Source: Candidatus Heimdallarchaeota archaeon
GTDB taxonomy: Archaea > Asgardarchaeota > Heimdallarchaeia > Hodarchaeales > Hodarchaeaceae
DNA: 49,755 nt
Assembly (NCBI GenBank): GCA_019057635.1
Contig: DXJL01000174.1
Location: 1-49,755 of the forward strand
Direction of reading: 5' to 3'
Shown here: piece by piece, positions 1 through 49,755 of the stretch
Layout: the number at the start of each line of letters is the position of its first letter
Position numbering within the stretch: the stretch's first letter is position 1
The notes under the pieces: model-generated
The model's database searches: none
The model's input: only the letters and a program-made list of their open reading frames with translations
Told to the model about the DNA's origin: nothing
Program-made: the position numbers and the translations under genes

Positions 1-37
1 GAATGCAAAATCGAATAAGTGAGCTTTTGAAACCCAT

Positions 38-1522
38 TTAGTTCGCCTCCAGTACCTTATCCAAAGATTCTACTCGATTCGGATTTATAATGTAAGAAGA
101 GCGTTTCTTTTCTTTAATTATCATAATTATTCCTAAATCAGAAAGCCTTTTGATATGATGTTGAACACTCGAATGATGCACATTAATTTCAGAGGATATT
201 TTTGACAAAGAAAGTGGATTACTGTTTTGTAATAATACTTTACAAAGCTCTTTAGCCACTTCACTTTTTAAAGCTAAGGCAATTTCTGATATTTGCACCG
301 ACTCTTCCCCTGTTAAATAGAAAATATGATATTTTCCAATTTTATGATGTGTTACTAGATTGAAGTCATCTAACGCTTGTAAATGCCATAAGAGAGATGA
401 TATTCCACATCCAAGAGTACGCTGTATTTCTCTTAAATGGGCTCCTTGTTCTCCCTTCTCTTCTAAATATCCAACTATTTGCATCCGCATTTCATTATCC
501 AATAAATCATCTTCATTTAATCTTCTTTTCTGAGGAGAATAAGCTATATGTGCAATAAAGAAGAAAATTCCTATTGTTGCTCCTGTGATCAACTCACGAA
601 TTCTTGAAAGGATACCAAATTTTACCAAACCAATGAACGAGAGAACGAGTCCAATAGAGATAATCCCAACTGTAGCTAACTGCTCAATCCCTGTAAACTG
701 AACCATTCCTGAGGGATTTGACAATGTTTCTGTGGTTAAGAGAGCAATATCTCCTAAGACATCTATTAAATCATCAGCAACAGGATAATTTATTCCCATT
801 AATCTAAAATCATTTGTATCTTGAGCTAATGCGACACTAGGAGAAAAACTACCTACAATCACTTTGTTTCGAACTAACCATAGACCCGATTTCAATTTTG
901 AAAGATAAGGCTCATTTTCAGGATGGTCGATTTCAGCTAGTACTACTGTTTCGTCGTGTAAACCAACCCAAGAAGAAGTTCCAGTGAAATTATATGCTAA
1001 TTGATCGAGTCCTAGGGAAGGAAGCGTTTCATTAATAATATGAATATTGTGAACTTGAGAGTTTTGATTTATCGGATAGACTTCAGGCCAATAGCTTGTT
1101 ATACCTAAATTCTGTAATTCGGTGCTAGGTGTTCTATCAAAGAACTTGTTTAGGACAAATAATCCCTTTCCACTTTGAATCCAAGTAACTAAGTCACCTA
1201 CAAAACCGAAATCAATGGGTAATTGTAGTTCATTGATCCACCAAATAGCCCTTACACTTTGATTGTCAAAATCAAATGTAGAATTGGATAATACAGCAGT
1301 TATATTATAGAAATCCACTTTGATCTCTGCATTTAAGACTAGTTCATTGCTAAGTCGTTTATCGTTATCTGAGCCATAAAAGATTGCAATTTTAGTAATT
1401 TCCACATCGGTTGTCATAGAAATATGCGCTAAGGATGCTTGAAATGTGAAGGGGAAAAGCACTACAAAGAATAAGAAAGTAAGCATTAGAAATTGAACTT
1501 TGCTAGAAAATCTTCTCACCAT
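38..1522 (-). CDS. Membrane-anchored transcriptional regulator: signal/TM, extracytoplasmic domain, TM hairpin, tandem C-terminal winged-HTH (ArsR-like)
   Basis: Hydrophobic N-terminus; TM segments near aa 283-328; two HTH motifs (GAHLREIQRTLGCGISSLLWHLQAL and LSLSKISSEINVHHSSVQHHIKRLSDLG). Confidence 0.8.
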   Translation of the reverse strand: MVRRFSSKVQFLMLTFLFFVVLFPFTFQASLAHISMTTDVEITKIAIFYGSDNDKRLSNELVLNAEIKVDFYNITAVLSNSTFDFDNQSVRAIWWINELQLPIDFGFVGDLVTWIQSGKGLFVLNKFFDRTPSTELQNLGITSYWPEVYPINQNSQVHNIHIINETLPSLGLDQLAYNFTGTSSWVGLHDETVVLAEIDHPENEPYLSKLKSGLWLVRNKVIVGSFSPSVALAQDTNDFRLMGINYPVADDLIDVLGDIALLTTETLSNPSGMVQFTGIEQLATVGIISIGLVLSFIGLVKFGILSRIRELITGATIGIFFFIAHIAYSPQKRRLNEDDLLDNEMRMQIVGYLEEKGEQGAHLREIQRTLGCGISSLLWHLQALDDFNLVTHHKIGKYHIFYLTGEESVQISEIALALKSEVAKELCKVLLQNSNPLSLSKISSEINVHHSSVQHHIKRLSDLGIIMIIKEKKRSSYIINPNRVESLDKVLEAN

Positions 1523-1642
1523 TCTTGAAAAGCACCTTTAGACCTAATTTAGTTTAATTATGATAATAAGTTATCCGAATCAATATTCCGTACCCTGATT
1601 TTTCGAAGTAACATTTAATCTTCCCTATCGCCTGTGATGAAT

Positions 1643-1655
1643 TTTGTCCGACAAA
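1643..1655. promoter_or_regulatory. Palindromic operator-like site TTTGTC-C-GACAAA
   Basis: Perfect 6-1-6 inverted repeat between the divergent regulator and pilin genes. Confidence 0.35.
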
Positions 1656-1925
1656 TTTTAACTTGTGTTACGACTTAAGGGAATATCTTATGAAACTTCA
1701 ATTAAGGCAATTAAAAGTTATTTCCAGATATTTTATAAGAAAAAAAAGAATCTGCGTAGACTTTGTTCAGAAGTGGTTATAATATGAAGACTAGTTATTT
1801 TGAAATGCTTAAATAATTGCGTTGGTATGATGACCCTACGCGAATATGTGTATGAGAATACTATGTTTACACATTAAGTCGAATTATTACTTTAAAAAAT
1901 TAAATTCGAAATACATTTCAAGTAG

Positions 1926-2987
1926 ATGAATATTATGAATCTAGTAAAAATATACCGCAAAAGACGAGCGGTGTCCCCGATTTTAGCAGCTATCTTGTTA
2001 ATCGGCTTAGCTGTGGCTGCGGGTGCAGTACTTTTCGTTGTTGTTCTTCCAATGATTGGAGGAACCGCTAAAGTTGAGTTTGTGAGTGCAGTTGCCGCTG
2101 ATCGTAACAGCGATGGCCTAATAGATCAAATTACTGTTTCGGTTCAAAATTCAGGATCTGATGCAGATACATTTTCTGAAGGAATTATCTCCTTAACTGG
2201 TTGGAGTGTTTCAGGAAATGTTGAAATAGGATTAGCCGCTCCTGTGAGCTTGGTTTTTAAGACAACAGATGTAGCACAACAAATTTCTGAAGTACAGACA
2301 TTATCAATAACTCTCAATTTCGATAGCAGTCCAGATGTTGTTATAGCTGAAACTGATGTTGATATGGATCACGCTGCAACATTAACTGATTCTGATATGT
2401 TAATTGACTTTACTGATGGATTCTGGTACGCAGAAAAAGTAAATGGTGGAGCTGCAACTGGAAGTGATACGTTATATTCTACTGACGAAACACGTTCAAC
2501 TCATGCAGGGAAAGCAGGAGCTCAGATAGATCACAACGGTGCCAATGCGAATCAGGATGATGTAATCTATTTCCGAAGTAATGCAGACACAAGCGATCAG
2601 TGGCAAGACAATCAAAATACTAAAGCACTCTCCCCTGAAGAATGGGATGTAGCAGCAACTCCAATATTAAGCTTTTGGATAAAAATTGATGGTGGAACCG
2701 CTGTAGCAGGTGGAGCTACTGACCCCGATCTTTATCTTGTACTGGCAATGTACGATGGCGAAACTCTGGAACAAGAAAGTCAAAATGTTCTTGGAAATGA
2801 AATAGAAGACATTGCAGTAGATCTTCGATCCGCTGATAGTGGATGGGTTCATGTAACGATTGATTTGTCCCAATTTAGCGGAACCTGGGCAGCTACAATG
2901 GTTGGGAGTTTTGGTATTCGAGTGATAGCTGATGCAAATTTAAATGTTGCTATTGACGATGTTTCCGTCCATACTGCTTTAAACTAA
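1926..2987 (+). CDS. Archaeal type IV pilin-like protein (class III signal peptide) with large C-terminal beta-rich, possibly carbohydrate-binding domain
   Basis: KRRA|VSPILAAILLIGLAVAAGAVLFVVV prepilin-peptidase motif; acidic beta-strand-rich C-terminus; T-rich terminator-like run after the stop. Confidence 0.85.
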   Translation: MNIMNLVKIYRKRRAVSPILAAILLIGLAVAAGAVLFVVVLPMIGGTAKVEFVSAVAADRNSDGLIDQITVSVQNSGSDADTFSEGIISLTGWSVSGNVEIGLAAPVSLVFKTTDVAQQISEVQTLSITLNFDSSPDVVIAETDVDMDHAATLTDSDMLIDFTDGFWYAEKVNGGAATGSDTLYSTDETRSTHAGKAGAQIDHNGANANQDDVIYFRSNADTSDQWQDNQNTKALSPEEWDVAATPILSFWIKIDGGTAVAGGATDPDLYLVLAMYDGETLEQESQNVLGNEIEDIAVDLRSADSGWVHVTIDLSQFSGTWAATMVGSFGIRVIADANLNVAIDDVSVHTALN

Positions 2988-3058
2988 GGGATATTATTAT
3001 CCCTCCTCTTTTTTCTTTATTTTTTAGAAATCTTCAACTTATGGAAGATAACGTATTT

Positions 3059-3550
3059 TCATTTTAATCTGCAGAATTCTGAACGATTTCTGACAAATTT
3101 ATTAACCGCCATTTTCCCATCAGTCAAGACTTGACGTATATTAATTGCAAAATCATCCCAATAAGCAATTAATCTCTCTCTCTGATCCTTAGTTTTTACC
3201 ATTTCTGTTGTAAGAAAAAAGGATATTTGATAGCCTTCTTCTGGACTTCTAATTACTTTGACATGAGGACCAGGATTTCGCCATAATTCATTCTGGATAT
3301 GGTCAAAAATGAACGCTTCTACAGGATCATTAAATGTTAATTTAAGTGATACAATTGCAGAGTTCCCTTGTTTTATCATTATCCCATTCTTAAACTCAAT
3401 AATTTCTCGTTTTATGTTCTCACAGCATGGGTGATCTGGATCAAGAATGCAATTCGGTTCCATACCCGACGTACAAGGGACTGGATATAGTTGTATTTGT
3501 GATTCGTCTAATGTCAATGTAAACTCACCAAACATGACAAATTTTATCAT
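3059..3550 (-). CDS. Arp2/3 complex subunit 4 (ARPC4/p20)-like protein
   Basis: NSAIVSL...DPVE...RSPEEGYQISFFLT...KMAVNKFVR aligns with eukaryotic ARPC4 NSVRVSI...DEIE...RKPVEGYDISFLIT...KLSVNARAR; similar length. Confidence 0.8.
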   Translation of the reverse strand: MIKFVMFGEFTLTLDESQIQLYPVPCTSGMEPNCILDPDHPCCENIKREIIEFKNGIMIKQGNSAIVSLKLTFNDPVEAFIFDHIQNELWRNPGPHVKVIRSPEEGYQISFFLTTEMVKTKDQRERLIAYWDDFAINIRQVLTDGKMAVNKFVRNRSEFCRLK

Positions 3551-3622
3551 TAGGAGAATAGAAGTGTCACTAGGAGGTGCCAGATTTTAAGTTAATAAAA
3601 TTGAGGAGGGAACCTAAGATTG

Positions 3623-5265
3623 CTGTTCTGATAGACTTACCCAAATAGGACTGTTAAAAATAATTAGGAAAAATTATTACAAACAGGCCTTGGAGCTGTT
3701 CTTCCTGATTCATCGACGCGTGCCTGCTGAAATACAGGTCTTACCACCTCTCCACAGGCGTTTAAGGTCTCCGCAGAACTCTCGGCGACCGGAAAGAGTT
3801 GATACTGATAAATAACATAATAATTGACAACATTAAGTGCAGCGTTCTGATCGCGATCTAATATCAACCCACATAACGGGCAATGAAAGATCCGATCAGC
3901 TAACGTCAAATCCCGACGGTAATAAAGGCAATTCGAGCATAATTTCGAGGAAGGGAACCAGCGATCGATTTCAATCACCATGGAACCACATAAAGGCGCC
4001 TTATATGCGAGGAAACGCTGAAACAGACCATGTGAAAGATCGGCCCAAAATTTACTGAGCTTTTTATTTTGCATTAATCCTTTGATATGTAAATCCTCAG
4101 TAACTATCAAGCTGTGGTTTTTAGCCAGATAAGTTGAGGTTTGATGCAAAAAATTATGTCGTTGGTTGGTAATTCGACGATAAAATCACGCTAAACGGAG
4201 GGCTGATTTCCGTTTATTATTTGAGCTGTTCGGTTTCCGCTAATGAGCCTTCGATAAGCAACGCTGTTTCCGAGCTTGACGGAGGAGAAAATTAGGTCGT
4301 GCGATTGGGATTCCAGAAGATAAAGCTGTAAAGACGGTTAATCCTTTATCCAAGGCGACAAGTGGATCCTCATTGGGTTCACGATCAATTTGTTCCTCTT
4401 TCACGGTAAGAGCTACATACCAGTGATCCGCAGTCCGAGAAACCGTGACACTCAGTATCCGTGCTGATGAGAGTAAATTTGGCCTTTCTTTTAGCCGTAA
4501 TTTTCCCAGACGAGGTAATTGCACCTGTTTTACCTCTGGAAAAAGGCGAGCCACTCCAGTCAATCGAAAGCTGTCCTTACACTTGCCCTTTTTCTTGAAT
4601 CTGGGCAATCCGACATAGTGGGTGGTTTGCTTCCTTTTTCTTTGTTGATGATTGGTGAAGAAATTCTGATAGCCACGATCTAAGTCGCGGAGTACTTCTT
4701 GCGGAACGTATTTCGAGACCTCATACATCTAGGGAAAATCGGTTTGTTTCAAGCGATTTAATTCTTTATGTTGTTTCATGGCATTAGTATAACGAGCAGC
4801 ACCTATTCACGTTCGATAGCGTTTTTTTCGATTGGTTAATCCCCAGTTCCAAGCAAATCGCGATATACCTGCACATTTAGCTAGTAGCGTCCGTTCCTTA
4901 TTATTTACTTTTAATTCGTACTTGTACCCTCGTGTACGGAACAACCCTGACCATCCTTACTAGTACCTGCTATCCTCGCATAACTTTCTTGATTGATTAG
5001 GAGCTTTTCTGCTTATAAACCTATTAAACCCCGTGATCCAAATCAAATTTGCTTATTTGCCGTTAGTCTAGTATCAAGAGGTAAACTAGTTCGTTGCTAG
5101 TGTTATAATCTCATGAGATCGGTTCAATCATCTGTTAATGCTATTTTTTAATCTCTATCCCCTCTTCTTCCCTTTTCCTTCAGTAACTAGCTATCTGTTT
5201 CTCTCTTCCCCTTGAAACCTTCTTTTCCTATTTGGCCATACATGTCCATATTTGTCCATAAAATA
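3623..5265 (-). mobile_element. Non-autonomous IS607/IS605-group element carrying only tnpB (ends approximate)
   Basis: tnpB remnant with higher GC than the flanks; left end has three TATGGAC/TATGGCC repeats at 10-bp spacing (5234-5260); TCCTATTTGG is inverted at both ends (3641-3650 and 5226-5235). Confidence 0.6.
3664..4944 (-). pseudogene. tnpB: TnpB pseudogene with four in-frame stop codons
   Basis: One frame from TTG 4944 (FRTRGYKYELKVN..RFAWNWGL) through ALDKG, VTEDL, CSNC/CPLC and DRDQNAA; stops at 4807-4809, 4729-4731, 4240-4242 and 4186-4188. Confidence 0.9.
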
Positions 5266-5322
5266 ATAGATAGTTATCAATCCCTTATGCGAAAAGATGT
5301 TATATTTTCACATAATAAAAAA

Positions 5323-5751
5323 TTAAAAGTCTCGAGTTTTCAAGAGCTTCATTTTGGTAGAGCTAACCAAATAATGCATTAAACCCAACTTTACATTTGA
5401 ATCTGTTATTAACACAAGGATCGTACTTTGTACTTTTGAAATTATTCCTAACCCAATGGGAGTTTGAACATGAAGAAAATCCACCTGATCCCCCAAATTT
5501 AATTGGATACACGCACTTGAGAATGTACTAACAATACCTGCTACCATTGCTGATACAACTGTCTCTACTTCATCTGATATAGGTAATGTTCTCGCAGATA
5601 ATATGGGAAACCCCTCCTCACTTACTAACAAAACTTTTTTGACTCCTTTTACCGTTCCAAGACCATCAATGATTTTTTGAACTTTATCCATTGAATTATA
5701 TCCGTTACTATCCCCTAATGTCATATTTTCAAAAGTGGCCATAATTTTCAC
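5323..5751 (-). CDS. Roadblock/LC7 (MglB-like) domain protein
   Basis: GVKKVLLVSEEGFPI...SAMVAGI...LVLITDSNVKLGLMHY roadblock signature. Confidence 0.85.
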   Translation of the reverse strand: MKIMATFENMTLGDSNGYNSMDKVQKIIDGLGTVKGVKKVLLVSEEGFPILSARTLPISDEVETVVSAMVAGIVSTFSSACIQLNLGDQVDFLHVQTPIGLGIISKVQSTILVLITDSNVKLGLMHYLVSSTKMKLLKTRDF

Positions 5752-6113
5752 CTTTTAGATGTTCTATAATATTATCTTATTTTTTACTTATAATATCCCA
5801 AAATCAAAATATTGGATCATCACATTTGATAGATCCGATCTAATTATGCTAGATGGTCTTATATGTCAATAAAAGTTTTAATAGTAATTACAATCGAATC
5901 GTTGCATAGATTAAATTTCATTTTGTAATTATCAAGCTTTAGAGGAACAAATCCTTAGTTGGTACGGCAATTTAACTATTAATTATAAATAAAGAGGAAA
6001 TATTCTATTATTCAAAGAATTAATACTTACATTTAGGAGCGATACTCAAGTCCTAAGAGAAGCTTTTATTATCGTATTCTTATCCGAGGCAAATAGGCAA
6101 AGAGGTTAATGGA

Positions 6114-6296
6114 ATGAGTGAAAACATAAAAATGCAACGTTGTAATCCTTGTCAAGTTGCAGTTATGCCAAGTGAACATGGAACAGCTCGTTTTCCCTGC
6201 CCATCATGCGGAATGATACCAATAATTCGATGTGAGCGATGTCGAAAACTTGGAAATCGCTATATTTGTCCTAATTGTGGTTTTTCTGGACCCTAA
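6114..6296 (+). CDS. Zn-ribbon RNA-binding protein (DUF1610/COG2888)
   Basis: FPCPSCG...RCERCRKLG..YICPNCGFSGP; typical position upstream of EF-1beta. Confidence 0.9.
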   Translation: MSENIKMQRCNPCQVAVMPSEHGTARFPCPSCGMIPIIRCERCRKLGNRYICPNCGFSGP

Positions 6297-6361
6297 TTCT
6301 GTATTTATCAAAAATACTAATATTTCGTGATTTAATGACTTTATTGTTAAGATGATCGGCC

Positions 6362-6649
6362 ATGTCTAACGTATTAAGTATCTTAAAGGTATACCCTGCT
6401 TCTCCAGAGGCAAATCGTGAGGAACTGTTAGCTAAAGCGAAAAGTGAACTATCTGAAGGACTAGAGATAGAAATACTAAAATACGAAGAAGAACCTTTGT
6501 TTTTCGGATTAGTGGCGATGAAACTTTTCGTAAAGACTGTTGATTCGGAAGAAGGCAATGAAGTTCTTCAGACGTTTGAGCAAAGGCTTATCGATGTAGA
6601 AGAAATTGATAATTGTGAAGTAGAACTTCAGACAATAATTGATTATTAA
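6362..6649 (+). CDS. ef1b: Elongation factor 1-beta
   Basis: LKVYPASPE...EEPLFFGLVAMKL motif. Confidence 0.9.
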   Translation: MSNVLSILKVYPASPEANREELLAKAKSELSEGLEIEILKYEEEPLFFGLVAMKLFVKTVDSEEGNEVLQTFEQRLIDVEEIDNCEVELQTIIDY

Positions 6650-6811
6650 ATAGACATTTTCATTTTCATCTCCGTCTTAGAGGATTGATTGGGGGAAGAT
6701 TTCGTGGAAAAAAATTATTCCACTCGTTGTATTTTTGAATCTTCAAAAGAAAACTATTATTAAACATAACAATTTTGAATGAGATTAGCATAAGAATTTC
6801 ACAATAAATCT

Positions 6812-9016
6812 GTGAGTTGGCGGATTAACTTGGCAAACGAAGTAGTACTGAAAGTAGCTGAAGCCCGACAAAGGGACGTAGGCCGTGGAAAGATTCGAAT
6901 GGATGATATCAACATGAGAGAAATTGGAATAACAACAGGGGATGTTGTTGAAATCCGAGGCCGCCAAAAAACAGGTGCTATAGCTTGGCCTGCTTACATT
7001 GAAGATCAAGGAGCTGGTATTGTACGCATGGACGGGATCATTCGAAGAAATGCCAAAGTATCTCTAGAAGAAAACGTCCGTATACGTAAAGCCCAAATCA
7101 AAGTTGCTAAAACAGTCAATATAGCACCAACTCGTCAAATATCTTTAGATTATGGATTTGAAGCCTTTGTAAAAAGGAAACTACTAGGCTATCCTGTTTC
7201 TAAAAATGACACAGTGCTAATTCCAATATTAGGTCGGTCTATTCCATTCGTCGTTAATTCTACGACTCCTGCAGAGATTGTACTTATTACTGATACAACC
7301 AAGCTCAATGTTTCAGAAAAACCGGTTTCTGAAACAGAAACCAGTATGCCAGGAGTAAGCTATGAGGATATCGGTGGATTATCTGATGCCATTCAAAAAA
7401 TTCGAGAAATGGTAGAGCTTCCTCTAAACCACCCGGAACTTTTCAAGAAATTAGGAATTGATCCTCCCAAGGGAGTATTATTACATGGTCCTCCTGGAAC
7501 AGGAAAAACCCTTATTGCAAAGGCAGTTGCTAATGAATCTGATGCGCATTTTATTCCCATACAGGGCCCAGAAATTATGTCCAAATTTTACGGTGAGAGT
7601 GAAGCGCGCTTACGAGATATCTTCAAAGAGGCGGAAGACAATGCACCCAGTATCATTTTTATTGATGAAATTGATGCTATCGCTCCCAAAAGAGAAGATG
7701 TCACGGGAGAAGTTGAAAGAAGGGTTGTAGCCCAGATTCTTGCATTAATGGATGGCCTAGAAAGTCGAGGAGAGACCATTGTGATTGGGGCCACAAACCG
7801 CCCTAATGCTGTAGATCCTGCATTGCGAAGACCAGGGAGATTTGATAGAGAAATTGAAATTGGGGTACCTGATCAAAATGAAAGACTGGAGATACTTCAA
7901 ATTCATACAAGACGAATGCCAGGTATTGAAAAAGTTGACATCAAGAAGTTAGCCGTTATTACACACGGATTTGTCGGTGCAGATCTCGCAGCTCTAGGTA
8001 GAGAAGCTGCAATGAGGAAATTACGCGAAATTCTACCTGATGTTAATTTAAGCGATGATACAATCCCACCAGCAGTACTTGACAATTTGGAAGTTGAAGA
8101 CCGTCATTTTGGAGATGCTTTAAAAGAAATTCACCCCTCTGCTATACGTGAAGTATTCATAGAAGTTCCCAATGTACGATGGACGGACATTGGAGGTATG
8201 GACCAAGTAAAACAGGAACTTATCGAAATTGTAGAATGGCCATTCAAACATAAAGAAAATTTTGAACGAATTGGCATCCATCCACCTCGAGCGGTCTTGT
8301 TATTCGGTGCTCCTGGCACAGGTAAAACACTGTTGGCTAAAGCAATTGCCACGGAAAGTCAGGTGAATTTCATTAGTGTTAAAGGTCCCGAATTGATTTC
8401 TAAGTGGGTAGGGGAAAGTGAAAAGGCAATTAGAGAAATATTTAGGAAAGCTCGCACTGCAGCTCCAGCTCTTATATTTTTTGATGAAATCGATGCAGTA
8501 GCGGCAAAACGTGGATCATCTGGCTCATCTGGCGCCAATGAACGTGTAATAAGTCAGCTTTTAACAGAACTTGCGGGTATTGAACCTTTGCGTGATGTCG
8601 CTGTTTTAGCTGCAACAAACCGTCCTGATATGATTGATCCCGCTCTTCTCAGACCAGGACGCTTTGACAGGGTCGTATATATCCCACCTCCCGAAGAAGA
8701 TAGCCGGAGAAAGATCTTAGAAATTCATACCCGAGATATGCCATTAGGAAAAGATGTGAATTTAGATCGATTAGCAAAAGAAACTGAATTTTATGTAGGA
8801 GCGGATCTCGAAGCCATTTGTAGAGAAGCGGGAATGCTCGCATTACGGGAGAACTTAAAGGCTGATATAGTGTTATGGAGGCATTTTGAACAGGCATTAT
8901 CGAGTGTCCACTCCTCTTGCACACCAGATATGATGAAATGGTATAAAGATCAAGAATTGCAATTCAGACGTCGAATAGGAATGGATTCACCTCAGACGAT
9001 TCCGCTCTTCGGATAA
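6812..9016 (+). CDS. cdc48: Cdc48/VCP-family AAA+ ATPase (true start possibly TTG 6830)
   Basis: N-domain plus two AAA modules ([23 protein letters not shown] and [15 protein letters not shown]). Confidence 0.97.
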
Positions 9017-9165
9017 AAGAAAAGCAATTTGGTAATTCGAATAGTTAAATAGTTGTTTATCATTACTTATGAAATGGCTTTAACAGCCATAAAGTCCACA
9101 AAATCAATCTAATTTTAAAGATTTATTCCAAAAGGAACGATTAAAACAAGGTATAGTGACATTTA

Positions 9166-9438
9166 ATGGAATCACCAAAGTACCCATATTGGAGGCCATT
9201 TCCTTTAACTTTTTCAATAATGAATATTGTCGAGCGAAGAGAAGGGATTCTATTAGAAGATGATTTAGTTCGTCTATTAGAGTCGGATGTGGGGGAATTT
9301 TCTGATCGAGAATTGAATCAAGCACTAATGAAGCTAGAAATCGAAGGATTAATTCATGTCCAGACGATAAAGAAAAACCAAAGAGTTATCAAACGCATCC
9401 AAAAAGGGAATAGATTCCTTACAGTGGGAGAAGACTAA
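9166..9438 (+). CDS. Small winged-helix protein
   Basis: SDRELNQALMKLEIEGLIHV winged-helix pattern. Confidence 0.6.
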   Translation: MESPKYPYWRPFPLTFSIMNIVERREGILLEDDLVRLLESDVGEFSDRELNQALMKLEIEGLIHVQTIKKNQRVIKRIQKGNRFLTVGED

Positions 9439-9444
9439 CAGATA

Positions 9445-10392
9445 CTAACTAATTTTTAATTTTAAGTCTAATTTGCAGAGTAATTGGCATACAGGGCAGG
9501 TTTCTTGTGTAGTTAACTCTTTGCATACCTTACACAAGTACGTAGTTGATGAAACCTCAGATTTCGTAAAGTATTGCGATAATGAGTCGTGTACATTGAC
9601 AATATTAACCAAGGTACTGGGACGTTTCTTTTCCATTTCTGATAAAAATGCTCGGATGTCGTTTCTCATTGCAGTAAATGCATAGGGACATGGTACTGAA
9701 TGATATTCTAAATTGCTCGCATGGGCATAAAGTACAATTTCGGGTTCAGATATTTTAACTAATGGACGAATGCGAGGGACGAGTGAAGGAAACTTTCTCA
9801 CTGGAATTCTAGAAATTCTTTTGAATCTTCCTGAATCCCCCCGAAGAAGATTCATTACAATTGACTGGGCTTCATCATCTAAATTATGAGCAGTAGCAAT
9901 TTTAGTAATTTCTGCTAACTGACTTCCATAGTTTAATGCTCTTCGGCGTAAAATACCACATAAACCACAAGCAGATAAAGAAATTCCCTCCTTCTTACTC
10001 CTATACACGATTTCGTCTAATGTTGCACCATATAAATCTTTAAAAGATACAATAATATGTTTGAAATTATATTTTGAGGAAATCTTCTTCGTTAATTCTA
10101 GAAAACCCTCACGATATCCTTCTATTCCTTCATCTATTGTAATTACTGTTACTTGGTTCTTGGAATGACGATTTAGGGTTATTTTTGATAACATATGTAA
10201 TAATACAGTGCTATCTTTGCCTCCTGAATAGCCTAGACCAATATGATCATCTTTACTTAGCATATTGTATCTTAATATTGATTTTTTAACTCGGTTTTCA
10301 ATCAGTTCAAGAAAATGCTGTTTACATAAAATTTTCCTTGTCATAGGATTCTTAGTATATGGTGGATCACTACAACAATTCGATTCCTGCAT
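9445..10392 (-). CDS. ttuA: tRNA 2-thiouridine synthase TtuA/Ncs6 (TIGR00269-like)
   Basis: PP-loop SGGKDS, CGLCGILRR, HNLDDEAQ, CPY, C-terminal Zn finger. Confidence 0.88.
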   Translation of the reverse strand: MQESNCCSDPPYTKNPMTRKILCKQHFLELIENRVKKSILRYNMLSKDDHIGLGYSGGKDSTVLLHMLSKITLNRHSKNQVTVITIDEGIEGYREGFLELTKKISSKYNFKHIIVSFKDLYGATLDEIVYRSKKEGISLSACGLCGILRRRALNYGSQLAEITKIATAHNLDDEAQSIVMNLLRGDSGRFKRISRIPVRKFPSLVPRIRPLVKISEPEIVLYAHASNLEYHSVPCPYAFTAMRNDIRAFLSEMEKKRPSTLVNIVNVHDSLSQYFTKSEVSSTTYLCKVCKELTTQETCPVCQLLCKLDLKLKIS

Positions 10393-10409
10393 ATCGATAC
10401 AACTGTGGA

Positions 10410-10700
10410 CTATGTTTTACGCTCAGAAACATGCAATTTAACAAGGGGAGGACACACTTTATCTGCAATTACTCCTCCATAAGCTATCGCTTTCTTTGAT
10501 AACTCTTCGACATCTAATTTTGAAAATGCGGTTACTTCGAGAAATAAGCTTATTTCGATGTTTAATTCTCCCTTTTCAGAGGTTTCTATCGATATATCGA
10601 TTTCGTCATGCCCTAACTCTTCCCCTGCTTCGGTAACTAAAAAATTGTGAATTTCCTCATATAAGTAGTCAAGTAAATCATCGGGATTCATAATGGGCAA
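10410..10700 (-). CDS. DUF3194-like protein
   Basis: Size, acidic composition and conserved position downstream of prefoldin beta. Confidence 0.55.
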   Translation of the reverse strand: MPIMNPDDLLDYLYEEIHNFLVTEAGEELGHDEIDISIETSEKGELNIEISLFLEVTAFSKLDVEELSKKAIAYGGVIADKVCPPLVKLHVSERKT

Positions 10701-10751
10701 AGAATTTCAGCTTGATTTGTTCAATGTTGAAGGGAAACGGATGTGAGAAGA

Positions 10752-11096
10752 TCATCCAAGATCTTGACTTAATTTCTTCTGTAATTCCTCAAAACGTTCC
10801 ACATTTTGTTTTTCTTGAGAGGACAATCCTTTTTTCTGAATTTCAAGGAGTTCCCCTTTCTCAGTTAACTCTTTTAAAACGTTTTGAGCCTTTTTTGGAA
10901 ACATGACGCCTCCAACAGCTTTCCAGACCTCAGTATCTCCTTCAAGATTTTGTAACTCTTTTTTTGTCACCCCTATTTCTGAAAGGGCTCTCTCAATTTC
11001 ATTTAACTGAATACGGAGATTTTGTATATTTTGTTCAAGAGTCCTATATCGCACCAGTTGTTCTTGTTGAGCGGGGGAGAGTTCAGGGAGTGTCAT
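10752..11096 (-). CDS. pfdB: Prefoldin beta subunit
   Basis: Coiled coils flanking the VWKAVGGVMF beta-hairpin. Confidence 0.92.
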   Translation of the reverse strand: MTLPELSPAQQEQLVRYRTLEQNIQNLRIQLNEIERALSEIGVTKKELQNLEGDTEVWKAVGGVMFPKKAQNVLKELTEKGELLEIQKKGLSSQEKQNVERFEELQKKLSQDLG

Positions 11097-11130
11097 TTTT
11101 CTTTTTCCTCTAATATTAAGTTCATTTATT

Positions 11131-11403
11131 CTAAGTATTTACAATTTTCTTCGGGATAATTTGAATTAACTCGCATACCAAAGTAATCCATCTAAGCATG
11201 GAAGAAATGCTTGCTTTCGCAGCCGTAATATCTTGTGAGTTAACAGTCATAATTAACGAATTCGTTTCCAATCTCAACAAGATTTGTGATCTTTCAAAAT
11301 GGTGATCGTTTACTTCGGGAATTAATGATTCATAGATAAATTTGGCTTCTTCTGGAGAATCAAGTTGAATTACAGTCTTTATACTAATCTTACTCTCCAT
11401 CAT
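11131..11403 (-). CDS. pcc1: KEOPS complex subunit Pcc1
   Basis: AKFIYESLIPE...ERS...DITAAKASISSMLRW; operon context. Confidence 0.85.
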   Translation of the reverse strand: MMESKISIKTVIQLDSPEEAKFIYESLIPEVNDHHFERSQILLRLETNSLIMTVNSQDITAAKASISSMLRWITLVCELIQIIPKKIVNT

Positions 11404-11972
11404 TCTACCTCTTGCATAATATTAATTACAAATGAATAGAGAGGCGTACCATTATTTGGAACCGTCCTAACTACTTCCCCATGGAGGTTTCCATTAGAAT
11501 AATCACTGAATTTAATTTTAAGAGTAGAATTCGTCTGTTTACTTGTCGTTTGACCTAGTAATGGATTTACAAAATTTTGAATATGTTCCTTTAAAGAAAT
11601 TGGAATATCTAGTGGATATTCGACTGAAATATAGTTGCAATCCACTCTCGTTTCTTTTTCTCCCTTGCGAGGAAAATTGAAATTCTCTAATTTAGCATTA
11701 ACATCAAATTGATTGGGAGATTGTATGAAGTCATAACAACTGAGAGAGATTGAATCAATTTTCTTAGAGCCTTGAACGATGAGTAACTTGTTGATACCCA
11801 TATTCCAACAGAGATTTTTGATTTCTTTTAGACTTAATGAACCGCGATTCATTCTTTTTGATAAAGGAAGAGAAAATGACAGTAATTTACTTACACGGCG
11901 TAAAAAGTGAGAAGGATTATGAGATGTTGTTATCAAAAGAGCAAATAAATCCTCCCTCTCTTTTTTTGCCAT
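11400..11972 (-). CDS. Brix/Imp4-domain ribosome biogenesis protein (divergent C-terminus)
   Basis: LITTSHNPS...NRGSLSL Brix N-terminal motif; exosome operon position. Confidence 0.75.
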   Translation of the reverse strand: MAKKEREDLFALLITTSHNPSHFLRRVSKLLSFSLPLSKRMNRGSLSLKEIKNLCWNMGINKLLIVQGSKKIDSISLSCYDFIQSPNQFDVNAKLENFNFPRKGEKETRVDCNYISVEYPLDIPISLKEHIQNFVNPLLGQTTSKQTNSTLKIKFSDYSNGNLHGEVVRTVPNNGTPLYSFVINIMQEVE

Positions 11973-12015
11973 AATTCTTCATTTTTACCATAATCTTATG
12001 GGGGAGAAATTCCCC

Positions 12016-12291
12016 TTAAGAATCAGTTTGAGTAGCAAGGCGTTTAGCTGTTCTTTGAGCAATTTTGCCTCCGGGGGTTTCTGGAGCCCACGATCCACCT
12101 GTGTATCTAAATCCACAGAATTTACATTCCCAAATTCCGATAGATACACGTTTTACTTTCAGTGAGTCGCAGGAAGGGCAAACGTGAAATCTCTTTGATT
12201 CTTGTTCAATTTTTTTAACTCGTTTTCGAATTGTAGCTCCATAACGAGTACCGAAACGTCCAGTTGAACCTACTTTCTTAGTCCGACCCAT
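12016..12291 (-). CDS. rpl37ae: 50S ribosomal protein L37Ae (eL43)
   Basis: GRFGTRYG, CPSC, GIWECKFC. Confidence 0.97.
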   Translation of the reverse strand: MGRTKKVGSTGRFGTRYGATIRKRVKKIEQESKRFHVCPSCDSLKVKRVSIGIWECKFCGFRYTGGSWAPETPGGKIAQRTAKRLATQTDS

Positions 12292-12341
12292 TTTACCACC
12301 AAATCTCCAGTTTTAAGTGTCTGTTTTTTACTTTTTGAAAG

Positions 12342-13205
12342 TTAGAAATCAAAATGATACATCTCATTCATTTCAGGGAATTGAGAACTTTCTTCAATCT
12401 TTTCAAGTAGAGGTGTCACCAAAGAAGAGCTTTGATCCAAAAGTGTTACAAATTCTTCCTCGGTAAAGACTCCTGATTCTCCTTTCTGCATTGAACAGAC
12501 AATTCCTTTATCGGTAATAGCTAGAGAGAAACGTGCATCTTTACCCCTATCTTCGAGTAGATTGGGATCGTAGACAATTGTATCTTTGATTTTAGCGAAT
12601 GTAAGGCTAGCAACAGATCCTTTTCTGGGAAGAGGTTCCTTTTCATCCAACAGAGTAACTTCTTCGAGATCTTCGTCGATTACAACCCTTTTCAGTCGAG
12701 TATTTGCAAGTGCAGCCATTGCACCAAGAGCGGCAGCATCAAACAAATTCCCACCATCATCAAGTATATATACATCAATAAAAAGTATCCAAACCTTCTT
12801 TCCAGGAATTACACATAATTTAGGATCCTTCATGGGTATAATTTTGCTTTCTCGTATACCACGATCGACAACACGAGCCAACTCAACTGCTCGGGGACCG
12901 GGTGGACCACTTTCATTGGTTGGTGATGAGATAGGAGAAATTTCTGCATTTACAGTGATTACACCGTCATTTGGTGTATCAGGAAAGGGAGTACCAAGTT
13001 GTGCTTTCACTCCAGCAAGGATTACAGTATCTCCCCATTTTACCATTGCTGATCCTTCAGCCTTTTTAATAACATTTGGAATTATTTGTATTGGTCTACA
13101 ATCCAATAAATTTCTTCCATCAGATCTTTTCCCTTTTTCAAGTAACTTAGTAACATATTGTTTTTCTAAAACTCCAACGATTGCTTCTGAACGCATGATA
13201 TTCAC
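12342..13205 (-). CDS. rrp42: Exosome subunit Rrp42
   Basis: RNase PH fold; PFPDTPNDG, ELARVVDRGIRES, DGGNLFDA. Confidence 0.95.
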   Translation of the reverse strand: MNIMRSEAIVGVLEKQYVTKLLEKGKRSDGRNLLDCRPIQIIPNVIKKAEGSAMVKWGDTVILAGVKAQLGTPFPDTPNDGVITVNAEISPISSPTNESGPPGPRAVELARVVDRGIRESKIIPMKDPKLCVIPGKKVWILFIDVYILDDGGNLFDAAALGAMAALANTRLKRVVIDEDLEEVTLLDEKEPLPRKGSVASLTFAKIKDTIVYDPNLLEDRGKDARFSLAITDKGIVCSMQKGESGVFTEEEFVTLLDQSSSLVTPLLEKIEESSQFPEMNEMYHFDF

Positions 13206-13961
13206 CTATTCCTCTTCTTCTCCCAAATCATCTATAGATTCCTCAATTTGGGTATATTTGGCCAGAACGGCTTCTTTTTGCATTTTGTATACTTCACCAA
13301 TTGCTCGAATTGCTAACGATAATCCTTCTTTTACTTCATCAGTGGTGAATTCGCCATCACATTGGAGCAAAGTGATTTCCCCTGTATTATAATTCATCGC
13401 AACAGGCATATCACCTTGTCCATCCTTATCTTCGACATCAGACAAGTCAACAACCATTTTGTCTGCGACTTTTCCCACTGCACAGCCTGTTATAAATCCC
13501 TTCATTGGAATGCCTGCATCAGCTAGGGCTATAGACGCTGCAGTCAATGCAGCGCATCGGGTGCCTCCATCAGCGTCCAATACAGTGATGTATACATCAA
13601 TCGTGCCGTTTGGAAATTTCTCTAAAAATAGTACAGAATCTAAAGATTCCTTAATCAATTTACTTAATTCATACTCTCTACGTCTTGGTGCAGGGCTCTT
13701 TCGCTCGTTCACTGAGAACGTAGCTAGACGATATTCTACTCGAACTATCGCCCGATCAGGTTTTGCTAAGTGTTTTGGGTGCAATTCTCTCGGACCATAT
13801 ACTGCACATATTATTTTGTTATTACCCCAAGTAAGATAACAACTCCCATCTGCTCTGTCCAAAACACTACTCTTCATTGTGATTGGACGTATTTCATGAA
13901 GTTCTCTACCGTCTAAACGTCGTCCATCATCTAAAAGCAGAGATATTTTATCTTGTGTCAT
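13206..13961 (-). CDS. rrp41: Exosome exonuclease Rrp41
   Basis: RLDGR, VYGPRELHPKH, DGGTRCA, EDKDGQGDMPVA. Confidence 0.96.
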   Translation of the reverse strand: MTQDKISLLLDDGRRLDGRELHEIRPITMKSSVLDRADGSCYLTWGNNKIICAVYGPRELHPKHLAKPDRAIVRVEYRLATFSVNERKSPAPRRREYELSKLIKESLDSVLFLEKFPNGTIDVYITVLDADGGTRCAALTAASIALADAGIPMKGFITGCAVGKVADKMVVDLSDVEDKDGQGDMPVAMNYNTGEITLLQCDGEFTTDEVKEGLSLAIRAIGEVYKMQKEAVLAKYTQIEESIDDLGEEEE

Positions 13962-13977
13962 TCATTTCACACCATTA

Positions 13978-14694
13978 TCATAATTTTTTATTTTTTTCTT
14001 CTAAATACTCACGAATTCTATCCGTAAGCCCACTGGTATGAGCTTCTGCTTCAATTTTACGAATTGCACTAATAACTAGATTTTCCTTTTCAACCGAATT
14101 TGCAGAAACTACAATACGTCCATTTTGACCTACAATAATTTGAGCATTTGTCATATTTTTTAATAATTGAATCATACTGCCCTTCTTACCAATTATCCGT
14201 GGTATTTTCACTGGATCAACATCAATTAATCTGCCGTGAGTTAATTTTCGAAGCCCTCTTCCTAGCATAGTAAGGACTGGATCTCTAGTTCTATCAAAAT
14301 ATGTGATTTGTGCCTTGATAACGTCTCCATAATTCAAAACCTGTTCTAAGCTCTCTCTGAGAGAATCAAAGTCGCGATCTAATACACTATTGACTCTAAG
14401 AGCACCAACGTAAGGGCCTCGTATATCGACGTTCCATGAGGTAAGCCCTACTCTAACAATTTTCCCAATAATGATATCTCCTTCTAATGGGATATAACAA
14501 CCTTCTAAAGGGACAACACCAACACTATCTTGCCGAATTTTTACTAATCCAATCATGGAGGCTATAATTTCAGTTTCTCCGTTGATTTTTTTCCGATATA
14601 CTCCACCCGCAACATCGACTCCAGATCCACGCGCGAGGACTTCACCTGGTACGACCAGCTGATTTTTATCTACTAAAATTGTCATTTTAATCAC
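13978..14694 (-). CDS. rrp4: Exosome RNA-binding subunit Rrp4
   Basis: VVPGE, S1 domain, KH motif PRIIGKKGSMI, EAHTSGLTDRI. Confidence 0.95.
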   Translation of the reverse strand: MIKMTILVDKNQLVVPGEVLARGSGVDVAGGVYRKKINGETEIIASMIGLVKIRQDSVGVVPLEGCYIPLEGDIIIGKIVRVGLTSWNVDIRGPYVGALRVNSVLDRDFDSLRESLEQVLNYGDVIKAQITYFDRTRDPVLTMLGRGLRKLTHGRLIDVDPVKIPRIIGKKGSMIQLLKNMTNAQIIVGQNGRIVVSANSVEKENLVISAIRKIEAEAHTSGLTDRIREYLEEKNKKL

Positions 14695-14701
14695 TTCATT
14701 A

Positions 14702-15436
14702 TTATAATCTTATTCTTTCTATAACTTTAATTTCAGAACGACCCTTCGTCATTCCTTGTACCATCTCCATAAACTCCCCTTGTACTCCTGCTGCGATACT
14801 AACAACTGCAATCCAAGAACCATCCTTCTGCCATTCATCTTTTTCAATCTGACCCTTACGCTTAATTTCCCCATACGCTTTTCCAGTGAATTCAGGGGGT
14901 ATCTGGACAGCTAATTTCACTGTTTCCATACTAATTGGAATTATTGTTCTAAGTTCAACAATAATATCCTTGATCTGCTCTTCAGCTGATTTTGTTGGAT
15001 CAATCATTACTTTTGCTTCTTTCATGGCATTCTCGATTCTTAAAGGAGGATGTGGAGTTCGAGTTTTAGGATTGATGCAGGTTTTAGCAATTAAATTGAC
15101 TATTTGTTTTCTTTTTTTCTCGAAAAATTCCTGTCTTTGCTCTGCGGTGAGGTTTAAATCTCCTTTAATTAGGATTTTCTCTGCTATTTCGATTATATTG
15201 GTTGTTTCGAAACAGTGATTCAAAATTTCATCAGAAGCACGCTCACCCTTACTAGCATTGTCAAAAATCTCATCCACTTCAAGAATGTCGTTTATGGTTA
15301 TTGACTCATCAAGAAGTCCCATTTTGTATTTCAGAGCAAGTTCGGGATTAACTATCAATTCGAATCGATTACCTTGAAATTTAGCACGGACAACGGATTT
15401 TCCTGAAAGATCAAATCTTCTTGCATCTCTTAACAT
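14702..15436 (-). CDS. Ribosome maturation factor SBDS/Sdo1
   Basis: RFELIV, NPKTRTPHPPLRIENAM. Confidence 0.95.
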   Translation of the reverse strand: MLRDARRFDLSGKSVVRAKFQGNRFELIVNPELALKYKMGLLDESITINDILEVDEIFDNASKGERASDEILNHCFETTNIIEIAEKILIKGDLNLTAEQRQEFFEKKRKQIVNLIAKTCINPKTRTPHPPLRIENAMKEAKVMIDPTKSAEEQIKDIIVELRTIIPISMETVKLAVQIPPEFTGKAYGEIKRKGQIEKDEWQKDGSWIAVVSIAAGVQGEFMEMVQGMTKGRSEIKVIERIRL

Positions 15437-15438
15437 GA

Positions 15439-16176
15439 CTATTCCTCTTTTTTCTTAATTTGCTTAATGAGATTTAATATATCTATCGAGTTATAGTAGT
15501 TTAATTTTCGATCTGAACTTGAGATTACAGCAATCTCGACCATGTCAGGATCAAGTTTATCGTCAGAAACCTTTTGCAACGCTTTCAGTGCCACTAAAAT
15601 TCCCTCTTGGAGTGTTTCAGAGATTTTAAGATAAGATTTCTCTAAATCTTCCACAATTATTGGAGTTCCGGAACCAATGGCTGCTGCTCGATACCCCCAA
15701 TAACTTCCACTAGGTTCTGTCATGAATAATTGAGGACCTTTGATTTCATCAACTCCAGCTATTATCAATGAAACACCGAAAGGTCGAACTCCCGCATGCT
15801 GAGTATAAGCCTGTTTAACGTCTGCTATTCTGTGTGTTAAATTTTCAACCGTTATTGACTCATTATAAGTGATTTGATAAATTTGAGCTTGAACCCGAGC
15901 CTGATTAACGAGTATACGCGCATCAGCGGTTAAACCTGCAATAGCAACCGCAATGTGGTCATCAATTGCAAAAATTTTTTTTACCATTTCTTTTTCAATC
16001 AGAGTGGTATGTAGTCTCTTCTGTACTGCGAGAATACAGCCTTCCGATGTTTTAATCCCAATAGCTGTTGTTCCCCTTTTAACCGCTTCAATTGCATACT
16101 CTACCTGAAACAATCGTCCATCAGGGCTGAAAATTGTACTCCCTCTGTCATAACCTAATCCTTTTGGGGCAAACAA
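15439..16176 (-). CDS. psmA: Proteasome alpha subunit
   Basis: YDRGSTIFSPDGRLFQVEYA, GVRPFGVS. Confidence 0.97.
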   Translation of the reverse strand: MFAPKGLGYDRGSTIFSPDGRLFQVEYAIEAVKRGTTAIGIKTSEGCILAVQKRLHTTLIEKEMVKKIFAIDDHIAVAIAGLTADARILVNQARVQAQIYQITYNESITVENLTHRIADVKQAYTQHAGVRPFGVSLIIAGVDEIKGPQLFMTEPSGSYWGYRAAAIGSGTPIIVEDLEKSYLKISETLQEGILVALKALQKVSDDKLDPDMVEIAVISSSDRKLNYYNSIDILNLIKQIKKKEE

Positions 16177-16657
16177 CTCATTCCACCTGAAATAATTCCT
16201 TTTTTATTCTTTCTCTTTCAATCCTATCGAGTTTATCTCGAATATTTAACGATTCAGACGATAATTTTTTTCAAACATTTAATCACTTTTTAGAAACCGA
16301 AGATTAGCCTTTTATTACAGATTTAGACACCTCAAGAAATTTCTCAATGAAGGAATATTTCTTAATCTTTAAGAAAAACGGAAAACTACTTACGACAGGC
16401 ATTTTACTTTAAATAAAGTTATATTCTACCTCTATCAGCAGAAATAATTTTGAATTTTCGTGAGATAATTCTGATAAACAGTCTGCATCTACTACAATAA
16501 AAAAGTGCATTTGTCTCTGCATTTGAGTGACCCCTGTGATTGTTATTAGGAAAATGATCACAAGTTGTTAAAAACTATTTAAATTATACATTTCTTCTGC
16601 TGATTTAAGTCGATTTTACATGTATTTCTCTCTAAAATTCTGAAAAGGTGTTATTTC

Positions 16658-17095
16658 ATGGCTTACGAACCGAAAAAAATTGGTACTATCAAAGTAGGTA
16701 GATATATTATTGATCCAGAATCAAATGAACCATGTCGAGTTATTTCCATAGATAAAAGCAAACCAGGTAAACATGGTGCAGCTAAAGCTCGAATGATGAT
16801 AGTTGGACTTTTCGATAATCAGAAACGACAATTGATTTCTCCCGTCGATAAAAGAGTAAATGTGCCTATTATTGAAAAAAATACAGGACAGGTAACCAAT
16901 GTAGAGGCTAATACAGGATTCGTACACGTTATGGATAATGAATCATATGAAACATTTATAGTTGAATCTCCAACAGAAGAGAATTTAAAATCAAAGTTAA
17001 ATGAATTATTTGCTGCGGGAAAGGGTGTTGAGATTGATTATTGGGTGGTTATGGATCGGAAAAAAATTAATCTAGTACGAGAGATGGAATATTAA
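16658..17095 (+). CDS. eif5a: Translation factor aIF-5A
   Basis: Hypusine motif SKPGKHGAAK. Confidence 0.95.
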   Translation: MAYEPKKIGTIKVGRYIIDPESNEPCRVISIDKSKPGKHGAAKARMMIVGLFDNQKRQLISPVDKRVNVPIIEKNTGQVTNVEANTGFVHVMDNESYETFIVESPTEENLKSKLNELFAAGKGVEIDYWVVMDRKKINLVREMEY

Positions 17096-17126
17096 CTGGA
17101 TGAACTGCGAAAGGGTTGACTAATTA

Positions 17127-17987
17127 TTGGCAGAAGTATCACAAATTGGTATTTTCTCCCAGATACTCTGTGAAGGGACAATTGATATCCTTGACAAAAT
17201 AATTTCACTTGAAGAAAGTAAAAAAATTTCTTACTCATTAAATCCTGAACTCTTTCAATATATTGAAAAGAATAGACCACAATTAGCGCAATTTTTCCAA
17301 AAAACAACCCTTGAGGAAATGAAAGGGGATTGCATATTTTCAATAGGGGGAGATGGAACCATACTTAGAATAGCCCGGGTTAATCCTAATATACCGATTC
17401 TGTCGATTAATAAGGGTAGAAAAGGATTTATGACGGAAATTGAAGCAGATGAGGTTAACACATCTCTACCTCAATTTTTCCAAGGAAAATATAAACTTGA
17501 AGAACATACTAAGATTGCAGCAACTATTGAGGATGAGATCCAAGCTTCTGCAATAAATGAAATTTTGATAACTTCGACTGATCTATTGAAACCTATAGAT
17601 TTCAAAGTTCTGGTAGATAATGAAGTGATATCAGGTTCTTCAGCTGATGGTATAATTATTGCCACCCCTATCGGTTCAACAGGTCACAATTTATCGAGTG
17701 GCGGAAGTGTTATGGATCCTGATTTACAAGGTTTAATAATATCGTGGATTAATCCAATAAACTTAGCTATCCGTCCAGTGATTCTTAATTTTTCTCGAAA
17801 TCTTGAAGTTATCTGTACCACAAGAATTAATCCAATAAAGATGGTTTTTGATGGACAGGTCAGTTTAGAATATACTACGCCTGTGAAATTTTCAATTTCA
17901 CTCTCTCAAGAAAAGGTGCAATTTTATCGCCTTCGACATTTCACTACACGATGGAGGCAACACCTTCATCCTGAAATAAGGGATTGA
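17127..17987 (+). CDS. nadK: NAD kinase
   Basis: GGDGT, NE, ADGIIIATPIGSTGHNLSSGG. Confidence 0.92.
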   Translation: MAEVSQIGIFSQILCEGTIDILDKIISLEESKKISYSLNPELFQYIEKNRPQLAQFFQKTTLEEMKGDCIFSIGGDGTILRIARVNPNIPILSINKGRKGFMTEIEADEVNTSLPQFFQGKYKLEEHTKIAATIEDEIQASAINEILITSTDLLKPIDFKVLVDNEVISGSSADGIIIATPIGSTGHNLSSGGSVMDPDLQGLIISWINPINLAIRPVILNFSRNLEVICTTRINPIKMVFDGQVSLEYTTPVKFSISLSQEKVQFYRLRHFTTRWRQHLHPEIRD

Positions 17988-18529
17988 GTAAAGGTTTGAT
18001 TGATTACTCCAAGCTATTACACGTCCTTGATTCGACAGCATTTATTGGTTTAGATTTTCCTATTCTCCAATCAATTGAAGTGAAAAAGTTTCTAACAGCT
18101 CATTCAGTTATAGAGGAATTAAAAGACTTTCGATCGAGAATGAACTTTGATGTGATGCTGCAAACAAATAAGTTAGAGGTATCATCTCCTAATCCACAAA
18201 ATTTTAAAAAATTAAAAATGAAAATACATAAAATTGATCCAAATACGCGTCTTTCAGATACAGACATCCAAGTTTTAACCCTAGCATGGCAGGAAAAGGG
18301 AGTATTAGTAACAAATGATCTCACTCTGCAAAACATCGCTGAGCAATTGAAAGTCACAACCCGTGTAATCAGTGGAAAAGGAATCAAAGTAATTCGAAAA
18401 AGTCGCTTAAGGTGTATGAGCTGCAAACGAACTTTTCGAGTATCAGGTCAGCACTGTCCTGAGTGTGGGGGAGTTTTAAAGCAGTATTTCTCTACAAGCA
18501 ACTCAAATAACCTATTGGGAAAAGAGTGA
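17984..18529 (+). CDS. nob1: Nob1 endoribonuclease (PIN domain + Zn ribbon)
   Basis: VLDSTAFI, LSDTDI, TNDLTLQN, CMSC..CPECG. Confidence 0.9.
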   Translation: MSKGLIDYSKLLHVLDSTAFIGLDFPILQSIEVKKFLTAHSVIEELKDFRSRMNFDVMLQTNKLEVSSPNPQNFKKLKMKIHKIDPNTRLSDTDIQVLTLAWQEKGVLVTNDLTLQNIAEQLKVTTRVISGKGIKVIRKSRLRCMSCKRTFRVSGQHCPECGGVLKQYFSTSNSNNLLGKE

Positions 18530-18596
18530 ATTAAAAATAAAAATTCATTGTAAGAAAGAACTGTAATGAGTAAAATTCCCCCAGGAAGAAAAAGAT

Positions 18597-18797
18597 TTGC
18601 CAGAAGAATTAAAATCTAAAGAAGAATTCATGACTACGCTCGATTTAGCATCAGTTTGCTATGTAAAACGATTAAAGGATTCAGATGTGGTTAAACTAAA
18701 ACTCAGGACAAAAAAACGCCTGTACACCTTCAAAACAACCCCCAAAGAAGCTAATCAAATAGTGCAGAGTTTAAACATCCCTGTTGAAGAGGTTTAA
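18597..18797 (+). CDS. rpl38e: 50S ribosomal protein L38e
   Basis: MPEELKSKEEF...VKLKLRTKKRLYTF matches eL38 (MPxxI..FL..KFKVRCSRYLYTL). Confidence 0.85.
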   Translation: MPEELKSKEEFMTTLDLASVCYVKRLKDSDVVKLKLRTKKRLYTFKTTPKEANQIVQSLNIPVEEV

Positions 18798-18903
18798 AAC
18801 CCTCTGGATATTAATTCTCTTCTTCAAGAGGAAAATTTGAATTAGTTCTTTTTAAAATAAAAAAAGGGGAGAAAGCTTTCATTGATGTTCAATGTGAAGC
18901 GCT

Positions 18904-19179
18904 TTATTCTTGAGATTCAGCTGAAATAGTTTCCAGTAAGGAAAGAATATTCCATATTTTAGTTCGAGCAAAAAGAGGACAATTCGGATCTTGACTAATT
19001 TCATCCAGAATTGAGATTGCAAAATTTGCCCGTACTTCAGGTGGGTCATCTTCTTGACTATTCTTACCTGTTACCGCCATAAATGCTTCCTTAGCGGCTC
19101 TTCTGATGTTCTTTGGAACACTATGATCTGATGAGATTTGCTGCAACAACATCTTTGAATTTTCAATTTTATCTTCCAT
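18904..19179 (-). CDS. UPF0147 family protein
   Basis: DHSVPKNIRRAA...LDEISQDPNCPLFARTKIW. Confidence 0.9.
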   Translation of the reverse strand: MEDKIENSKMLLQQISSDHSVPKNIRRAAKEAFMAVTGKNSQEDDPPEVRANFAISILDEISQDPNCPLFARTKIWNILSLLETISAESQE

Positions 19180-19548
19180 TTTTGATCACCCAGACCTTCT
19201 AATTGAATAGAAAATAGAAATACGTAATATTTTGGCAATATAAACGGCGTCAGAGCAAAATTATTGAGCTCTGAATTCCTAGATTCTCTGTGACAGCCTA
19301 ATTAAAAAATCTAGAAAAACCTTTCTTTTCGCAAATTTCAATCCTCACCTTTTAAGTTAGATTCCCGCGATTTAACCTTTATGACTAATCCCTTATTTTA
19401 TGGAAGAACTTGATCTACCAAAGAAAATGAAATGAGAGTAGAAATGTGATTTTTTTCCCAAAGAAAATAGTATAAATATTTTATAAACAGCCGACCCCTT
19501 GAAGTGGAAAACTCTTTTCTAAAGAATGACACTGGAGAATCGACATAG

Positions 19549-20016
19549 TTGGAAATGGAAGCCAATGATTTAAATGGGTTTTTGATTTATGAGATCATTG
19601 CTAATAATGGAAGACTTATCTGTTCTCATTGTGGAAACAGAGTCATCTTAAATGATTTGTTTGATGAAAGAATTGTTATCGAAGTTGAAAATGGTTATAT
19701 TGGACATATTAATTGCTTATTAAAATACATAATGAAAGCTGAGCCCATAATTTCTTCAGGTTTAGCAAATGGTCTATTTTCAGAGTCTCAAGTTAGACAC
19801 GACCTATTATCGAAGCCGTTTGAATCTGTTATCTTGGATATAAGTCGAGCATGTTCATATAGAAATTTAGCAATTTCATCCCAAGCAGGAAAATGTTCAA
19901 AATTTATAGCTGCGGAGACGAATTTAATAGAAATGCGAAACAATAACAATTTATCAGTTTTACTTGATTATATTGAAATTTCTATTCCAGATCTTAGTGA
20001 CTCCGATATCAACTAG
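19549..20016 (+). CDS. Hypothetical protein with putative CxxC...HxxC Zn site
   Basis: 155-aa ORF; CSHC and HINC motifs. Confidence 0.55.
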   Translation: MEMEANDLNGFLIYEIIANNGRLICSHCGNRVILNDLFDERIVIEVENGYIGHINCLLKYIMKAEPIISSGLANGLFSESQVRHDLLSKPFESVILDISRACSYRNLAISSQAGKCSKFIAAETNLIEMRNNNNLSVLLDYIEISIPDLSDSDIN

Positions 20017-20053
20017 TAAGAGAGTACCCCAATTTAATGAAATTATATAAGGT

Positions 20054-20302
20054 GTGAAGAGAATGAAGGTAGATCTTTCAAATATCCCAGATGCAGAAAT
20101 AATAGATGAATTAGCAAATATGATCGAAGATAAAGAGAAAATAAAGACCAAGAAAGAAGGAAAAACGTTAATAGTGAAGGATCTTTCTTCTCGAAAATTA
20201 AAATTCTATACCAAAAAAGTTCTAGGTAGAAAGGACTTACCTGGAGTCTATAAAGTCGTTTCCCAAGGAGACCACTTTCTCGTTTATTTCCAAGAGCTCT
20301 AA
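20054..20302 (+). CDS. rpl22e: Ribosomal protein eL22 (L22e)-like
   Basis: LSSRKLKFYTKKVLGRKDLPGVYKVVS...LVYFQ versus eL22 [27 protein letters not shown]...LRYFQ. Confidence 0.78.
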   Translation: MKRMKVDLSNIPDAEIIDELANMIEDKEKIKTKKEGKTLIVKDLSSRKLKFYTKKVLGRKDLPGVYKVVSQGDHFLVYFQEL

Positions 20303-20353
20303 TTTTTCGCTCTGAAAACGTATTATAAGGAATCATCCTTCGAATGGGATTCT

Positions 20354-21478
20354 ATGCATAAAAAACCTGAGAAGACCAATTGGGGAAGTACATTTACGGG
20401 TCCATTATCAAAGGGATGTCGACAGTGCATTTCGGGAGAAAAATTAGTAGTCCTAGTTAGTACAGAATGTTCTAGTAACTGTTTTTATTGCCCCTTAAGC
20501 AATGAGAGAAAAGAAGCAAATACCTCGTTTGCCAATGAACGCCCCTTTACCAATGTTGCAGATCTTCTTGTTGAAGCACTACATATGAAAGCTAAAGGAG
20601 CAAGTATGACGGGAGGTGACCCTCTTGAAGTGCATTCTTTTAATAAAACACTTTCTTACTGCAAGGCTTTAAAAGAGCAATTTTCGAGTGATTTTCATAT
20701 TCATGCATACACAAGAGGGAAGGATTTGAATAAGGAGTTATTAACAAGAATAACACCATTTCTTGATGAGATCCGTTTTCATGCGATTAATTTCAAAAAA
20801 GATTTTCCCATTATTCAATTAACGACTGAATTTGATATTGATGTCGGAATTGAGATTCCTGTGATTCCAACGAAAGGAATCAACTATTATAAGAAATTAA
20901 TTCAGGAATTCGAGTCAATTATCCCTCAAAATGATCATTTTTACTTTATTAATCTGAATGAACTGGAAATAAGTGAAACAAATTACCGTAATATACTTTC
21001 TCATAAATTAGAAATTGATGATATCAATTTATCAGCTGTTAAAGATAGTTCTAATCTTGCAATTAAGATAGTGGAATGGGCTACCCAAAATACAGGTATA
21101 CCAGTCCATTATTGTGCTCTTGCAACGAAAGATAATGTGCAACTTCCAAATAGATTATTTCGAATAGCTATGAATACCAAACTTCCCTCAGATGTTGTTG
21201 TGGAGGAAGGGACAGATAGAGGTCTGCTCATAAGAGGAGTTATAAAAGGGTCAGGTTATGATCTGGAAGAAGTAAAACAGTTTCTCGTATTTGAAGCTGA
21301 TGTACCTGCATATTTAGTCCATATTGATTATCAAAACAATAGACTCCTTACCAATGCAGCATTATTAGAAGAAATCAGTGAAAATATTATCGCAAAATTC
21401 CCAAAAATGCAATTAGGTATGGCAGAAGAATACCCTTCCTATGACAATTTACAAACAACTTTTATTCCTTTTAATTGA
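20354..21478 (+). CDS. Radical SAM protein (COG2108-like)
   Basis: GCRQC..GEKLV, CSSNCFYC, TGGDPL, DEIRFH, NLNELE. Confidence 0.85.
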   Translation: MHKKPEKTNWGSTFTGPLSKGCRQCISGEKLVVLVSTECSSNCFYCPLSNERKEANTSFANERPFTNVADLLVEALHMKAKGASMTGGDPLEVHSFNKTLSYCKALKEQFSSDFHIHAYTRGKDLNKELLTRITPFLDEIRFHAINFKKDFPIIQLTTEFDIDVGIEIPVIPTKGINYYKKLIQEFESIIPQNDHFYFINLNELEISETNYRNILSHKLEIDDINLSAVKDSSNLAIKIVEWATQNTGIPVHYCALATKDNVQLPNRLFRIAMNTKLPSDVVVEEGTDRGLLIRGVIKGSGYDLEEVKQFLVFEADVPAYLVHIDYQNNRLLTNAALLEEISENIIAKFPKMQLGMAEEYPSYDNLQTTFIPFN

Positions 21479-21506
21479 TCTTAAGTATAGAGAATTGGAG
21501 ACAAAA

Positions 21507-22184
21507 ATGATGGATTTTTCGGAACCTAGAGTTTTACATACCCCTCCATACGTCCAACTCGCCATTGATATCCCCTTGATTTCGAGCGTAAGAAATCTTT
21601 TTGATCAAATTGCTGAAATAGCGACTTCTCGTCTCTTAATAGAAATTGGTACTCCATTTTTGAAAAATGAAGGCCTACGTTCTGTGGTACCATTTTGCAG
21701 GGAATATTTTCCCTCTAATTATCTCATTGCAGATCTAAAAACATTGGATGTAGGAAAATTAGAGGTAAGTTTAGGTTCTAAGATGGGTGTGAATGCGTGC
21801 GTAGTCTCGGGCCTTGCTCCGATTGCTACGATAAACAATTTTATAGACGAATGTAGAAATTCAAACGTTGATAGCTGGGTAGATACATTAGGTATATCGT
21901 TTGATGATTTTAGAACGAAAATAAAGTCATTAAAATCTTTTCCTGATGTATTGGTTATTCACAGGGGAATCGATGAAGAAAATTCTGGAAAAAAATATTC
22001 TTGGGAAATAATTAAGCAGTACAAGTCTTTAGTACCGAGTTTGATAGCTGTAGCTGGAGGGATAACTTTAAAAAATCTTCAAGAACCCCTGAAAAATGGT
22101 TCTGATATAATAATTGTTGGTAGAGCCATTTATCAAGCAGAAGATCCATTGGTTCAGCTAAAAAAATTCCTCTCGGCAATTTGA
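21507..22184 (+). CDS. hxlA: 3-hexulose-6-phosphate synthase (OMPDC-like barrel); start uncertain (ORF open from 21441)
   Basis: QLAID, IEIGTP, ADLKTLDVG, HRGIDEE, AVAGGI, IIVGRAI. Confidence 0.85.
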   Translation: MMDFSEPRVLHTPPYVQLAIDIPLISSVRNLFDQIAEIATSRLLIEIGTPFLKNEGLRSVVPFCREYFPSNYLIADLKTLDVGKLEVSLGSKMGVNACVVSGLAPIATINNFIDECRNSNVDSWVDTLGISFDDFRTKIKSLKSFPDVLVIHRGIDEENSGKKYSWEIIKQYKSLVPSLIAVAGGITLKNLQEPLKNGSDIIIVGRAIYQAEDPLVQLKKFLSAI

Positions 22185-22214
22185 GACGGAAAAAAGGAAC
22201 ACTACTGTTATTGG

Positions 22215-23372
22215 TTATTCTATATTAGCGTGTTCAGCTCTCATGGATTCTTCTGTAATACCTAAATTGTAAGCTATTTGAGCTACACATGAATCTAAAG
22301 TAATCGCTGCTGCATATTCGAACGCGGGGATAAAAAAGGACAAATCTGAAATTTGACGTAATTCCACACTTACTTCCTCATGTCTTCCCTCAATTTCCAG
22401 TAATATATCGCTTTCTTTTGCTAAGGTTGACTCTGGAAAAGACGTTAATCCGAGAATTTTCATTTTAGACAGTTTAGCACTTTTAACTCGCTCTAATGTT
22501 CTACTAGAAACGCCTGAACCTGAGATACTTATTAATAAATCACCTTTGTTTCTAAATCGCCAATCATATGCCGATTTGACGTGTATTCCCAGGTGACTCA
22601 GCCGTATAGAAGAAATGCTGGCAATAACAGAATCTAAGCCACTACCAAATATGAAGAGATTATTTTCAGGATGGAGCGAGTAAGGTTCGATCGTATTAAT
22701 AAAATGTTGAAGAGGGGTTTCATTCTTCCTTATATTATGTAAAGTTGAATCTACGGCTGTTAAAACAATATTTATGCCTTCATTAAATCCCTTTACAATA
22801 GAATCTTCTATTAGTCCAGATACTACTCCAAAGCCAATCACCATTGTTGTCATTTCGAATAAAGTACCTAAAGGTGTCAAAGGTGCACCAGAAGTAATTT
22901 TTCCAGTCGATTCAGCTCTCGAAGAACCTGTTTTTACATAACCACGAGGAATTATCATTATTGAATCTGCCAATCGCGCAGCCAGAGATTTGCCATCACC
23001 TGTAAACGCTAAAATCTTTGCTTTCCTAAGGATTGCATTCTGTATTGCCTTTGTAGTGAAATTGGTCCATCCTGAGCCAGTAACACCAATTACTACATCA
23101 TTTGCTCTAACTGGTTTAGCTAAACTCTTTCCTAGATATGAAACCTCATAACCGATATTCTTTAACATCTCTCCAAAGAGCATTCCAACTTTTCCTGACC
23201 TCCCCATTCCGACAAGATGAATTCTATTTTCCCTTGCGCTCTGAATTATATTACAAAATTTGACTAAATGTGAGGGATCTTCATTTATTGAGTTTACTGC
23301 TTTTTTTGCAGTTTTCACTAGGAGTTCAAAAGCTGAATAAAATGAATCAAGATTTTTTGTTTGAGCACTCAT
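22215..23372 (-). CDS. hxlB: 6-phospho-3-hexuloisomerase-like protein with two tandem SIS domains
   Basis: GMGRSG..TGSGWT..PLGTLFE in domain 1; GSGLDS..SGSGVS..AFE..HANIE in domain 2; adjacent to HPS. Confidence 0.8.
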   Translation of the reverse strand: MSAQTKNLDSFYSAFELLVKTAKKAVNSINEDPSHLVKFCNIIQSARENRIHLVGMGRSGKVGMLFGEMLKNIGYEVSYLGKSLAKPVRANDVVIGVTGSGWTNFTTKAIQNAILRKAKILAFTGDGKSLAARLADSIMIIPRGYVKTGSSRAESTGKITSGAPLTPLGTLFEMTTMVIGFGVVSGLIEDSIVKGFNEGINIVLTAVDSTLHNIRKNETPLQHFINTIEPYSLHPENNLFIFGSGLDSVIASISSIRLSHLGIHVKSAYDWRFRNKGDLLISISGSGVSSRTLERVKSAKLSKMKILGLTSFPESTLAKESDILLEIEGRHEEVSVELRQISDLSFFIPAFEYAAAITLDSCVAQIAYNLGITEESMRAEHANIE

Positions 23373-23610
23373 CTAGGGGAGCTCCAAAGAGACAAGAAAG
23401 TATAAGGGAAGGAGATTCCTTCTGGGACAATAAGTCCTAAAAAAAATGTATCCTAATAGATTTTTGCACACTTGATCTAGAAATCAACCAAAGGAAGTAA
23501 ATTGATTGAAAACTTAAATAAATTTTATAAAAACTCCATCCGAGCCACCCCTTAATATAGAGTTCAAGAATATTACAATTCCAAAAGAAGGTGGATTTAT
23601 GGACTTGGAA

Positions 23611-24735
23611 TCATACTTGTCTCCAAGCAATCCCGTTCTTATCTGCATATTGTCTTGCTAATTGCATTTCAGTTGTAGTAACACGTCGATTAATGTCTTT
23701 ATACTCACTTCTATTTGCACGGTATTCTGGACGATATTGGGCCATGATATTAACAAAGGCTAATGGGACTTCATCTTTCACCCAATCTAGAATGGGGTAA
23801 GTATCTTTTTCAATTCGATTGGGCATACAAAGATGGCGAATAATGATTTCACCTGATCCTTCCGTATAAGCAAATTTTATATTACGTATAACTGTCTCCC
23901 AGTAGTTATTAACTCCCGACATTCGTTTTGCGAATGCATTGTCACGAAATTTCAAATCGGGGAGCCAAAAATCCATAATATCGACAAGTAGATTCATTGA
24001 TTCTTGAGTTAGATACATATTTGAGTTCCAAAGCTGAACAATATTATTATCTAGCGTTTGGAGAGACTGTATGATATTGTGCACATTTGGGATAGGATCA
24101 CCTCCAACCCAATTGATGTTTATTGCGCCCTCGGAAATCAACTTTTGCTGAATGGCAACAAGATGGGAGGAACCCACTTCATTTCCCTTAATATTTATAT
24201 TATCCTTATTCCAATCCTGTGAGATATCATGATTTTGACAAAAAACACATTTAAAGACACATGAGGCAAAAAATATCGTGCCAGAGGGAACTAATGGTGG
24301 TTCCTCACCAACATGCAAAAATGCAGATGATACTACAGATTTTACTCCAAGTTTACATATTCCAGTTTCTCCCGCTTTTCGATTTACGTGACACCTTCGT
24401 TCGCAAAAATGACAATTTTCAATAATCTTATCTGCAATTTTTGCTTTTAAGTCCAAAAAACTAATTTCAGGAGATTCTATATCTTTTAATATTACATTCC
24501 CTTTATCACAATCTTTTACTAACGAATTAAAATCATGATGCACTTCTTTATGTTTTAACCAGATTTTTTCAATGTTATTTTCTGAATCATCAAGACCAAT
24601 AACAGGTGTTTTTTTTGCAATCAAAAATCTGGCTATTTTTTTTCCTTTACAGATAGCCCGGTACCGAGTTAATCTTTCAGAAAGCACAGGATCCAGCCAT
24701 ATTGATTCGGATGGCATTCGTAGAATACGAACCAT
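23611..24735 (-). CDS. PflX-like radical SAM protein (COG1313)
   Basis: CHFCERRC, HVGEEPPLVPSGTIFF, CVFKCVFCQN, NIMAQYRP. Confidence 0.88.
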   Translation of the reverse strand: MVRILRMPSESIWLDPVLSERLTRYRAICKGKKIARFLIAKKTPVIGLDDSENNIEKIWLKHKEVHHDFNSLVKDCDKGNVILKDIESPEISFLDLKAKIADKIIENCHFCERRCHVNRKAGETGICKLGVKSVVSSAFLHVGEEPPLVPSGTIFFASCVFKCVFCQNHDISQDWNKDNINIKGNEVGSSHLVAIQQKLISEGAININWVGGDPIPNVHNIIQSLQTLDNNIVQLWNSNMYLTQESMNLLVDIMDFWLPDLKFRDNAFAKRMSGVNNYWETVIRNIKFAYTEGSGEIIIRHLCMPNRIEKDTYPILDWVKDEVPLAFVNIMAQYRPEYRANRSEYKDINRRVTTTEMQLARQYADKNGIAWRQV

Positions 24736-25008
24736 TTTCTTACCCTTTTCTAAATCTTCCTACTCCAGTTCGATTTAAGTATCCTCAATCCAGGAAATAA
24801 GACTATATCCACCTAATATATTGATATCCTAGTAATTTGCTAATACTTCAAAGATGATTGAATCACTTATCTTTCAGTGGAGATATTAGTTCTTCTTTTA
24901 TGTTTTATTTAGCATTAACCATTTCGTAAAAAACCTTCTAGAGAAAAGGACTTCAAGAGAACATAAAAAAAGCCTTTATAGTCAAGAATTGTTATCATAT
25001 TAATTGAG

Positions 25009-25239
25009 GTGCAGATAATCGCAAAATGTCCTGAATGTGGAGGATTAGCAAAATGGAATTCTCCCTTCTATGTTTGTACAGTATGTGGGTTAGCATTACG
25101 TCGTCGTGAATATGAAAGAATGCATGATAAGCAGAAAGAAGTCCTATATGATGCTCAAATCTCCGAAAATGAGCAGGATAACAAAAAACGACGTAAAGAA
25201 CGAGATTACTTAGATTGGTTCCTCGGCTCTAAAAAATAA
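25009..25239 (+). CDS. Small Zn-ribbon protein
   Basis: CPECGG...CTVCG, charged tail ending YLDWFL. Confidence 0.7.
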   Translation: MQIIAKCPECGGLAKWNSPFYVCTVCGLALRRREYERMHDKQKEVLYDAQISENEQDNKKRRKERDYLDWFLGSKK

Positions 25240-25420
25240 TCATTCTTATTTAATCTATATGAGAATGCTCCCAAGTATTATAACATAACCCTATATCTAG
25301 CAGTTATTTTTTGTACAAAAACATAAACAAGCACTGAAGGATTAAAAGAGAGCTAAGGATGCCATTTTACTGAAGTTAATTATTTATTCTTAGTTATTCA
25401 GACTCTTTCTCTAAGAATAA

Positions 25421-25523
25421 CGGGCCCTGTGAGATTTGAACTCACGACCTCTATTGAGGGATCATATAAGGAAAGATCCTTGCTCCGGAGGCAAGCGCTC
25501 TGTCCATGCTAAGCGAAGGGCCC
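25421..25523 (-). tRNA. tRNA-Arg(CCG) with 28-nt intron at about 41/42 (25453-25480)
   Basis: GGGCCCT/AGGGCCC acceptor, CTTGC-CTCCGGA-GCAAG anticodon arm, GTGAG-TTCAAAT-CTCAC T arm. Confidence 0.9.
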
Positions 25524-25575
25524 TAGTTACTAATAAAACCTATCCCTTAATCTATTATTCCTTGAATTAAGATAA

Positions 25576-25709
25576 CGGACTCGAGGGGATTTGAACCCCC
25601 GACCCTCTGCTTTCTCTCTGAGTCGCTATAGCGTAATCAATAGGAGGCAGACGCTCTCTACAGAAGATCTGTATATACAGAAACCCTATCCATGCTGAGC
25701 TACGAGTCC
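25576..25709 (-). tRNA. tRNA-Arg(CCT) with two introns: D-loop about 20/21 (25658-25687) and canonical 37/38 (25612-25640)
   Basis: GGACTCG/CGAGTCC acceptor; removing both inserts restores a normal cloverleaf with TCTGC-CTCCTAA-GCAGA. Confidence 0.9.
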
Positions 25710-25727
25710 AGATATGATGATATTAGG

Positions 25728-25835
25728 TGGCGGATCCGAGGGGATTTGAACCCCCGACCTGCGACTTAGAAGGCCGCCGCTCTTTCTAGAAGCTCTAACC
25801 ATGCAAAAGCTTTATCCTGGCTAAGCCACGGATCC
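25728..25835 (-). tRNA. tRNA-Arg(TCT), CCA encoded, D-loop intron about 20/21 (25784-25813)
   Basis: GGATCCG/CGGATCC-G-CCA; GCGGC-CTTCTAA-GTCGC anticodon arm. Confidence 0.92.
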
Positions 25836-26028
25836 TAATTTATTATAAGAAGTCACGTGTTAGAGGTTTTGAAAAACTTCTCTCTTAATTTCTATAATAT
25901 TATCAATTTTGTCCGACACCTAGTACTTATCCTTACTGAACAAGAAAGAAGTTTAATTTCGTCGTATTCGCCACTTTCACCGCTCTCTCTCTGTTACAAG
26001 CTTATAAGAGGGAATATGCTAGAAAGGA

Positions 26029-27300
26029 GTGGGAATGCGTACCAAGAAACACCCTCAACCGCAGTTAGCGATCCGAATGCAGCTGAAAACGCGGCCCGTA
26101 TTTACTGATTTGTGCACCTGTGCGAAAAATCTCTATAATTGCGCAACCTATGAGGTTCGCCAAGAATTCTTCAGGACAGGGAAATGGCTCCAGTATACGG
26201 CGCTATATCATCGGCTCAAGCACGAACCTGTCTATCTAGCATTAAAACACATCTCGGATAGCTATTTACCCCAGCAAGTCTTACGACAGATAGAACAGGT
26301 CTGGCGCGGTTTTTTTAACGCACTGAAAGCCTGGAAAAATGATCCCACTAAGTTTCAAACCCGGCCTCGAACCCCACGCTATAAACCCAAGAATGGGATG
26401 CATATGCTAAGTTTTCCTCGGCCCCGCGTTCGTATCCGTAATAACCAAATATTATTTGCCCGAAATCTCATGGCTCGAGGCTTTCCGACCTTTCCAGTGG
26501 GGTCTCTTCCAGTAACAGCCGAAACGTGTATGGGAGCACGACTCGTTCCATTTTATGATCGTTTTGTGGTAGAAATAATTTATAAAGTGCAAGAGCAACA
26601 ATTTCCTTCTACTGATTTTCCTTCCCGTTCTATGGGAATTGATCTCGGACTCACCAACCTCGTAACTACGTCAGACGGCTTACTCGTCAAAGGCGGGGTT
26701 GTGAAGACCATTAATCAGTGGTATAACAAGCAGCTTGCGCATTATAGATCCAGGGCTTCCACCTGCAACCACCCGCTGATTACTCATCGCATTCTGCGGC
26801 TCCATCGGGTACGGACGAACAAACTCCGAGATTTCTTCCATCAAACCACACGGCGCCTCATCACTTATTGTTTAGCACACAATATTGAGACCTTAGTCAT
26901 TGGCTATAATACAGGATGGAAACAACATTGCAACCTGGGAAAACGCACCAATCAATCGTTTGTCCAACTTCCCTTCCTCCAGTTAGTCCGTATGCTCGAA
27001 TATAAAGCTAAACTTGTGGGCATGACAGTAATTCGCGTGAACGAAGCGTATACCTCCCAAGAGTGTAGTAAGTGTGGCCATATAGATAAAAAGAGCCGAA
27101 AATCTCGAGGTTCCTTTTGCTGTCAGGGGTGCGGAGTTCATCTGCATACTGATTATAATGCCGCTTGCAATATTCTTCAACGGTTTCACCCTGATCCCCA
27201 AGTAGTCCCCACGGTCAGTAACCCTTCTCTTGTTACTAACCTGCCGGATAGCGGATGTGTGACTCATCCTGTCCAGAATTCTTTTTATAGAGTTGTCTGA
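26029..27300 (+). CDS. tnpB: TnpB RNA-guided endonuclease (IS200/IS605 family, no tnpA nearby), intact ORF
   Basis: AKNLYN, GIDLG, VIGYN..WKQ, NEAYTS, CSKC/CQGC, TDYNAACNI, C-terminal GCVTHPV; higher GC than the flanks. Confidence 0.93.
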   Translation: MGMRTKKHPQPQLAIRMQLKTRPVFTDLCTCAKNLYNCATYEVRQEFFRTGKWLQYTALYHRLKHEPVYLALKHISDSYLPQQVLRQIEQVWRGFFNALKAWKNDPTKFQTRPRTPRYKPKNGMHMLSFPRPRVRIRNNQILFARNLMARGFPTFPVGSLPVTAETCMGARLVPFYDRFVVEIIYKVQEQQFPSTDFPSRSMGIDLGLTNLVTTSDGLLVKGGVVKTINQWYNKQLAHYRSRASTCNHPLITHRILRLHRVRTNKLRDFFHQTTRRLITYCLAHNIETLVIGYNTGWKQHCNLGKRTNQSFVQLPFLQLVRMLEYKAKLVGMTVIRVNEAYTSQECSKCGHIDKKSRKSRGSFCCQGCGVHLHTDYNAACNILQRFHPDPQVVPTVSNPSLVTNLPDSGCVTHPVQNSFYRVV

Positions 27301-27359
27301 TAAAATTAGTCATGAAGTAGGATTTTGTTTTCAATCGAATAAAAATATTCAATAAAACT

Positions 27360-29303
27360 TTAACTTGGATAACCAACGGATTTGAGGGATGATCTCATGC
27401 CCTGCAGCTTAGTTGATGGATCAAGATTCACATCTCGACTCTTAGAGTCCCATCCTACTAGAGCAATGGCTAAAACTTCCTCTAATGTCTCTACAGGATG
27501 AATTTTTATAGCATCCTTAATCTTGTCTTCTAGAACTACATCTTCAAGATTTGATTTCGGTATAATGACTTCCTTGATGCCCGCTTCATACGCGCCTTCA
27601 ATCTTTGCAGTAGCTCCTCCGATTGGTAATACAGTACCTCTTACAGAGAATGATCCAGTCATAGCAAGACCTTGTCGGACAGGTAGGTTCTCTAAGTCGC
27701 TCATTATCGCAGTAGCAATTGTTATACTGGCACTATCTCCATCTATCCCATGAACTCCTAAAAATTGTATGTGAAAATCTAGATTTCTAATATTCGTACC
27801 AGCATATTTTTTGAACCATGCAGATACATTTTGCACTGATTCACGAGCAATCACACGTAAACTCCCCGTTGCTATTACTCTTCCACCTATTCCCTGAGCA
27901 GGAGTCACAGTTGCCTCAATAGGGGTAATATGTCCACCACGGGCAGCACCAGAGTCGCCAGCCATAACAGCAAGACCGTTAACACGACCTATGATGGTTC
28001 CCACCGTTTCAAATATTTTATATTCTTTTTTGATTTCTATTTGCTTGTCTGCAATTTGATTTTCGAGTGATCGTGCGAGAGGTCGTGATGCAAACACATG
28101 TCGAGCTTCAACGAATGGGACTCCTTCTTCTCTTGCTAGATCTCCTGCAGCTCTTATTAAACCACCCAAATCACGAAGTCGTAAAGTTAAATGGTGTTTT
28201 CTGTCAGCTCGTTTCTTCGCTTCCAATATAATCGTAAGTACTGCTGCACGTGAGAAGTGAGGAATCTTACCGTCATTCGTTATTTCTTGGGCTACAAATC
28301 GAACTAATTTCCTTCGATTCTCCATAGTATCTTTCATAACATGGTTTACGGCGATTTCATATCCATATCCACGAATTCTAGATCGTAATGCAGGATGCAT
28401 CCGTCTAACTGTATCAATATTACCTGAAGCGACTAAAACAAAATCACAGGGAACAGCGTCTGTTCTTACCATTGCCCCACTGGATAGCTCCGAGCGGCCG
28501 GTAATGGAAAGTTGCCTGTCTTGCATTGCAGTTAATAGTTGTTGTTGTGTTTTTTGGTTCAATGTTGCTACTTCATCAATATATAGGACACCTTTGTGCG
28601 ATTTATGAATTAACCCAGCCTCAACACGGTCATGTGCCGGAGTTCCTAAACCACCAGATTGGAAAGGGTCATGTCGAACGTCTCCTAAGAGAGCCCCTGC
28701 ATGTGCTCCTGTGGCATCATTAAACGGTGCACTACTACGTTCAGAATTATCCACTAGTAGTTTTGGTACAAGATTCTCTTTTCTTGATCTGAATTGGCCT
28801 ATAACGAAAAAGGCAACGAGAGCAACAAGAATAGCAAAGAGTAGGGGATTACCCTCTGGATTGGTTACCTGTAGAACTAAACCGATAAGAATAACAAGCG
28901 CAGGAATACCTAACAATAACATACTTCTTTGTTGATCGGTCTTTCTGGCTAATTGTTTATAGTGATCTACAATTTTTCTTCCTTCCACTGCAGGAACTGT
29001 CATGATTCTCGGTGTGTGGGAGTCATTTTGGTTGGGTAAGCACAATATATCTTCTAATTCTTCACGTGGAAGTAACTCAGCCAGAGCTTGCCCTAACATG
29101 GATTTTCCTGTACCAGGATCACCAATTAATAAGACATTTCTTCTCTGAATCGCTGCTTTTTTAATAATTGCAACTGATGGTTCTTGACCGATAACCCGGT
29201 CGACTAATCTAGAGGGAATAGGAATATCTTGTGTAGTTTCAAATTCCATGTCAACATCAATCGATTCACTCTTGACCTGTACCATAATTTCATTCAACTT
29301 CAT
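27360..29303 (-). CDS. lonB: Archaeal membrane-bound Lon protease LonB
   Basis: GDPGTGKS, TM hairpin inside the AAA domain, catalytic DGDSAS and AKIEGA. Confidence 0.96.
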   Translation of the reverse strand: MKLNEIMVQVKSESIDVDMEFETTQDIPIPSRLVDRVIGQEPSVAIIKKAAIQRRNVLLIGDPGTGKSMLGQALAELLPREELEDILCLPNQNDSHTPRIMTVPAVEGRKIVDHYKQLARKTDQQRSMLLLGIPALVILIGLVLQVTNPEGNPLLFAILVALVAFFVIGQFRSRKENLVPKLLVDNSERSSAPFNDATGAHAGALLGDVRHDPFQSGGLGTPAHDRVEAGLIHKSHKGVLYIDEVATLNQKTQQQLLTAMQDRQLSITGRSELSSGAMVRTDAVPCDFVLVASGNIDTVRRMHPALRSRIRGYGYEIAVNHVMKDTMENRRKLVRFVAQEITNDGKIPHFSRAAVLTIILEAKKRADRKHHLTLRLRDLGGLIRAAGDLAREEGVPFVEARHVFASRPLARSLENQIADKQIEIKKEYKIFETVGTIIGRVNGLAVMAGDSGAARGGHITPIEATVTPAQGIGGRVIATGSLRVIARESVQNVSAWFKKYAGTNIRNLDFHIQFLGVHGIDGDSASITIATAIMSDLENLPVRQGLAMTGSFSVRGTVLPIGGATAKIEGAYEAGIKEVIIPKSNLEDVVLEDKIKDAIKIHPVETLEEVLAIALVGWDSKSRDVNLDPSTKLQGMRSSLKSVGYPS

Positions 29304-29714
29304 AGAAAGCTGGACTTAACAGATGCATTTGCTAGCTCGTTCATAAAATGATTAGAATAAGCTAAATGTTATTAATGGATTGAGAAAACATCTGTTCTTT
29401 CATATCTACTTATGTCCCTCTTCCATCGAATTCTTTTAAATGACTAGGTTTCATGAAGTCGAACTAAGTGGGAAAAAATCAAACGCAGGAATATTAACAT
29501 TATTCACGTTTATTGCCGAATCATTCGAGTTTTCACCTTTTAACTTAATCCAATTATTATTTATCTTTAAGATTTCCCCTTCAATATGAAAACTCCTATG
29601 AAAACGCTAAATCGATACGCTTAGTGAAATTATATTAAGTTATCTGTCACAATCAAGCCTTAATATTTGGATAAACAAAAAAATTATTATGGTGGAGATA
29701 TTCATCACAAATTA

Positions 29715-30833
29715 TTACCGTAAAGAGAATACTAAAATTTTTCTGGTTAATGACCGGTGAATATATTGGTAAAATTTTCTATATGACGCATTGAGAATGG
29801 TAGCAGCCTCTTCTTCAAGATTAACTGTAGAAGGAACTGAAATGACCAAACGACTATTGGGGGAGAGAATTGACTTTATTTCTATGAAAAATTGTATTAG
29901 AAGATCATTCAGGTCGTAACCTTTAGTGGATGCAGCAGTTCCATACGGTGGATCCGTAATAACAGCTGATATTGCACCAAAACGAAATCCTAAATGTTTA
30001 GCATCCCCAAAAATTAAATTGGTTAGAGGAAAGGTGATTTTATCCGATGTTAAGTTCCTAAATGCTCCCCATACAATTCTACGATCAATTTCAATTCCCA
30101 CACTTCTGAAACCCAGTCTAGAGGCTTCCAGCAAAGCTCCCCCTGTTCCACAAAATGGATCCAATAGCCATTGGCCCTCTTTAATTGCTGTAAGATTGAC
30201 TAAGGTTCTTTGTAAAATTGGATTCATTGAACTTGGATGAAAAAAGGGACGATCCCTTGCAGTACGTTTTCTGACTGCTTGTCGCAAAGATTCTAAAATG
30301 TGTAAACCAAACCATAACCCGTACTTACTTACAATAACTCGATAAAGTTCTTCAGGTTGTTCTAAATCAACTTTTTTGTTAGGAAATCGCTTTAGAATAG
30401 CCGCTCCAAAATAATTTGTTATTTCTTGAGTAATCTGGGGTTTTGTTAATATTCCAACTGGATTTCTTATTCGTCGTGTTCTCACACAGAAAGTGGTTGT
30501 TGGTTCCAAGTCTAATAAATTATTGGTGTCAAAGGATTGTACTAATTCGTTAAATTCATTCGTAGAACTATTCTTGTATTCAACTTGAAAGAGCAATTTA
30601 CAGCAACAGTGAACCATTGTGGCTCTTTGTATCAACTTTTGAAGGATAGACCGTTCATCATTTTGTAATAATGTCTCTTTTAACTTAATATTGACAATTC
30701 GTGAGTCAAACGTACGCTCTAATTGGATCAGGTCATTCATGGATGAGATAATGCTTTCCAGCTCATAAAGAGCGAGTTCAGGATTCTCTCCTGATAAAAG
30801 ACAGAAATACTCAGAATTATAACTTGAATTCAT
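29715..30833 (-). CDS. trm11: tRNA m2G10 methyltransferase (THUMP + methyltransferase)
   Basis: LSGENPEL, RPFFHPSSM, LDPFCGTGG, TDPPYG, HRSLTR. Confidence 0.9.
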   Translation of the reverse strand: MNSSYNSEYFCLLSGENPELALYELESIISSMNDLIQLERTFDSRIVNIKLKETLLQNDERSILQKLIQRATMVHCCCKLLFQVEYKNSSTNEFNELVQSFDTNNLLDLEPTTTFCVRTRRIRNPVGILTKPQITQEITNYFGAAILKRFPNKKVDLEQPEELYRVIVSKYGLWFGLHILESLRQAVRKRTARDRPFFHPSSMNPILQRTLVNLTAIKEGQWLLDPFCGTGGALLEASRLGFRSVGIEIDRRIVWGAFRNLTSDKITFPLTNLIFGDAKHLGFRFGAISAVITDPPYGTAASTKGYDLNDLLIQFFIEIKSILSPNSRLVISVPSTVNLEEEAATILNASYRKFYQYIHRSLTRKILVFSLR

Positions 30834-30895
30834 AACCAGCTATCCATCATAGTTATAATAACTTATGCAAAGATAAATTTGTCATGTATGATATT

Positions 30896-32002
30896 TTAAG
30901 AGTAGTAGGTCAAATTTTCATTGAAAATATTTGCCTTCAGCAATGAATCATTTAATTCTTTCATTGTAATTCTAGTTCGATCGTATAATACGGCATAATG
31001 AATAGCGCTCTTAATGATTTTTTCTTTCAAGTCTCTTCCAGACCAATGAGCTGTCTGTTGCACAATCAAATCCCAAGATATTTCAATAAAAGGAATTGGA
31101 GATAAATTAGCGTATAAATCCAGTATTTCTCGTCTCTCAAAATGGTTAGGATCTTTGAATTCAATCAAATCTTCGAATCTACTTAAAATCGCCGAATCGA
31201 GAATTTTAGGTTGGTTTGTTGAACCTACAGTAATGATTCCCTGATTAGTATCAATACCATCCATTTCTCCTAACAAGGTACTTACTAACTCAACCACATC
31301 TCCCCTTATGCTTTGATAATTTCTCTTCAATGCGATTGAGTCAAGTTCATCAATAAATATAACAGCTGGAGCAGATCTTCTCGCTTCAGCATATAGGTTT
31401 TTAATTTTTCTCGCCCCATCACCCACATAAACACCTAGTAAATCGCTTGCTTTAATCAAGAATATTGAGCTTTTAATATTATGAGAAAGAGCTTTAGCCA
31501 TCATCGTTTTTCCATTTCCTGGAGGCCCCCAGAAGAGGATGTTCTTAGGTGCCCAATGAGATTTCATTAATTCTTTATTACTTAGAAACTTACTAATAAT
31601 CTGACATTTTTCTTTGGCATTCTGTTGACCCACAATTTCTGCGAAAGTTGTATGTTGCTGACTTACCTTATTAGCTGGATCAACTTTTTGTTCAGAATAC
31701 AAAAAAATTTGAGTATTCTTAGTAATTTGAGAGTTCTTTGGTTCGACAGTTATTGCGCGAAAAGCATAATCTGGAAATAAGAGAGAATCAAATAAAAAGT
31801 TCCCTTTTTCTACTACGAGCCCAATCCATTGGCTTCGTGCATAATGCTGAAAAAGGGAAGGATCATCAGTTGACAAGTAAGGGGAAGAATCATCTCCTGC
31901 TTTTAATGGATAACCTACAGGTGTTAATACCAATCTATTCATCTTTGATGCAGTTTTAGCAAAAGCTTCTTGTTTGGGTTTAATTTTTGACTGATGTTCC
32001 AC
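30896..32002 (-). CDS. AAA+ ATPase, archaeal COG1223 family
   Basis: PVGYPL..FQHYARSQW, WAPKNILFWGPPGNGKT, GRDLKEK. Confidence 0.88.
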   Translation of the reverse strand: MEHQSKIKPKQEAFAKTASKMNRLVLTPVGYPLKAGDDSSPYLSTDDPSLFQHYARSQWIGLVVEKGNFLFDSLLFPDYAFRAITVEPKNSQITKNTQIFLYSEQKVDPANKVSQQHTTFAEIVGQQNAKEKCQIISKFLSNKELMKSHWAPKNILFWGPPGNGKTMMAKALSHNIKSSIFLIKASDLLGVYVGDGARKIKNLYAEARRSAPAVIFIDELDSIALKRNYQSIRGDVVELVSTLLGEMDGIDTNQGIITVGSTNQPKILDSAILSRFEDLIEFKDPNHFERREILDLYANLSPIPFIEISWDLIVQQTAHWSGRDLKEKIIKSAIHYAVLYDRTRITMKELNDSLLKANIFNENLTYYS

Positions 32003-32240
32003 TCTTATGTTCCATCTCCATACATTAATCTAATATTTAAAGAATCTTAGACGTCTTTCAAATCTTTTTTTGCGATCTGAATGATTCTTTTCGATAATAG
32101 AACAACTTTTAATTTCTTCAGTATTGAGATGTTAATGCCCATTAGTAGTGTTTAACTGGAGATCAATACACTATCAGCATTCGTATGAGTATTCAGAATT
32201 GTCGAAGAAAGAAATTCTGCTTATTCGAATAAAACTATAA

Positions 32241-32343
32241 GGGTTCGTGGTCTAGCTTGGCTAGGATCCGTGCCTGGGGTGCACGAGTTCAGGGGTTCGA
32301 ACTTATGCTTGTGATGAGCATAACGAAATTCCCCTCGAACCCA
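32241..32343 (+). tRNA. tRNA-Pro(GGG) with 28-nt T-loop intron at 59/60 (32302-32329)
   Basis: GGGTTCG/CGAACCC acceptor, CGTGC-CTGGGGT-GCACG; exact BHB (TTCG/CGAA helix, AAC and ATT bulges). Confidence 0.93.
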
Positions 32344-32478
32344 TTCTAATTCTCTTCTTTTTCCTCCCTGATCTATGGGTGTTTTCTTTACTTAATTCAG
32401 ACATAATATGACGATATTACCCTATCCTATAATATTTTTGTCGGTTAATGGTACATAACAGAAAGGAAGGCTAATCCA

Positions 32479-33750
32479 ATGGAATCAATTTTAAAAGATG
32501 CTTTAAGCGGAACAGGATCGTTCAAAAATCTAGGAGAGGTAAAACGGGAGCGAACTACGCAATTTATACCATCACCTCCAAAAATTGATGATGAAATAGC
32601 AGATATTTTGACAGAAAGACTGCCCAAAGTCCAAGTTATAGGAGTTGGAGGTGCAGGAAATAATGCAATTTTTCGATTAATGAATACAGAAGTAGATGCT
32701 GAATGTGTAGCAGTCAACACTGATGCTCAACACTTATTGTCAACACGTGCACACAAGAAGCTACTTATTGGAAAAGATACTTCCAGAGGGTTTGGAGCAG
32801 GAAACAACCCGGAAATTGGGGAAGCCGCTGCTCGGGAATCCATAGAAGATATCAAAAGTACTCTGAGTGCCAATATGGTATTTATTACATGTGGACTAGG
32901 TGGAGGAACAGGTACAGGTGCAGCTCACGTGATCGCTAGGCAGGCCAAAGAAAAAGGAGCCTTAACTGTATCAATCTGTACTTTGCCCTTCCAAATGGAA
33001 GGTGTAAAGAGATATGAAAATGCACGTCAGGGATTAAAAAAATTGTATGATGCCTCTGACACTGTGATAGTCGTACCTAATGAAAAACTTCTCGAGCTCT
33101 CTGATGATATTACAATGATGGCAGCATTCAGAATAGCTGATGCTGTCTTATTAAGAGCCGTAATGGCCATTACAGAGCTTATTACGAAACCACAACTCAT
33201 TAACCTTGATTTTGCAGATGTAAAAAAGATACTAACTGAAGGTGGTATGGCAATGATTGGATTAGGGGAATCTGATCACCAGACTATGAAAGTTGATGAA
33301 GCTGTCTACGAAGCATTAAGAAATCCATTACTTGATGATTTGGATATTAGTCGAGCAAAAAAAGGACTCATTTGTGTGTCTGGTGGTGAAGGATTGGCCT
33401 TAAAGGATGCAGAAGAAGCAGTGATGAAAATTGCTACAGAAATAGATAATTCTGCTGAAATCATTTGGGGAGCAACAATCGATCCAGACCTTGGAAATAA
33501 AATCCGAGTAATTGTGGTATTAAGTGATGTGCACTCACCTTTAACCGAAAATGAGGGATTATATTATTCAAAGAGTGATTTAGAGTCATTACTTGCTGAT
33601 CTAGACTCACCTTTCTCGGTCATTTCGTCAAAAAATCGGGACTCAGGTGAGTTGAGAAACAATTTACCCTCCGCACGCTTCTCCTTGGAGGATGATCAAG
33701 ACACAAGTGAAGGTAAAACTCGCAAAAAGAAATTTTTAGGGCTGTTTTGA
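32479..33750 (+). CDS. ftsZ: Cell division GTPase FtsZ
   Basis: GVGGAGNN, VNTD, GGGTGTG, NLDFAD. Confidence 0.96.
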   Translation: MESILKDALSGTGSFKNLGEVKRERTTQFIPSPPKIDDEIADILTERLPKVQVIGVGGAGNNAIFRLMNTEVDAECVAVNTDAQHLLSTRAHKKLLIGKDTSRGFGAGNNPEIGEAAARESIEDIKSTLSANMVFITCGLGGGTGTGAAHVIARQAKEKGALTVSICTLPFQMEGVKRYENARQGLKKLYDASDTVIVVPNEKLLELSDDITMMAAFRIADAVLLRAVMAITELITKPQLINLDFADVKKILTEGGMAMIGLGESDHQTMKVDEAVYEALRNPLLDDLDISRAKKGLICVSGGEGLALKDAEEAVMKIATEIDNSAEIIWGATIDPDLGNKIRVIVVLSDVHSPLTENEGLYYSKSDLESLLADLDSPFSVISSKNRDSGELRNNLPSARFSLEDDQDTSEGKTRKKKFLGLF

Positions 33751-33828
33751 CTGATAGACAAATTTCGATTAAATCCCTAACTTCTTTTTATTCGGTTCAT
33801 AATATTATATTAACAATTATTAAGGGAT

Positions 33829-34485
33829 TTAGTTAATACTTAGCCCAATTTTTTCAGCGAAAACTTCCATTCCTTCTCCGGTCTTTGCACTAGTGGGAAC
33901 TACTTCCAGTTGAGGGTATAACTCTTTAGATCCTTGTATAATTTCATGAATATCGATATCCATTGCTAGAGCAAGATCAATTTTGTTAAGGACAGCTAAA
34001 TCGCTCATTCTGAAAGTAACAGGATGTTTTCGGAAGACATACGGGCCTTCTGTTACACTTGTAATTGTTATCTTCTTATCAGCGCCAACATCAGTTGATG
34101 ATGGGCAAATTAGATTTCCAACATTTTCAACAAAAATGAAGTCATATTTTTGAAGGTCAATTGTGTCCAGTGCTTTCTCAATCTGAAACGCCATGAGATG
34201 ACACCCTCGTCCTGTATTAATCTGAATACATTTACTTCCAAATCTGCTAATTCTTTGAGCATCAATATCAGTCGCCAGATCTCCATTAATCACGAGAAAC
34301 TTTTGATTTTTCGCGAATTCTCTTGAAAAATATTCCAGGACGGAAGTTTTTCCAGATCCAACGCTTCCCATTATATCAATCATCGGAATATCAAAGTTTT
34401 GTCTTTTTTGACGAATTCTTCCTGCAATTTGATCATTTTTCTCCTGAATCTTTTGATCTATCTTCACATTTGTTACTTGGGGCAC
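33829..34485 (-). CDS. hypB: Hydrogenase nickel-incorporation GTPase HypB
   Basis: GSGKT, NTGRGCHL, ENVGNLICP, NKID. Confidence 0.95.
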   Translation of the reverse strand: MPQVTNVKIDQKIQEKNDQIAGRIRQKRQNFDIPMIDIMGSVGSGKTSVLEYFSREFAKNQKFLVINGDLATDIDAQRISRFGSKCIQINTGRGCHLMAFQIEKALDTIDLQKYDFIFVENVGNLICPSSTDVGADKKITITSVTEGPYVFRKHPVTFRMSDLAVLNKIDLALAMDIDIHEIIQGSKELYPQLEVVPTSAKTGEGMEVFAEKIGLSIN

Positions 34486-34555
34486 CTGTGGTTCCTCGTG
34501 TGAATGAAGGAAAGAGTTTTTTTTATCTCTTCTGTGGATGATAAACTGAACCTAA

Positions 34556-34927
34556 ATGCACGAATTTTCTCTAGCTCAATCAGTACAAGAAACAGTAGTT
34601 ACTATTGCGAAAGAACGCGCAGCAAAAGAAATAAAGAAGGTTATTCTCAAGTTTGGTGCATTTGCTCTAATTGAGGAAGATCAATTCAGATTCTGCTTTG
34701 ATATCCTGAAAAAAGAATCAAAATTGCTTGAAAACGCAGAGTTGGAGATAATTTGGATTTCAGGGGAACTAAGATGCCAAGAATGTAATTTTGAAGGGAA
34801 GATTGAAGATATCCCGCAGAAACATACCGAACTTGCTCCCATATTTCAATGTCCGACATGTGAAAGTTTTGCAACAGATATAATATCAGGAACCGAAGCC
34901 AATATTGACTCTATTGTAATCAATTGA
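34556..34927 (+). CDS. hypA: Hydrogenase maturation metallochaperone HypA
   Basis: N-terminal MHE, CQEC and CPTC. Confidence 0.93.
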   Translation: MHEFSLAQSVQETVVTIAKERAAKEIKKVILKFGAFALIEEDQFRFCFDILKKESKLLENAELEIIWISGELRCQECNFEGKIEDIPQKHTELAPIFQCPTCESFATDIISGTEANIDSIVIN

Positions 34928-34982
34928 GATTGGCTCAAAGCTTACAACGATTTTCTCAAAAATCCCGCCCTCTAATATCATC

Positions 34983-35465
34983 CTACTTTACTATGCAATT
35001 AATACGACTATTACGGGAGTCTAATATACAATGAAAGATTGCTTTATTGTGGGGGTAAATAGTTATTTCGGTCTCTTTCCAATTTACGTTAATAATTTGA
35101 CCTACAAAAGCGTGATCCTTGAGTACAGGTTCACCTTGCATAACAACCATTGAATTATCTTCTTTGCTTACAAATAGGATATTATTTTTTCTTTGTGGAT
35201 CGCCCACTACCTCTGAGATTGGATGTATTTCTTCCCTGATTTCAAAACCTTTCGAGATCCATTTCATTCGAGTTCTGATTCCGAGATTTTTTGTTTGTTG
35301 GAATATTAAGATTCTAATTCCCGATATGATGAAGCCTATTTTCTCTGCACTATCTTCAGTTTTTAATTCTTTATAGCCAGTAACTTGGAAACCGGGTGAT
35401 TTTTCTTGGTTGGAAGGACTTAAAGAACAATGAATACTCTTGATAATTATTTTTTTTCCAGCCAC
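34983..35465 (-). CDS. Hypothetical protein
   Basis: 160-aa ORF filling the gap; no recognised motif. Confidence 0.5.
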   Translation of the reverse strand: MAGKKIIIKSIHCSLSPSNQEKSPGFQVTGYKELKTEDSAEKIGFIISGIRILIFQQTKNLGIRTRMKWISKGFEIREEIHPISEVVGDPQRKNNILFVSKEDNSMVVMQGEPVLKDHAFVGQIINVNWKETEITIYPHNKAIFHCILDSRNSRINCIVK

Positions 35466-35802
35466 ATTGTGAACCCCTAATGGAATTTTGAATTATTAGA
35501 AGTTATCATTAATATAATAACTAATTTTACACTCTAAACTGGCTTATCGAATTGAAATTTCAACCTGAAATTAGGAAAAATGTCATTATTTACCCTAGCT
35601 AGGGTTTTTTGACGATTTCCTCTGATATTTTATATCCTCAGTCAGTAAATAGTGTGATATGATATGTACTACTAACAACCTTTGACAAGATAATTAAATC
35701 TTTACTTATTAAATGCTAATATCAGCAAATATAAAATTTTATTTTCTTATTCCAAGGAGATTCGTTTTTGTACAGAGATTCAAAAAGAAAGAGGAATAGA
35801 TA

Positions 35803-36846
35803 TTGAATTCAATCCGGTTTATTAGTAATGCTCTAGCAAAGAAACATTCTAATGGAAAGTTTCACCCCGAATCGCCTCAAAGAATTGAAATAATGGAAAA
35901 ATGGGTTACTTCCCATTTGGATGACTCCATTTCCTTTGAAATCTCCCATGAAATGGCAAATAAAGATGAAATTTTATCTGTACATACTGAAGATCACTAT
36001 AATTTAATTGAAAAGACAAAAAATTACGAGGGACACTTCTATTTCGATGCAGACACGGCTGCTAATAGCTATTCCTATGAGGCGGCTATGCAAGCTGTCC
36101 AGATAGGAATACAAGCCGTTTCTGAAAGTACAATGGATACTTCAGTATTCTGTCTTGTCCGTCCTCCGGGTCATCATGCAACTCAGCATTCCCCACAAGG
36201 TTTCTGCATCTTCAATAATATCGCTGTAGGGAGCCAAATTGCACTCAATAAGAAAAAATATTCCCGTATTGCGATATTAGATTTTGATCATCATTTTGGA
36301 AATGGAACTGCTTATATTACCGAATCTAACCCCGATATCTTATACATAAGTACACATGCAGATCCGAGAATTTCCTACCCAGGATGTGGGTTCTCAGACG
36401 AAATTGGATTGGGAGAGGGACGAGGATTCAATGTACCACTGCCTCTTGGATACAGAGCCTCTGAAGCAGATCTAAAACTTTGCTTTGAATCGATTATCAA
36501 TCCCATAATATATCAATTCAAACCTGACTTTCTAGCTATAAGTGCAGGTTTTGATGCATATGAAAGAGACCCCATCGGAGTACTAGGTGTAACTGTGAAT
36601 GGATTCGGTTACATTGGAAAAATAATTAAAGAAATCACTGATAATCTTAAAATTCCTTATGCACATTTTTTGGAAGGAGGATACAATATTAATCTCTTAC
36701 CAGAATTATTATCAGCTTATGTTTCTCCATTTATTGGAAAAAGTGAAGTGATTATGAAAATTGATCCTTCTCTTCAAGTGAAAGAGGAGACCAAATCAAC
36801 AGTTCAAAGCTCTAAGAACGTGTTAAAAGATTACTGGTCTCTGTGA
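35803..36846 (+). CDS. Histone deacetylase-family (Zn-dependent) protein
   Basis: HPESPQRI, RPPGHHA, GFCIFNN, DFDHHFGNGT, SAGFDA, LEGGY. Confidence 0.93.
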   Translation: MNSIRFISNALAKKHSNGKFHPESPQRIEIMEKWVTSHLDDSISFEISHEMANKDEILSVHTEDHYNLIEKTKNYEGHFYFDADTAANSYSYEAAMQAVQIGIQAVSESTMDTSVFCLVRPPGHHATQHSPQGFCIFNNIAVGSQIALNKKKYSRIAILDFDHHFGNGTAYITESNPDILYISTHADPRISYPGCGFSDEIGLGEGRGFNVPLPLGYRASEADLKLCFESIINPIIYQFKPDFLAISAGFDAYERDPIGVLGVTVNGFGYIGKIIKEITDNLKIPYAHFLEGGYNINLLPELLSAYVSPFIGKSEVIMKIDPSLQVKEETKSTVQSSKNVLKDYWSL

Positions 36847-36940
36847 TAAAGTTTGTTCTTATTGTAAAATATCTGTAATAATAAAAACAAATCTATTTGT
36901 ATTTACCAAAGATTTAAAATTCCTAGTGCTTATTTTTCAT

Positions 36941-37036
36941 TGGAAGGATCCCATGATGTCTCTAGCCCTACCGATAAGGAAAACTGTGTAAAGTATCCCT
37001 AAGTGATGAAGATCTTGAGTATAGAGGATCCTTTCA
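36941..37036 (+). ncRNA. Box C/D guide RNA; D guide complementary to the tRNA-Leu(CAA) anticodon loop (predicted Cm34)
   Basis: 11-bp terminal stem; C ATGATGT 36953-59, D' CCGA 36971-74, C' GTGATGA 37003-09, variant D TAGA 37022-25; TTTAAAA TATA about 25 nt upstream. Confidence 0.75.
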
Positions 37037-37050
37037 TTTTGACCATTACT

Positions 37051-37515
37051 TCATGAATCCTTTTCAAAAAGTTCTTTTCTAATTTTAGAACTACTCAATT
37101 TTGTACCCTTATTTGTAGTCACAATTGCAGAGAGAATGAGAATTAATGGAGATTTTTTTAACATGTTTCTCTCGCGGTTGATGGCTAGTGCTCCCGAATA
37201 TGTTTCTTGTGAAACTAATAGTGCTAGTAAATCGGATTTGCTTGCAATTTGTCCATCTTGACCTAAAGAATCAATTTTGACAATGGAACATCTATTATTA
37301 CGGGATTTGAAATAGTTCACGAGTGCTGAATGACGTTTGCTGAATGGAAGTATGTGATCTCCAAGCACTTTAGGGTGATTATGTAAATATTTTTCACTAA
37401 TCAACCCAATTTGGATATATTCTGAATAATGTAACGCAAGATCCAAAATTAGTTTATGACCAGAATGGAGACGATCAAAAGTTCCACCTAAACCTAATTT
37501 TTCAAATTTGGACAT
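37051..37515 (-). CDS. coaD: Phosphopantetheine adenylyltransferase (archaeal/eukaryotic type)
   Basis: GGTFDRLHSGHK, VSQET, KLSSSKIR. Confidence 0.88.
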   Translation of the reverse strand: MSKFEKLGLGGTFDRLHSGHKLILDLALHYSEYIQIGLISEKYLHNHPKVLGDHILPFSKRHSALVNYFKSRNNRCSIVKIDSLGQDGQIASKSDLLALLVSQETYSGALAINRERNMLKKSPLILILSAIVTTNKGTKLSSSKIRKELFEKDS

Positions 37516-37570
37516 AGATAGTTCTCATCATACATATTTACTTAGGTAAGATTGAATGAAATATGATTAA

Positions 37571-37586
37571 GAAAAGCTTTTTTATC
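37571..37586 (+). promoter_or_regulatory. BRE/TATA-like promoter for the + strand RNA
   Basis: GAAAAGC-TTTTTTATC, similar to GAGAAGCTTTTATTATC (about 6057) upstream of the EF-1beta operon. Confidence 0.45.
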
Positions 37587-37604
37587 GTAGGACGGGAAGT
37601 CTTC

Positions 37605-37882
37605 AACGCAAGGAAGGAATATATTCTACTCTCGAGGACACGATGAGCCAAGATGATTCGGAGTGCAAATGAGTAGAGAAATCCTGAGCGGTTACTACCA
37701 TATGAATTAGGAGACGGGCTCTCGCATGAGGATGGGTGTGTCACCCAACAATGAGCGATAGGGTTAACCCTCCTAAGCGACAGGAGTAAGGGTCATAAAG
37801 CCCTTCATAAGAGAACTAGGCTGAATTTGGGATCCTCCCGTATATGTGGTCGCAGTGTTAGTGTTAAGGGCGACAGATCCAA
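37605..37882 (+). ncRNA. Unassigned structured RNA with K-turn motif(s)
   Basis: GC-elevated intergenic block with nested helices; G-U pairs favour the + strand; canonical K-turn CGC-AAG-GA-AGGA / TCCT-GA-GCG. Confidence 0.6.
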
Positions 37883-37961
37883 TAAAACTTATAAATATCA
37901 TGAGCATTTATTTTCAAAAATAAAAAAAATAGGGGAGTAGGAAAATTGTTAATCCTACCTA

Positions 37962-39254
37962 CTAATCTGAATACGTATAGATTTTGATATTTAGGGGAAT
38001 CTTTGTTATGTCGTGCTGTCGGGCACCAACAATGTTTTGTACCCCCCGACTTGAGGCAATGTCCAACAACCTTTGGGTGATGATCCCATCAAAAATCACA
38101 GTTTCAATATTTTCTGTGTTAAGGATTTTGTCTCGAAGATCACTGATGGGAATATTTTCCTCAATTATCTTAGAATTTTTGTCGAATAATGTTGCTTGTT
38201 GCTCTGGAAGATTTTCCACAACTTGAAGAAACTCGGGTGGTATTTTAGCTTGACTTGCTGGTTCTGATTTTCGTCTAATGACTATAGGAATTTCTTTTGT
38301 CACAAAATCATTGTCTTCAGATTCGTCTGCAGTACTTTCTGAAAAGTCATCATCCTCTGGGGTAATATTGAGCTCTTTCATAATCTGTTCAATAGGTATT
38401 TTTGTACGAAGCGCTTTCAGTATTTCCTTACTTGATAATTCTTCAACTTCGTGGTTTGCTGGTGCTCTAGCAACGTAATCAAGATCTGCAAGATGAATTA
38501 GTTCACGTAAAATGAGATCACCTCCATGATCCCCATCTAAAAATGCAGTTGTTACTTTTTTTCGTGTTAGATCAACAACCTCAGGCGGAACATCTGTTCC
38601 TTGCACAGAAATGACATTTCTAAATCCGTGTTTCAATAAATTAATTACGTCAGCACGTCCTTCCACAATGATGAGATTATCGCTATCCAAAACCCCAGGA
38701 CCTGCAGGTAATGCCGCTTTTCCAAATTTTTGGATAATACTTACTCTTGCTTCCTTCAGAACTTCATCTAAGACTGAAACTGAGTCAGGTGCAACCTCAT
38801 GATCCCATGTTTTCAAAATTCTAGAAGCCCGCTGAACGATTTGTCGTCGTTTGCTCTCACGTACGTCTTCAATCTTGAGTAGATTGATTTTTCCAACACA
38901 AGGACCAACTCTATCGACCGTTTCTAAAGCAGCAGCAAGTAAGGCTGTTTCGACACGATCCAATGAGGATGGAATAATAAGTGTCCCAGTTGTTTTTCTT
39001 TGTCTCTTTTGGTATTGCAGCTTTACAGCTATTCTACCTATTCTTGAAGTTTTTTGTAATTCACGTAAATCAAGCCCTTCGCCAATTAAACCTTCGGTTT
39101 GGCCAAATAACGCGCCAATAATGTCAGAGCGTTCAGCTACTCCGTTTATTGAGAATTTTTCGTGAATTAAGTATTTAACAGTGCTAGTATCGATATCTTC
39201 TTCATTAGCCATTGAAGTTTCATCTCCAAATTTATGCGATGAAACAACACTCAC
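37962..39254 (-). CDS. dnaG: Archaeal DnaG (exosome-associated primase-like protein)
   Basis: GALFGQTEGL..DLRELQK, TOPRIM VEGRADV and FLDGDHGG. Confidence 0.95.
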   Translation of the reverse strand: MSVVSSHKFGDETSMANEEDIDTSTVKYLIHEKFSINGVAERSDIIGALFGQTEGLIGEGLDLRELQKTSRIGRIAVKLQYQKRQRKTTGTLIIPSSLDRVETALLAAALETVDRVGPCVGKINLLKIEDVRESKRRQIVQRASRILKTWDHEVAPDSVSVLDEVLKEARVSIIQKFGKAALPAGPGVLDSDNLIIVEGRADVINLLKHGFRNVISVQGTDVPPEVVDLTRKKVTTAFLDGDHGGDLILRELIHLADLDYVARAPANHEVEELSSKEILKALRTKIPIEQIMKELNITPEDDDFSESTADESEDNDFVTKEIPIVIRRKSEPASQAKIPPEFLQVVENLPEQQATLFDKNSKIIEENIPISDLRDKILNTENIETVIFDGIITQRLLDIASSRGVQNIVGARQHDITKIPLNIKIYTYSD

Positions 39255-39613
39255 TCCTATTACGACTGCTCGACCAAATATTTGATTGAATACTTCTCAG
39301 ATATGTGATTGAGTAATGATGAATGAATTGATGTAATAATCATGAAATGCGGTTTCACGCGCGTTTTAATGATGTTCTAGAGAACATCCGTTTATTTTTC
39401 CCCAATTTGTCCTTTTCTATTAATCTTTAGGGAATAGTTGTTTTTTGAACTGTTCGCGAAATATTTACAATTTCGAGATTTGTCCTTTGTAATGATCATT
39501 ATTTCGTAAACTAAATCAAAGGACTTAATTTAATTCTTAATGCTTACGATGTATTCCTAGACCAACCAATTTTTTTAATTTATGGGTACAAATTAGAGCA
39601 ATGTCTGGAAATT

Positions 39614-39832
39614 CTAAAGCAAAAATTTTACTTTATGTATAGCAAGAGTGATGTCCTCGCCCTCGACTGTTTTCTTACCCGCGTGAGAGGCAATCTCTGT
39701 GCCGAGGCTTGCTATTTTTTCTCCATAATCTTCTAATTCTCTTTGTAGTACATGAATCGCCGATTTAGAAACACGATTGGCCCCACTTTTTCTAATTATC
39801 CTATCTATAGCTGAATTAGGAATTTCTACCAT
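39614..39832 (-). CDS. Archaeal histone (HMf-type fold)
   Basis: EIPNSAIDRIIRKSGANRVS...HAGKKTVEGEDI; ATG 39832 fits HMf length. Confidence 0.9.
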   Translation of the reverse strand: MVEIPNSAIDRIIRKSGANRVSKSAIHVLQRELEDYGEKIASLGTEIASHAGKKTVEGEDITLAIHKVKFLL

Positions 39833-40061
39833 ATAAGACACCTTAAAACAAACCTGTATCACCAGATAAAGGTGTATACCATATTTTTGAAGCAGTACAG
39901 ATTAATTAAAAAGGTATTTTTCCTCTATTCAGTATTTGTTTTGAAGTATATTTAAAATTCGTCTCTAAATACTGCTCATTTAAGTATCTGACAACGTTCT
40001 CTATTATCTACTCTAAACTGAAGAAAGTAAAACGTCATTAAATTATCTGTGTTGAATACAA

Positions 40062-40580
40062 ATGGGAAAAAGACCCGCTCACTGCTATACTCGTATTGAC
40101 CGACCACCTTTTACGCGTAAAAAGTTCATAAAAGGTGGACCCGACTCCAAAATTCGTACCTTTGATCTTGGTGCTCCTGGCACGGATTTTCCTATAGAGA
40201 TATCCTTATTCGCAAAAGAGCGATGCCAAATCTCACACAATGCACTAGAAGCAGCTAGAATACATGTTAACCGGTACTTGACAAGAAATCTCGGCCGTGA
40301 GAATTATCATTATCGTGTATGTGTCTATCCTCATCACCGCATCCGAGAAAATAAGATGATGACAGGAGCTGGAGCAGATCGTATCCAAAACGGAATGCGG
40401 AAAGCCTTCGGCAAAGTTATTAGTGTTGCAGCACGAGTTTATGAAGAAGATAGATTATTATTTATACGCACTAATCTTGAAAATATGGAAGTCGCTAAAG
40501 ATGCTCTTCGTCGTGGTAAAGCGAAATTTCCAACTCCTTGTCGTATAAGAATTACTAAGGGCGAAGATTTAGTAGCTTAA
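40062..40580 (+). CDS. rpl10e: 50S ribosomal protein L10e (uL16)
   Basis: RPAHCY, ALEAARI, RENKMMTGAGADRIQNGMRKAFGK. Confidence 0.97.
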   Translation: MGKRPAHCYTRIDRPPFTRKKFIKGGPDSKIRTFDLGAPGTDFPIEISLFAKERCQISHNALEAARIHVNRYLTRNLGRENYHYRVCVYPHHRIRENKMMTGAGADRIQNGMRKAFGKVISVAARVYEEDRLLFIRTNLENMEVAKDALRRGKAKFPTPCRIRITKGEDLVA

Positions 40581-40761
40581 CCAACAATTTTGACTACTTT
40601 TTTAAAATTTATCAAAAAGCATATCTGTATCACGTCAAATAAGCTATAAAAAAAATATATCCGAAATGAGAATGTCTTCTTATTACTAATATTTGAGATA
40701 TCCTTCAATTTAACAAAGTGATCGCAAATCTACTAGCTTCACTCGCAGCTAGTTAAACTAT

Positions 40762-40861
40762 AATCACCAAAATGATGAATACTGACCTATACTGATGATG
40801 GGTTCATAATCGGACACCACTTGAACCTATTTATGATGTCCATGTACCTCACTGAGGAGAT
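40762..40861 (+). ncRNA. Box C/D guide RNA with two SSU rRNA guides (both strands of helix 34)
   Basis: C ATGATGA 40772-78, guide ATACTGACCTATA, D' CTGA 40792-95, 9-bp internal hairpin, C' ATGATGT 40833-39, guide CCATGTACCTCA, D CTGA 40852-55; imperfect terminal stem ATCACC/GGAGAT. Confidence 0.88.
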
Positions 40862-40933
40862 ATTCTCCTACAAATCATTGAAGGATATCTCTTAAGTTCC
40901 TGTAGAGCTCGATTCCTACAATATATTCACGAA

Positions 40934-41311
40934 ATGGATTTGGAGAAGATTATAACGCTCGAATTAAAACAAGTGCTGATTCTAAGAAAAGATCTAAAAA
41001 TGTCAAAAGGAAAGGCAGCAGCTCAAGCATCTCACGCGGCTGTAAGTGCTGCGATCAAAATGATGAGACAGAACCCCACACTATTCAATAAATGGTGGAA
41101 TGGAGGCCAAATGAAAGTAGTTCTTGCAGTTGAATCTGAAACGCAACTAGAAGAGATTGAATCAAGAATAAGAAGAAGTGGTGTATTCGTCGCCAAAATC
41201 AACGATGCAGGAAGAACCCAGCTTCCTCCAGGGACGACAACAGCGCTTGGAATTGGCCCTCATAATCAATTGGCGATAGAGAAAATTACTTCTACCCTAA
41301 AACTATATTGA
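40934..41311 (+). CDS. pth2: Peptidyl-tRNA hydrolase Pth2
   Basis: RKDLKMSKGKAAAQASHA, DAGRTQ, LGIGP. Confidence 0.96.
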   Translation: MDLEKIITLELKQVLILRKDLKMSKGKAAAQASHAAVSAAIKMMRQNPTLFNKWWNGGQMKVVLAVESETQLEEIESRIRRSGVFVAKINDAGRTQLPPGTTTALGIGPHNQLAIEKITSTLKLY

Positions 41312-41339
41312 ATCAAGATACTTTTTGATGCTCTAGAAG

Positions 41340-42455
41340 GTGTTCTTCTCAATGCGAATAATAAAATCTGACTTGCGTACAAATCAAGTAATTATTCGAG
41401 CTGAGTCTCCAACTGACTTATACATTTTGTCAACGATAATTGTCAATGGAGACAAAGTAATCGCTAAAACTTCTCGTCGTATCCGACGAACGGGAAGCGA
41501 AGGTAGATCGGGAGATGAAAGTCAACGCATTACAATGATTATTGGTATTGAAGTAGAAGGACAAAATTTTCAAGAAAGTGTCGCAAGTAATAGGTTACGA
41601 ATCAAAGGAACAATATTCAAAGGACCTGAACAGCATGTATCTATTGGTTCTTATCATACAATTAATGTTGGACTGTCAGATACAATAACTGTTTTTAAAG
41701 CTGAATGGTCTCGGTATTATCTGAAAATCTTAGAAGATGCAGAAAAAGCATCAAAAAAGCCGAAAATAGGGGTGCTAGCAGTGGATAACAATGATGTCTG
41801 CATCGGTATATTGGATAATTATCAACTTAATGTTTTATTTCAAGAAAGATCGGGGGTTAGTCGAAAACATTCAAAAGCAAAAGTGAGGAAGGAGCAATCA
41901 AATAGTTTTTTTGAAACAATAACGCAACTCATACAACGCAGTATCTTGCCCGAAACAAAGAATATACTCATAGGAGGACCAGGATTCGTTAAAGAGCGGT
42001 TATCTGATCATCTTAGGAATACCATGCCTAAGGAAAATCTCAACATTGTGATTGGGAGTTCATTAAGCGGAGGAAATCGCATTGGTTTATTCGAGCTCAT
42101 GAAATCAGAAGCTCTTGACAAATTAGCTAAAGATTTTCAAATACTCGAGGAGCGACGAGACATCGATGAGTTTCTAGGAAGAATAAGCAAGGGAACAGGA
42201 GATGTCGCATATGGTTATACTCATATTAATCAAATTGCAGAGACGGGAGTTATTGAAACAATCTTGATGATGGATTCTTATCTTCATGGAACTAATCAGG
42301 CTTCAGTCACAGATATACAAGAATTACTAACAATGATAGAGCAGATGAAGGGAAAAATAGTAATAATTTCCTCACAAAGTGAGGCCGCATCCCAACTAAA
42401 GACATTTGGGGGAATTATTGCCCTCCTCCGTTATGCCCTCCGTTGGGAATCTTAG
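41340..42455 (+). CDS. pelA: Pelota/Dom34 ribosome rescue factor
   Basis: RLRIKGTI, GSYHT, GPGFVKE, GGIIALLRY. Confidence 0.93.
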   Translation: MFFSMRIIKSDLRTNQVIIRAESPTDLYILSTIIVNGDKVIAKTSRRIRRTGSEGRSGDESQRITMIIGIEVEGQNFQESVASNRLRIKGTIFKGPEQHVSIGSYHTINVGLSDTITVFKAEWSRYYLKILEDAEKASKKPKIGVLAVDNNDVCIGILDNYQLNVLFQERSGVSRKHSKAKVRKEQSNSFFETITQLIQRSILPETKNILIGGPGFVKERLSDHLRNTMPKENLNIVIGSSLSGGNRIGLFELMKSEALDKLAKDFQILEERRDIDEFLGRISKGTGDVAYGYTHINQIAETGVIETILMMDSYLHGTNQASVTDIQELLTMIEQMKGKIVIISSQSEAASQLKTFGGIIALLRYALRWES

Positions 42456-42590
42456 TAAGAATCACAAGTTTCATTGATCACACCTAAAAAATCAAATATT
42501 CATTCCTATGAGCACGCTATTAGTAGCTACTACTGACACTATGAGAGAATGTAAGATTTTACCTAATATAAATCACCATCAGGGACTTCT

Positions 42591-43799
42591 ATGGACTCAT
42601 TAACATTTATCATCTTAATCGGATTTGTTTGGATCGTATTAACGGGAATTTCGAGAATTTCATGGTTCAATGTGACCAATCCAGAAATTGGTCTAGGCTT
42701 TGCTTACTATCGTACAACTAGATTAAATGCTATGATTTCGAAAATAGGCGAGCGTGGGAAAATATTTTGGAAGGTTCTCTGGGATATAGGTATAATAGCT
42801 GGTTTAGGCATCCTATTCACAGGACTTATTGTATTTTCTATTAATATCATCACATTTTTCCTCCCTAAATCGAGTAATGTTACTCCAATAGCCATCACTC
42901 CTGTAATCCCAGGGATTACAGTCTCATTTGCGTCATTACCGTACTTCATTGTAGCAATCATGATCGGGGCAATGGTTCATGAGTTTGCTCATGGGATTGC
43001 TGCAATAAATGAAAAAGTGTCCTTGAAAAGTACAGGAATCTTCGTCTTTCTCCTATTTTTTGGAGCATTTGTCGAACCCGAGGAAGAGACGATTTTAAAA
43101 GCCTCAAGTCGCTCAAAGATGCGAATAATGGCGGCAGGGGGATTAGCAAACATGATATTTGCCGTTTTTTTTCTCCTCGTCCTTTTACTCCCAATGGGAA
43201 TTCCGTTCTTAATATCTCCTCTCTATGAAACTGAATCCACTGGAGCTCTTATTGTCAATACGGTACCAGGTACACCTGCGAGACAAGAAGGAATACGTAC
43301 TGGTTTCGTAATAATTGGGATAGAGAGTGAAAAAGGATATTTTTCCATATTTTCAGGTTCAGATTTTGTAACTTTTGTACAGGCAGAGGTTTTCATCAAC
43401 CAAAGTTTAATATTCCATTTTAACGGCGATAGAGATCCTATAACTTTGATAACTATGAATAAAGCAAAAATAACAAATAAAACAATAGATAATAGCACAG
43501 GTTTTATTGGAATAGCTACTTGGAATTATAATGAACCAAAATTCTTATCCGATATTGTATTCATTCGATTAATCCCGTATTGGTTATTTTATACAGTCCT
43601 GTACACTTTTATGGTGAATTTGATGCTAGCTCTGATGAATCTATTACCTGTTCCCTTCTTAGATGGGGACAAATTACTTGCAGCGTTCCTAGGGGAGAAA
43701 AATCAAGCTCTTCATAAGTGGATTAAGTATTTCGCACTTATTGTGTTATTCCTCAATTTCGCCCTTTCGTTCTTATTTGTGGGATGGCAGCAGATTTAA
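42591..43799 (+). CDS. Site-2 protease (M50) with PDZ-like insert
   Basis: HEFAH, GAFVEP, AAGGLAN, NLLPVPFLDG. Confidence 0.93.
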   Translation: MDSLTFIILIGFVWIVLTGISRISWFNVTNPEIGLGFAYYRTTRLNAMISKIGERGKIFWKVLWDIGIIAGLGILFTGLIVFSINIITFFLPKSSNVTPIAITPVIPGITVSFASLPYFIVAIMIGAMVHEFAHGIAAINEKVSLKSTGIFVFLLFFGAFVEPEEETILKASSRSKMRIMAAGGLANMIFAVFFLLVLLLPMGIPFLISPLYETESTGALIVNTVPGTPARQEGIRTGFVIIGIESEKGYFSIFSGSDFVTFVQAEVFINQSLIFHFNGDRDPITLITMNKAKITNKTIDNSTGFIGIATWNYNEPKFLSDIVFIRLIPYWLFYTVLYTFMVNLMLALMNLLPVPFLDGDKLLAAFLGEKNQALHKWIKYFALIVLFLNFALSFLFVGWQQI

Positions 43800-43996
43800 G
43801 CCACAGGTGACTTAAAGTTCAAGAAATAGCTGGGAGAATGAGGGAGATTTTATTATGACTGCTTTTTGCCTTTAAGGAAATAGGAAAAGATACACAGAAG
43901 GACAAATTATAAGTTTCAGTACTTCAATCCGCAATTTTATAAACAGTAGAATCCAATAAGTAAACACAGAACGACAATTTAGAAGCTCGTAGGTAA

Positions 43997-44599
43997 GTGG
44001 AGAGTACTTTTTTGGCATTAGATGACGGATTATTTATCTTAGTAGATTGGAATTTTCTCCTCCTGATAATGGGAGGCTGTGTAGCTGCCTCATGGTTATT
44101 GATTCGATTATCTTCAGTATCTGACTCAGAAGAAATTGTTTCTTTAGCAGAGAAAGTAGCTATATTAGGATTCCCAGTTGGAGTTATCTCTCTCTTGATG
44201 ATCGGAGCTGCATTTTATCTTGATTCACAACCGGTCGGTCTACCAGCTTCTTTTGATTTGATAACCCTTATATGTTTCGGAGTATTGGGACTTGTCCTTA
44301 TTCTGAGACCGATAAAGAATTTTAGGTTCGGAACTTTTCTATCATTAGGATTAGGATTGCTTGGAGCCGCTATTCTAGTTTTTTTAGGAACAAATCAAAT
44401 CAAAATTATGGCAGGAGTCTTTATAATCATATTTTTAGTAATCTATGGATCAATAAAGATGGTTGAAGACTTATATTTGCTGATCGCAGAAATACTCTCA
44501 AATCCCATGATATCCGTGACAGTTGGAGTAATCTGTATCATTCAGGGATTATTACAAATTTTGGGTTTTTCATTAGCGAATTTTCTTTTCTTTATCTAA
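43997..44599 (+). CDS. Polytopic membrane protein of unknown function
   Basis: About 6 hydrophobic segments. Confidence 0.7.
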   Translation: MESTFLALDDGLFILVDWNFLLLIMGGCVAASWLLIRLSSVSDSEEIVSLAEKVAILGFPVGVISLLMIGAAFYLDSQPVGLPASFDLITLICFGVLGLVLILRPIKNFRFGTFLSLGLGLLGAAILVFLGTNQIKIMAGVFIIIFLVIYGSIKMVEDLYLLIAEILSNPMISVTVGVICIIQGLLQILGFSLANFLFFI

Positions 44600-44688
44600 G
44601 AACAATAGAATGCTGAAACCAGGTATATAATTGAGTGCTAATGAATGATGAAGATTCAAATAAAACCATTAAGTTTAATTGAAAGATT

Positions 44689-45192
44689 TTACTGAATTTC
44701 AATTCTCACTGGGTTTTTAGAGATTAATTTTGCAATTTGCTCTAGTTGTTTCAAAGGAAACCTTAAATCATCAGGATTTCCACTTAATGTGATTCTCAAC
44801 TCAACATCGCCTTCTGGTGGTACGAAGATCTGATCAATTTCTATAATATCCAGAGGGGCAAAGAATTGAGAAAAAGTGGTTCGTGTATCCCCTTTTCTTT
44901 CCACTATTTCAATAGGTTGTCTTAATTCACTTTCTAAATAATCAAGAATCTCCTGATTCTCGAGCAGTACATTTCCATTTCTAGTTAAGAGTACTACTGA
45001 GCCATTCATCTTATGTGCTCTTTCAAAAGTCACGTTTTGTAATTGTTTGGCATATCGGAGTTCAATTTTTGCAAATGCTTTCGATATCTCTATATCTAAC
45101 TGATTGATTTTCTTTTTACGGAGTTTTTGTTTACATTTCTTACATAGCACTCCAGTTTTCGCACAAAAATTGCATATGGGAGTATTAACCAC
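44689..45192 (-). CDS. NusA-like KH protein with N-terminal Zn finger
   Basis: PICNFCAKTGVLCKKC followed by a degenerate KH region. Confidence 0.75.
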   Translation of the reverse strand: MVNTPICNFCAKTGVLCKKCKQKLRKKKINQLDIEISKAFAKIELRYAKQLQNVTFERAHKMNGSVVLLTRNGNVLLENQEILDYLESELRQPIEIVERKGDTRTTFSQFFAPLDIIEIDQIFVPPEGDVELRITLSGNPDDLRFPLKQLEQIAKLISKNPVRIEIQ

Positions 45193-45301
45193 TTAATTTG
45201 CCTCTGTTAGTACATATATTATTCATCTTTGAATTTAGATAACTAATTCTCTTAATTATCTGTCGTTTAATAATTCACTTTTGCAGATTTGAGATTTTTT
45301 T

Positions 45302-46228
45302 TCATATAAGGTTATTTAATACTGCTGCGACTGTATGTAATCGGTTTTCTGCTTCGTCAAATACAACAGAATGACTGCCATACATGACATCATCAGTAAC
45401 CTCTTCTTTATGGCGTGGTAGACAATGCATAAAGATATAATCCTTTGCCGCACGGTCAATTAATTCCTCATTGACTTGAAAACCTTCAAATTTTTTCAGT
45501 TTCATTTTTGTCTCTGCTTCTTGCCCCATAGAAATGAAAGTATCAGTAACGACAACTTTTGCGTTTTCAACAGCAGCGATTGGATCATGCGTAACTACTA
45601 TTTGATCTGGAAAGGAGGCATTTGATTTACAATAATCGATTATACTTTTTTCTGGCTTATAATCGATGGGAGTTGCTATATCCATCTGCATGCCCATTTT
45701 AATTGAAGCTATCATCAAAGTATGACACACATTGTTGCCATCACCAACCCAGGCAATTTTAACATCTTTCAATGAACCTAAATGTTCCTCTATGGTAAGT
45801 ATATCCGCTAATCCCTGTAAGGGGTGGAACTGGTCAGATAAGGCATTGATTACAGGTACATTTGCGTGTTTTGCGAGACTTTCCACGGTATCATGTGCGT
45901 ATACACGAGCTAATACTGCCGAAACCATTCGTCCTAGAACTATTGCTGTATCGGATAATGACTCATTCACTCCTAATTGTATATCGTCTTTCCCAAGAAA
46001 AAGCGCATGCCCACCGAGTTCAGCCATAGCTGTCTCTGTTGATACTCGTGTTCTTGTAGATCTTTTCTGGAAAATCATACCAAGCGTCTTGCCTTTTAAT
46101 GGTTGACTTTGAATGAAATTTTGTCTATTTTGCTTGAAATCTTTTGCTTCATCTAATAAAAATCGAATTTCTTTCACATTTAGATCTAAAAGCGTTAATA
46201 ATGATCTACCTTTCATTTGAATTCCCAT
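45302..46228 (-). CDS. argF: Ornithine carbamoyltransferase
   Basis: STRTR, HPLQ, SMG, HCLP, EAENR. Confidence 0.96.
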   Translation of the reverse strand: MGIQMKGRSLLTLLDLNVKEIRFLLDEAKDFKQNRQNFIQSQPLKGKTLGMIFQKRSTRTRVSTETAMAELGGHALFLGKDDIQLGVNESLSDTAIVLGRMVSAVLARVYAHDTVESLAKHANVPVINALSDQFHPLQGLADILTIEEHLGSLKDVKIAWVGDGNNVCHTLMIASIKMGMQMDIATPIDYKPEKSIIDYCKSNASFPDQIVVTHDPIAAVENAKVVVTDTFISMGQEAETKMKLKKFEGFQVNEELIDRAAKDYIFMHCLPRHKEEVTDDVMYGSHSVVFDEAENRLHTVAAVLNNLI

Positions 46229-46260
46229 AATGCATTACATTCCTATTAAAATTTGATATC

Positions 46261-46545
46261 TCATCCACCGTGAATTACAGGGATGAAAGTAAGTTTATCA
46301 CCTTGCTGTAGCGGAGAATCCATACCTCTTAATACAGAAATATCTTGTTCATTGATAAAAACAATGACTGATCTTGTCGATTCATAGGAGTCTGTGAAAA
46401 ACTTGCTCAATTCCTTATATTTTGGTAGTGTGGAAAGTTCCTGAACAGCGGATTTTACAGATGTCCCTTCTTTGAAATTATGTGTTAGTTCCATTTGACC
46501 CAAATCGTACTGCAACGAACCAAGAAAAACTAAAAGGATTTTCAT
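46261..46545 (-). CDS. Ubiquitin-like sulfur carrier/modifier (SAMP/MoaD/Urm1-like)
   Basis: Beta-grasp pattern VFINEQD...GDKLTFIPVIHGG with C-terminal diglycine. Confidence 0.88.
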   Translation of the reverse strand: MKILLVFLGSLQYDLGQMELTHNFKEGTSVKSAVQELSTLPKYKELSKFFTDSYESTRSVIVFINEQDISVLRGMDSPLQQGDKLTFIPVIHGG

Positions 46546-46572
46546 TCTATTATCAGTCCGCCTATGTTTAGA

Positions 46573-46674
46573 TGCGCCGACCGGGATTTTCAGAACTTCT
46601 CGAGAGAGATTTTCATTTGAACCCGGGCTATCACCTTGGGAGGGTGAAGTCCTACCAGACTAGACTATCGGCGC
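46573..46674 (-). tRNA. tRNA-Gly(CCC) with 29-nt T-loop intron at 59/60 (46587-46615)
   Basis: GCGCCGA/TCGGCGC acceptor, TCACC-CTCCCAA-GGTGA; BHB with TTCA/TGAA helix and AAT/AAT bulges. Confidence 0.93.
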
Positions 46675-46738
46675 CTGAATCAGTATCTCAGGATACTACT
46701 AAAGTCCAATAAATAGCATTCTCTTAATTGTTTTTTAT

Positions 46739-47482
46739 TTATCGGAAGACGTCGTTTTCTGGTTCACGTATCAATTCACGGGCGGAATTATCATTGATTG
46801 AATAGACGACCCCTCTCACGATAATAACTGGTGTTCCTTCATCAGCTTGCCCCATAACCATTCCCGCAGCTGCAGCTACTTCATCAACTCTTGCTATAAT
46901 TGTAGATCTTAGTTCATAACCAAAAAGATCTTTCTTTCCACGAATATCTTCAATTGAGTTAATACCAGCTAGGCCAATGGCAAAATTAACTGTACCGACT
47001 CTCAAAGGACGCCCAAAAGTGTCAGAAATAATTACCGCAACATTCTTTTGTAATTTTTCTTGGATTTCATCTCTAATTTGACGGGCAGAAAAATCAGGAT
47101 CATCTGGAAGGGAAATAACAGTGTCTCCAGGGGTATTAGATTTATCTATTCCGCTATTCGCACAAATGAATCCATGATGGGTCGCAGTTATCAAGACTTT
47201 TTCATTCATTCTGATTATTTCACTGCTCTCACGTAAAATAACTTCAATTTTTCGCGGATCCTTTCCCTGCATCCTACCAATCTGAAGAGCAAAAGGACTG
47301 GGAGTAATCAGATTCAGATCATATACTTTATTCTCCGATTTTGAGACAATGGTATGCGCAATTACAATAATATCTCTATTCTGTAAATCTATCTTACGTA
47401 GCTCTTCTACAATTATCTCTACCAATGAATCACCAGGATTTATTAGTGGAAAATTTCTCAAAGGAAATATAGTTATCTTCAC
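46739..47482 (-). CDS. cofE: Coenzyme F420-0:L-glutamate ligase
   Basis: PLINPGD, VSKSE, ICANSGIDKSN, SDTFGRPLR, DLFG, GQADEGTP. Confidence 0.92.
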   Translation of the reverse strand: MKITIFPLRNFPLINPGDSLVEIIVEELRKIDLQNRDIIVIAHTIVSKSENKVYDLNLITPSPFALQIGRMQGKDPRKIEVILRESSEIIRMNEKVLITATHHGFICANSGIDKSNTPGDTVISLPDDPDFSARQIRDEIQEKLQKNVAVIISDTFGRPLRVGTVNFAIGLAGINSIEDIRGKKDLFGYELRSTIIARVDEVAAAAGMVMGQADEGTPVIIVRGVVYSINDNSARELIREPENDVFR

Positions 47483-47510
47483 TGGTGTTCAATTCCATTA
47501 AAAAGGAAAG

Positions 47511-47579
47511 TCAGCCTCAGACCGCTCATCGCTCTTCATATTGGTAATCTGTACCTTTTAACTAATCATCACTGGCTAA
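47511..47579 (-). ncRNA. Box C/D guide RNA; D guide complementary to the SSU rRNA decoding region (C1402 equivalent)
   Basis: 6-bp terminal stem TTAGCC/GGCTGA; C GTGATGA, D' CAGA, C' ATGAAGA, guide GCGATGAGCGGT, D CTGA. Confidence 0.85.
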
Positions 47580-47594
47580 ATTTATTCAGTCCTA

Positions 47595-48377
47595 TTATAC
47601 TCCAAATTCAGATGGACGAATTTTTACCTGCTCGGTCAGATCTTCTAAAAGTAATTTTACTTTTTCTGTTTGAGTCGTACTCCCCACTTTGACATATTTT
47701 TCATGAGCCTTAACTAAAAGATCTATTGCTTCTTTCATGTTTTCTCTTGCGCTAATGAGTGATTTAGCACGACTATATAACGCAAGAGCCTCATATCGAG
47801 TTACGTCTTCCCTACCCTTCTTGAATTCCTCAACAGCTCTTTCTAAAAAGTAAGCTTTGTCAAAATCTGATTCCATGGCTGCAGCGCGTTGTACAAAAGA
47901 ACGGGCGCGTGCCTTTGCTGCTTCCAATTCAAGTCCAGTCGTCGAATAAAGCGCACCCGCGGACTCAAATAAACGAGCAGATTCAATAAATTCACCATTT
48001 TTTGCCTTAAGTTTCGCTAATTCACCTTGAGTCTGAGCTTGAACCGTTCTTGCTTGTTTGGCCTCGTCTAAAAAACCCTCTGTCGAAAAAATTACGTTAG
48101 CTTTTCCAAAAGAGCGAATTGCTTCCAAAAAATTCGTTTCAATCATATCAGTGTACCCGTATGCACAGAGTCTGAACGCTTCGGCTCTTTTACTCAACTT
48201 TTTTTCATCCCCATCTTTGAAAAACTTTGTAGATTTCTTAAAATTCTCAACAGCCTCCTTATATCGTTGAGTTTCATAATAAGCCATGCCTTGATCGAAC
48301 TCTTTTTGACCTTTCTTAATTTTACTTCCCTTGAATAACACCATTAAGAGTAACTCCACAAATAAAGTAAAGCCCAT
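47595..48377 (-). CDS. TPR/alpha-solenoid protein, alpha-SNAP-like pattern (start possibly at MVLFKG)
   Basis: Repeated A..F..A...Y/F helical pairs (EAVENFKKS, SARLFESAGALY, AIDLLVKAHEKY). Confidence 0.65.
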   Translation of the reverse strand: MGFTLFVELLLMVLFKGSKIKKGQKEFDQGMAYYETQRYKEAVENFKKSTKFFKDGDEKKLSKRAEAFRLCAYGYTDMIETNFLEAIRSFGKANVIFSTEGFLDEAKQARTVQAQTQGELAKLKAKNGEFIESARLFESAGALYSTTGLELEAAKARARSFVQRAAAMESDFDKAYFLERAVEEFKKGREDVTRYEALALYSRAKSLISARENMKEAIDLLVKAHEKYVKVGSTTQTEKVKLLLEDLTEQVKIRPSEFGV

Positions 48378-48881
48378 AATAAGAGCTAATAATCACAGAA
48401 TAATTATTACTGAAGATTATTTCTCTTCAATAATCCCATCAAACATAATAATGATTAATTTTTCTAATAAAGCTTCGCAAAGAGAATTTGAAAATTCTTA
48501 GCAAAATTTTTCTTTTTGGATTTATATAATAGATTCTTGGAAAACTTAAAGAAATTTTGTAAAATGCCTATATGAAGAAGGAGGTATAATCATTTTCTTT
48601 TCATCAAGTAATCCCGAGGAAAAGTATCTCTGAAAGGAAAAACTACATACAATTTCACCCTTAAGCCATTTAAAGGCAAGAATAGATGTATAAAGCTGGT
48701 AACCTGCATTCCATTATTAATAAATTGATATAAAAACTCCTTAATAGAATAAGGCAACATTAATTAATACAGGATTATATAAAACGACTATACGGAGTGT
48801 ATCTTCACTAATGACTCAAATCTTAGGATAGCAGGCACTCCGACTTTTATCTGGATTTTAATCAACACTCTGGTTGGTGAA

Positions 48882-49755
48882 TTGAAATTGTCAATACAAA
48901 ATAAACGCTTATCACCGTTTTATTCACTTTTACTAATAGTTCCCCTCTTAATCATGTCTTCCCTCCTATTCCCCTTCGTTGGTATTATTCTTCCTCAGGA
49001 GAAGCAATCAGCAGGACAATACATTACTTCATTGCGTGACCCAGACCTTGACACAAATCCACTTCCCCAATCAGGAATATATCGTAATAAAGATTCACAA
49101 AACTCTCCTTATTACTCAATTACAGAAATTGAACCAGATAAAGCAATTTATTTCCCTGAAGAAACAATAAGTGTTGCTAATCGCTTCAATAGCGCTCAAA
49201 CTGGGAGTTATGCGATTGTTTCTCAAGTTATCTATCTATATCTAAATAGTAGCACAATTACGAACCTTTCCGACACCACACATCTTATTGCAACAACGGT
49301 GACTAACGGCACACATCCAGAAGACTATCCTGCCATTTCAGATAATCAAACTTATGGAATGATCGATGTGACATTTATAATCCCAGAAATGACAAACTTA
49401 ACCGATAGATATGGTATTTCACCTGGAGATAATGTATCAATTTTTCAATACTATCCTGGAGGTAGTACAAATACAACAGCGAAAATAGAAAATGTTGTAG
49501 CTTTCGCGAAAATTGATTATTTTACTGTTAGTGGGTTTTCAACACTAGTTGAGACAAATCCAGGCTTTATTAATTCGGCCAGTGGTGATGAGACTTTTCG
49601 TCAGGGAGAGGAGGCAAGTGTTGTTCTTACGGCTCAATCGGGTACCACACCATTATCAGGACTTATTGTAGATGTTCAACTCCATGATGGGACTACTCAT
49701 GCCTTAATATCAAACGGAGGCCCTCAGGGAATTAGCTATAATCTTCTTGATATGA
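48882..49755 (+). CDS. Secreted/surface glycoprotein, partial (runs off the window end)
   Basis: Frame open from TTG 48882/48888 to the end; GGTGA SD at 48876; signal peptide-like N-terminus; N-x-S/T sequons NSS, NLS, NGT, NQT, NLT, NVS, NTT. Confidence 0.75.
   Translation, partial: MKLSIQNKRLSPFYSLLLIVPLLIMSSLLFPFVGIILPQEKQSAGQYITSLRDPDLDTNPLPQSGIYRNKDSQNSPYYSITEIEPDKAIYFPEETISVANRFNSAQTGSYAIVSQVIYLYLNSSTITNLSDTTHLIATTVTNGTHPEDYPAISDNQTYGMIDVTFIIPEMTNLTDRYGISPGDNVSIFQYYPGGSTNTTAKIENVVAFAKIDYFTVSGFSTLVETNPGFINSASGDETFRQGEEASVVLTAQSGTTPLSGLIVDVQLHDGTTHALISNGGPQGISYNLLDM

Follow-up and report, generated by a model that had tools for sequence, protein, structure and literature searches.

Box H/ACA hairpins of archaea are about 65-75 nt long; their eukaryotic counterparts, the H/ACA snoRNAs, are built from a pair of hairpins, bear both an H and an ACA box and are not known to contain K-turns. 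The archaeal motif, as laid down in two sources (Muller 2008, PMC2377435; Toffano-Nioche 2015, PMC4652768), has a lower stem of 7-9 bp, loop strands of 5-11 nt, an H2 stem of 5-6 bp, a GA stem of 8-11 and a K-turn or K-loop for L7Ae, with an ANA box, mostly ACA, 14-16 nt from the closing pair of the upper stem. Pab40/Pf7 of Pyrococcus is a stable sRNA in which all three motifs combine an ANA/ACA box with a K-turn or a K-loop; its motif 1 is listed as the guide for psi2588 of P. abyssi 23S rRNA (Table 1 of PMC2377435). sR-h45 of Haloferax volcanii (PMC7075261) is a 210-nt multi-hairpin H/ACA sRNA whose two hairpins are separated by a 56-nt linker and which serves LSU sites at the PTC and in helix 69; SL1 has an AUA box and is the guide for psi2605, and SL2 acts over spacings of 17 and 19 nt, which are atypical. 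In yeast, snR46 guides a conserved LSU pseudouridine, 25S psi2865, marked in a review table as conserved in human and located at the PTC (PMC8307265), and its human counterpart serves the same site. Full-text literature searches, supplements and figures aside, turned up no account of Asgard guide RNAs of the H/ACA type.

The RNA described here is encoded by a 49,755-nt stretch of contig DXJL01000174.1 from a Candidatus Heimdallarchaeota archaeon (GCA_019057635.1), hereafter called the window, in which it occupies a non-coding gene of 274 bases (Table 1). It is best explained as a three-hairpin archaeal box H/ACA guide sRNA in an Asgard version, a reading to which we assign a probability of about 0.7. 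The initial annotation had outlined a GC-elevated non-coding block at 37605-37882, and this outline agrees well with the data: GC content is 45-49% compared with 27-33% in the adjoining spacers, and both limits are close to the sharp conserved edges at 37607/8 and 37880 in the alignment of the genus. A T-rich block is found at the matching offset upstream of the gene in relatives as well, and the TATA-like box, judged by its sequence and its position at the usual archaeal distance, may be the promoter. In family f3 the RNA gene is followed by tRNA-Val(CAC), which implies that the gene neighbourhood is not fixed.

Table 1. Features of the RNA gene and its surroundings, in window coordinates
Feature	Position	Strand	Remarks
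Cytidylyltransferase-like gene	37051-37515	-	One flank of the RNA gene
TATA-like box CTTTTTTATC	37577-37586	+	T-rich; sequence reading; ~22-30 nt 5' of RNA start
RNA gene	37607-37880	+	274 bases, non-coding
Hairpin 1	37607-37690	+	H/ACA-type guide motif with extra basal K-turn; covariation, geometry
Hairpin 1, basal K-turn	37608-37618; 37682-37689	+	Bulged strand GC-AAG-GA-AGGA; partner UCC-U-GA-GC
Hairpin 1, lower stem UUCUACUC / GAGUAGAG	37624-37631 / 37671-37678	+	8 bp, covaries
Hairpin 1, 5' guide strand of pocket, UCGAGG	37632-37637	+	51/54 aligned homologs
Hairpin 1, upper stem	37638-43 with 37658-64	+	
Hairpin 1, K-loop	37644-57	+	U-GA...GAU-GA-U
Hairpin 1, 3' guide strand of pocket, GCAAAU	37665-37670	+	GCA(A/U) conserved in non-f3 rows
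Hairpin 1, ANA box	37679-37681	+	AAA in window; 14 nt 3' of upper-stem closing pair
Hairpin 2	37697-37785	+	Clamp CC/GG; covariation
Hairpin 2, lower stem UUAGGAG/CUCCUAA	37707-13/37770-76	+	7 bp
Hairpin 2, small loop ACG/AACC		+	Between lower stem and GGCUCU/AGGGUU helix
Hairpin 2, helix GGCUCU/AGGGUU	37717-22/37760-65	+	Followed by CGC/GCG
Hairpin 2, tandem-GA K-turn-like motif	37726-30/37750-54	+	~12 pairs above small loop
Hairpin 2, apical hairpin GGGUG-UGU-CACCC	within 37697-37785	+	
Hairpin 2, ACA box	37780-37782	+	14 nt 3' of GGCUCU/AGGGUU helix; invariant in genus
Hairpin 3	37790-37880	+	Clamp GGGUC/GAUCC; covariation
Hairpin 3, lower stem GCCCU/AGGGC + CAU/GUG	37800-04/37867-71	+	5+3 bp
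Hairpin 3, loop AAGAGAACUA / GCAGUGUUA		+	Internal loop, ~9/7-9 nt
Hairpin 3, upper stem GGCU/GGUC	37819-22/37848-51	+	
Hairpin 3, degenerate K-turn	37823-24; 37846-47	+	GA opposite GU; variable apical hairpin above
Hairpin 3, ACA box	37873-37875	+	One nt after lower stem; invariant in 20/20 genus sequences
Toprim/DnaG-like gene	37962-39254	-	Other flank of the RNA gene
Metatranscriptome contig, first run	37608-37870		
Metatranscriptome contig, second run	37637-37871		
Metatranscriptome contig, third run	37660-37847		
Metatranscriptome contig, fourth run	37629-37795		

The locus encodes a stable, abundant RNA of ~274 nt. Transcription, which had been named earlier as a check on the locus, is seen in four RNA-labelled runs from four studies, each of which yields one contig that covers the RNA gene, is 100% identical to the window and is confined to the gene (word depths 35-219), and the flanking genes have no coverage in the same four runs. 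The share of sampled words in RNA-labelled public runs is about that expected for the RNA gene alone. The longest contig begins at 37608, which is the predicted 5' end; as assembled contigs, these data do not by themselves prove transcript ends or strand.

The gene is present as a single copy in its own genome, and searches of the genus and the phylum likewise give one copy per genome, which disposes of the multi-copy, MITE-like distribution that had been raised as a way to refute a structured RNA. By blastn, every other genome of the genus carries it (21/21, at 73-100% identity), as opposed to 0/19 from other families, and an exact two-motif pattern retrieves 21 public MAG records, mostly labelled Hodarchaeota, Heimdallarchaeota or Promethearchaeota. 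A covariance model of hairpins 1 and 2 reaches further: at E<=1 it locates one copy in each of 39/83 genomes from the class (f1 21/21, f3 16/31, f5 1/12, none in f2, f4, f6 and f7) and, at E<=0.1, one in each of 52/151 genomes sampled from the phylum (for example f14 20/25, f20 5/5, f17 5/19, f8 2/4 and f11 0/26); stricter search filters lose weak matches, and a zero in these counts is to be read as 'not found'. Hairpin 1 is missing in families f22 and f19 within the DNA examined, and one f5 genome contains a lone hairpin-1-like element, both of which fit a modular, multi-motif RNA.

Alignment of these homologs, by RNAalifold with refinement by hand, resolves the RNA into three K-turn/K-loop hairpins, each domain closing on itself. 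The folding energy of the single sequence is no better than that of shuffled sequences (z of -0.64 on the plus and -0.43 on the minus strand), and the case for the structure therefore rests on comparative data. Within the genus 94.6% of cells pair, as opposed to 33-48% in slid controls, and 10 of 44 pairs are compensatory; among 54 homologs from across the phylum the corresponding values are 89.3%, 36-44% and 39 of 44, in an alignment that was fitted to the covariance model and favours the structure. Invariant G-U pairs (GU in 20/20 genus sequences, for example), which would be A-C mismatches on the minus strand, fix the plus strand as that of the RNA.

The initial annotation had drawn the second domain as a multibranch junction, and this has to give way to one long irregular hairpin. 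The four local hairpins drawn earlier pair in just 72% of cells in the 20 genus sequences, and AAGGGU/GCCCUU, the internal GGAUC and GUCGC/GCGAC in 49-79%; the long-range helices UUAGGAG/CUCCUAA, GGCUCU/AGGGUU, GGGUC/GAUCC, GCCCU/AGGGC and CAU/GUG pair in 99.3%. In three species a change from G to A at the third position of AGGGU turns a U-G pair into U-A and breaks the local hairpin. The other elements of the annotated fold are real. They include the canonical basal K-turn (GC-AAG-GA-AGG / CC-U-GA-GC), the helix UUCUACUC/GAGUAGAG, which covaries (A-U in 8/20 and G-C in 9/20 genus sequences), the K-loop with its covarying closing stem, and the second tandem-GA element together with GGGUG/CACCC, where G-C is replaced by A-U in 4/20. 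As had been proposed, several K-turn and K-loop motifs are thus present, a type of element known to bind L7Ae and presumably recognised by it here. The boxes of all three hairpins sit within internal loops closed by further clamp helices (CC/GG and GGGUC/GAUCC in the window, AUAAUCA/UGAUUAU and GCAUAGA/UCUAUGC in family f14), an arrangement for which no description was met for known archaeal H/ACA RNAs.

In size the RNA would suit a very divergent RNase P/MRP or SRP RNA, and the stretch AGAGAACUCGGCU, present in hairpin 3 of some species, is reminiscent of the CR-V sequence of RNase P. The apparent likeness to CR-I/CR-V was discarded, since this stretch is variable and shows the covariation of a local stem. 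The 5' and 3' ends of the RNA do not pair together. The annotation was right to set RNase P, SRP and 5S RNA aside; the RNase P RNA (128 bits) and the SRP RNA (86.6 bits, cut-off 96.5) lie on other contigs. It was right again to call the RNA unassigned: the whole window has no match to an Rfam family at gathering score, and at E<=10 the region yields only weak, implausible snoRNA/lncRNA noise, with no H/ACA family and no U3. The locus is overlapped by two ORFs on the minus strand (68 and 44 aa), which could be taken for a small protein gene, but neither has a Pfam match and the substitutions are compensatory in the helices, and a cis-regulatory leader is at odds with the lack of a plus-strand gene downstream of the RNA at the locus. 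All of these identities are highly improbable.

In its geometry hairpin 1 agrees with the rules that define guide motifs of archaeal H/ACA RNAs: the lower stem has 8 bp, the pocket 6/6 nt and the upper stem 6 bp and a single bulge, and the GA stem is about 9. The lower stem is compensatory at 4 of its 8 pairs within the genus and at all 8 across the phylum, and one pair of the upper stem occurs in the genus as U-A (10), C-G (5), A-U (2) and G-C (1). As read from the alignment, 17 of 20 genus sequences have U.U or G.A at the 3b.3n position of the K-loop and the other 3 have G.U, and in two species of the genus (genomes G006 and G016) the K-loop is replaced by a true stem. Homologs that do not carry the UCGAGG guide strand have ACGAGG instead (1/54) or no hairpin 1 (2/54). 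In the alignment fitted to the covariance model the ANA box keeps its 14-nt spacing in 20/20 genus rows and in 19/22 of the other non-f3 rows; it reads AAA in 13, AUA in 5 and ACA in 2 of the genus sequences, and ACA in 17 and AUA in 2 of the 22 other homologs, the remaining 3 being off-register. The AUA copies have the same box as SL1 of sR-h45 (PMC7075261). Below the motif lies the extra basal K-turn, whose pairs (G-C, C-G, G-C, G-C and A-U) persist in 18-19 of 20 genus sequences; it is also found in other Asgard classes and is not evident in the homologs of family f3.

A terminal K-turn together with an internal K-loop, in the order C...D'-C'...D, is also what might lead hairpin 1 to be taken for a box C/D sRNA, or for the C/D part of a C/D-H/ACA composite, the K-turns of box C/D sRNAs and U3 being bound by L7Ae/Snu13. 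Pab21 is indeed reported both with and without a C/D motif (PMC2377435), and a weak SNORD48 match is seen at 37636-37684 (15.9 bits, E 0.49), which is however far under the gathering score of that family (36). The boxes of hairpin 1 read AAG/AAU-GA-AGG and N-GA and not RUGAUGA/CUGA, and the N in what would be the D' box takes part in a covarying stem pair. Archaeal C/D spacers are single-stranded guides of about 12 nt, whereas those of hairpin 1 are ~24-28 nt long and pair with each other with covariation. With no C/D box consensus, no single-stranded guide spacers and no Rfam match, the C/D identity is improbable, and the H/ACA assignment of hairpin 1 stands as the preferred one.

The pocket of hairpin 1 points to one candidate site in the ribosome. 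UCGAGG is complementary to LSU CCUCGA(UG) and GCAA to LSU UUGC just 5' of the target U. Compared with the rRNAs of its own genome, the pocket of an f3 homolog has its best bipartite match at LSU UUGC-UA-CCUCGAUG (12 bp; 7/300 shuffles, or 2.3%, equally good), and that of a genome of the genus matches the same LSU site, UUGC-UU-CCUCGA (10 bp; 3% of shuffles equally good). The p of ~0.02-0.03 is modest, for one of three hairpins tested, and the two lineages are not independent because guide and target are both conserved; the 3' guide duplex measures just 4 bp. In the proposed mechanism the two pocket strands would pair with LSU 5'-UUGC-U-N-CCUCGA(UG)-3' and place one uridine in the active site of Cbf5, which would convert it to pseudouridine. 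This uridine is found two nt upstream of CCUCGAUG, a universally conserved stretch, and would by our numbering be E. coli LSU position 2496, which belongs to the base of helix 89 close to the peptidyl-transferase centre. The yeast 25S marks psi2865 (snR46), m5C2870 and Um2921, listed in PMC8307265 and PMC5699541, fit an offset of 369 and so support this numbering. In P. abyssi the Pab35 sites 2549, 2672 and 2697 (PMC2377435) equal the RluE/C/B sites, which gives an offset of 92 and would place psi2588 at E. coli 2496. On this alignment of positions the predicted target of hairpin 1 would equal both yeast psi2865 and P. abyssi psi2588, the site of motif 1 in Pab40/Pf7. The H/ACA class and the hairpin 1 target, taken together, are considered likely.

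In the resulting particle the K-turn or K-loop of each hairpin would bind L7Ae and the 3' ANA/ACA box would bind Cbf5, hairpins 2 and 3 having the same build with atypical pockets. The genome of the window contains Cbf5 (DKCLD domain, 56.2 bits, in a 334-aa frame) and Nop10 (43.4 bits). Gar1 (PF04410) was not found in this genome, which is 91.6% complete, by a search that also missed it in 1/4 archaeal control genomes.

In hairpin 2 the loop at the canonical distance from the ACA box measures only 3/4 nt in the genus. In most lineages the ACA box comes 14 nt after the GGCUC/GAGUC helix and AACCC lies 14 nt upstream of the box; among the 48/54 rows in which the loop strand could be parsed, ACCC occurs in 48, AACCC in 40 and the extended ACCCAG in 12. 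The GGCUC strand is fixed across homologs while its partner strand varies, which may point to constraints other than base pairing. Immediately 5' of a U (U2586), LSU (CU)GGGUU can pair with AACCC(AG); we take this U to correspond to psi2605 of H. volcanii, the site of SL1 in sR-h45. The 5' side of the pocket pairs poorly. An alternative match of 12 bp is found in the GTPase-centre loop (GGGCUCU/AGGGCCC with ACCCU/AGGGU). The bipartite scan of rRNA, with several pocket definitions and gaps of 2-3 nt, gives a best match that 34.5% of shuffles equal; neither candidate is significant and their registers differ between lineages, so that U2586 and the GTPase-centre loop are tentative leads at most.

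The three lower helices of hairpin 3 pair in 100% of cells in the genus. Its upper stem, of 4-8 bp, covaries widely across lineages (UCGGC/GCCGA, UUGAC/GUCAA, UCAACU/AGUUGA, UUAGC/GCUAA, UUUUUU/AAAAAG and others) and in most of them is flanked by the K-turn strands N-GA / UGA-N, the K-turn of the window itself being degenerate in that GU replaces GA. The ACA box is also present in homologs from f14, f8, f9, f22 and f25. Its distance from the loop is non-canonical, at 13 nt if AACU/AGUU is the upper stem and 16-21 nt from the K-turn-flanked stem. The invariant GUUA begins 16 nt before ACA, and U1915/U1917 of helix 69 would then sit at 17 and 19 nt, a geometry that would match SL2 of sR-h45 (PMC7075261). 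The duplexes with helix 69 measure just 4 + 4-5 bp, however, and 53% of shuffles equal the best match in the same kind of rRNA scan (several pocket definitions, 2-3 nt gaps); a regex for the predicted target pattern finds none in the rRNAs, and its counts in five genomes equal those of a reversed-pattern control. Helix 69 is accordingly a doubtful lead, and the sR-h45-like pairings of hairpins 2 and 3 in general, with 4-7 bp on one side and a poor other side, are no better than chance. A 10-bp complement between the 3' strand of hairpin 3 and the LSU of the genus, AAGCACUAAC, leaves no unpaired U and was taken as chance; GCACUAAC is absent among the LSU rows of family f3, and GAUGUCGG from the LSU locus of genome G001.

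The unusual loops of hairpins 2 and 3 bear on the proposal of the initial annotation that the locus encodes a novel L7Ae-bound scaffold or processing RNA, comparable to U3. In an RNA of this kind, U3-like or snR30-like, the K-turns would organise an RNP and the loops would contact pre-rRNA or proteins. Such an RNA would account for the number of K-turn/K-loop motifs (three to four), for the clamp helices and the additional K-turn at the base, and for the loops GGGCUC, AACCC and GUGUGUCAC of hairpin 2 and GAGAGAAC and GAGUUAGUG of hairpin 3, which are invariant across the phylum and have no canonical target; the fixed GGCUC with its varying partner speaks for it as well. Against it, hairpin 1 fits every geometric rule of H/ACA RNAs and a known guided site, and in hairpins 2 and 3 an ACA box is placed 3' of the lower stem at H/ACA-like distances. 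Nor does complementarity to pre-rRNA, which the annotation had named as a check, rise beyond chance: in an antisense scan of rRNA with 1.5-kb flanks the best score of 14 is attained in 22/100 shuffles, and the 132 matches compare with a mean of 129, while Rfam gives no U3 match at E<=10. The scaffold or U3-like identity is therefore not borne out and is considered unlikely.

The preferred reading, an H/ACA guide RNA, finds its nearest parallel, by description, in Pab40/Pf7. Both are stable sRNAs of three motifs, and in both every motif pairs an ANA/ACA box with a K-turn or a K-loop. Unlike in the Pyrococcus RNA as described, the boxes here lie in clamped internal loops, a further K-turn closes hairpin 1 at its base, and in neither hairpin 2 nor hairpin 3 does a usable pocket go with the canonical 14-15 nt / 5-6 bp geometry. 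The hairpins are also longer, at 84-91 nt compared with the ~65-75 nt given above for archaeal ones, and there are three of them, whereas sR-h45 has two. Against the H/ACA reading weigh the modest p and the short 3' duplex at the hairpin 1 target, the AAA or AUA box of that hairpin in 18/20 genus sequences, the clamped boxes, the atypical loops and chance-level rRNA matches of hairpins 2 and 3, the Gar1 search that found nothing in this genome and the lack of a match to any Rfam H/ACA family. Most likely, all the same, the RNA belongs to a known kind and is unusual in its form, without constituting a new class.

A variant of this assignment is that hairpin 1 alone acts as a guide and that hairpins 2 and 3, whose loops are invariant from Hodarchaeales to the other Asgard classes, belong to an H/ACA-type RNP with a non-guide role. 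Such an RNP might act as a snR30/U17-like chaperone that assists the assembly of the LSU, be it at the PTC, at helix 69 or at the GTPase centre, and the basal K-turn and the clamps would make it a rigid particle carrying four L7Ae. This is considered unlikely; if true, it would represent an archaeal forerunner of the eukaryotic non-modifying H/ACA RNPs.

Under the preferred reading as a three-hairpin guide RNA, the present assignment and its covariance model would fill an annotation gap in hundreds of Asgard genomes. The clamped boxes, the fourth K-turn and the two orphan hairpins provide a test case for the tolerance of Cbf5-Nop10-L7Ae. If hairpin 1 works as predicted, the pseudouridine adjacent to the PTC (psi2865 in yeast) would be RNA-guided in Thermococcales, Asgard archaea and eukaryotes alike, which would support an early origin of this site.

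The form of the RNA, which in the window is most likely a three-hairpin guide RNA of the H/ACA type, varies among the loci examined. Homologs in two other Asgard families (L122 in genome G105, family f22; L123 in genome G098, family f19) contain hairpins 2 and 3, while hairpin 1 is not recognisable in either within the locus DNA examined, and within that DNA these homologs are a two-hairpin form of the RNA. A solitary hairpin-1-like element, AUCGAGGAC...K-loop...GUGCAAAA, is present at locus L092 (G073:C66) of family f5, which belongs to the same class as the window's genome, and neither hairpin 2 nor hairpin 3 is found 3' of it. A small ORF lies directly upstream of this element and looks like a zinc-ribbon ribosomal protein.

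Within the genus, the alignment of the sequences shows linkers of 4-8 nt, with the exception of one species (L022, genome G011) which carries an insertion of approximately 36 nt between hairpins 2 and 3. Another relative (L024, G009:C251) has a partial second copy of hairpin 3 comprising its 3' part (locus positions 1337-1422, 78% identity over 86 nt) about 0.9 kb away from the full gene. In family f3 (loci L070-L077 and L084-L091) a conserved AAAAAACTTCAAGATA-like motif precedes the RNA by about 45 nt, and in four of the five f3 loci checked a tRNA-Val(CAC) follows on the same strand about 100 nt downstream.

Other structural RNA matches were also recorded (see table). Of the two tRNA matches in the window, one covers 103 nt where the model has 71 positions, and so probably includes an intron. 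The genus also carries isolated elements, about 305 nt long, whose match to the archaeal LSU rRNA model (139-227 bits) is confined to positions 2721-2973, its 3' end; in some of the genomes there are two of them, separate from the rRNA operon. The SSU rRNA match in L083 (G008:C9:1695-3919) measures 2225 nt against 1478 model positions and the LSU rRNA match in L078 (G028) 3424 nt against 2987, and these spans in excess of the model lengths suggest large insertions in both rRNA genes.

Matches to tRNA and LSU rRNA models in the window and in genomes of the genus
Feature	Location	Strand	Model matched
tRNA, probably intron-containing	window 25421-25523	-	tRNA
tRNA	window 25739-25794	-	tRNA
LSU 3'-end-like element	G000 (the window's own genome), C70:9958-10264, outside the window		archaeal LSU rRNA
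LSU 3'-end-like elements elsewhere	G008:C8, G002:C65, G001, G003, G011, G013		archaeal LSU rRNA

Follow-up and report, generated by a model that had tools for sequence, protein, structure and literature searches.

The window, by which we mean the whole stretch of DNA analysed, covers 49,755 nucleotides of the Candidatus Heimdallarchaeota archaeon assembly GCA_019057635.1 (contig DXJL01000174.1, positions 1 to 49,755). Reading the sequence between the ribosomal protein gene rpl10e and pth2 reveals a box C/D sRNA gene on the plus strand, 40772–40855, in which all four boxes (C, D′, C′ and D) are intact. The locus is made up as follows (conservation refers to an alignment of 20 sequences from the genus).

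40062–40580, plus strand: rpl10e, upstream gene (Pfam Ribosomal_L16/L10e)
40772–40778, plus strand: C box, ATGATGA; TGA-G core invariant, variants GTGATGA and GTGACGA exist
40779–40791, plus strand: D′ guide, ATACTGACCTATA, 13 nt; core ACTGACCTA invariant in the genus
40792–40795, plus strand: D′ box, CTGA; unchanged in 20/20
40799–40829, plus strand: D′–C′ hairpin, stem 40799–40806 with 40822–40829, loop 40807–40821
40805–40815, plus strand: loop segment CATAATCGGAC, overlapping the GGACACC motif; complement to 16S 216–226 (E. coli 238–247)
40812–40818, plus strand: loop motif GGACACC, candidate accessory guide; GGACAC in 20/20, final C in 19/20
40833–40839, plus strand: C′ box, ATGATGT; unchanged in 20/20
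40840–40851, plus strand: D guide, CCATGTACCTCA, 12 nt; core CATGTACCTC invariant in the genus
40852–40855, plus strand: D box, CTGA; 19/20 in the genus, CCGA in genome G016
40856–40868, plus strand: 3′-flank hairpin, GGAGATATTCTCC, from a single-sequence fold; a separate small hairpin, not a terminal stem
40934–41311, plus strand: pth2, downstream gene (Pfam PTH2)
41340–42455: gene with three eRF1 domains (Pelota/aRF1-like), after pth2

The core from C to D is 84 nt long, and blastn homology begins shortly ahead of the C box and ends with the D box (40768–40855). A preliminary description of this DNA had correctly recognized the four boxes, the guides of 12–13 nt and a hairpin between D′ and C′, whose stem covaries in the genus alignment; its length of about 100 nt proves too generous, and the terminal stem it proposed is absent from both the alignment fold and the single-sequence fold. 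The 3′ flank makes its own hairpin instead, the GGAG...CTCC of which is limited to the five closest sequences. At gathering thresholds Rfam leaves the sRNA locus unmatched, two tRNAs being the only matches in the window. Permissive Rfam scans of the locus return generic C/D-box matches only (11–13 bits), with no archaeal family above 12.7 bits. Both tRNA matches lie on the minus strand, at 25421–25523 (103 nt for a 71-position model, so probably containing an intron) and at 25739–25794 (covering part of the model). An inverted repeat, CTAGCT/AGCTAG with an 8-nt loop, occupies 40733–40752, roughly 20 nt ahead of the C box.

Searches with blastn and a covariance model recover the sRNA in the same 20 of the 21 other genomes of the genus, the model also recovering it in the genome of the window. 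The sole congener without it is 70% complete and is missing rpl10e too, and an assembly gap is therefore likely. Boxes and both guide cores are constant apart from the C box variants and the D box of G016, and variation falls in the flanks and in the spacer and hairpin stem. The gene order histone, rpl10e, sRNA, pth2, three-eRF1-domain gene is kept at 21/21 genus loci; the sister-family genome G022 keeps it too. The preliminary description had proposed looking for syntenic homologs between rpl10e and pth2 in other Asgard genomes. Beyond the genus and G022, no syntenic sRNA is found within about 700 nt downstream of rpl10e in 19 genomes of other Heimdall-class families (f3–f7, eight of them from f3). 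The contig of G023 stops 87 nt past rpl10e. The covariance model, built on the 20 genus sequences, matches 0 of the 61 other genomes of the class outside the genus; because it encodes genus-specific guide variants and the hairpin, we used pattern searches beyond the genus.

Two guides predicted to target opposite strands of 16S helix 34

The genome itself (214 contigs, 91.6% complete) yields no 16S match, and pairing was assessed on the 16S of three congeners (G002, G016 and G008). In all three the D′ guide forms 12 contiguous base pairs with GTAGGTCAGTAT (11 Watson–Crick and one G–U) and the D guide forms 11 with GAGGTGCATGG (10 Watson–Crick and one G–U, at its seventh position). Shuffled guides equal the observed run in 38/5000 trials for the D′ guide and 50/5000 for the D guide. 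Alignment with E. coli rrs places the G paired to the fifth nucleotide of the D′ guide at position 1142 of the G002 16S, E. coli 1197, on the 3′ strand of helix 34; the D guide partner is G986, E. coli 1051, on the opposite, 5′ strand. Both fifth-position pairs are Watson–Crick G–C. The predicted modification sites named in the preliminary description, the leading G of AGGTC and the G immediately 5′ to TGCATGG, are recovered unchanged on congener 16S, as is their placement in helix 34; the pairing to the organism's own 16S that it called for stands on the congener molecules (3/3, 12 bp and 11 bp), the own 16S being unassembled.

The genome also encodes fibrillarin, Nop5 and two L7Ae-family genes (PF01269, PF01798 and PF01248, all above cut-off). 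A genome-wide census by regular expression finds 20 C/D-like candidates, against three in the reversed genome; this locus ranks best of the 20, and at none of the others do both guides have long matches. The prediction of a dual-guide C/D sRNA for two helix-34 guanosines is well supported on comparative grounds. Assembled with L7Ae, Nop5 and fibrillarin, the RNA would form an sRNP that 2′-O-methylates one guanosine on each strand of helix 34, the D′ guide selecting the equivalent of E. coli 1197 and the D guide that of 1051. Since the two target stretches pair with each other in the folded helix, the RNP would need pre-16S in an unfolded state, and by keeping helix 34 open it may serve as a folding chaperone.

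The RNA resembles known archaeal C/D sRNAs such as sR6 (Rfam RF01829) and sR43 (RF01128) in its four boxes, in a pair of guides some 12 nt long that follow the fifth-nucleotide rule and, through the genes above, in the L7Ae/Nop5/fibrillarin machinery. It has terminal C (RUGAUGA) and D (CUGA) boxes, internal D′ and C′ boxes, and guides that reach at least 9–10 bp with a Watson–Crick fifth pair on congener 16S. Size sets it apart: typical archaeal sRNAs are compact (about 50–60 nt, with a short D′–C′ K-loop), against 84 nt and a 37-nt spacer here. By our reading of their consensuses, the guides of sR6 and sR43 also address the 5′ strand of helix 34, but at the neighbouring G (E. coli 1050 equivalent).

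Some further observations concern the rRNA genes and other candidates. A second strict-pattern C/D sRNA candidate lies outside the window in the same genome (G000:C67, minus strand, from 47379); its 23-nt D′–C′ spacer could form a hairpin (AAACAG/CTGTTT), and its guides match 16S or partial 23S over only 10 bp. The 23S of this genome is represented by a 3′-terminal piece alone (model positions 2721–2973; L001, G000:C70:9958-10264), and the same piece occurs in two separate copies each in G002 (C65) and G008 (C8). The 16S match of G008 (L009) spans 2225 nt for a 1478-position model, implying a large insertion, and the 16S of G037 (L006) has a 31-nt insertion right after the target stretch of the D′ guide in helix 34.

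The D′–C′ hairpin and its loop

The 37-nt spacer of the window folds into an 8-bp stem and a 15-nt loop; the D′–C′ hairpin measures 27–39 nt across Hodarchaeales. Seven of the eight stem pairs show compensatory changes, 93.8% of alignment cells are paired (22–49% in slid controls), and the covariation score is reached by 0/500 shuffles. Insertion of this hairpin would turn the internal C′/D′ motif into a stem-closed K-turn. TACK homologs also close their spacers, by short hairpins with variable loops, so stem closure itself is not special to Hodarchaeales; judged from the genomes compared, the novelty specific to Hodarchaeales consists in the hairpin being long, with a covarying stem and a loop that is conserved. 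Loop length is 13–15 nt across the genus, with GGACAC invariant and the neighbouring loop positions variable.

GGACACC is the exact complement of GGTGTCC in 16S (G002 1016–1022, E. coli 1081–1087). All 20 sRNAs form at least seven contiguous Watson–Crick pairs with this segment, and 11 of them form eight or nine. A second complement involves the overlapping loop segment at 40805–40815, an 11-nt perfect match to same-genus 16S 216–226 that is seen in the subclade of the window; across the genus, eight of the 20 sequences pair fully there (Watson–Crick or G–U), six have one mismatch and six have at least three, and because of these last six we rank 216–226 lower than 1016–1022 as a putative accessory target. 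The sister-family genome G022 carries an orthologous sRNA with a 27-nt spacer and a different loop, GACTTAAC, which is the complement of the adjoining 16S 1024–1031 (E. coli 1089–1096; congener 16S, as that of G022 is unassembled). Two different loops aimed at one 16-nt stretch between the methylation sites form the main argument for accessory pairing, and on balance we lean towards a conserved loop that acts as an accessory guide through additional pairing with 16S helix 36/37, which lies between the sites of methylation.

A lesser but real possibility is that the RNA is a methylation guide whose hairpin is purely structural, closing the C′/D′ K-turn while the loop binds protein or is idle in rRNA recognition. 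A complement of 7 nt is weak evidence of pairing, the chance of finding one for a given 7-mer somewhere in a 1.5-kb 16S being roughly 9% by our estimate; the two 16S complements compete, overlapping within the loop; and the variable loops on the short TACK hairpins are in keeping with a structural role. A loop of that kind does not account well for a motif invariant in 20/20 amid variable neighbours, nor for the different G022 loop that complements the directly adjoining 16S segment.

Accessory pairing by the loop would have a counterpart in eukaryotes. Extra pairing in yeast and human snoRNAs is mostly located between D′ and C′, according to passages in van Nues et al. 2011 (PMC3116282), and the accessory-guide snoRNAs described there and in parts of PMC5389607 share with our sRNA a conserved D′–C′ element complementary to rRNA near the methylation site. 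The same passages call archaeal sRNAs compact. Compared with those yeast and human accessory guides, the element here sits in a hairpin loop, and its 16S complement is situated some 30 nt 3′ of the site selected by the D guide.

Distribution of the guide pair across archaea

We scanned 185,579 species genomes for a pattern of C box, D′ guide core and D′ box. The 62 loci found are, by title, 17 bacterial and 45 archaeal, and the bacterial loci have by eye no obvious further boxes in their flanks. Parsing of the archaeal loci gives 18 of the Hodarchaeales type and 11 compact sRNAs whose second guide addresses the 5′ strand of helix 34 (Odinarchaeota, two Baldrarchaeota, two loci of one uncultured archaeon, one Thermoproteota and five Nitrososphaerota-type); neither rpl10e nor pth2 is near any of these 11, and compact relatives have D′–C′ spacers of 3–15 nt. 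Seven loci are of a Micr-/Iainarchaeota type with the guides in swapped order (L055, L056, L077, L091, L100, L106 and L110), and in six Nano-/Woesearchaeal loci the RNA apparently lies inside a tRNA (L062, L087, L089, L097, L115 and the truncated L083). Two loci have a different second guide and one is probably a chance match.

Two of these groups have peculiarities of their own. In the Micr-/Iainarchaeota type the first guide departs from the usual motif by one mismatch (the 16S of these genomes was not recovered), and the D′–C′ spacer approximates the reverse complement of the first guide, which could be masked intramolecularly. The flanks of the Nano-/Woesearchaeal sRNAs look by eye like the halves of a tRNA around its CCT-anticodon region, suggestive of an intron-borne sRNA; ARAGORN calls no intron-bearing tRNA around them and finds other tRNA-Arg genes nearby.

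A pattern specific for the guide pair matches 27/401 sampled genomes of the Thermoproteota/Nitrososphaeria (TACK) phylum, sampled around one of the hits above, with no match for backward-pattern controls. Three TACK genomes have a 16S of their own, and in each of them it pairs with both guides. No 16S was recovered from G022, G023, G309, G088 or G089, nor from seven of the ten genomes behind the loci outside the phylum. The register of the D guide shifts by one nucleotide among lineages, our reading of the matched strings directing 18 of the 27 TACK sRNAs to the 1051 equivalent and nine to 1050; that of the D′ guide is fixed by the search patterns, and its constancy is not measurable from these counts. 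Within the Asgard phylum the pattern search matches 27/400 sampled genomes in a patchy manner (the genus, G022, all four genomes of one family and one further genome), with none in the 59 genomes of the other Heimdall-class families f3–f7 and none in the two largest families.

The preliminary description had proposed the RNA as a possible Asgard precursor of specific eukaryotic snoRNA families. An Asgard-specific guide pair is ruled out by the occurrences in Odin- and Baldrarchaeota, in TACK (27/401) and, with the guides in swapped order, in Micr-/Iainarchaeota. The pair is, as far as its occurrence tells, an old and widespread archaeal combination and no Asgard invention. With the same pair in so many other archaea, only the long middle hairpin appears special to the Hodarchaeales lineage, and any evolutionary interpretation must take in Archaea at large and not Asgard alone.

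Counterparts in eukaryotes and the evolutionary reading

Yeast has two ribose methylations in helix 34, Gm1271 (guided by snR40) and Gm1428 (snR56), as stated in passages of PMC2794176; parts of PMC8817022 give both sites as common to yeast, human, Arabidopsis and Dictyostelium, and the sections of PMC3511168 on ancestral families place the snoRNA families for both in LECA. The yeast Gm1271 guide sits before D′, as against before D in our sRNA (PMC4344503).

The D′ guide corresponds closely to snR56. The Rfam snR56 consensus reads ACACAGACCUGUaCUGA, with DdR1 and snoR25 alike, and the window guide plus box, ACUGACCUAUACUGA, has the CC pair at positions 5 and 6 as in that consensus; nine of the 12 guide positions are identical. 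The snR56 string given in the preliminary description agrees with the consensus; a full-text search for it matched no paper. The assignment of the D′ guide to the site of yeast Gm1428 and human Gm1490 in that description is supported by a register identical to that of snR56, DdR1 and snoR25. The family as a whole (snR56, U25, AtsnoR19 and DdR1; clan CL00049) has in common with the window GACCU, three further nucleotides and CUGA; its eukaryotic members are without a guide to the 5′ strand of helix 34, and common descent is not demonstrable.

For the D guide, the nearest counterpart is the Drosophila Me18S-Gm1358 consensus (RF00533), CCAUGCACCACUCUGA, which has the register of the window sequence CCAUGUACCUCACUGA and nine of 12 guide positions in common with it. 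The Drosophila Gm1358 site is one that we take to be yeast Gm1271. The proposed identity of the D-guide target with Gm1271 accordingly draws on the Me18S-Gm1358 register, on that presumed link and on the position of Gm1271 in helix 34 (PMC2794176), and finds no match among snR40 and U32 models (clan CL00054, E up to 10). As the snR56, DdR1 and Me18S-Gm1358 consensuses carry the guide cores in the same register, the comparison supports both targets as putative positional equivalents of the eukaryotic methylations Gm1428 and Gm1271.

Likeness at the level of whole models is another matter. The preliminary description had looked to Rfam for snR56/SNORD25 and snR40/SNORD32, and no eukaryotic snoRNA model comes near its gathering score. 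Over 301 nt of the window the snR56/U25 clan is without a match at E up to 10; on the 5′ half of the sRNA, DdR1 reaches 10.7 bits where its gathering value is 70, and snR56 scores 15.8 against 54 on the Odin homolog. Such sub-gathering matches show what is predicted to be an identical aim, not homology. Eukaryotic descent from this RNA, as opposed to convergence on a conserved target, is possible; with no eukaryotic model near its gathering score, sequence does not decide between the two.

That this RNA is the direct ancestor of U25/snR56 and U32/snR40, by a duplication after which each copy retained one guide, we consider unlikely. In its favour are the same two target nucleotides in the eukaryotic register, the placement of both families in LECA by the source cited above, the Hodarchaeota/Heimdallarchaeota lineage, and a stem-closed C′/D′ motif with a possible accessory guide, which recalls the eukaryotic snoRNAs of PMC3116282 as portrayed in its relevant passages. 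Against these, the guide pair is not Asgard-specific, and the pattern search leaves 373 of the 400 Asgard genomes sampled unmatched, all 59 of f3–f7 among them; the likeness is restricted to boxes and guides and is dictated by the conserved target; and Rfam scores of 10–16 bits, with none from snR40 or U32, compare with gathering values of 50–70.

Similarly improbable is an RNA that serves mainly as a folding chaperone, bridging the strands of helix 34 and directing methylation at one site or neither. Dual guides to nearby sites have been described as bridging or chaperoning in parts of PMC7994747, and the D guide is the less regular of the two, with its G–U in Hodarchaeales, an A–C mismatch in some TACK homologs and a register that moves by one nucleotide between lineages. 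Two Watson–Crick fifth-position pairs, guides of 11–12 bp and, from the passages of PMC2794176 and PMC8817022 already cited, methylation of both sites in eukaryotes speak for modification. Very improbable indeed is a cis-acting K-turn element in the rpl10e 3′ UTR or pth2 leader, regulated through bound L7Ae and yielding no free sRNA: the same strand as its neighbours, a position 191 nt past rpl10e and 78 nt short of pth2, and the archaeal L7Ae binding to mRNAs reported in PMC5539422 would suit it, but it explains neither two complete box pairs with conserved 12–13-nt rRNA antisense elements nor the same RNA in other phyla without these neighbours.

Most probably, then, the locus is a genuine box C/D sRNA gene, a helix-34 double guide that uses an old archaeal guide pair and carries a Hodarchaeales hairpin with likely extra pairing to 16S. 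A more far-reaching scenario strikes us as doubtful: a helix-34 double-guide sRNA would predate the split of Asgard, TACK and DPANN, the eukaryotic stem would have inherited it and split it into U25/snR56 and U32/snR40, and the Hodarchaeales form, its C′/D′ K-turn closed by a stem and its loop an accessory guide for helix 36/37, would be a eukaryote-like intermediate.

Archaeal counterparts are on record for very few LECA-level snoRNA target sites, as the corresponding sections of Hoeppner and Poole (PMC3511168) have it; those listed there are sR12/snR70 and four cases from Gaspin et al., and neither Gm1428 nor Gm1271 is among them. Likewise, no Pyrococcus abyssi equivalent is given for either site in the table of a plant-centred review (PMC11542601). 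Our literature search found no description of Asgard C/D sRNAs or of archaeal extra pairing, and supplementary tables of sRNA catalogues may list such guides. Within the literature searched, no archaeal sRNA is credited with a candidate accessory guide, and the hairpin of Hodarchaeales would be the first. One archaeal sRNA family, present in several phyla, is predicted to address both helix-34 sites and would thereby add two positional equivalences across domains, providing a concrete case in which inheritance and convergence of individual snoRNA families can be tested.

What the first reader, a model, noticed from the sequence alone, without database searches (positions are those of the whole stretch)
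47511..47579. C/D guide for decoding-centre C1402 (snR70/U43 equivalent), implying a variant 16S sequence
Seen: textbook boxes and a 6-bp terminal stem. The guide GCGAUGAGCGGU complements ACCGC(U)C(A/G)UCGC, close to the near-universal ACCGCCCGUC. D+5 is E. coli C1402, equivalent to yeast Cm1639/human Cm1703, a site bacteria modify with the protein RsmI. The guide A opposite position 1403 means either a tolerated mismatch next to the target or a C1403U change in this organism's 16S. The trailing GC matches the eukaryote-like GUCGC.
Basis: partly seen in the sequence, partly recalled or inferred. Interest (0 to 1): 0.75.

Follow-up and report, generated by a model that had tools for sequence, protein, structure and literature searches.

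The report
Archaeal methylation guide RNA for 16S C1402
This is a real small guide RNA of an Asgard archaeon that most likely directs a sugar methylation at a universally modified base in the ribosome's decoding centre, and it carries one conserved mispair beside the target rather than signalling an unusual ribosomal RNA.

Summary
It is a genuine box C/D sRNA. 21 of 22 genomes of the genus carry it at the same locus, with guide positions 1-11, the D box and the following GG invariant. In contrast, 0 of 30 other columns are invariant. Fibrillarin, Nop5 and L7Ae are encoded; RsmI and RsmH were not found.

The own assembly has no 16S. Three same-genus 16S genes read ACCGCCCGUCGC, one of them on the same contig as the sRNA. 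The guide therefore pairs with 1398-1409 through 10 Watson-Crick pairs, one G.U (1405) and one A.C (1403). C1402 sits at N+5. The "variant 16S" reading is not supported.

C/D sRNAs with the matching guide GAUGGGCGGU occur in Thermococci, Methanofastidiosia, DPANN and other Asgard lineages. Micrarchaeota-labelled genomes fix a U at the same N+6 position against an unchanged C1403.

Complementarity alone is weak evidence (223 of 1500 shuffles do as well). Conservation and the guide family carry the case. Methylation and expression are untested. This is a new member of a known kind, with an interesting fixed mismatch.

The parts
47574..47579 (-). 5' strand of the terminal stem (UUAGCC)
   Evidence: It pairs with 47516-47511. 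The inner 4 bp (AGCC/GGCU) are kept in the genus, with U-A in 2 genomes and G.U in 2.
47566..47572 (-). C box GUGAUGA
   Evidence: 6 of 7 columns are invariant in 21 genus homologues. The consensus RUGAUGA is quoted in PMC4644070.
47552..47565 (-). D' spacer/guide UUAGUUAAAAGGUA (14 nt), no target found
   Evidence: It is variable in the genus, with about 7 different versions. No rRNA site with <=1 mismatch was found in genus 16S or 23S pieces.
47548..47551 (-). D' box CAGA
   Evidence: The same position reads CUGA in G004 and G011.
47533..47538 (-). C' box UGAAGA (preceded by A47539)
   Evidence: It reads UGAUGA in most genus members, and UGUUGA, UGAUUU or UGAUAU in others.
47521..47532 (-). 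D guide GCGAUGAGCGGU. Positions 1-11 counted from the D box (47521-47531) are invariant in the genus. A47526 (N+6) faces C1403, U47528 (N+8) faces G1405 and G47525 (N+5) faces C1402.
   Evidence: Pairing to the same-genus 16S sequence ACCGCCCGUCGC is shown.
47517..47520 (-). D box CUGA
   Evidence: Invariant in 21 of 21.
47511..47516 (-). 3' strand of the terminal stem (GGCUGA)
47501..47510 (-). T-rich tract CUUUCCUUUUU just after the stem, a possible archaeal oligo-T terminator (inference only)
   Evidence: Sequence. Not tested.
47595..48377 (-). Context: upstream gene, a 260-aa protein with weak TPR hits
   Evidence: It is a syntenic neighbour in 20 of 20 genus loci.
46739..47482 (-). Context: downstream gene, an F420-0:gamma-glutamyl ligase (CofE family), whose start lies 28 nt after the sRNA end
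   Evidence: PF01996, E 5.9e-78. It is a syntenic neighbour in 20 of 20 genus loci.

Best explanation
A 69-nt archaeal box C/D sRNA is transcribed from the minus strand. Its C/D and C'/D' motifs are expected to fold into k-turn and k-loop and to bind L7Ae, Nop5 and fibrillarin. Its D guide pairs with 16S rRNA 1398-1408(9) at the top of helix 44. This places C1402, opposite the 5th guide base from box D, in the fibrillarin active site for 2'-O-methylation. That is the site bacteria methylate with RsmI and eukaryotes with a C/D snoRNP. The duplex holds a G.U at 1405, which is the common state of this guide family, and an A.C mispair at 1403 (N+6). The mispair is fixed in this genus and tolerated, and possibly selected. 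Extra pairs to G1408 (and to C1409 in the own subclade) partly make up for it. Shown here: the anatomy, orthology, conservation, complementarity, the protein machinery and the guide family. Inferred: RNP assembly, expression, and that methylation takes place.
For: 1. Anatomy: textbook boxes with stem-A-GUGAUGA ... CUGA-stem spacing.
2. Orthology: 21 of 22 genus genomes carry one copy each. In 20 of 20 relatives it lies between the same two genes on the same strand, while the flanking proteins fall to 69-72% identity.
3. Selection: CGAUGAGCGGU-CUGA-GG is invariant, 11 of 12 guide columns are invariant, and 0 of 30 other columns are. A strain-level contig in run X5 differs at 47510, 47561, 47584 and 47589, but not in the boxes or the guide.
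4. Target: the same-genus 16S genes that were read show ACCGCCCGUCGC (3 of 3). That gives 10 WC pairs, 1 G.U and 1 A.C, with a WC pair at N+5. This is within the rule of 1 mismatch plus 2 G.U used in PMC4644070 (passages). Predicted duplex energy is -19.4 kcal/mol, against -26.3 for the G variant.
5. Guide family: real C/D sRNAs with GAUGGGCGGU-CUGA, which pairs fully to 1398-1407 with one G.U, occur in 11 genomes of a sister Heimdall genus, in 2 Odin-labelled genomes, and in 31 archaeal records labelled Thermococci, Methanofastidiosia, Theionarchaea, Aenigmat-, Iain- and Nanohalarchaeota, Undinarchaeales, Thermoplasmata and others. GACGGGCGGU occurs in 2 records.
6. Covariation at guide position 11: it is C opposite G1408 here, and U opposite A1408 in Micrarchaeota-labelled genomes.
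7. No better target: the perfect 11-mer complement occurs in 22 genus genomes only as the gene's own antisense (21 places) plus 6 unconserved coding-like places, against 12 control hits. No hit with <=1 substitution other than the gene itself and 2 non-RNA places exists in the own genome. There is none in the tRNAs, and none with <=1 mismatch in genus 23S pieces.
8. Machinery: a fibrillarin and Nop5 operon and 2 L7Ae-family genes are present. RsmI (TIGR00096) and RsmH (PF01795) were not found in a 91.6%-complete genome.
9. Precedent: Cm at this site is listed for P. abyssi (Cm1369; table 2 of PMC11542601) and was measured in N. equitans (PMC5389701 passage). In human rRNA, internal A-C mismatches are reported at fully methylated sites (PMC5027482 passage).
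10. A second lineage: 14 Micrarchaeota-labelled records fix a U at the same N+6 position, and 3 of 3 of their genomes with a 16S 3' end keep C1403.
Against: The own genome's 16S is missing, so pairing is shown only against relatives. The match quality is not significant by itself: 223 of 1500 shuffled guides do as well, and the real guide has a second equal-quality site in the 16S of G002 and G008 (ACCGCUAAUUGC). That site is lost in G016. The mispair lies directly beside the target nucleotide. From recall only (Appel & Maxwell 2007 and Cavaille & Bachellerie 1998, neither held in the library), mismatches near the site can lower activity. There is no expression or methylation data for this lineage. 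The D' half has no target, and its 14-nt spacer departs from the archaeal norm of about 12 nt (PMC7229835 passage). No Rfam family reaches its gathering score.
Confidence: 0.7

Rival explanations
1. Pairing without methylation. The sRNP still binds 16S 1398-1408 during small-subunit assembly, acting as a folding chaperone or checkpoint at the top of helix 44. The mispair beside C1402 prevents or strongly reduces methyl transfer.
For: The mismatch is at N+6, next to the target. Dennis et al. propose chaperone roles for guides whose pairing is imperfect (PMC4644070 passages). The guide is conserved, which any pairing function would explain.
Against: The N+5 pair itself is Watson-Crick. The published 'no methylation' cases have the mismatch at the target pair itself. 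D box, C box and k-turn geometry are invariant. Internal A-C mismatches at fully methylated human sites are on record. No RsmI that could otherwise make Cm1402 was found.
Confidence: 0.13
2. The true target is another RNA that carries a perfect ACCGCUCAUCG site. Examples would be an unassembled rRNA spacer, an rRNA expansion segment or another non-coding RNA. On this view the likeness to 16S 1398-1408 is secondary.
For: The A is invariant in 21 species, as if it paired with a U. rRNA operons are poorly assembled in these MAGs: 16S was found in 4 of 21 genus relatives and 23S pieces in 8 of 21. Complementarity to 16S alone is not significant.
Against: No conserved perfect site exists in 22 genus genomes. 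There is none in the 16S loci with 1.5-kb flanks, nor in 23S pieces that together span the model. Other archaea carry the same guide with G at that position, matching 16S exactly. Micrarchaeota-labelled genomes show a different non-pairing base at the same position against an unchanged 16S.
Confidence: 0.08
3. The organism's own 16S has U at 1403 (and perhaps A at 1405), so the guide is a perfect match.
For: The own 16S is not in the assembly, so it cannot be read directly. The guide is a perfect complement of such a variant.
Against: 3 of 3 same-genus 16S genes read have C1403 and G1405 with the identical guide in the same genomes. This includes G002, whose sRNA locus is 97% identical to the window, and G008, where both genes lie on one contig. 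All 11 Asgard 16S loci and 3 Micrarchaeota-labelled ones read ACCGCCCGUC.
Confidence: 0.03
4. A chance box-like sequence or a decaying pseudo-guide with no function.
For: No Rfam match reaches its gathering score. The D' half is orphan. There is no expression evidence.
Against: Syntenic conservation in 21 of 22 genomes with a 17-nt invariant block amid saturated flanks.
Confidence: 0.02

Closest known systems
Archaeal box C/D sRNAs (Rfam snoPyro_CD RF00095, sR2 RF01139 and similar)
   Same: C, D', C' and D boxes, a 12-nt D spacer, a short terminal stem, an intergenic gene of about 60-70 nt, and a genome that encodes L7Ae, Nop5 and fibrillarin. These families give the best sub-threshold Rfam hits on the locus and on its relatives in other archaea.
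   Different: No family reaches its gathering score (sR2 scores 17.6 bits against a threshold of 42). The D' spacer is 14 nt. The D' box is CAGA and the C' box is UGAAGA.
Archaeal guides for the C1402 site: GAUGGGCGGU-type sRNAs found here in Thermococci-, Methanofastidiosia-, DPANN- and Asgard-labelled genomes. Cm1369 is listed for P. abyssi and Cm1402 was measured in N. equitans.
   Same: Same D-guide register, the same target nucleotide at N+5, and the same G.U at 1405. The site is reported as methylated in archaea (PMC11542601 table 2; PMC5389701 passage).
   Different: A instead of G at N+6, found in real C/D context only in this genus. All 12 A-type archaeal hits are identical to genus loci. 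The D' guides differ, and there is no synteny with the Heimdall or Odin copies (0 of 15 loci). I did not identify which published Pyrococcus sRNA guides Cm1369.
Micrarchaeota-type C1402 guide (GACGUGCGGU-CUGA), seen here
   Same: A fixed non-pairing base at exactly N+6, opposite an unchanged C1403.
   Different: U rather than A. It has C (a G-C pair) at N+8 in 13 of 14 records. Guide positions 11-12 pair with A1408 and A1409.
Eukaryotic snR70 / SNORD43 (U43) snoRNAs
   Same: They guide 2'-O-methylation of the homologous 18S cytidine: yeast Cm1639, human Cm1703, and Arabidopsis Cm1645 by AtU43 (PMC11542601 tables). The snR70 assignment is recalled.
   Different: No detectable sequence or structure match in the Rfam scan. 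Eukaryotic spacers are longer (PMC7229835 passage). Common descent is not shown.
Bacterial RsmI (with RsmH), protein-only m4Cm1402 formation
   Same: Same nucleotide and the same chemical mark on the ribose (PMC11542601 passage).
   Different: A stand-alone enzyme with no guide RNA. Neither TIGR00096 nor PF01795 was found in this genome.

Membership tests
Box C/D sRNA (archaeal methylation guide) | C box RUGAUGA near the 5' end and D box CUGA near the 3' end | tested here: met
   GUGAUGA at 47572-47566 and CUGA at 47520-17. Conserved in 21 of 21.
Box C/D sRNA (archaeal methylation guide) | Terminal stem that closes the C/D k-turn | tested here: met
   6 bp here. The inner 4 bp pair in 18-21 of 21 sequences, with 2 U-A swaps and 2 G.U. 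The covariation score is reached by 2 of 500 shuffles.
Box C/D sRNA (archaeal methylation guide) | Internal D' and C' boxes with spacers of about 12 nt | tested here: inconclusive
   D' is CAGA and C' is UGAAGA, both accepted variants. The D spacer is 12 nt, but the D' spacer is 14 nt in this subclade, against 12 nt in most of the genus.
Box C/D sRNA (archaeal methylation guide) | Core proteins L7Ae, Nop5 and fibrillarin encoded by the organism | tested here: met
   PF01269 at 270 bits and PF01798 at 226 bits lie adjacent on contig C82. PF01248 has two hits.
Box C/D sRNA (archaeal methylation guide) | Expressed as a stable small RNA | not testable with these tools
   The one RNA run found is a polyA library held as contigs. 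It needs small-RNA sequencing.
Box C/D sRNA (archaeal methylation guide) | Match to a curated Rfam C/D family at its gathering score | tested here: not met
   This is usual for fast-evolving archaeal sRNAs and is not a defining biological feature.
Guide for 16S C1402 (E. coli numbering) | Watson-Crick pair at N+5 with C1402 inside a duplex of >=9-10 bp with at most 1 mismatch and 2 G.U | tested here: met
   G47525 pairs with C1402. The duplex has 10 WC pairs, 1 G.U and 1 A.C over 12 nt against same-genus 16S. The rule comes from PMC4644070.
Guide for 16S C1402 (E. coli numbering) | Uninterrupted complementarity around the target | tested here: not met
   A.C at N+6.
Guide for 16S C1402 (E. coli numbering) | Relatives with the same guide register aimed at the same site | tested here: met
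   GAUGGGCGGU-, GACGGGCGGU- and GACGUGCGGU-type sRNAs in many archaeal lineages.
Guide for 16S C1402 (E. coli numbering) | C1402 actually 2'-O-methylated in this organism | not testable with these tools
   Needs RiboMeth-seq or an equivalent method.
Rfam SNORD43 / snR70 | Covariance-model match | tested here: not met
   Neither name is among the 13 matches at E <= 10 on 47400-47700.

The most novel reading that the evidence does not exclude
The non-pairing base opposite C1403 is selected rather than merely tolerated. Two distant archaeal lineages have independently fixed a mispair at exactly N+6 of the C1402 guide: A in 21 species of this Asgard genus, and U in 14 Micrarchaeota-labelled genomes. 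Their 16S is unchanged, and neither lineage shows within-lineage variation at that base. This would mean that leaving C1403 unpaired, or loosening the GGG:CCC core, serves a function at the decoding centre. Possible functions are restricting methylation to C1402, tuning its level, or easing release of the sRNP from pre-16S rRNA.
Probability: 0.3. Interest if true: 0.55.

Novelty: new member of a known kind. Interest (0 to 1): 0.4.

Why it matters
C1402 is one of the very few rRNA riboses methylated in all three domains. Bacteria do it with a dedicated protein, eukaryotes with a snoRNP. This element shows that an Asgard lineage labelled Heimdall/Hodarchaeota in public records does it, most likely, the RNA-guided way. 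It does so with a guide that belongs to a family spread across Archaea. In this genome, only two loci pass a strict C/D filter. They aim at the two universally methylated sites: this one, and the 23S P-loop site that is probably G2251. For the field, the useful point is the fixed mispair next to the target, seen in two lineages. It is a natural experiment on how much pairing a C/D RNP needs beside the methylated nucleotide. It also warns against inferring rRNA sequence variants from guide sequences.

Tried and rejected
1. Rfam at gathering threshold found only two tRNAs in the window and nothing at the locus.

2. A target for the own D' guide was not found. No site with <=1 mismatch exists in genus 16S or 23S pieces. 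For the genus-majority D' guide CAGCUUAGGGAA, hits with <=1 mismatch in 22 genomes are at control level, and the exact hits listed are the sRNA genes themselves plus one chance place.

3. A better target for the D guide was not found. I checked the own genome, the 22 genus genomes, the tRNAs (though only 20 tRNA sequences were parsed, so the set is incomplete) and the rRNA pieces. A first version of the scan timed out.

4. ACCGCCCAUC, which would turn the family's G.U into a U-A pair, is absent from all rRNA loci held.

5. Expression could not be assessed. One RNA run (X19, a polyA metatranscriptome held as contigs) lays a single 200-nt contig on 47670-47869, inside the upstream gene. It gives no cover of the sRNA, which says nothing either way.

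6. Synteny outside the genus is absent. There was no CofE or TPR hit beside 15 loci of other families. No C/D sRNA lies upstream of CofE in the two sister-family genomes. G005 lacks the orthologous locus: its best CofE hit is 37% identical and the genome is 74% complete.

7. The full-length 23S of G001:C57 (L014) shows no megablast similarity to the other genus 23S pieces. It may be foreign to the bin. It was scanned anyway.

8. 19 of the 53 places from the phylum pattern scan have no C box and read like coding DNA. They are counted as chance, in line with about 10 control hits.

9. Several papers are not held: Appel & Maxwell 2007, Yang et al. 2016 and Omer et al. 2006. What I say of them is recalled.

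10. One library search for Asgard C/D sRNAs (terms Asgard, fibrillarin, sRNA, Heimdallarchaeota) listed no paper on the subject. This is not proof that none exists.

11. Earlier findings of this scan had nothing to show.

Full report
**Observation**

Read on the minus strand, 47579-47511 has this layout:
- UUAGCC, the 5' strand of the terminal stem
- A
- GUGAUGA, the C box
- UUAGUUAAAAGGUA, the D' spacer
- CAGA, the D' box
- UUACCAAUA, a spacer
- UGAAGA, the C' box
- GCGAUGAGCGGU, the D guide
- CUGA, the D box
- GGCUGA, the 3' strand of the stem

The stem has 6 bp, one of them G.U. One nucleotide plus the first two C-box bases lie between the stem and the sheared G.A pairs. That is the usual k-turn layout, which I recall rather than tested.

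The element fills most of a 112-nt gap between two minus-strand ORFs. Upstream is a 260-aa protein with weak TPR hits. Downstream is a CofE-type F420-0:gamma-glutamyl ligase. Rfam gives nothing at its gathering scores. At E <= 10 it lists 13 weak matches, 12 of them on this element and all of them C/D families. None is named SNORD43 or snR70.

**Organism and machinery**

The window is contig C152 of a 3.19-Mb assembly of 214 contigs. The assembly is 91.6% complete with 36% G+C.

Public records that carry identical copies of the genus sRNA are titled Candidatus Heimdallarchaeota, Hodarchaeota, Hermodarchaeota or Promethearchaeota archaeon. The lineage is therefore an Asgard archaeon of the Heimdall/Hod group.

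The genome encodes fibrillarin next to Nop5, and two L7Ae-family proteins. RsmI and RsmH models find nothing. With an incomplete genome, that is "not found" and not "absent".

**Is it a real gene?**

A BLAST of the 101-nt region against 40 relatives, followed by a motif search, recovers one copy in 21 of 22 genus genomes. The missing genome, G005, is 74% complete and lacks the orthologous locus.

In 20 of 20 relatives the copy lies between the same two genes on the same strand. Those proteins have diverged to 69-72% identity.

In the 21-sequence alignment the invariant columns fall in four places:
- GCC of the stem
- UGAUGA of the C box
- UG of the C' box
- an unbroken 17-column block, CGAUGAGCGGU-CUGA-GG

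By class, 11 of 12 D-guide columns are invariant, against 0 of 30 columns of the D' spacer, D' box, linkers and flanks.

The inner four stem pairs are kept, with two U-A swaps and two G.U.

The homologues were first found through the conserved block itself, so the set is ascertained on it. Synteny and the single copy per genome argue that they are the orthologues.

A related strain in metagenome run X5 differs at 47510, 47561, 47584 and 47589, but not in the boxes or the guide.

**Target**

The own assembly has no 16S, and only a 3' piece of 23S. 16S was found in 4 of 21 genus relatives.

The three 16S genes read through the site (G002, G016, G008) show CACACACCGCCCGUCGCAGC. In G008 the 16S and the sRNA lie on the same contig.

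Against this sequence the guide pairs as follows:

| Guide position (from D box) | Guide base | 16S base | Pair type |
|---|---|---|---|
| 1 | U | A1398 | WC |
| 2 | G | C1399 | WC |
| 3 | G | C1400 | WC |
| 4 | C | G1401 | WC |
| 5 | G | C1402 | WC (target) |
| 6 | A | C1403 | mismatch |
| 7 | G | C1404 | WC |
| 8 | U | G1405 | wobble |
| 9 | A | U1406 | WC |
| 10 | G | C1407 | WC |
| 11 | C | G1408 | WC |
| 12 | G | C1409 | WC |

The numbering was checked on an E. coli rrs copy. There the motif starts one position lower because that copy has 1541 nt. The standard numbering is recalled.

The predicted duplex energy is -19.4 kcal/mol. It would be -26.3 with G at N+6, and -28.1 for a perfect guide.

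**How strong is the target call?**

On complementarity alone it is weak. 223 of 1500 shuffled 11-mers find an rRNA site of equal quality. The real guide has a second such site in a variable 16S region of G002 and G008, which is lost in G016.

Three other lines carry the assignment.

First, no better target exists in what is assembled:
- The perfect 11-mer complement occurs in the 22 genus genomes only as the gene's own antisense (21 places) plus 6 unconserved, coding-like places. The reversed control gives 12.
- The own genome has no other RNA-like hit with <=1 substitution.
- tRNAs give nothing better than 2 mismatches plus 2 G.U.
- 23S pieces that together span the model give nothing with <=1 mismatch.

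Second, the same guide register exists elsewhere with the pairing base:
- GAUGGGCGGU-CUGA sits in clear C/D sRNAs of 11 genomes of a sister Heimdall genus and 2 Odin-labelled genomes.
- In a scan of one genome per prokaryotic species with a canonical C' box, 44 of 48 hits are archaeal. Of those, 31 read GAUGGGCGGU, 12 read GAUGAGCGGU and 1 reads GACGGGCGGU. The 4 bacterial hits have no C box.
- The 31 GAUGGGCGGU records are labelled Thermococci, Methanofastidiosia, Theionarchaea, Methanomicrobia, Thermoplasmata, Aenigmat-, Iain- and Nanohalarchaeota, Undinarchaeales and others.
- All 12 GAUGAGCGGU hits are identical to genus loci. The single GACGGGCGGU hit is Micrarchaeota-labelled.
- 19 of the 53 places of the phylum scan lack C boxes and are taken as chance.

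Third, guide position 11 covaries with 16S position 1408. It is C opposite G1408 here, and U opposite A1408 in Micrarchaeota-labelled genomes.

**The mismatch**

The A at N+6 is invariant in 21 species while their 16S keeps C1403. It remains untested only for the window's own missing 16S.

Pyrimidines at N+6 turn up in 14 Micrarchaeota-labelled records: 13 read GACGUGCGGU and 1 reads GAUGUGCGGU. 3 of 3 of their genomes that hold a 16S 3' end read ACCGCCCGUCAA. This is a second lineage with a fixed mispair at the same place.

The collection scans fixed all other guide bases. I therefore cannot say that N+6 is the only variable position across Archaea. I can say that it is non-pairing in two lineages and invariant within each.

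In human rRNA, internal A-C mismatches (snoRD62A/B, snoRD79) are reported at fully methylated sites (PMC5027482 passage). So a mispair inside the duplex does not by itself rule out methylation.

Whether the A is merely tolerated or is selected is open. Possible reasons for selection are a weaker GGG:CCC core, easier release, or keeping C1403 out of reach. Its invariance amid saturated neighbours favours some constraint.

**What is known**

2'-O-methylation at this cytidine is listed for E. coli (by RsmI), yeast, human, plants and P. abyssi (Cm1369) in PMC11542601 (tables). It was measured in N. equitans (PMC5389701 passage).

Dennis et al. found helix-44 predictions sparse in seven species, and the passages read do not mention 1402.

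One library search returned no paper on Asgard C/D sRNAs.

The element is thus a new member of a known class aimed at a known site. The fixed N+6 mispair and its parallel in Micrarchaeota are the new details.

**Verdict**

This is a real, conserved box C/D sRNA. It most likely guides Cm1402 in 16S rRNA (confidence 0.7). The "variant 16S" implication is not supported. Expression and methylation remain to be shown.

Noticed in passing
own genome G000, contig C200:1192-1242 (+), outside the window: A second textbook C/D sRNA. Its D guide CACCGUCCCAGU pairs, with no mismatch and one G.U over 11 nt, with the 23S P-loop ACUGGGGCGGU of a genus 23S. N+5 falls on the second G of GGGG, which is probably E. 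coli G2251, but the offset of the E. coli copy was not resolved. Only these two loci pass a strict C/D filter in the genome.
   Followed up: partly
G000:C70:9958-10264 (L013), and similar places in G001, G002, G003, G008, G011 and G013: Copies of about 310 nt of the 23S 3' end (Rfam LSU model positions 2721-2973) lie apart from the rest of 23S. There are one or two per genome, one of them at about position 515,000 of its contig. They could be a split 23S gene, a duplicated terminal domain or something else. Unexplained.
   Followed up: no
L303-L320 (Micrarchaeota-labelled records) and L321, L322, L325 (their 16S): C/D sRNAs with D guide GACGUGCGGU-CUGA put a U opposite the unchanged C1403. Several have a long insert between the D' and C' boxes.
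   Followed up: partly
L254-L300 (archaeal records): U opposite G1405 (a G.U at N+8) is the state in 43 of 44 archaeal C1402-guide hits, 12 of which are the own genus. ACCGCCCAUC, which would pair with it perfectly, is absent from all rRNA loci held. The Thermococci/Methanofastidiosia type also shares a D' guide (C)CGACAGCGU. Its complement occurs near the 3' end of the own 23S fragment.
   Followed up: partly
window 25421-25523 and about 25728-25835, minus strand: Two intron-bearing tRNA genes. Rfam tRNA hits span 103 nt and 56 nt, and aragorn calls them Pro(tgg) and Arg(tct).
   Followed up: no
G008:C9:1695-3919 (L008): The 16S model of 1478 positions spans 2225 nt here. This 16S gene therefore carries about 750 nt of insertion, either an intron or an expansion.
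   Followed up: no
G001:C57:307-3242 (L014): A full-length 23S in this bin has no megablast similarity to the other genus 23S pieces, while a partial genus-type 23S sits on another contig of the same bin. It is possibly foreign DNA in the bin.
   Followed up: partly
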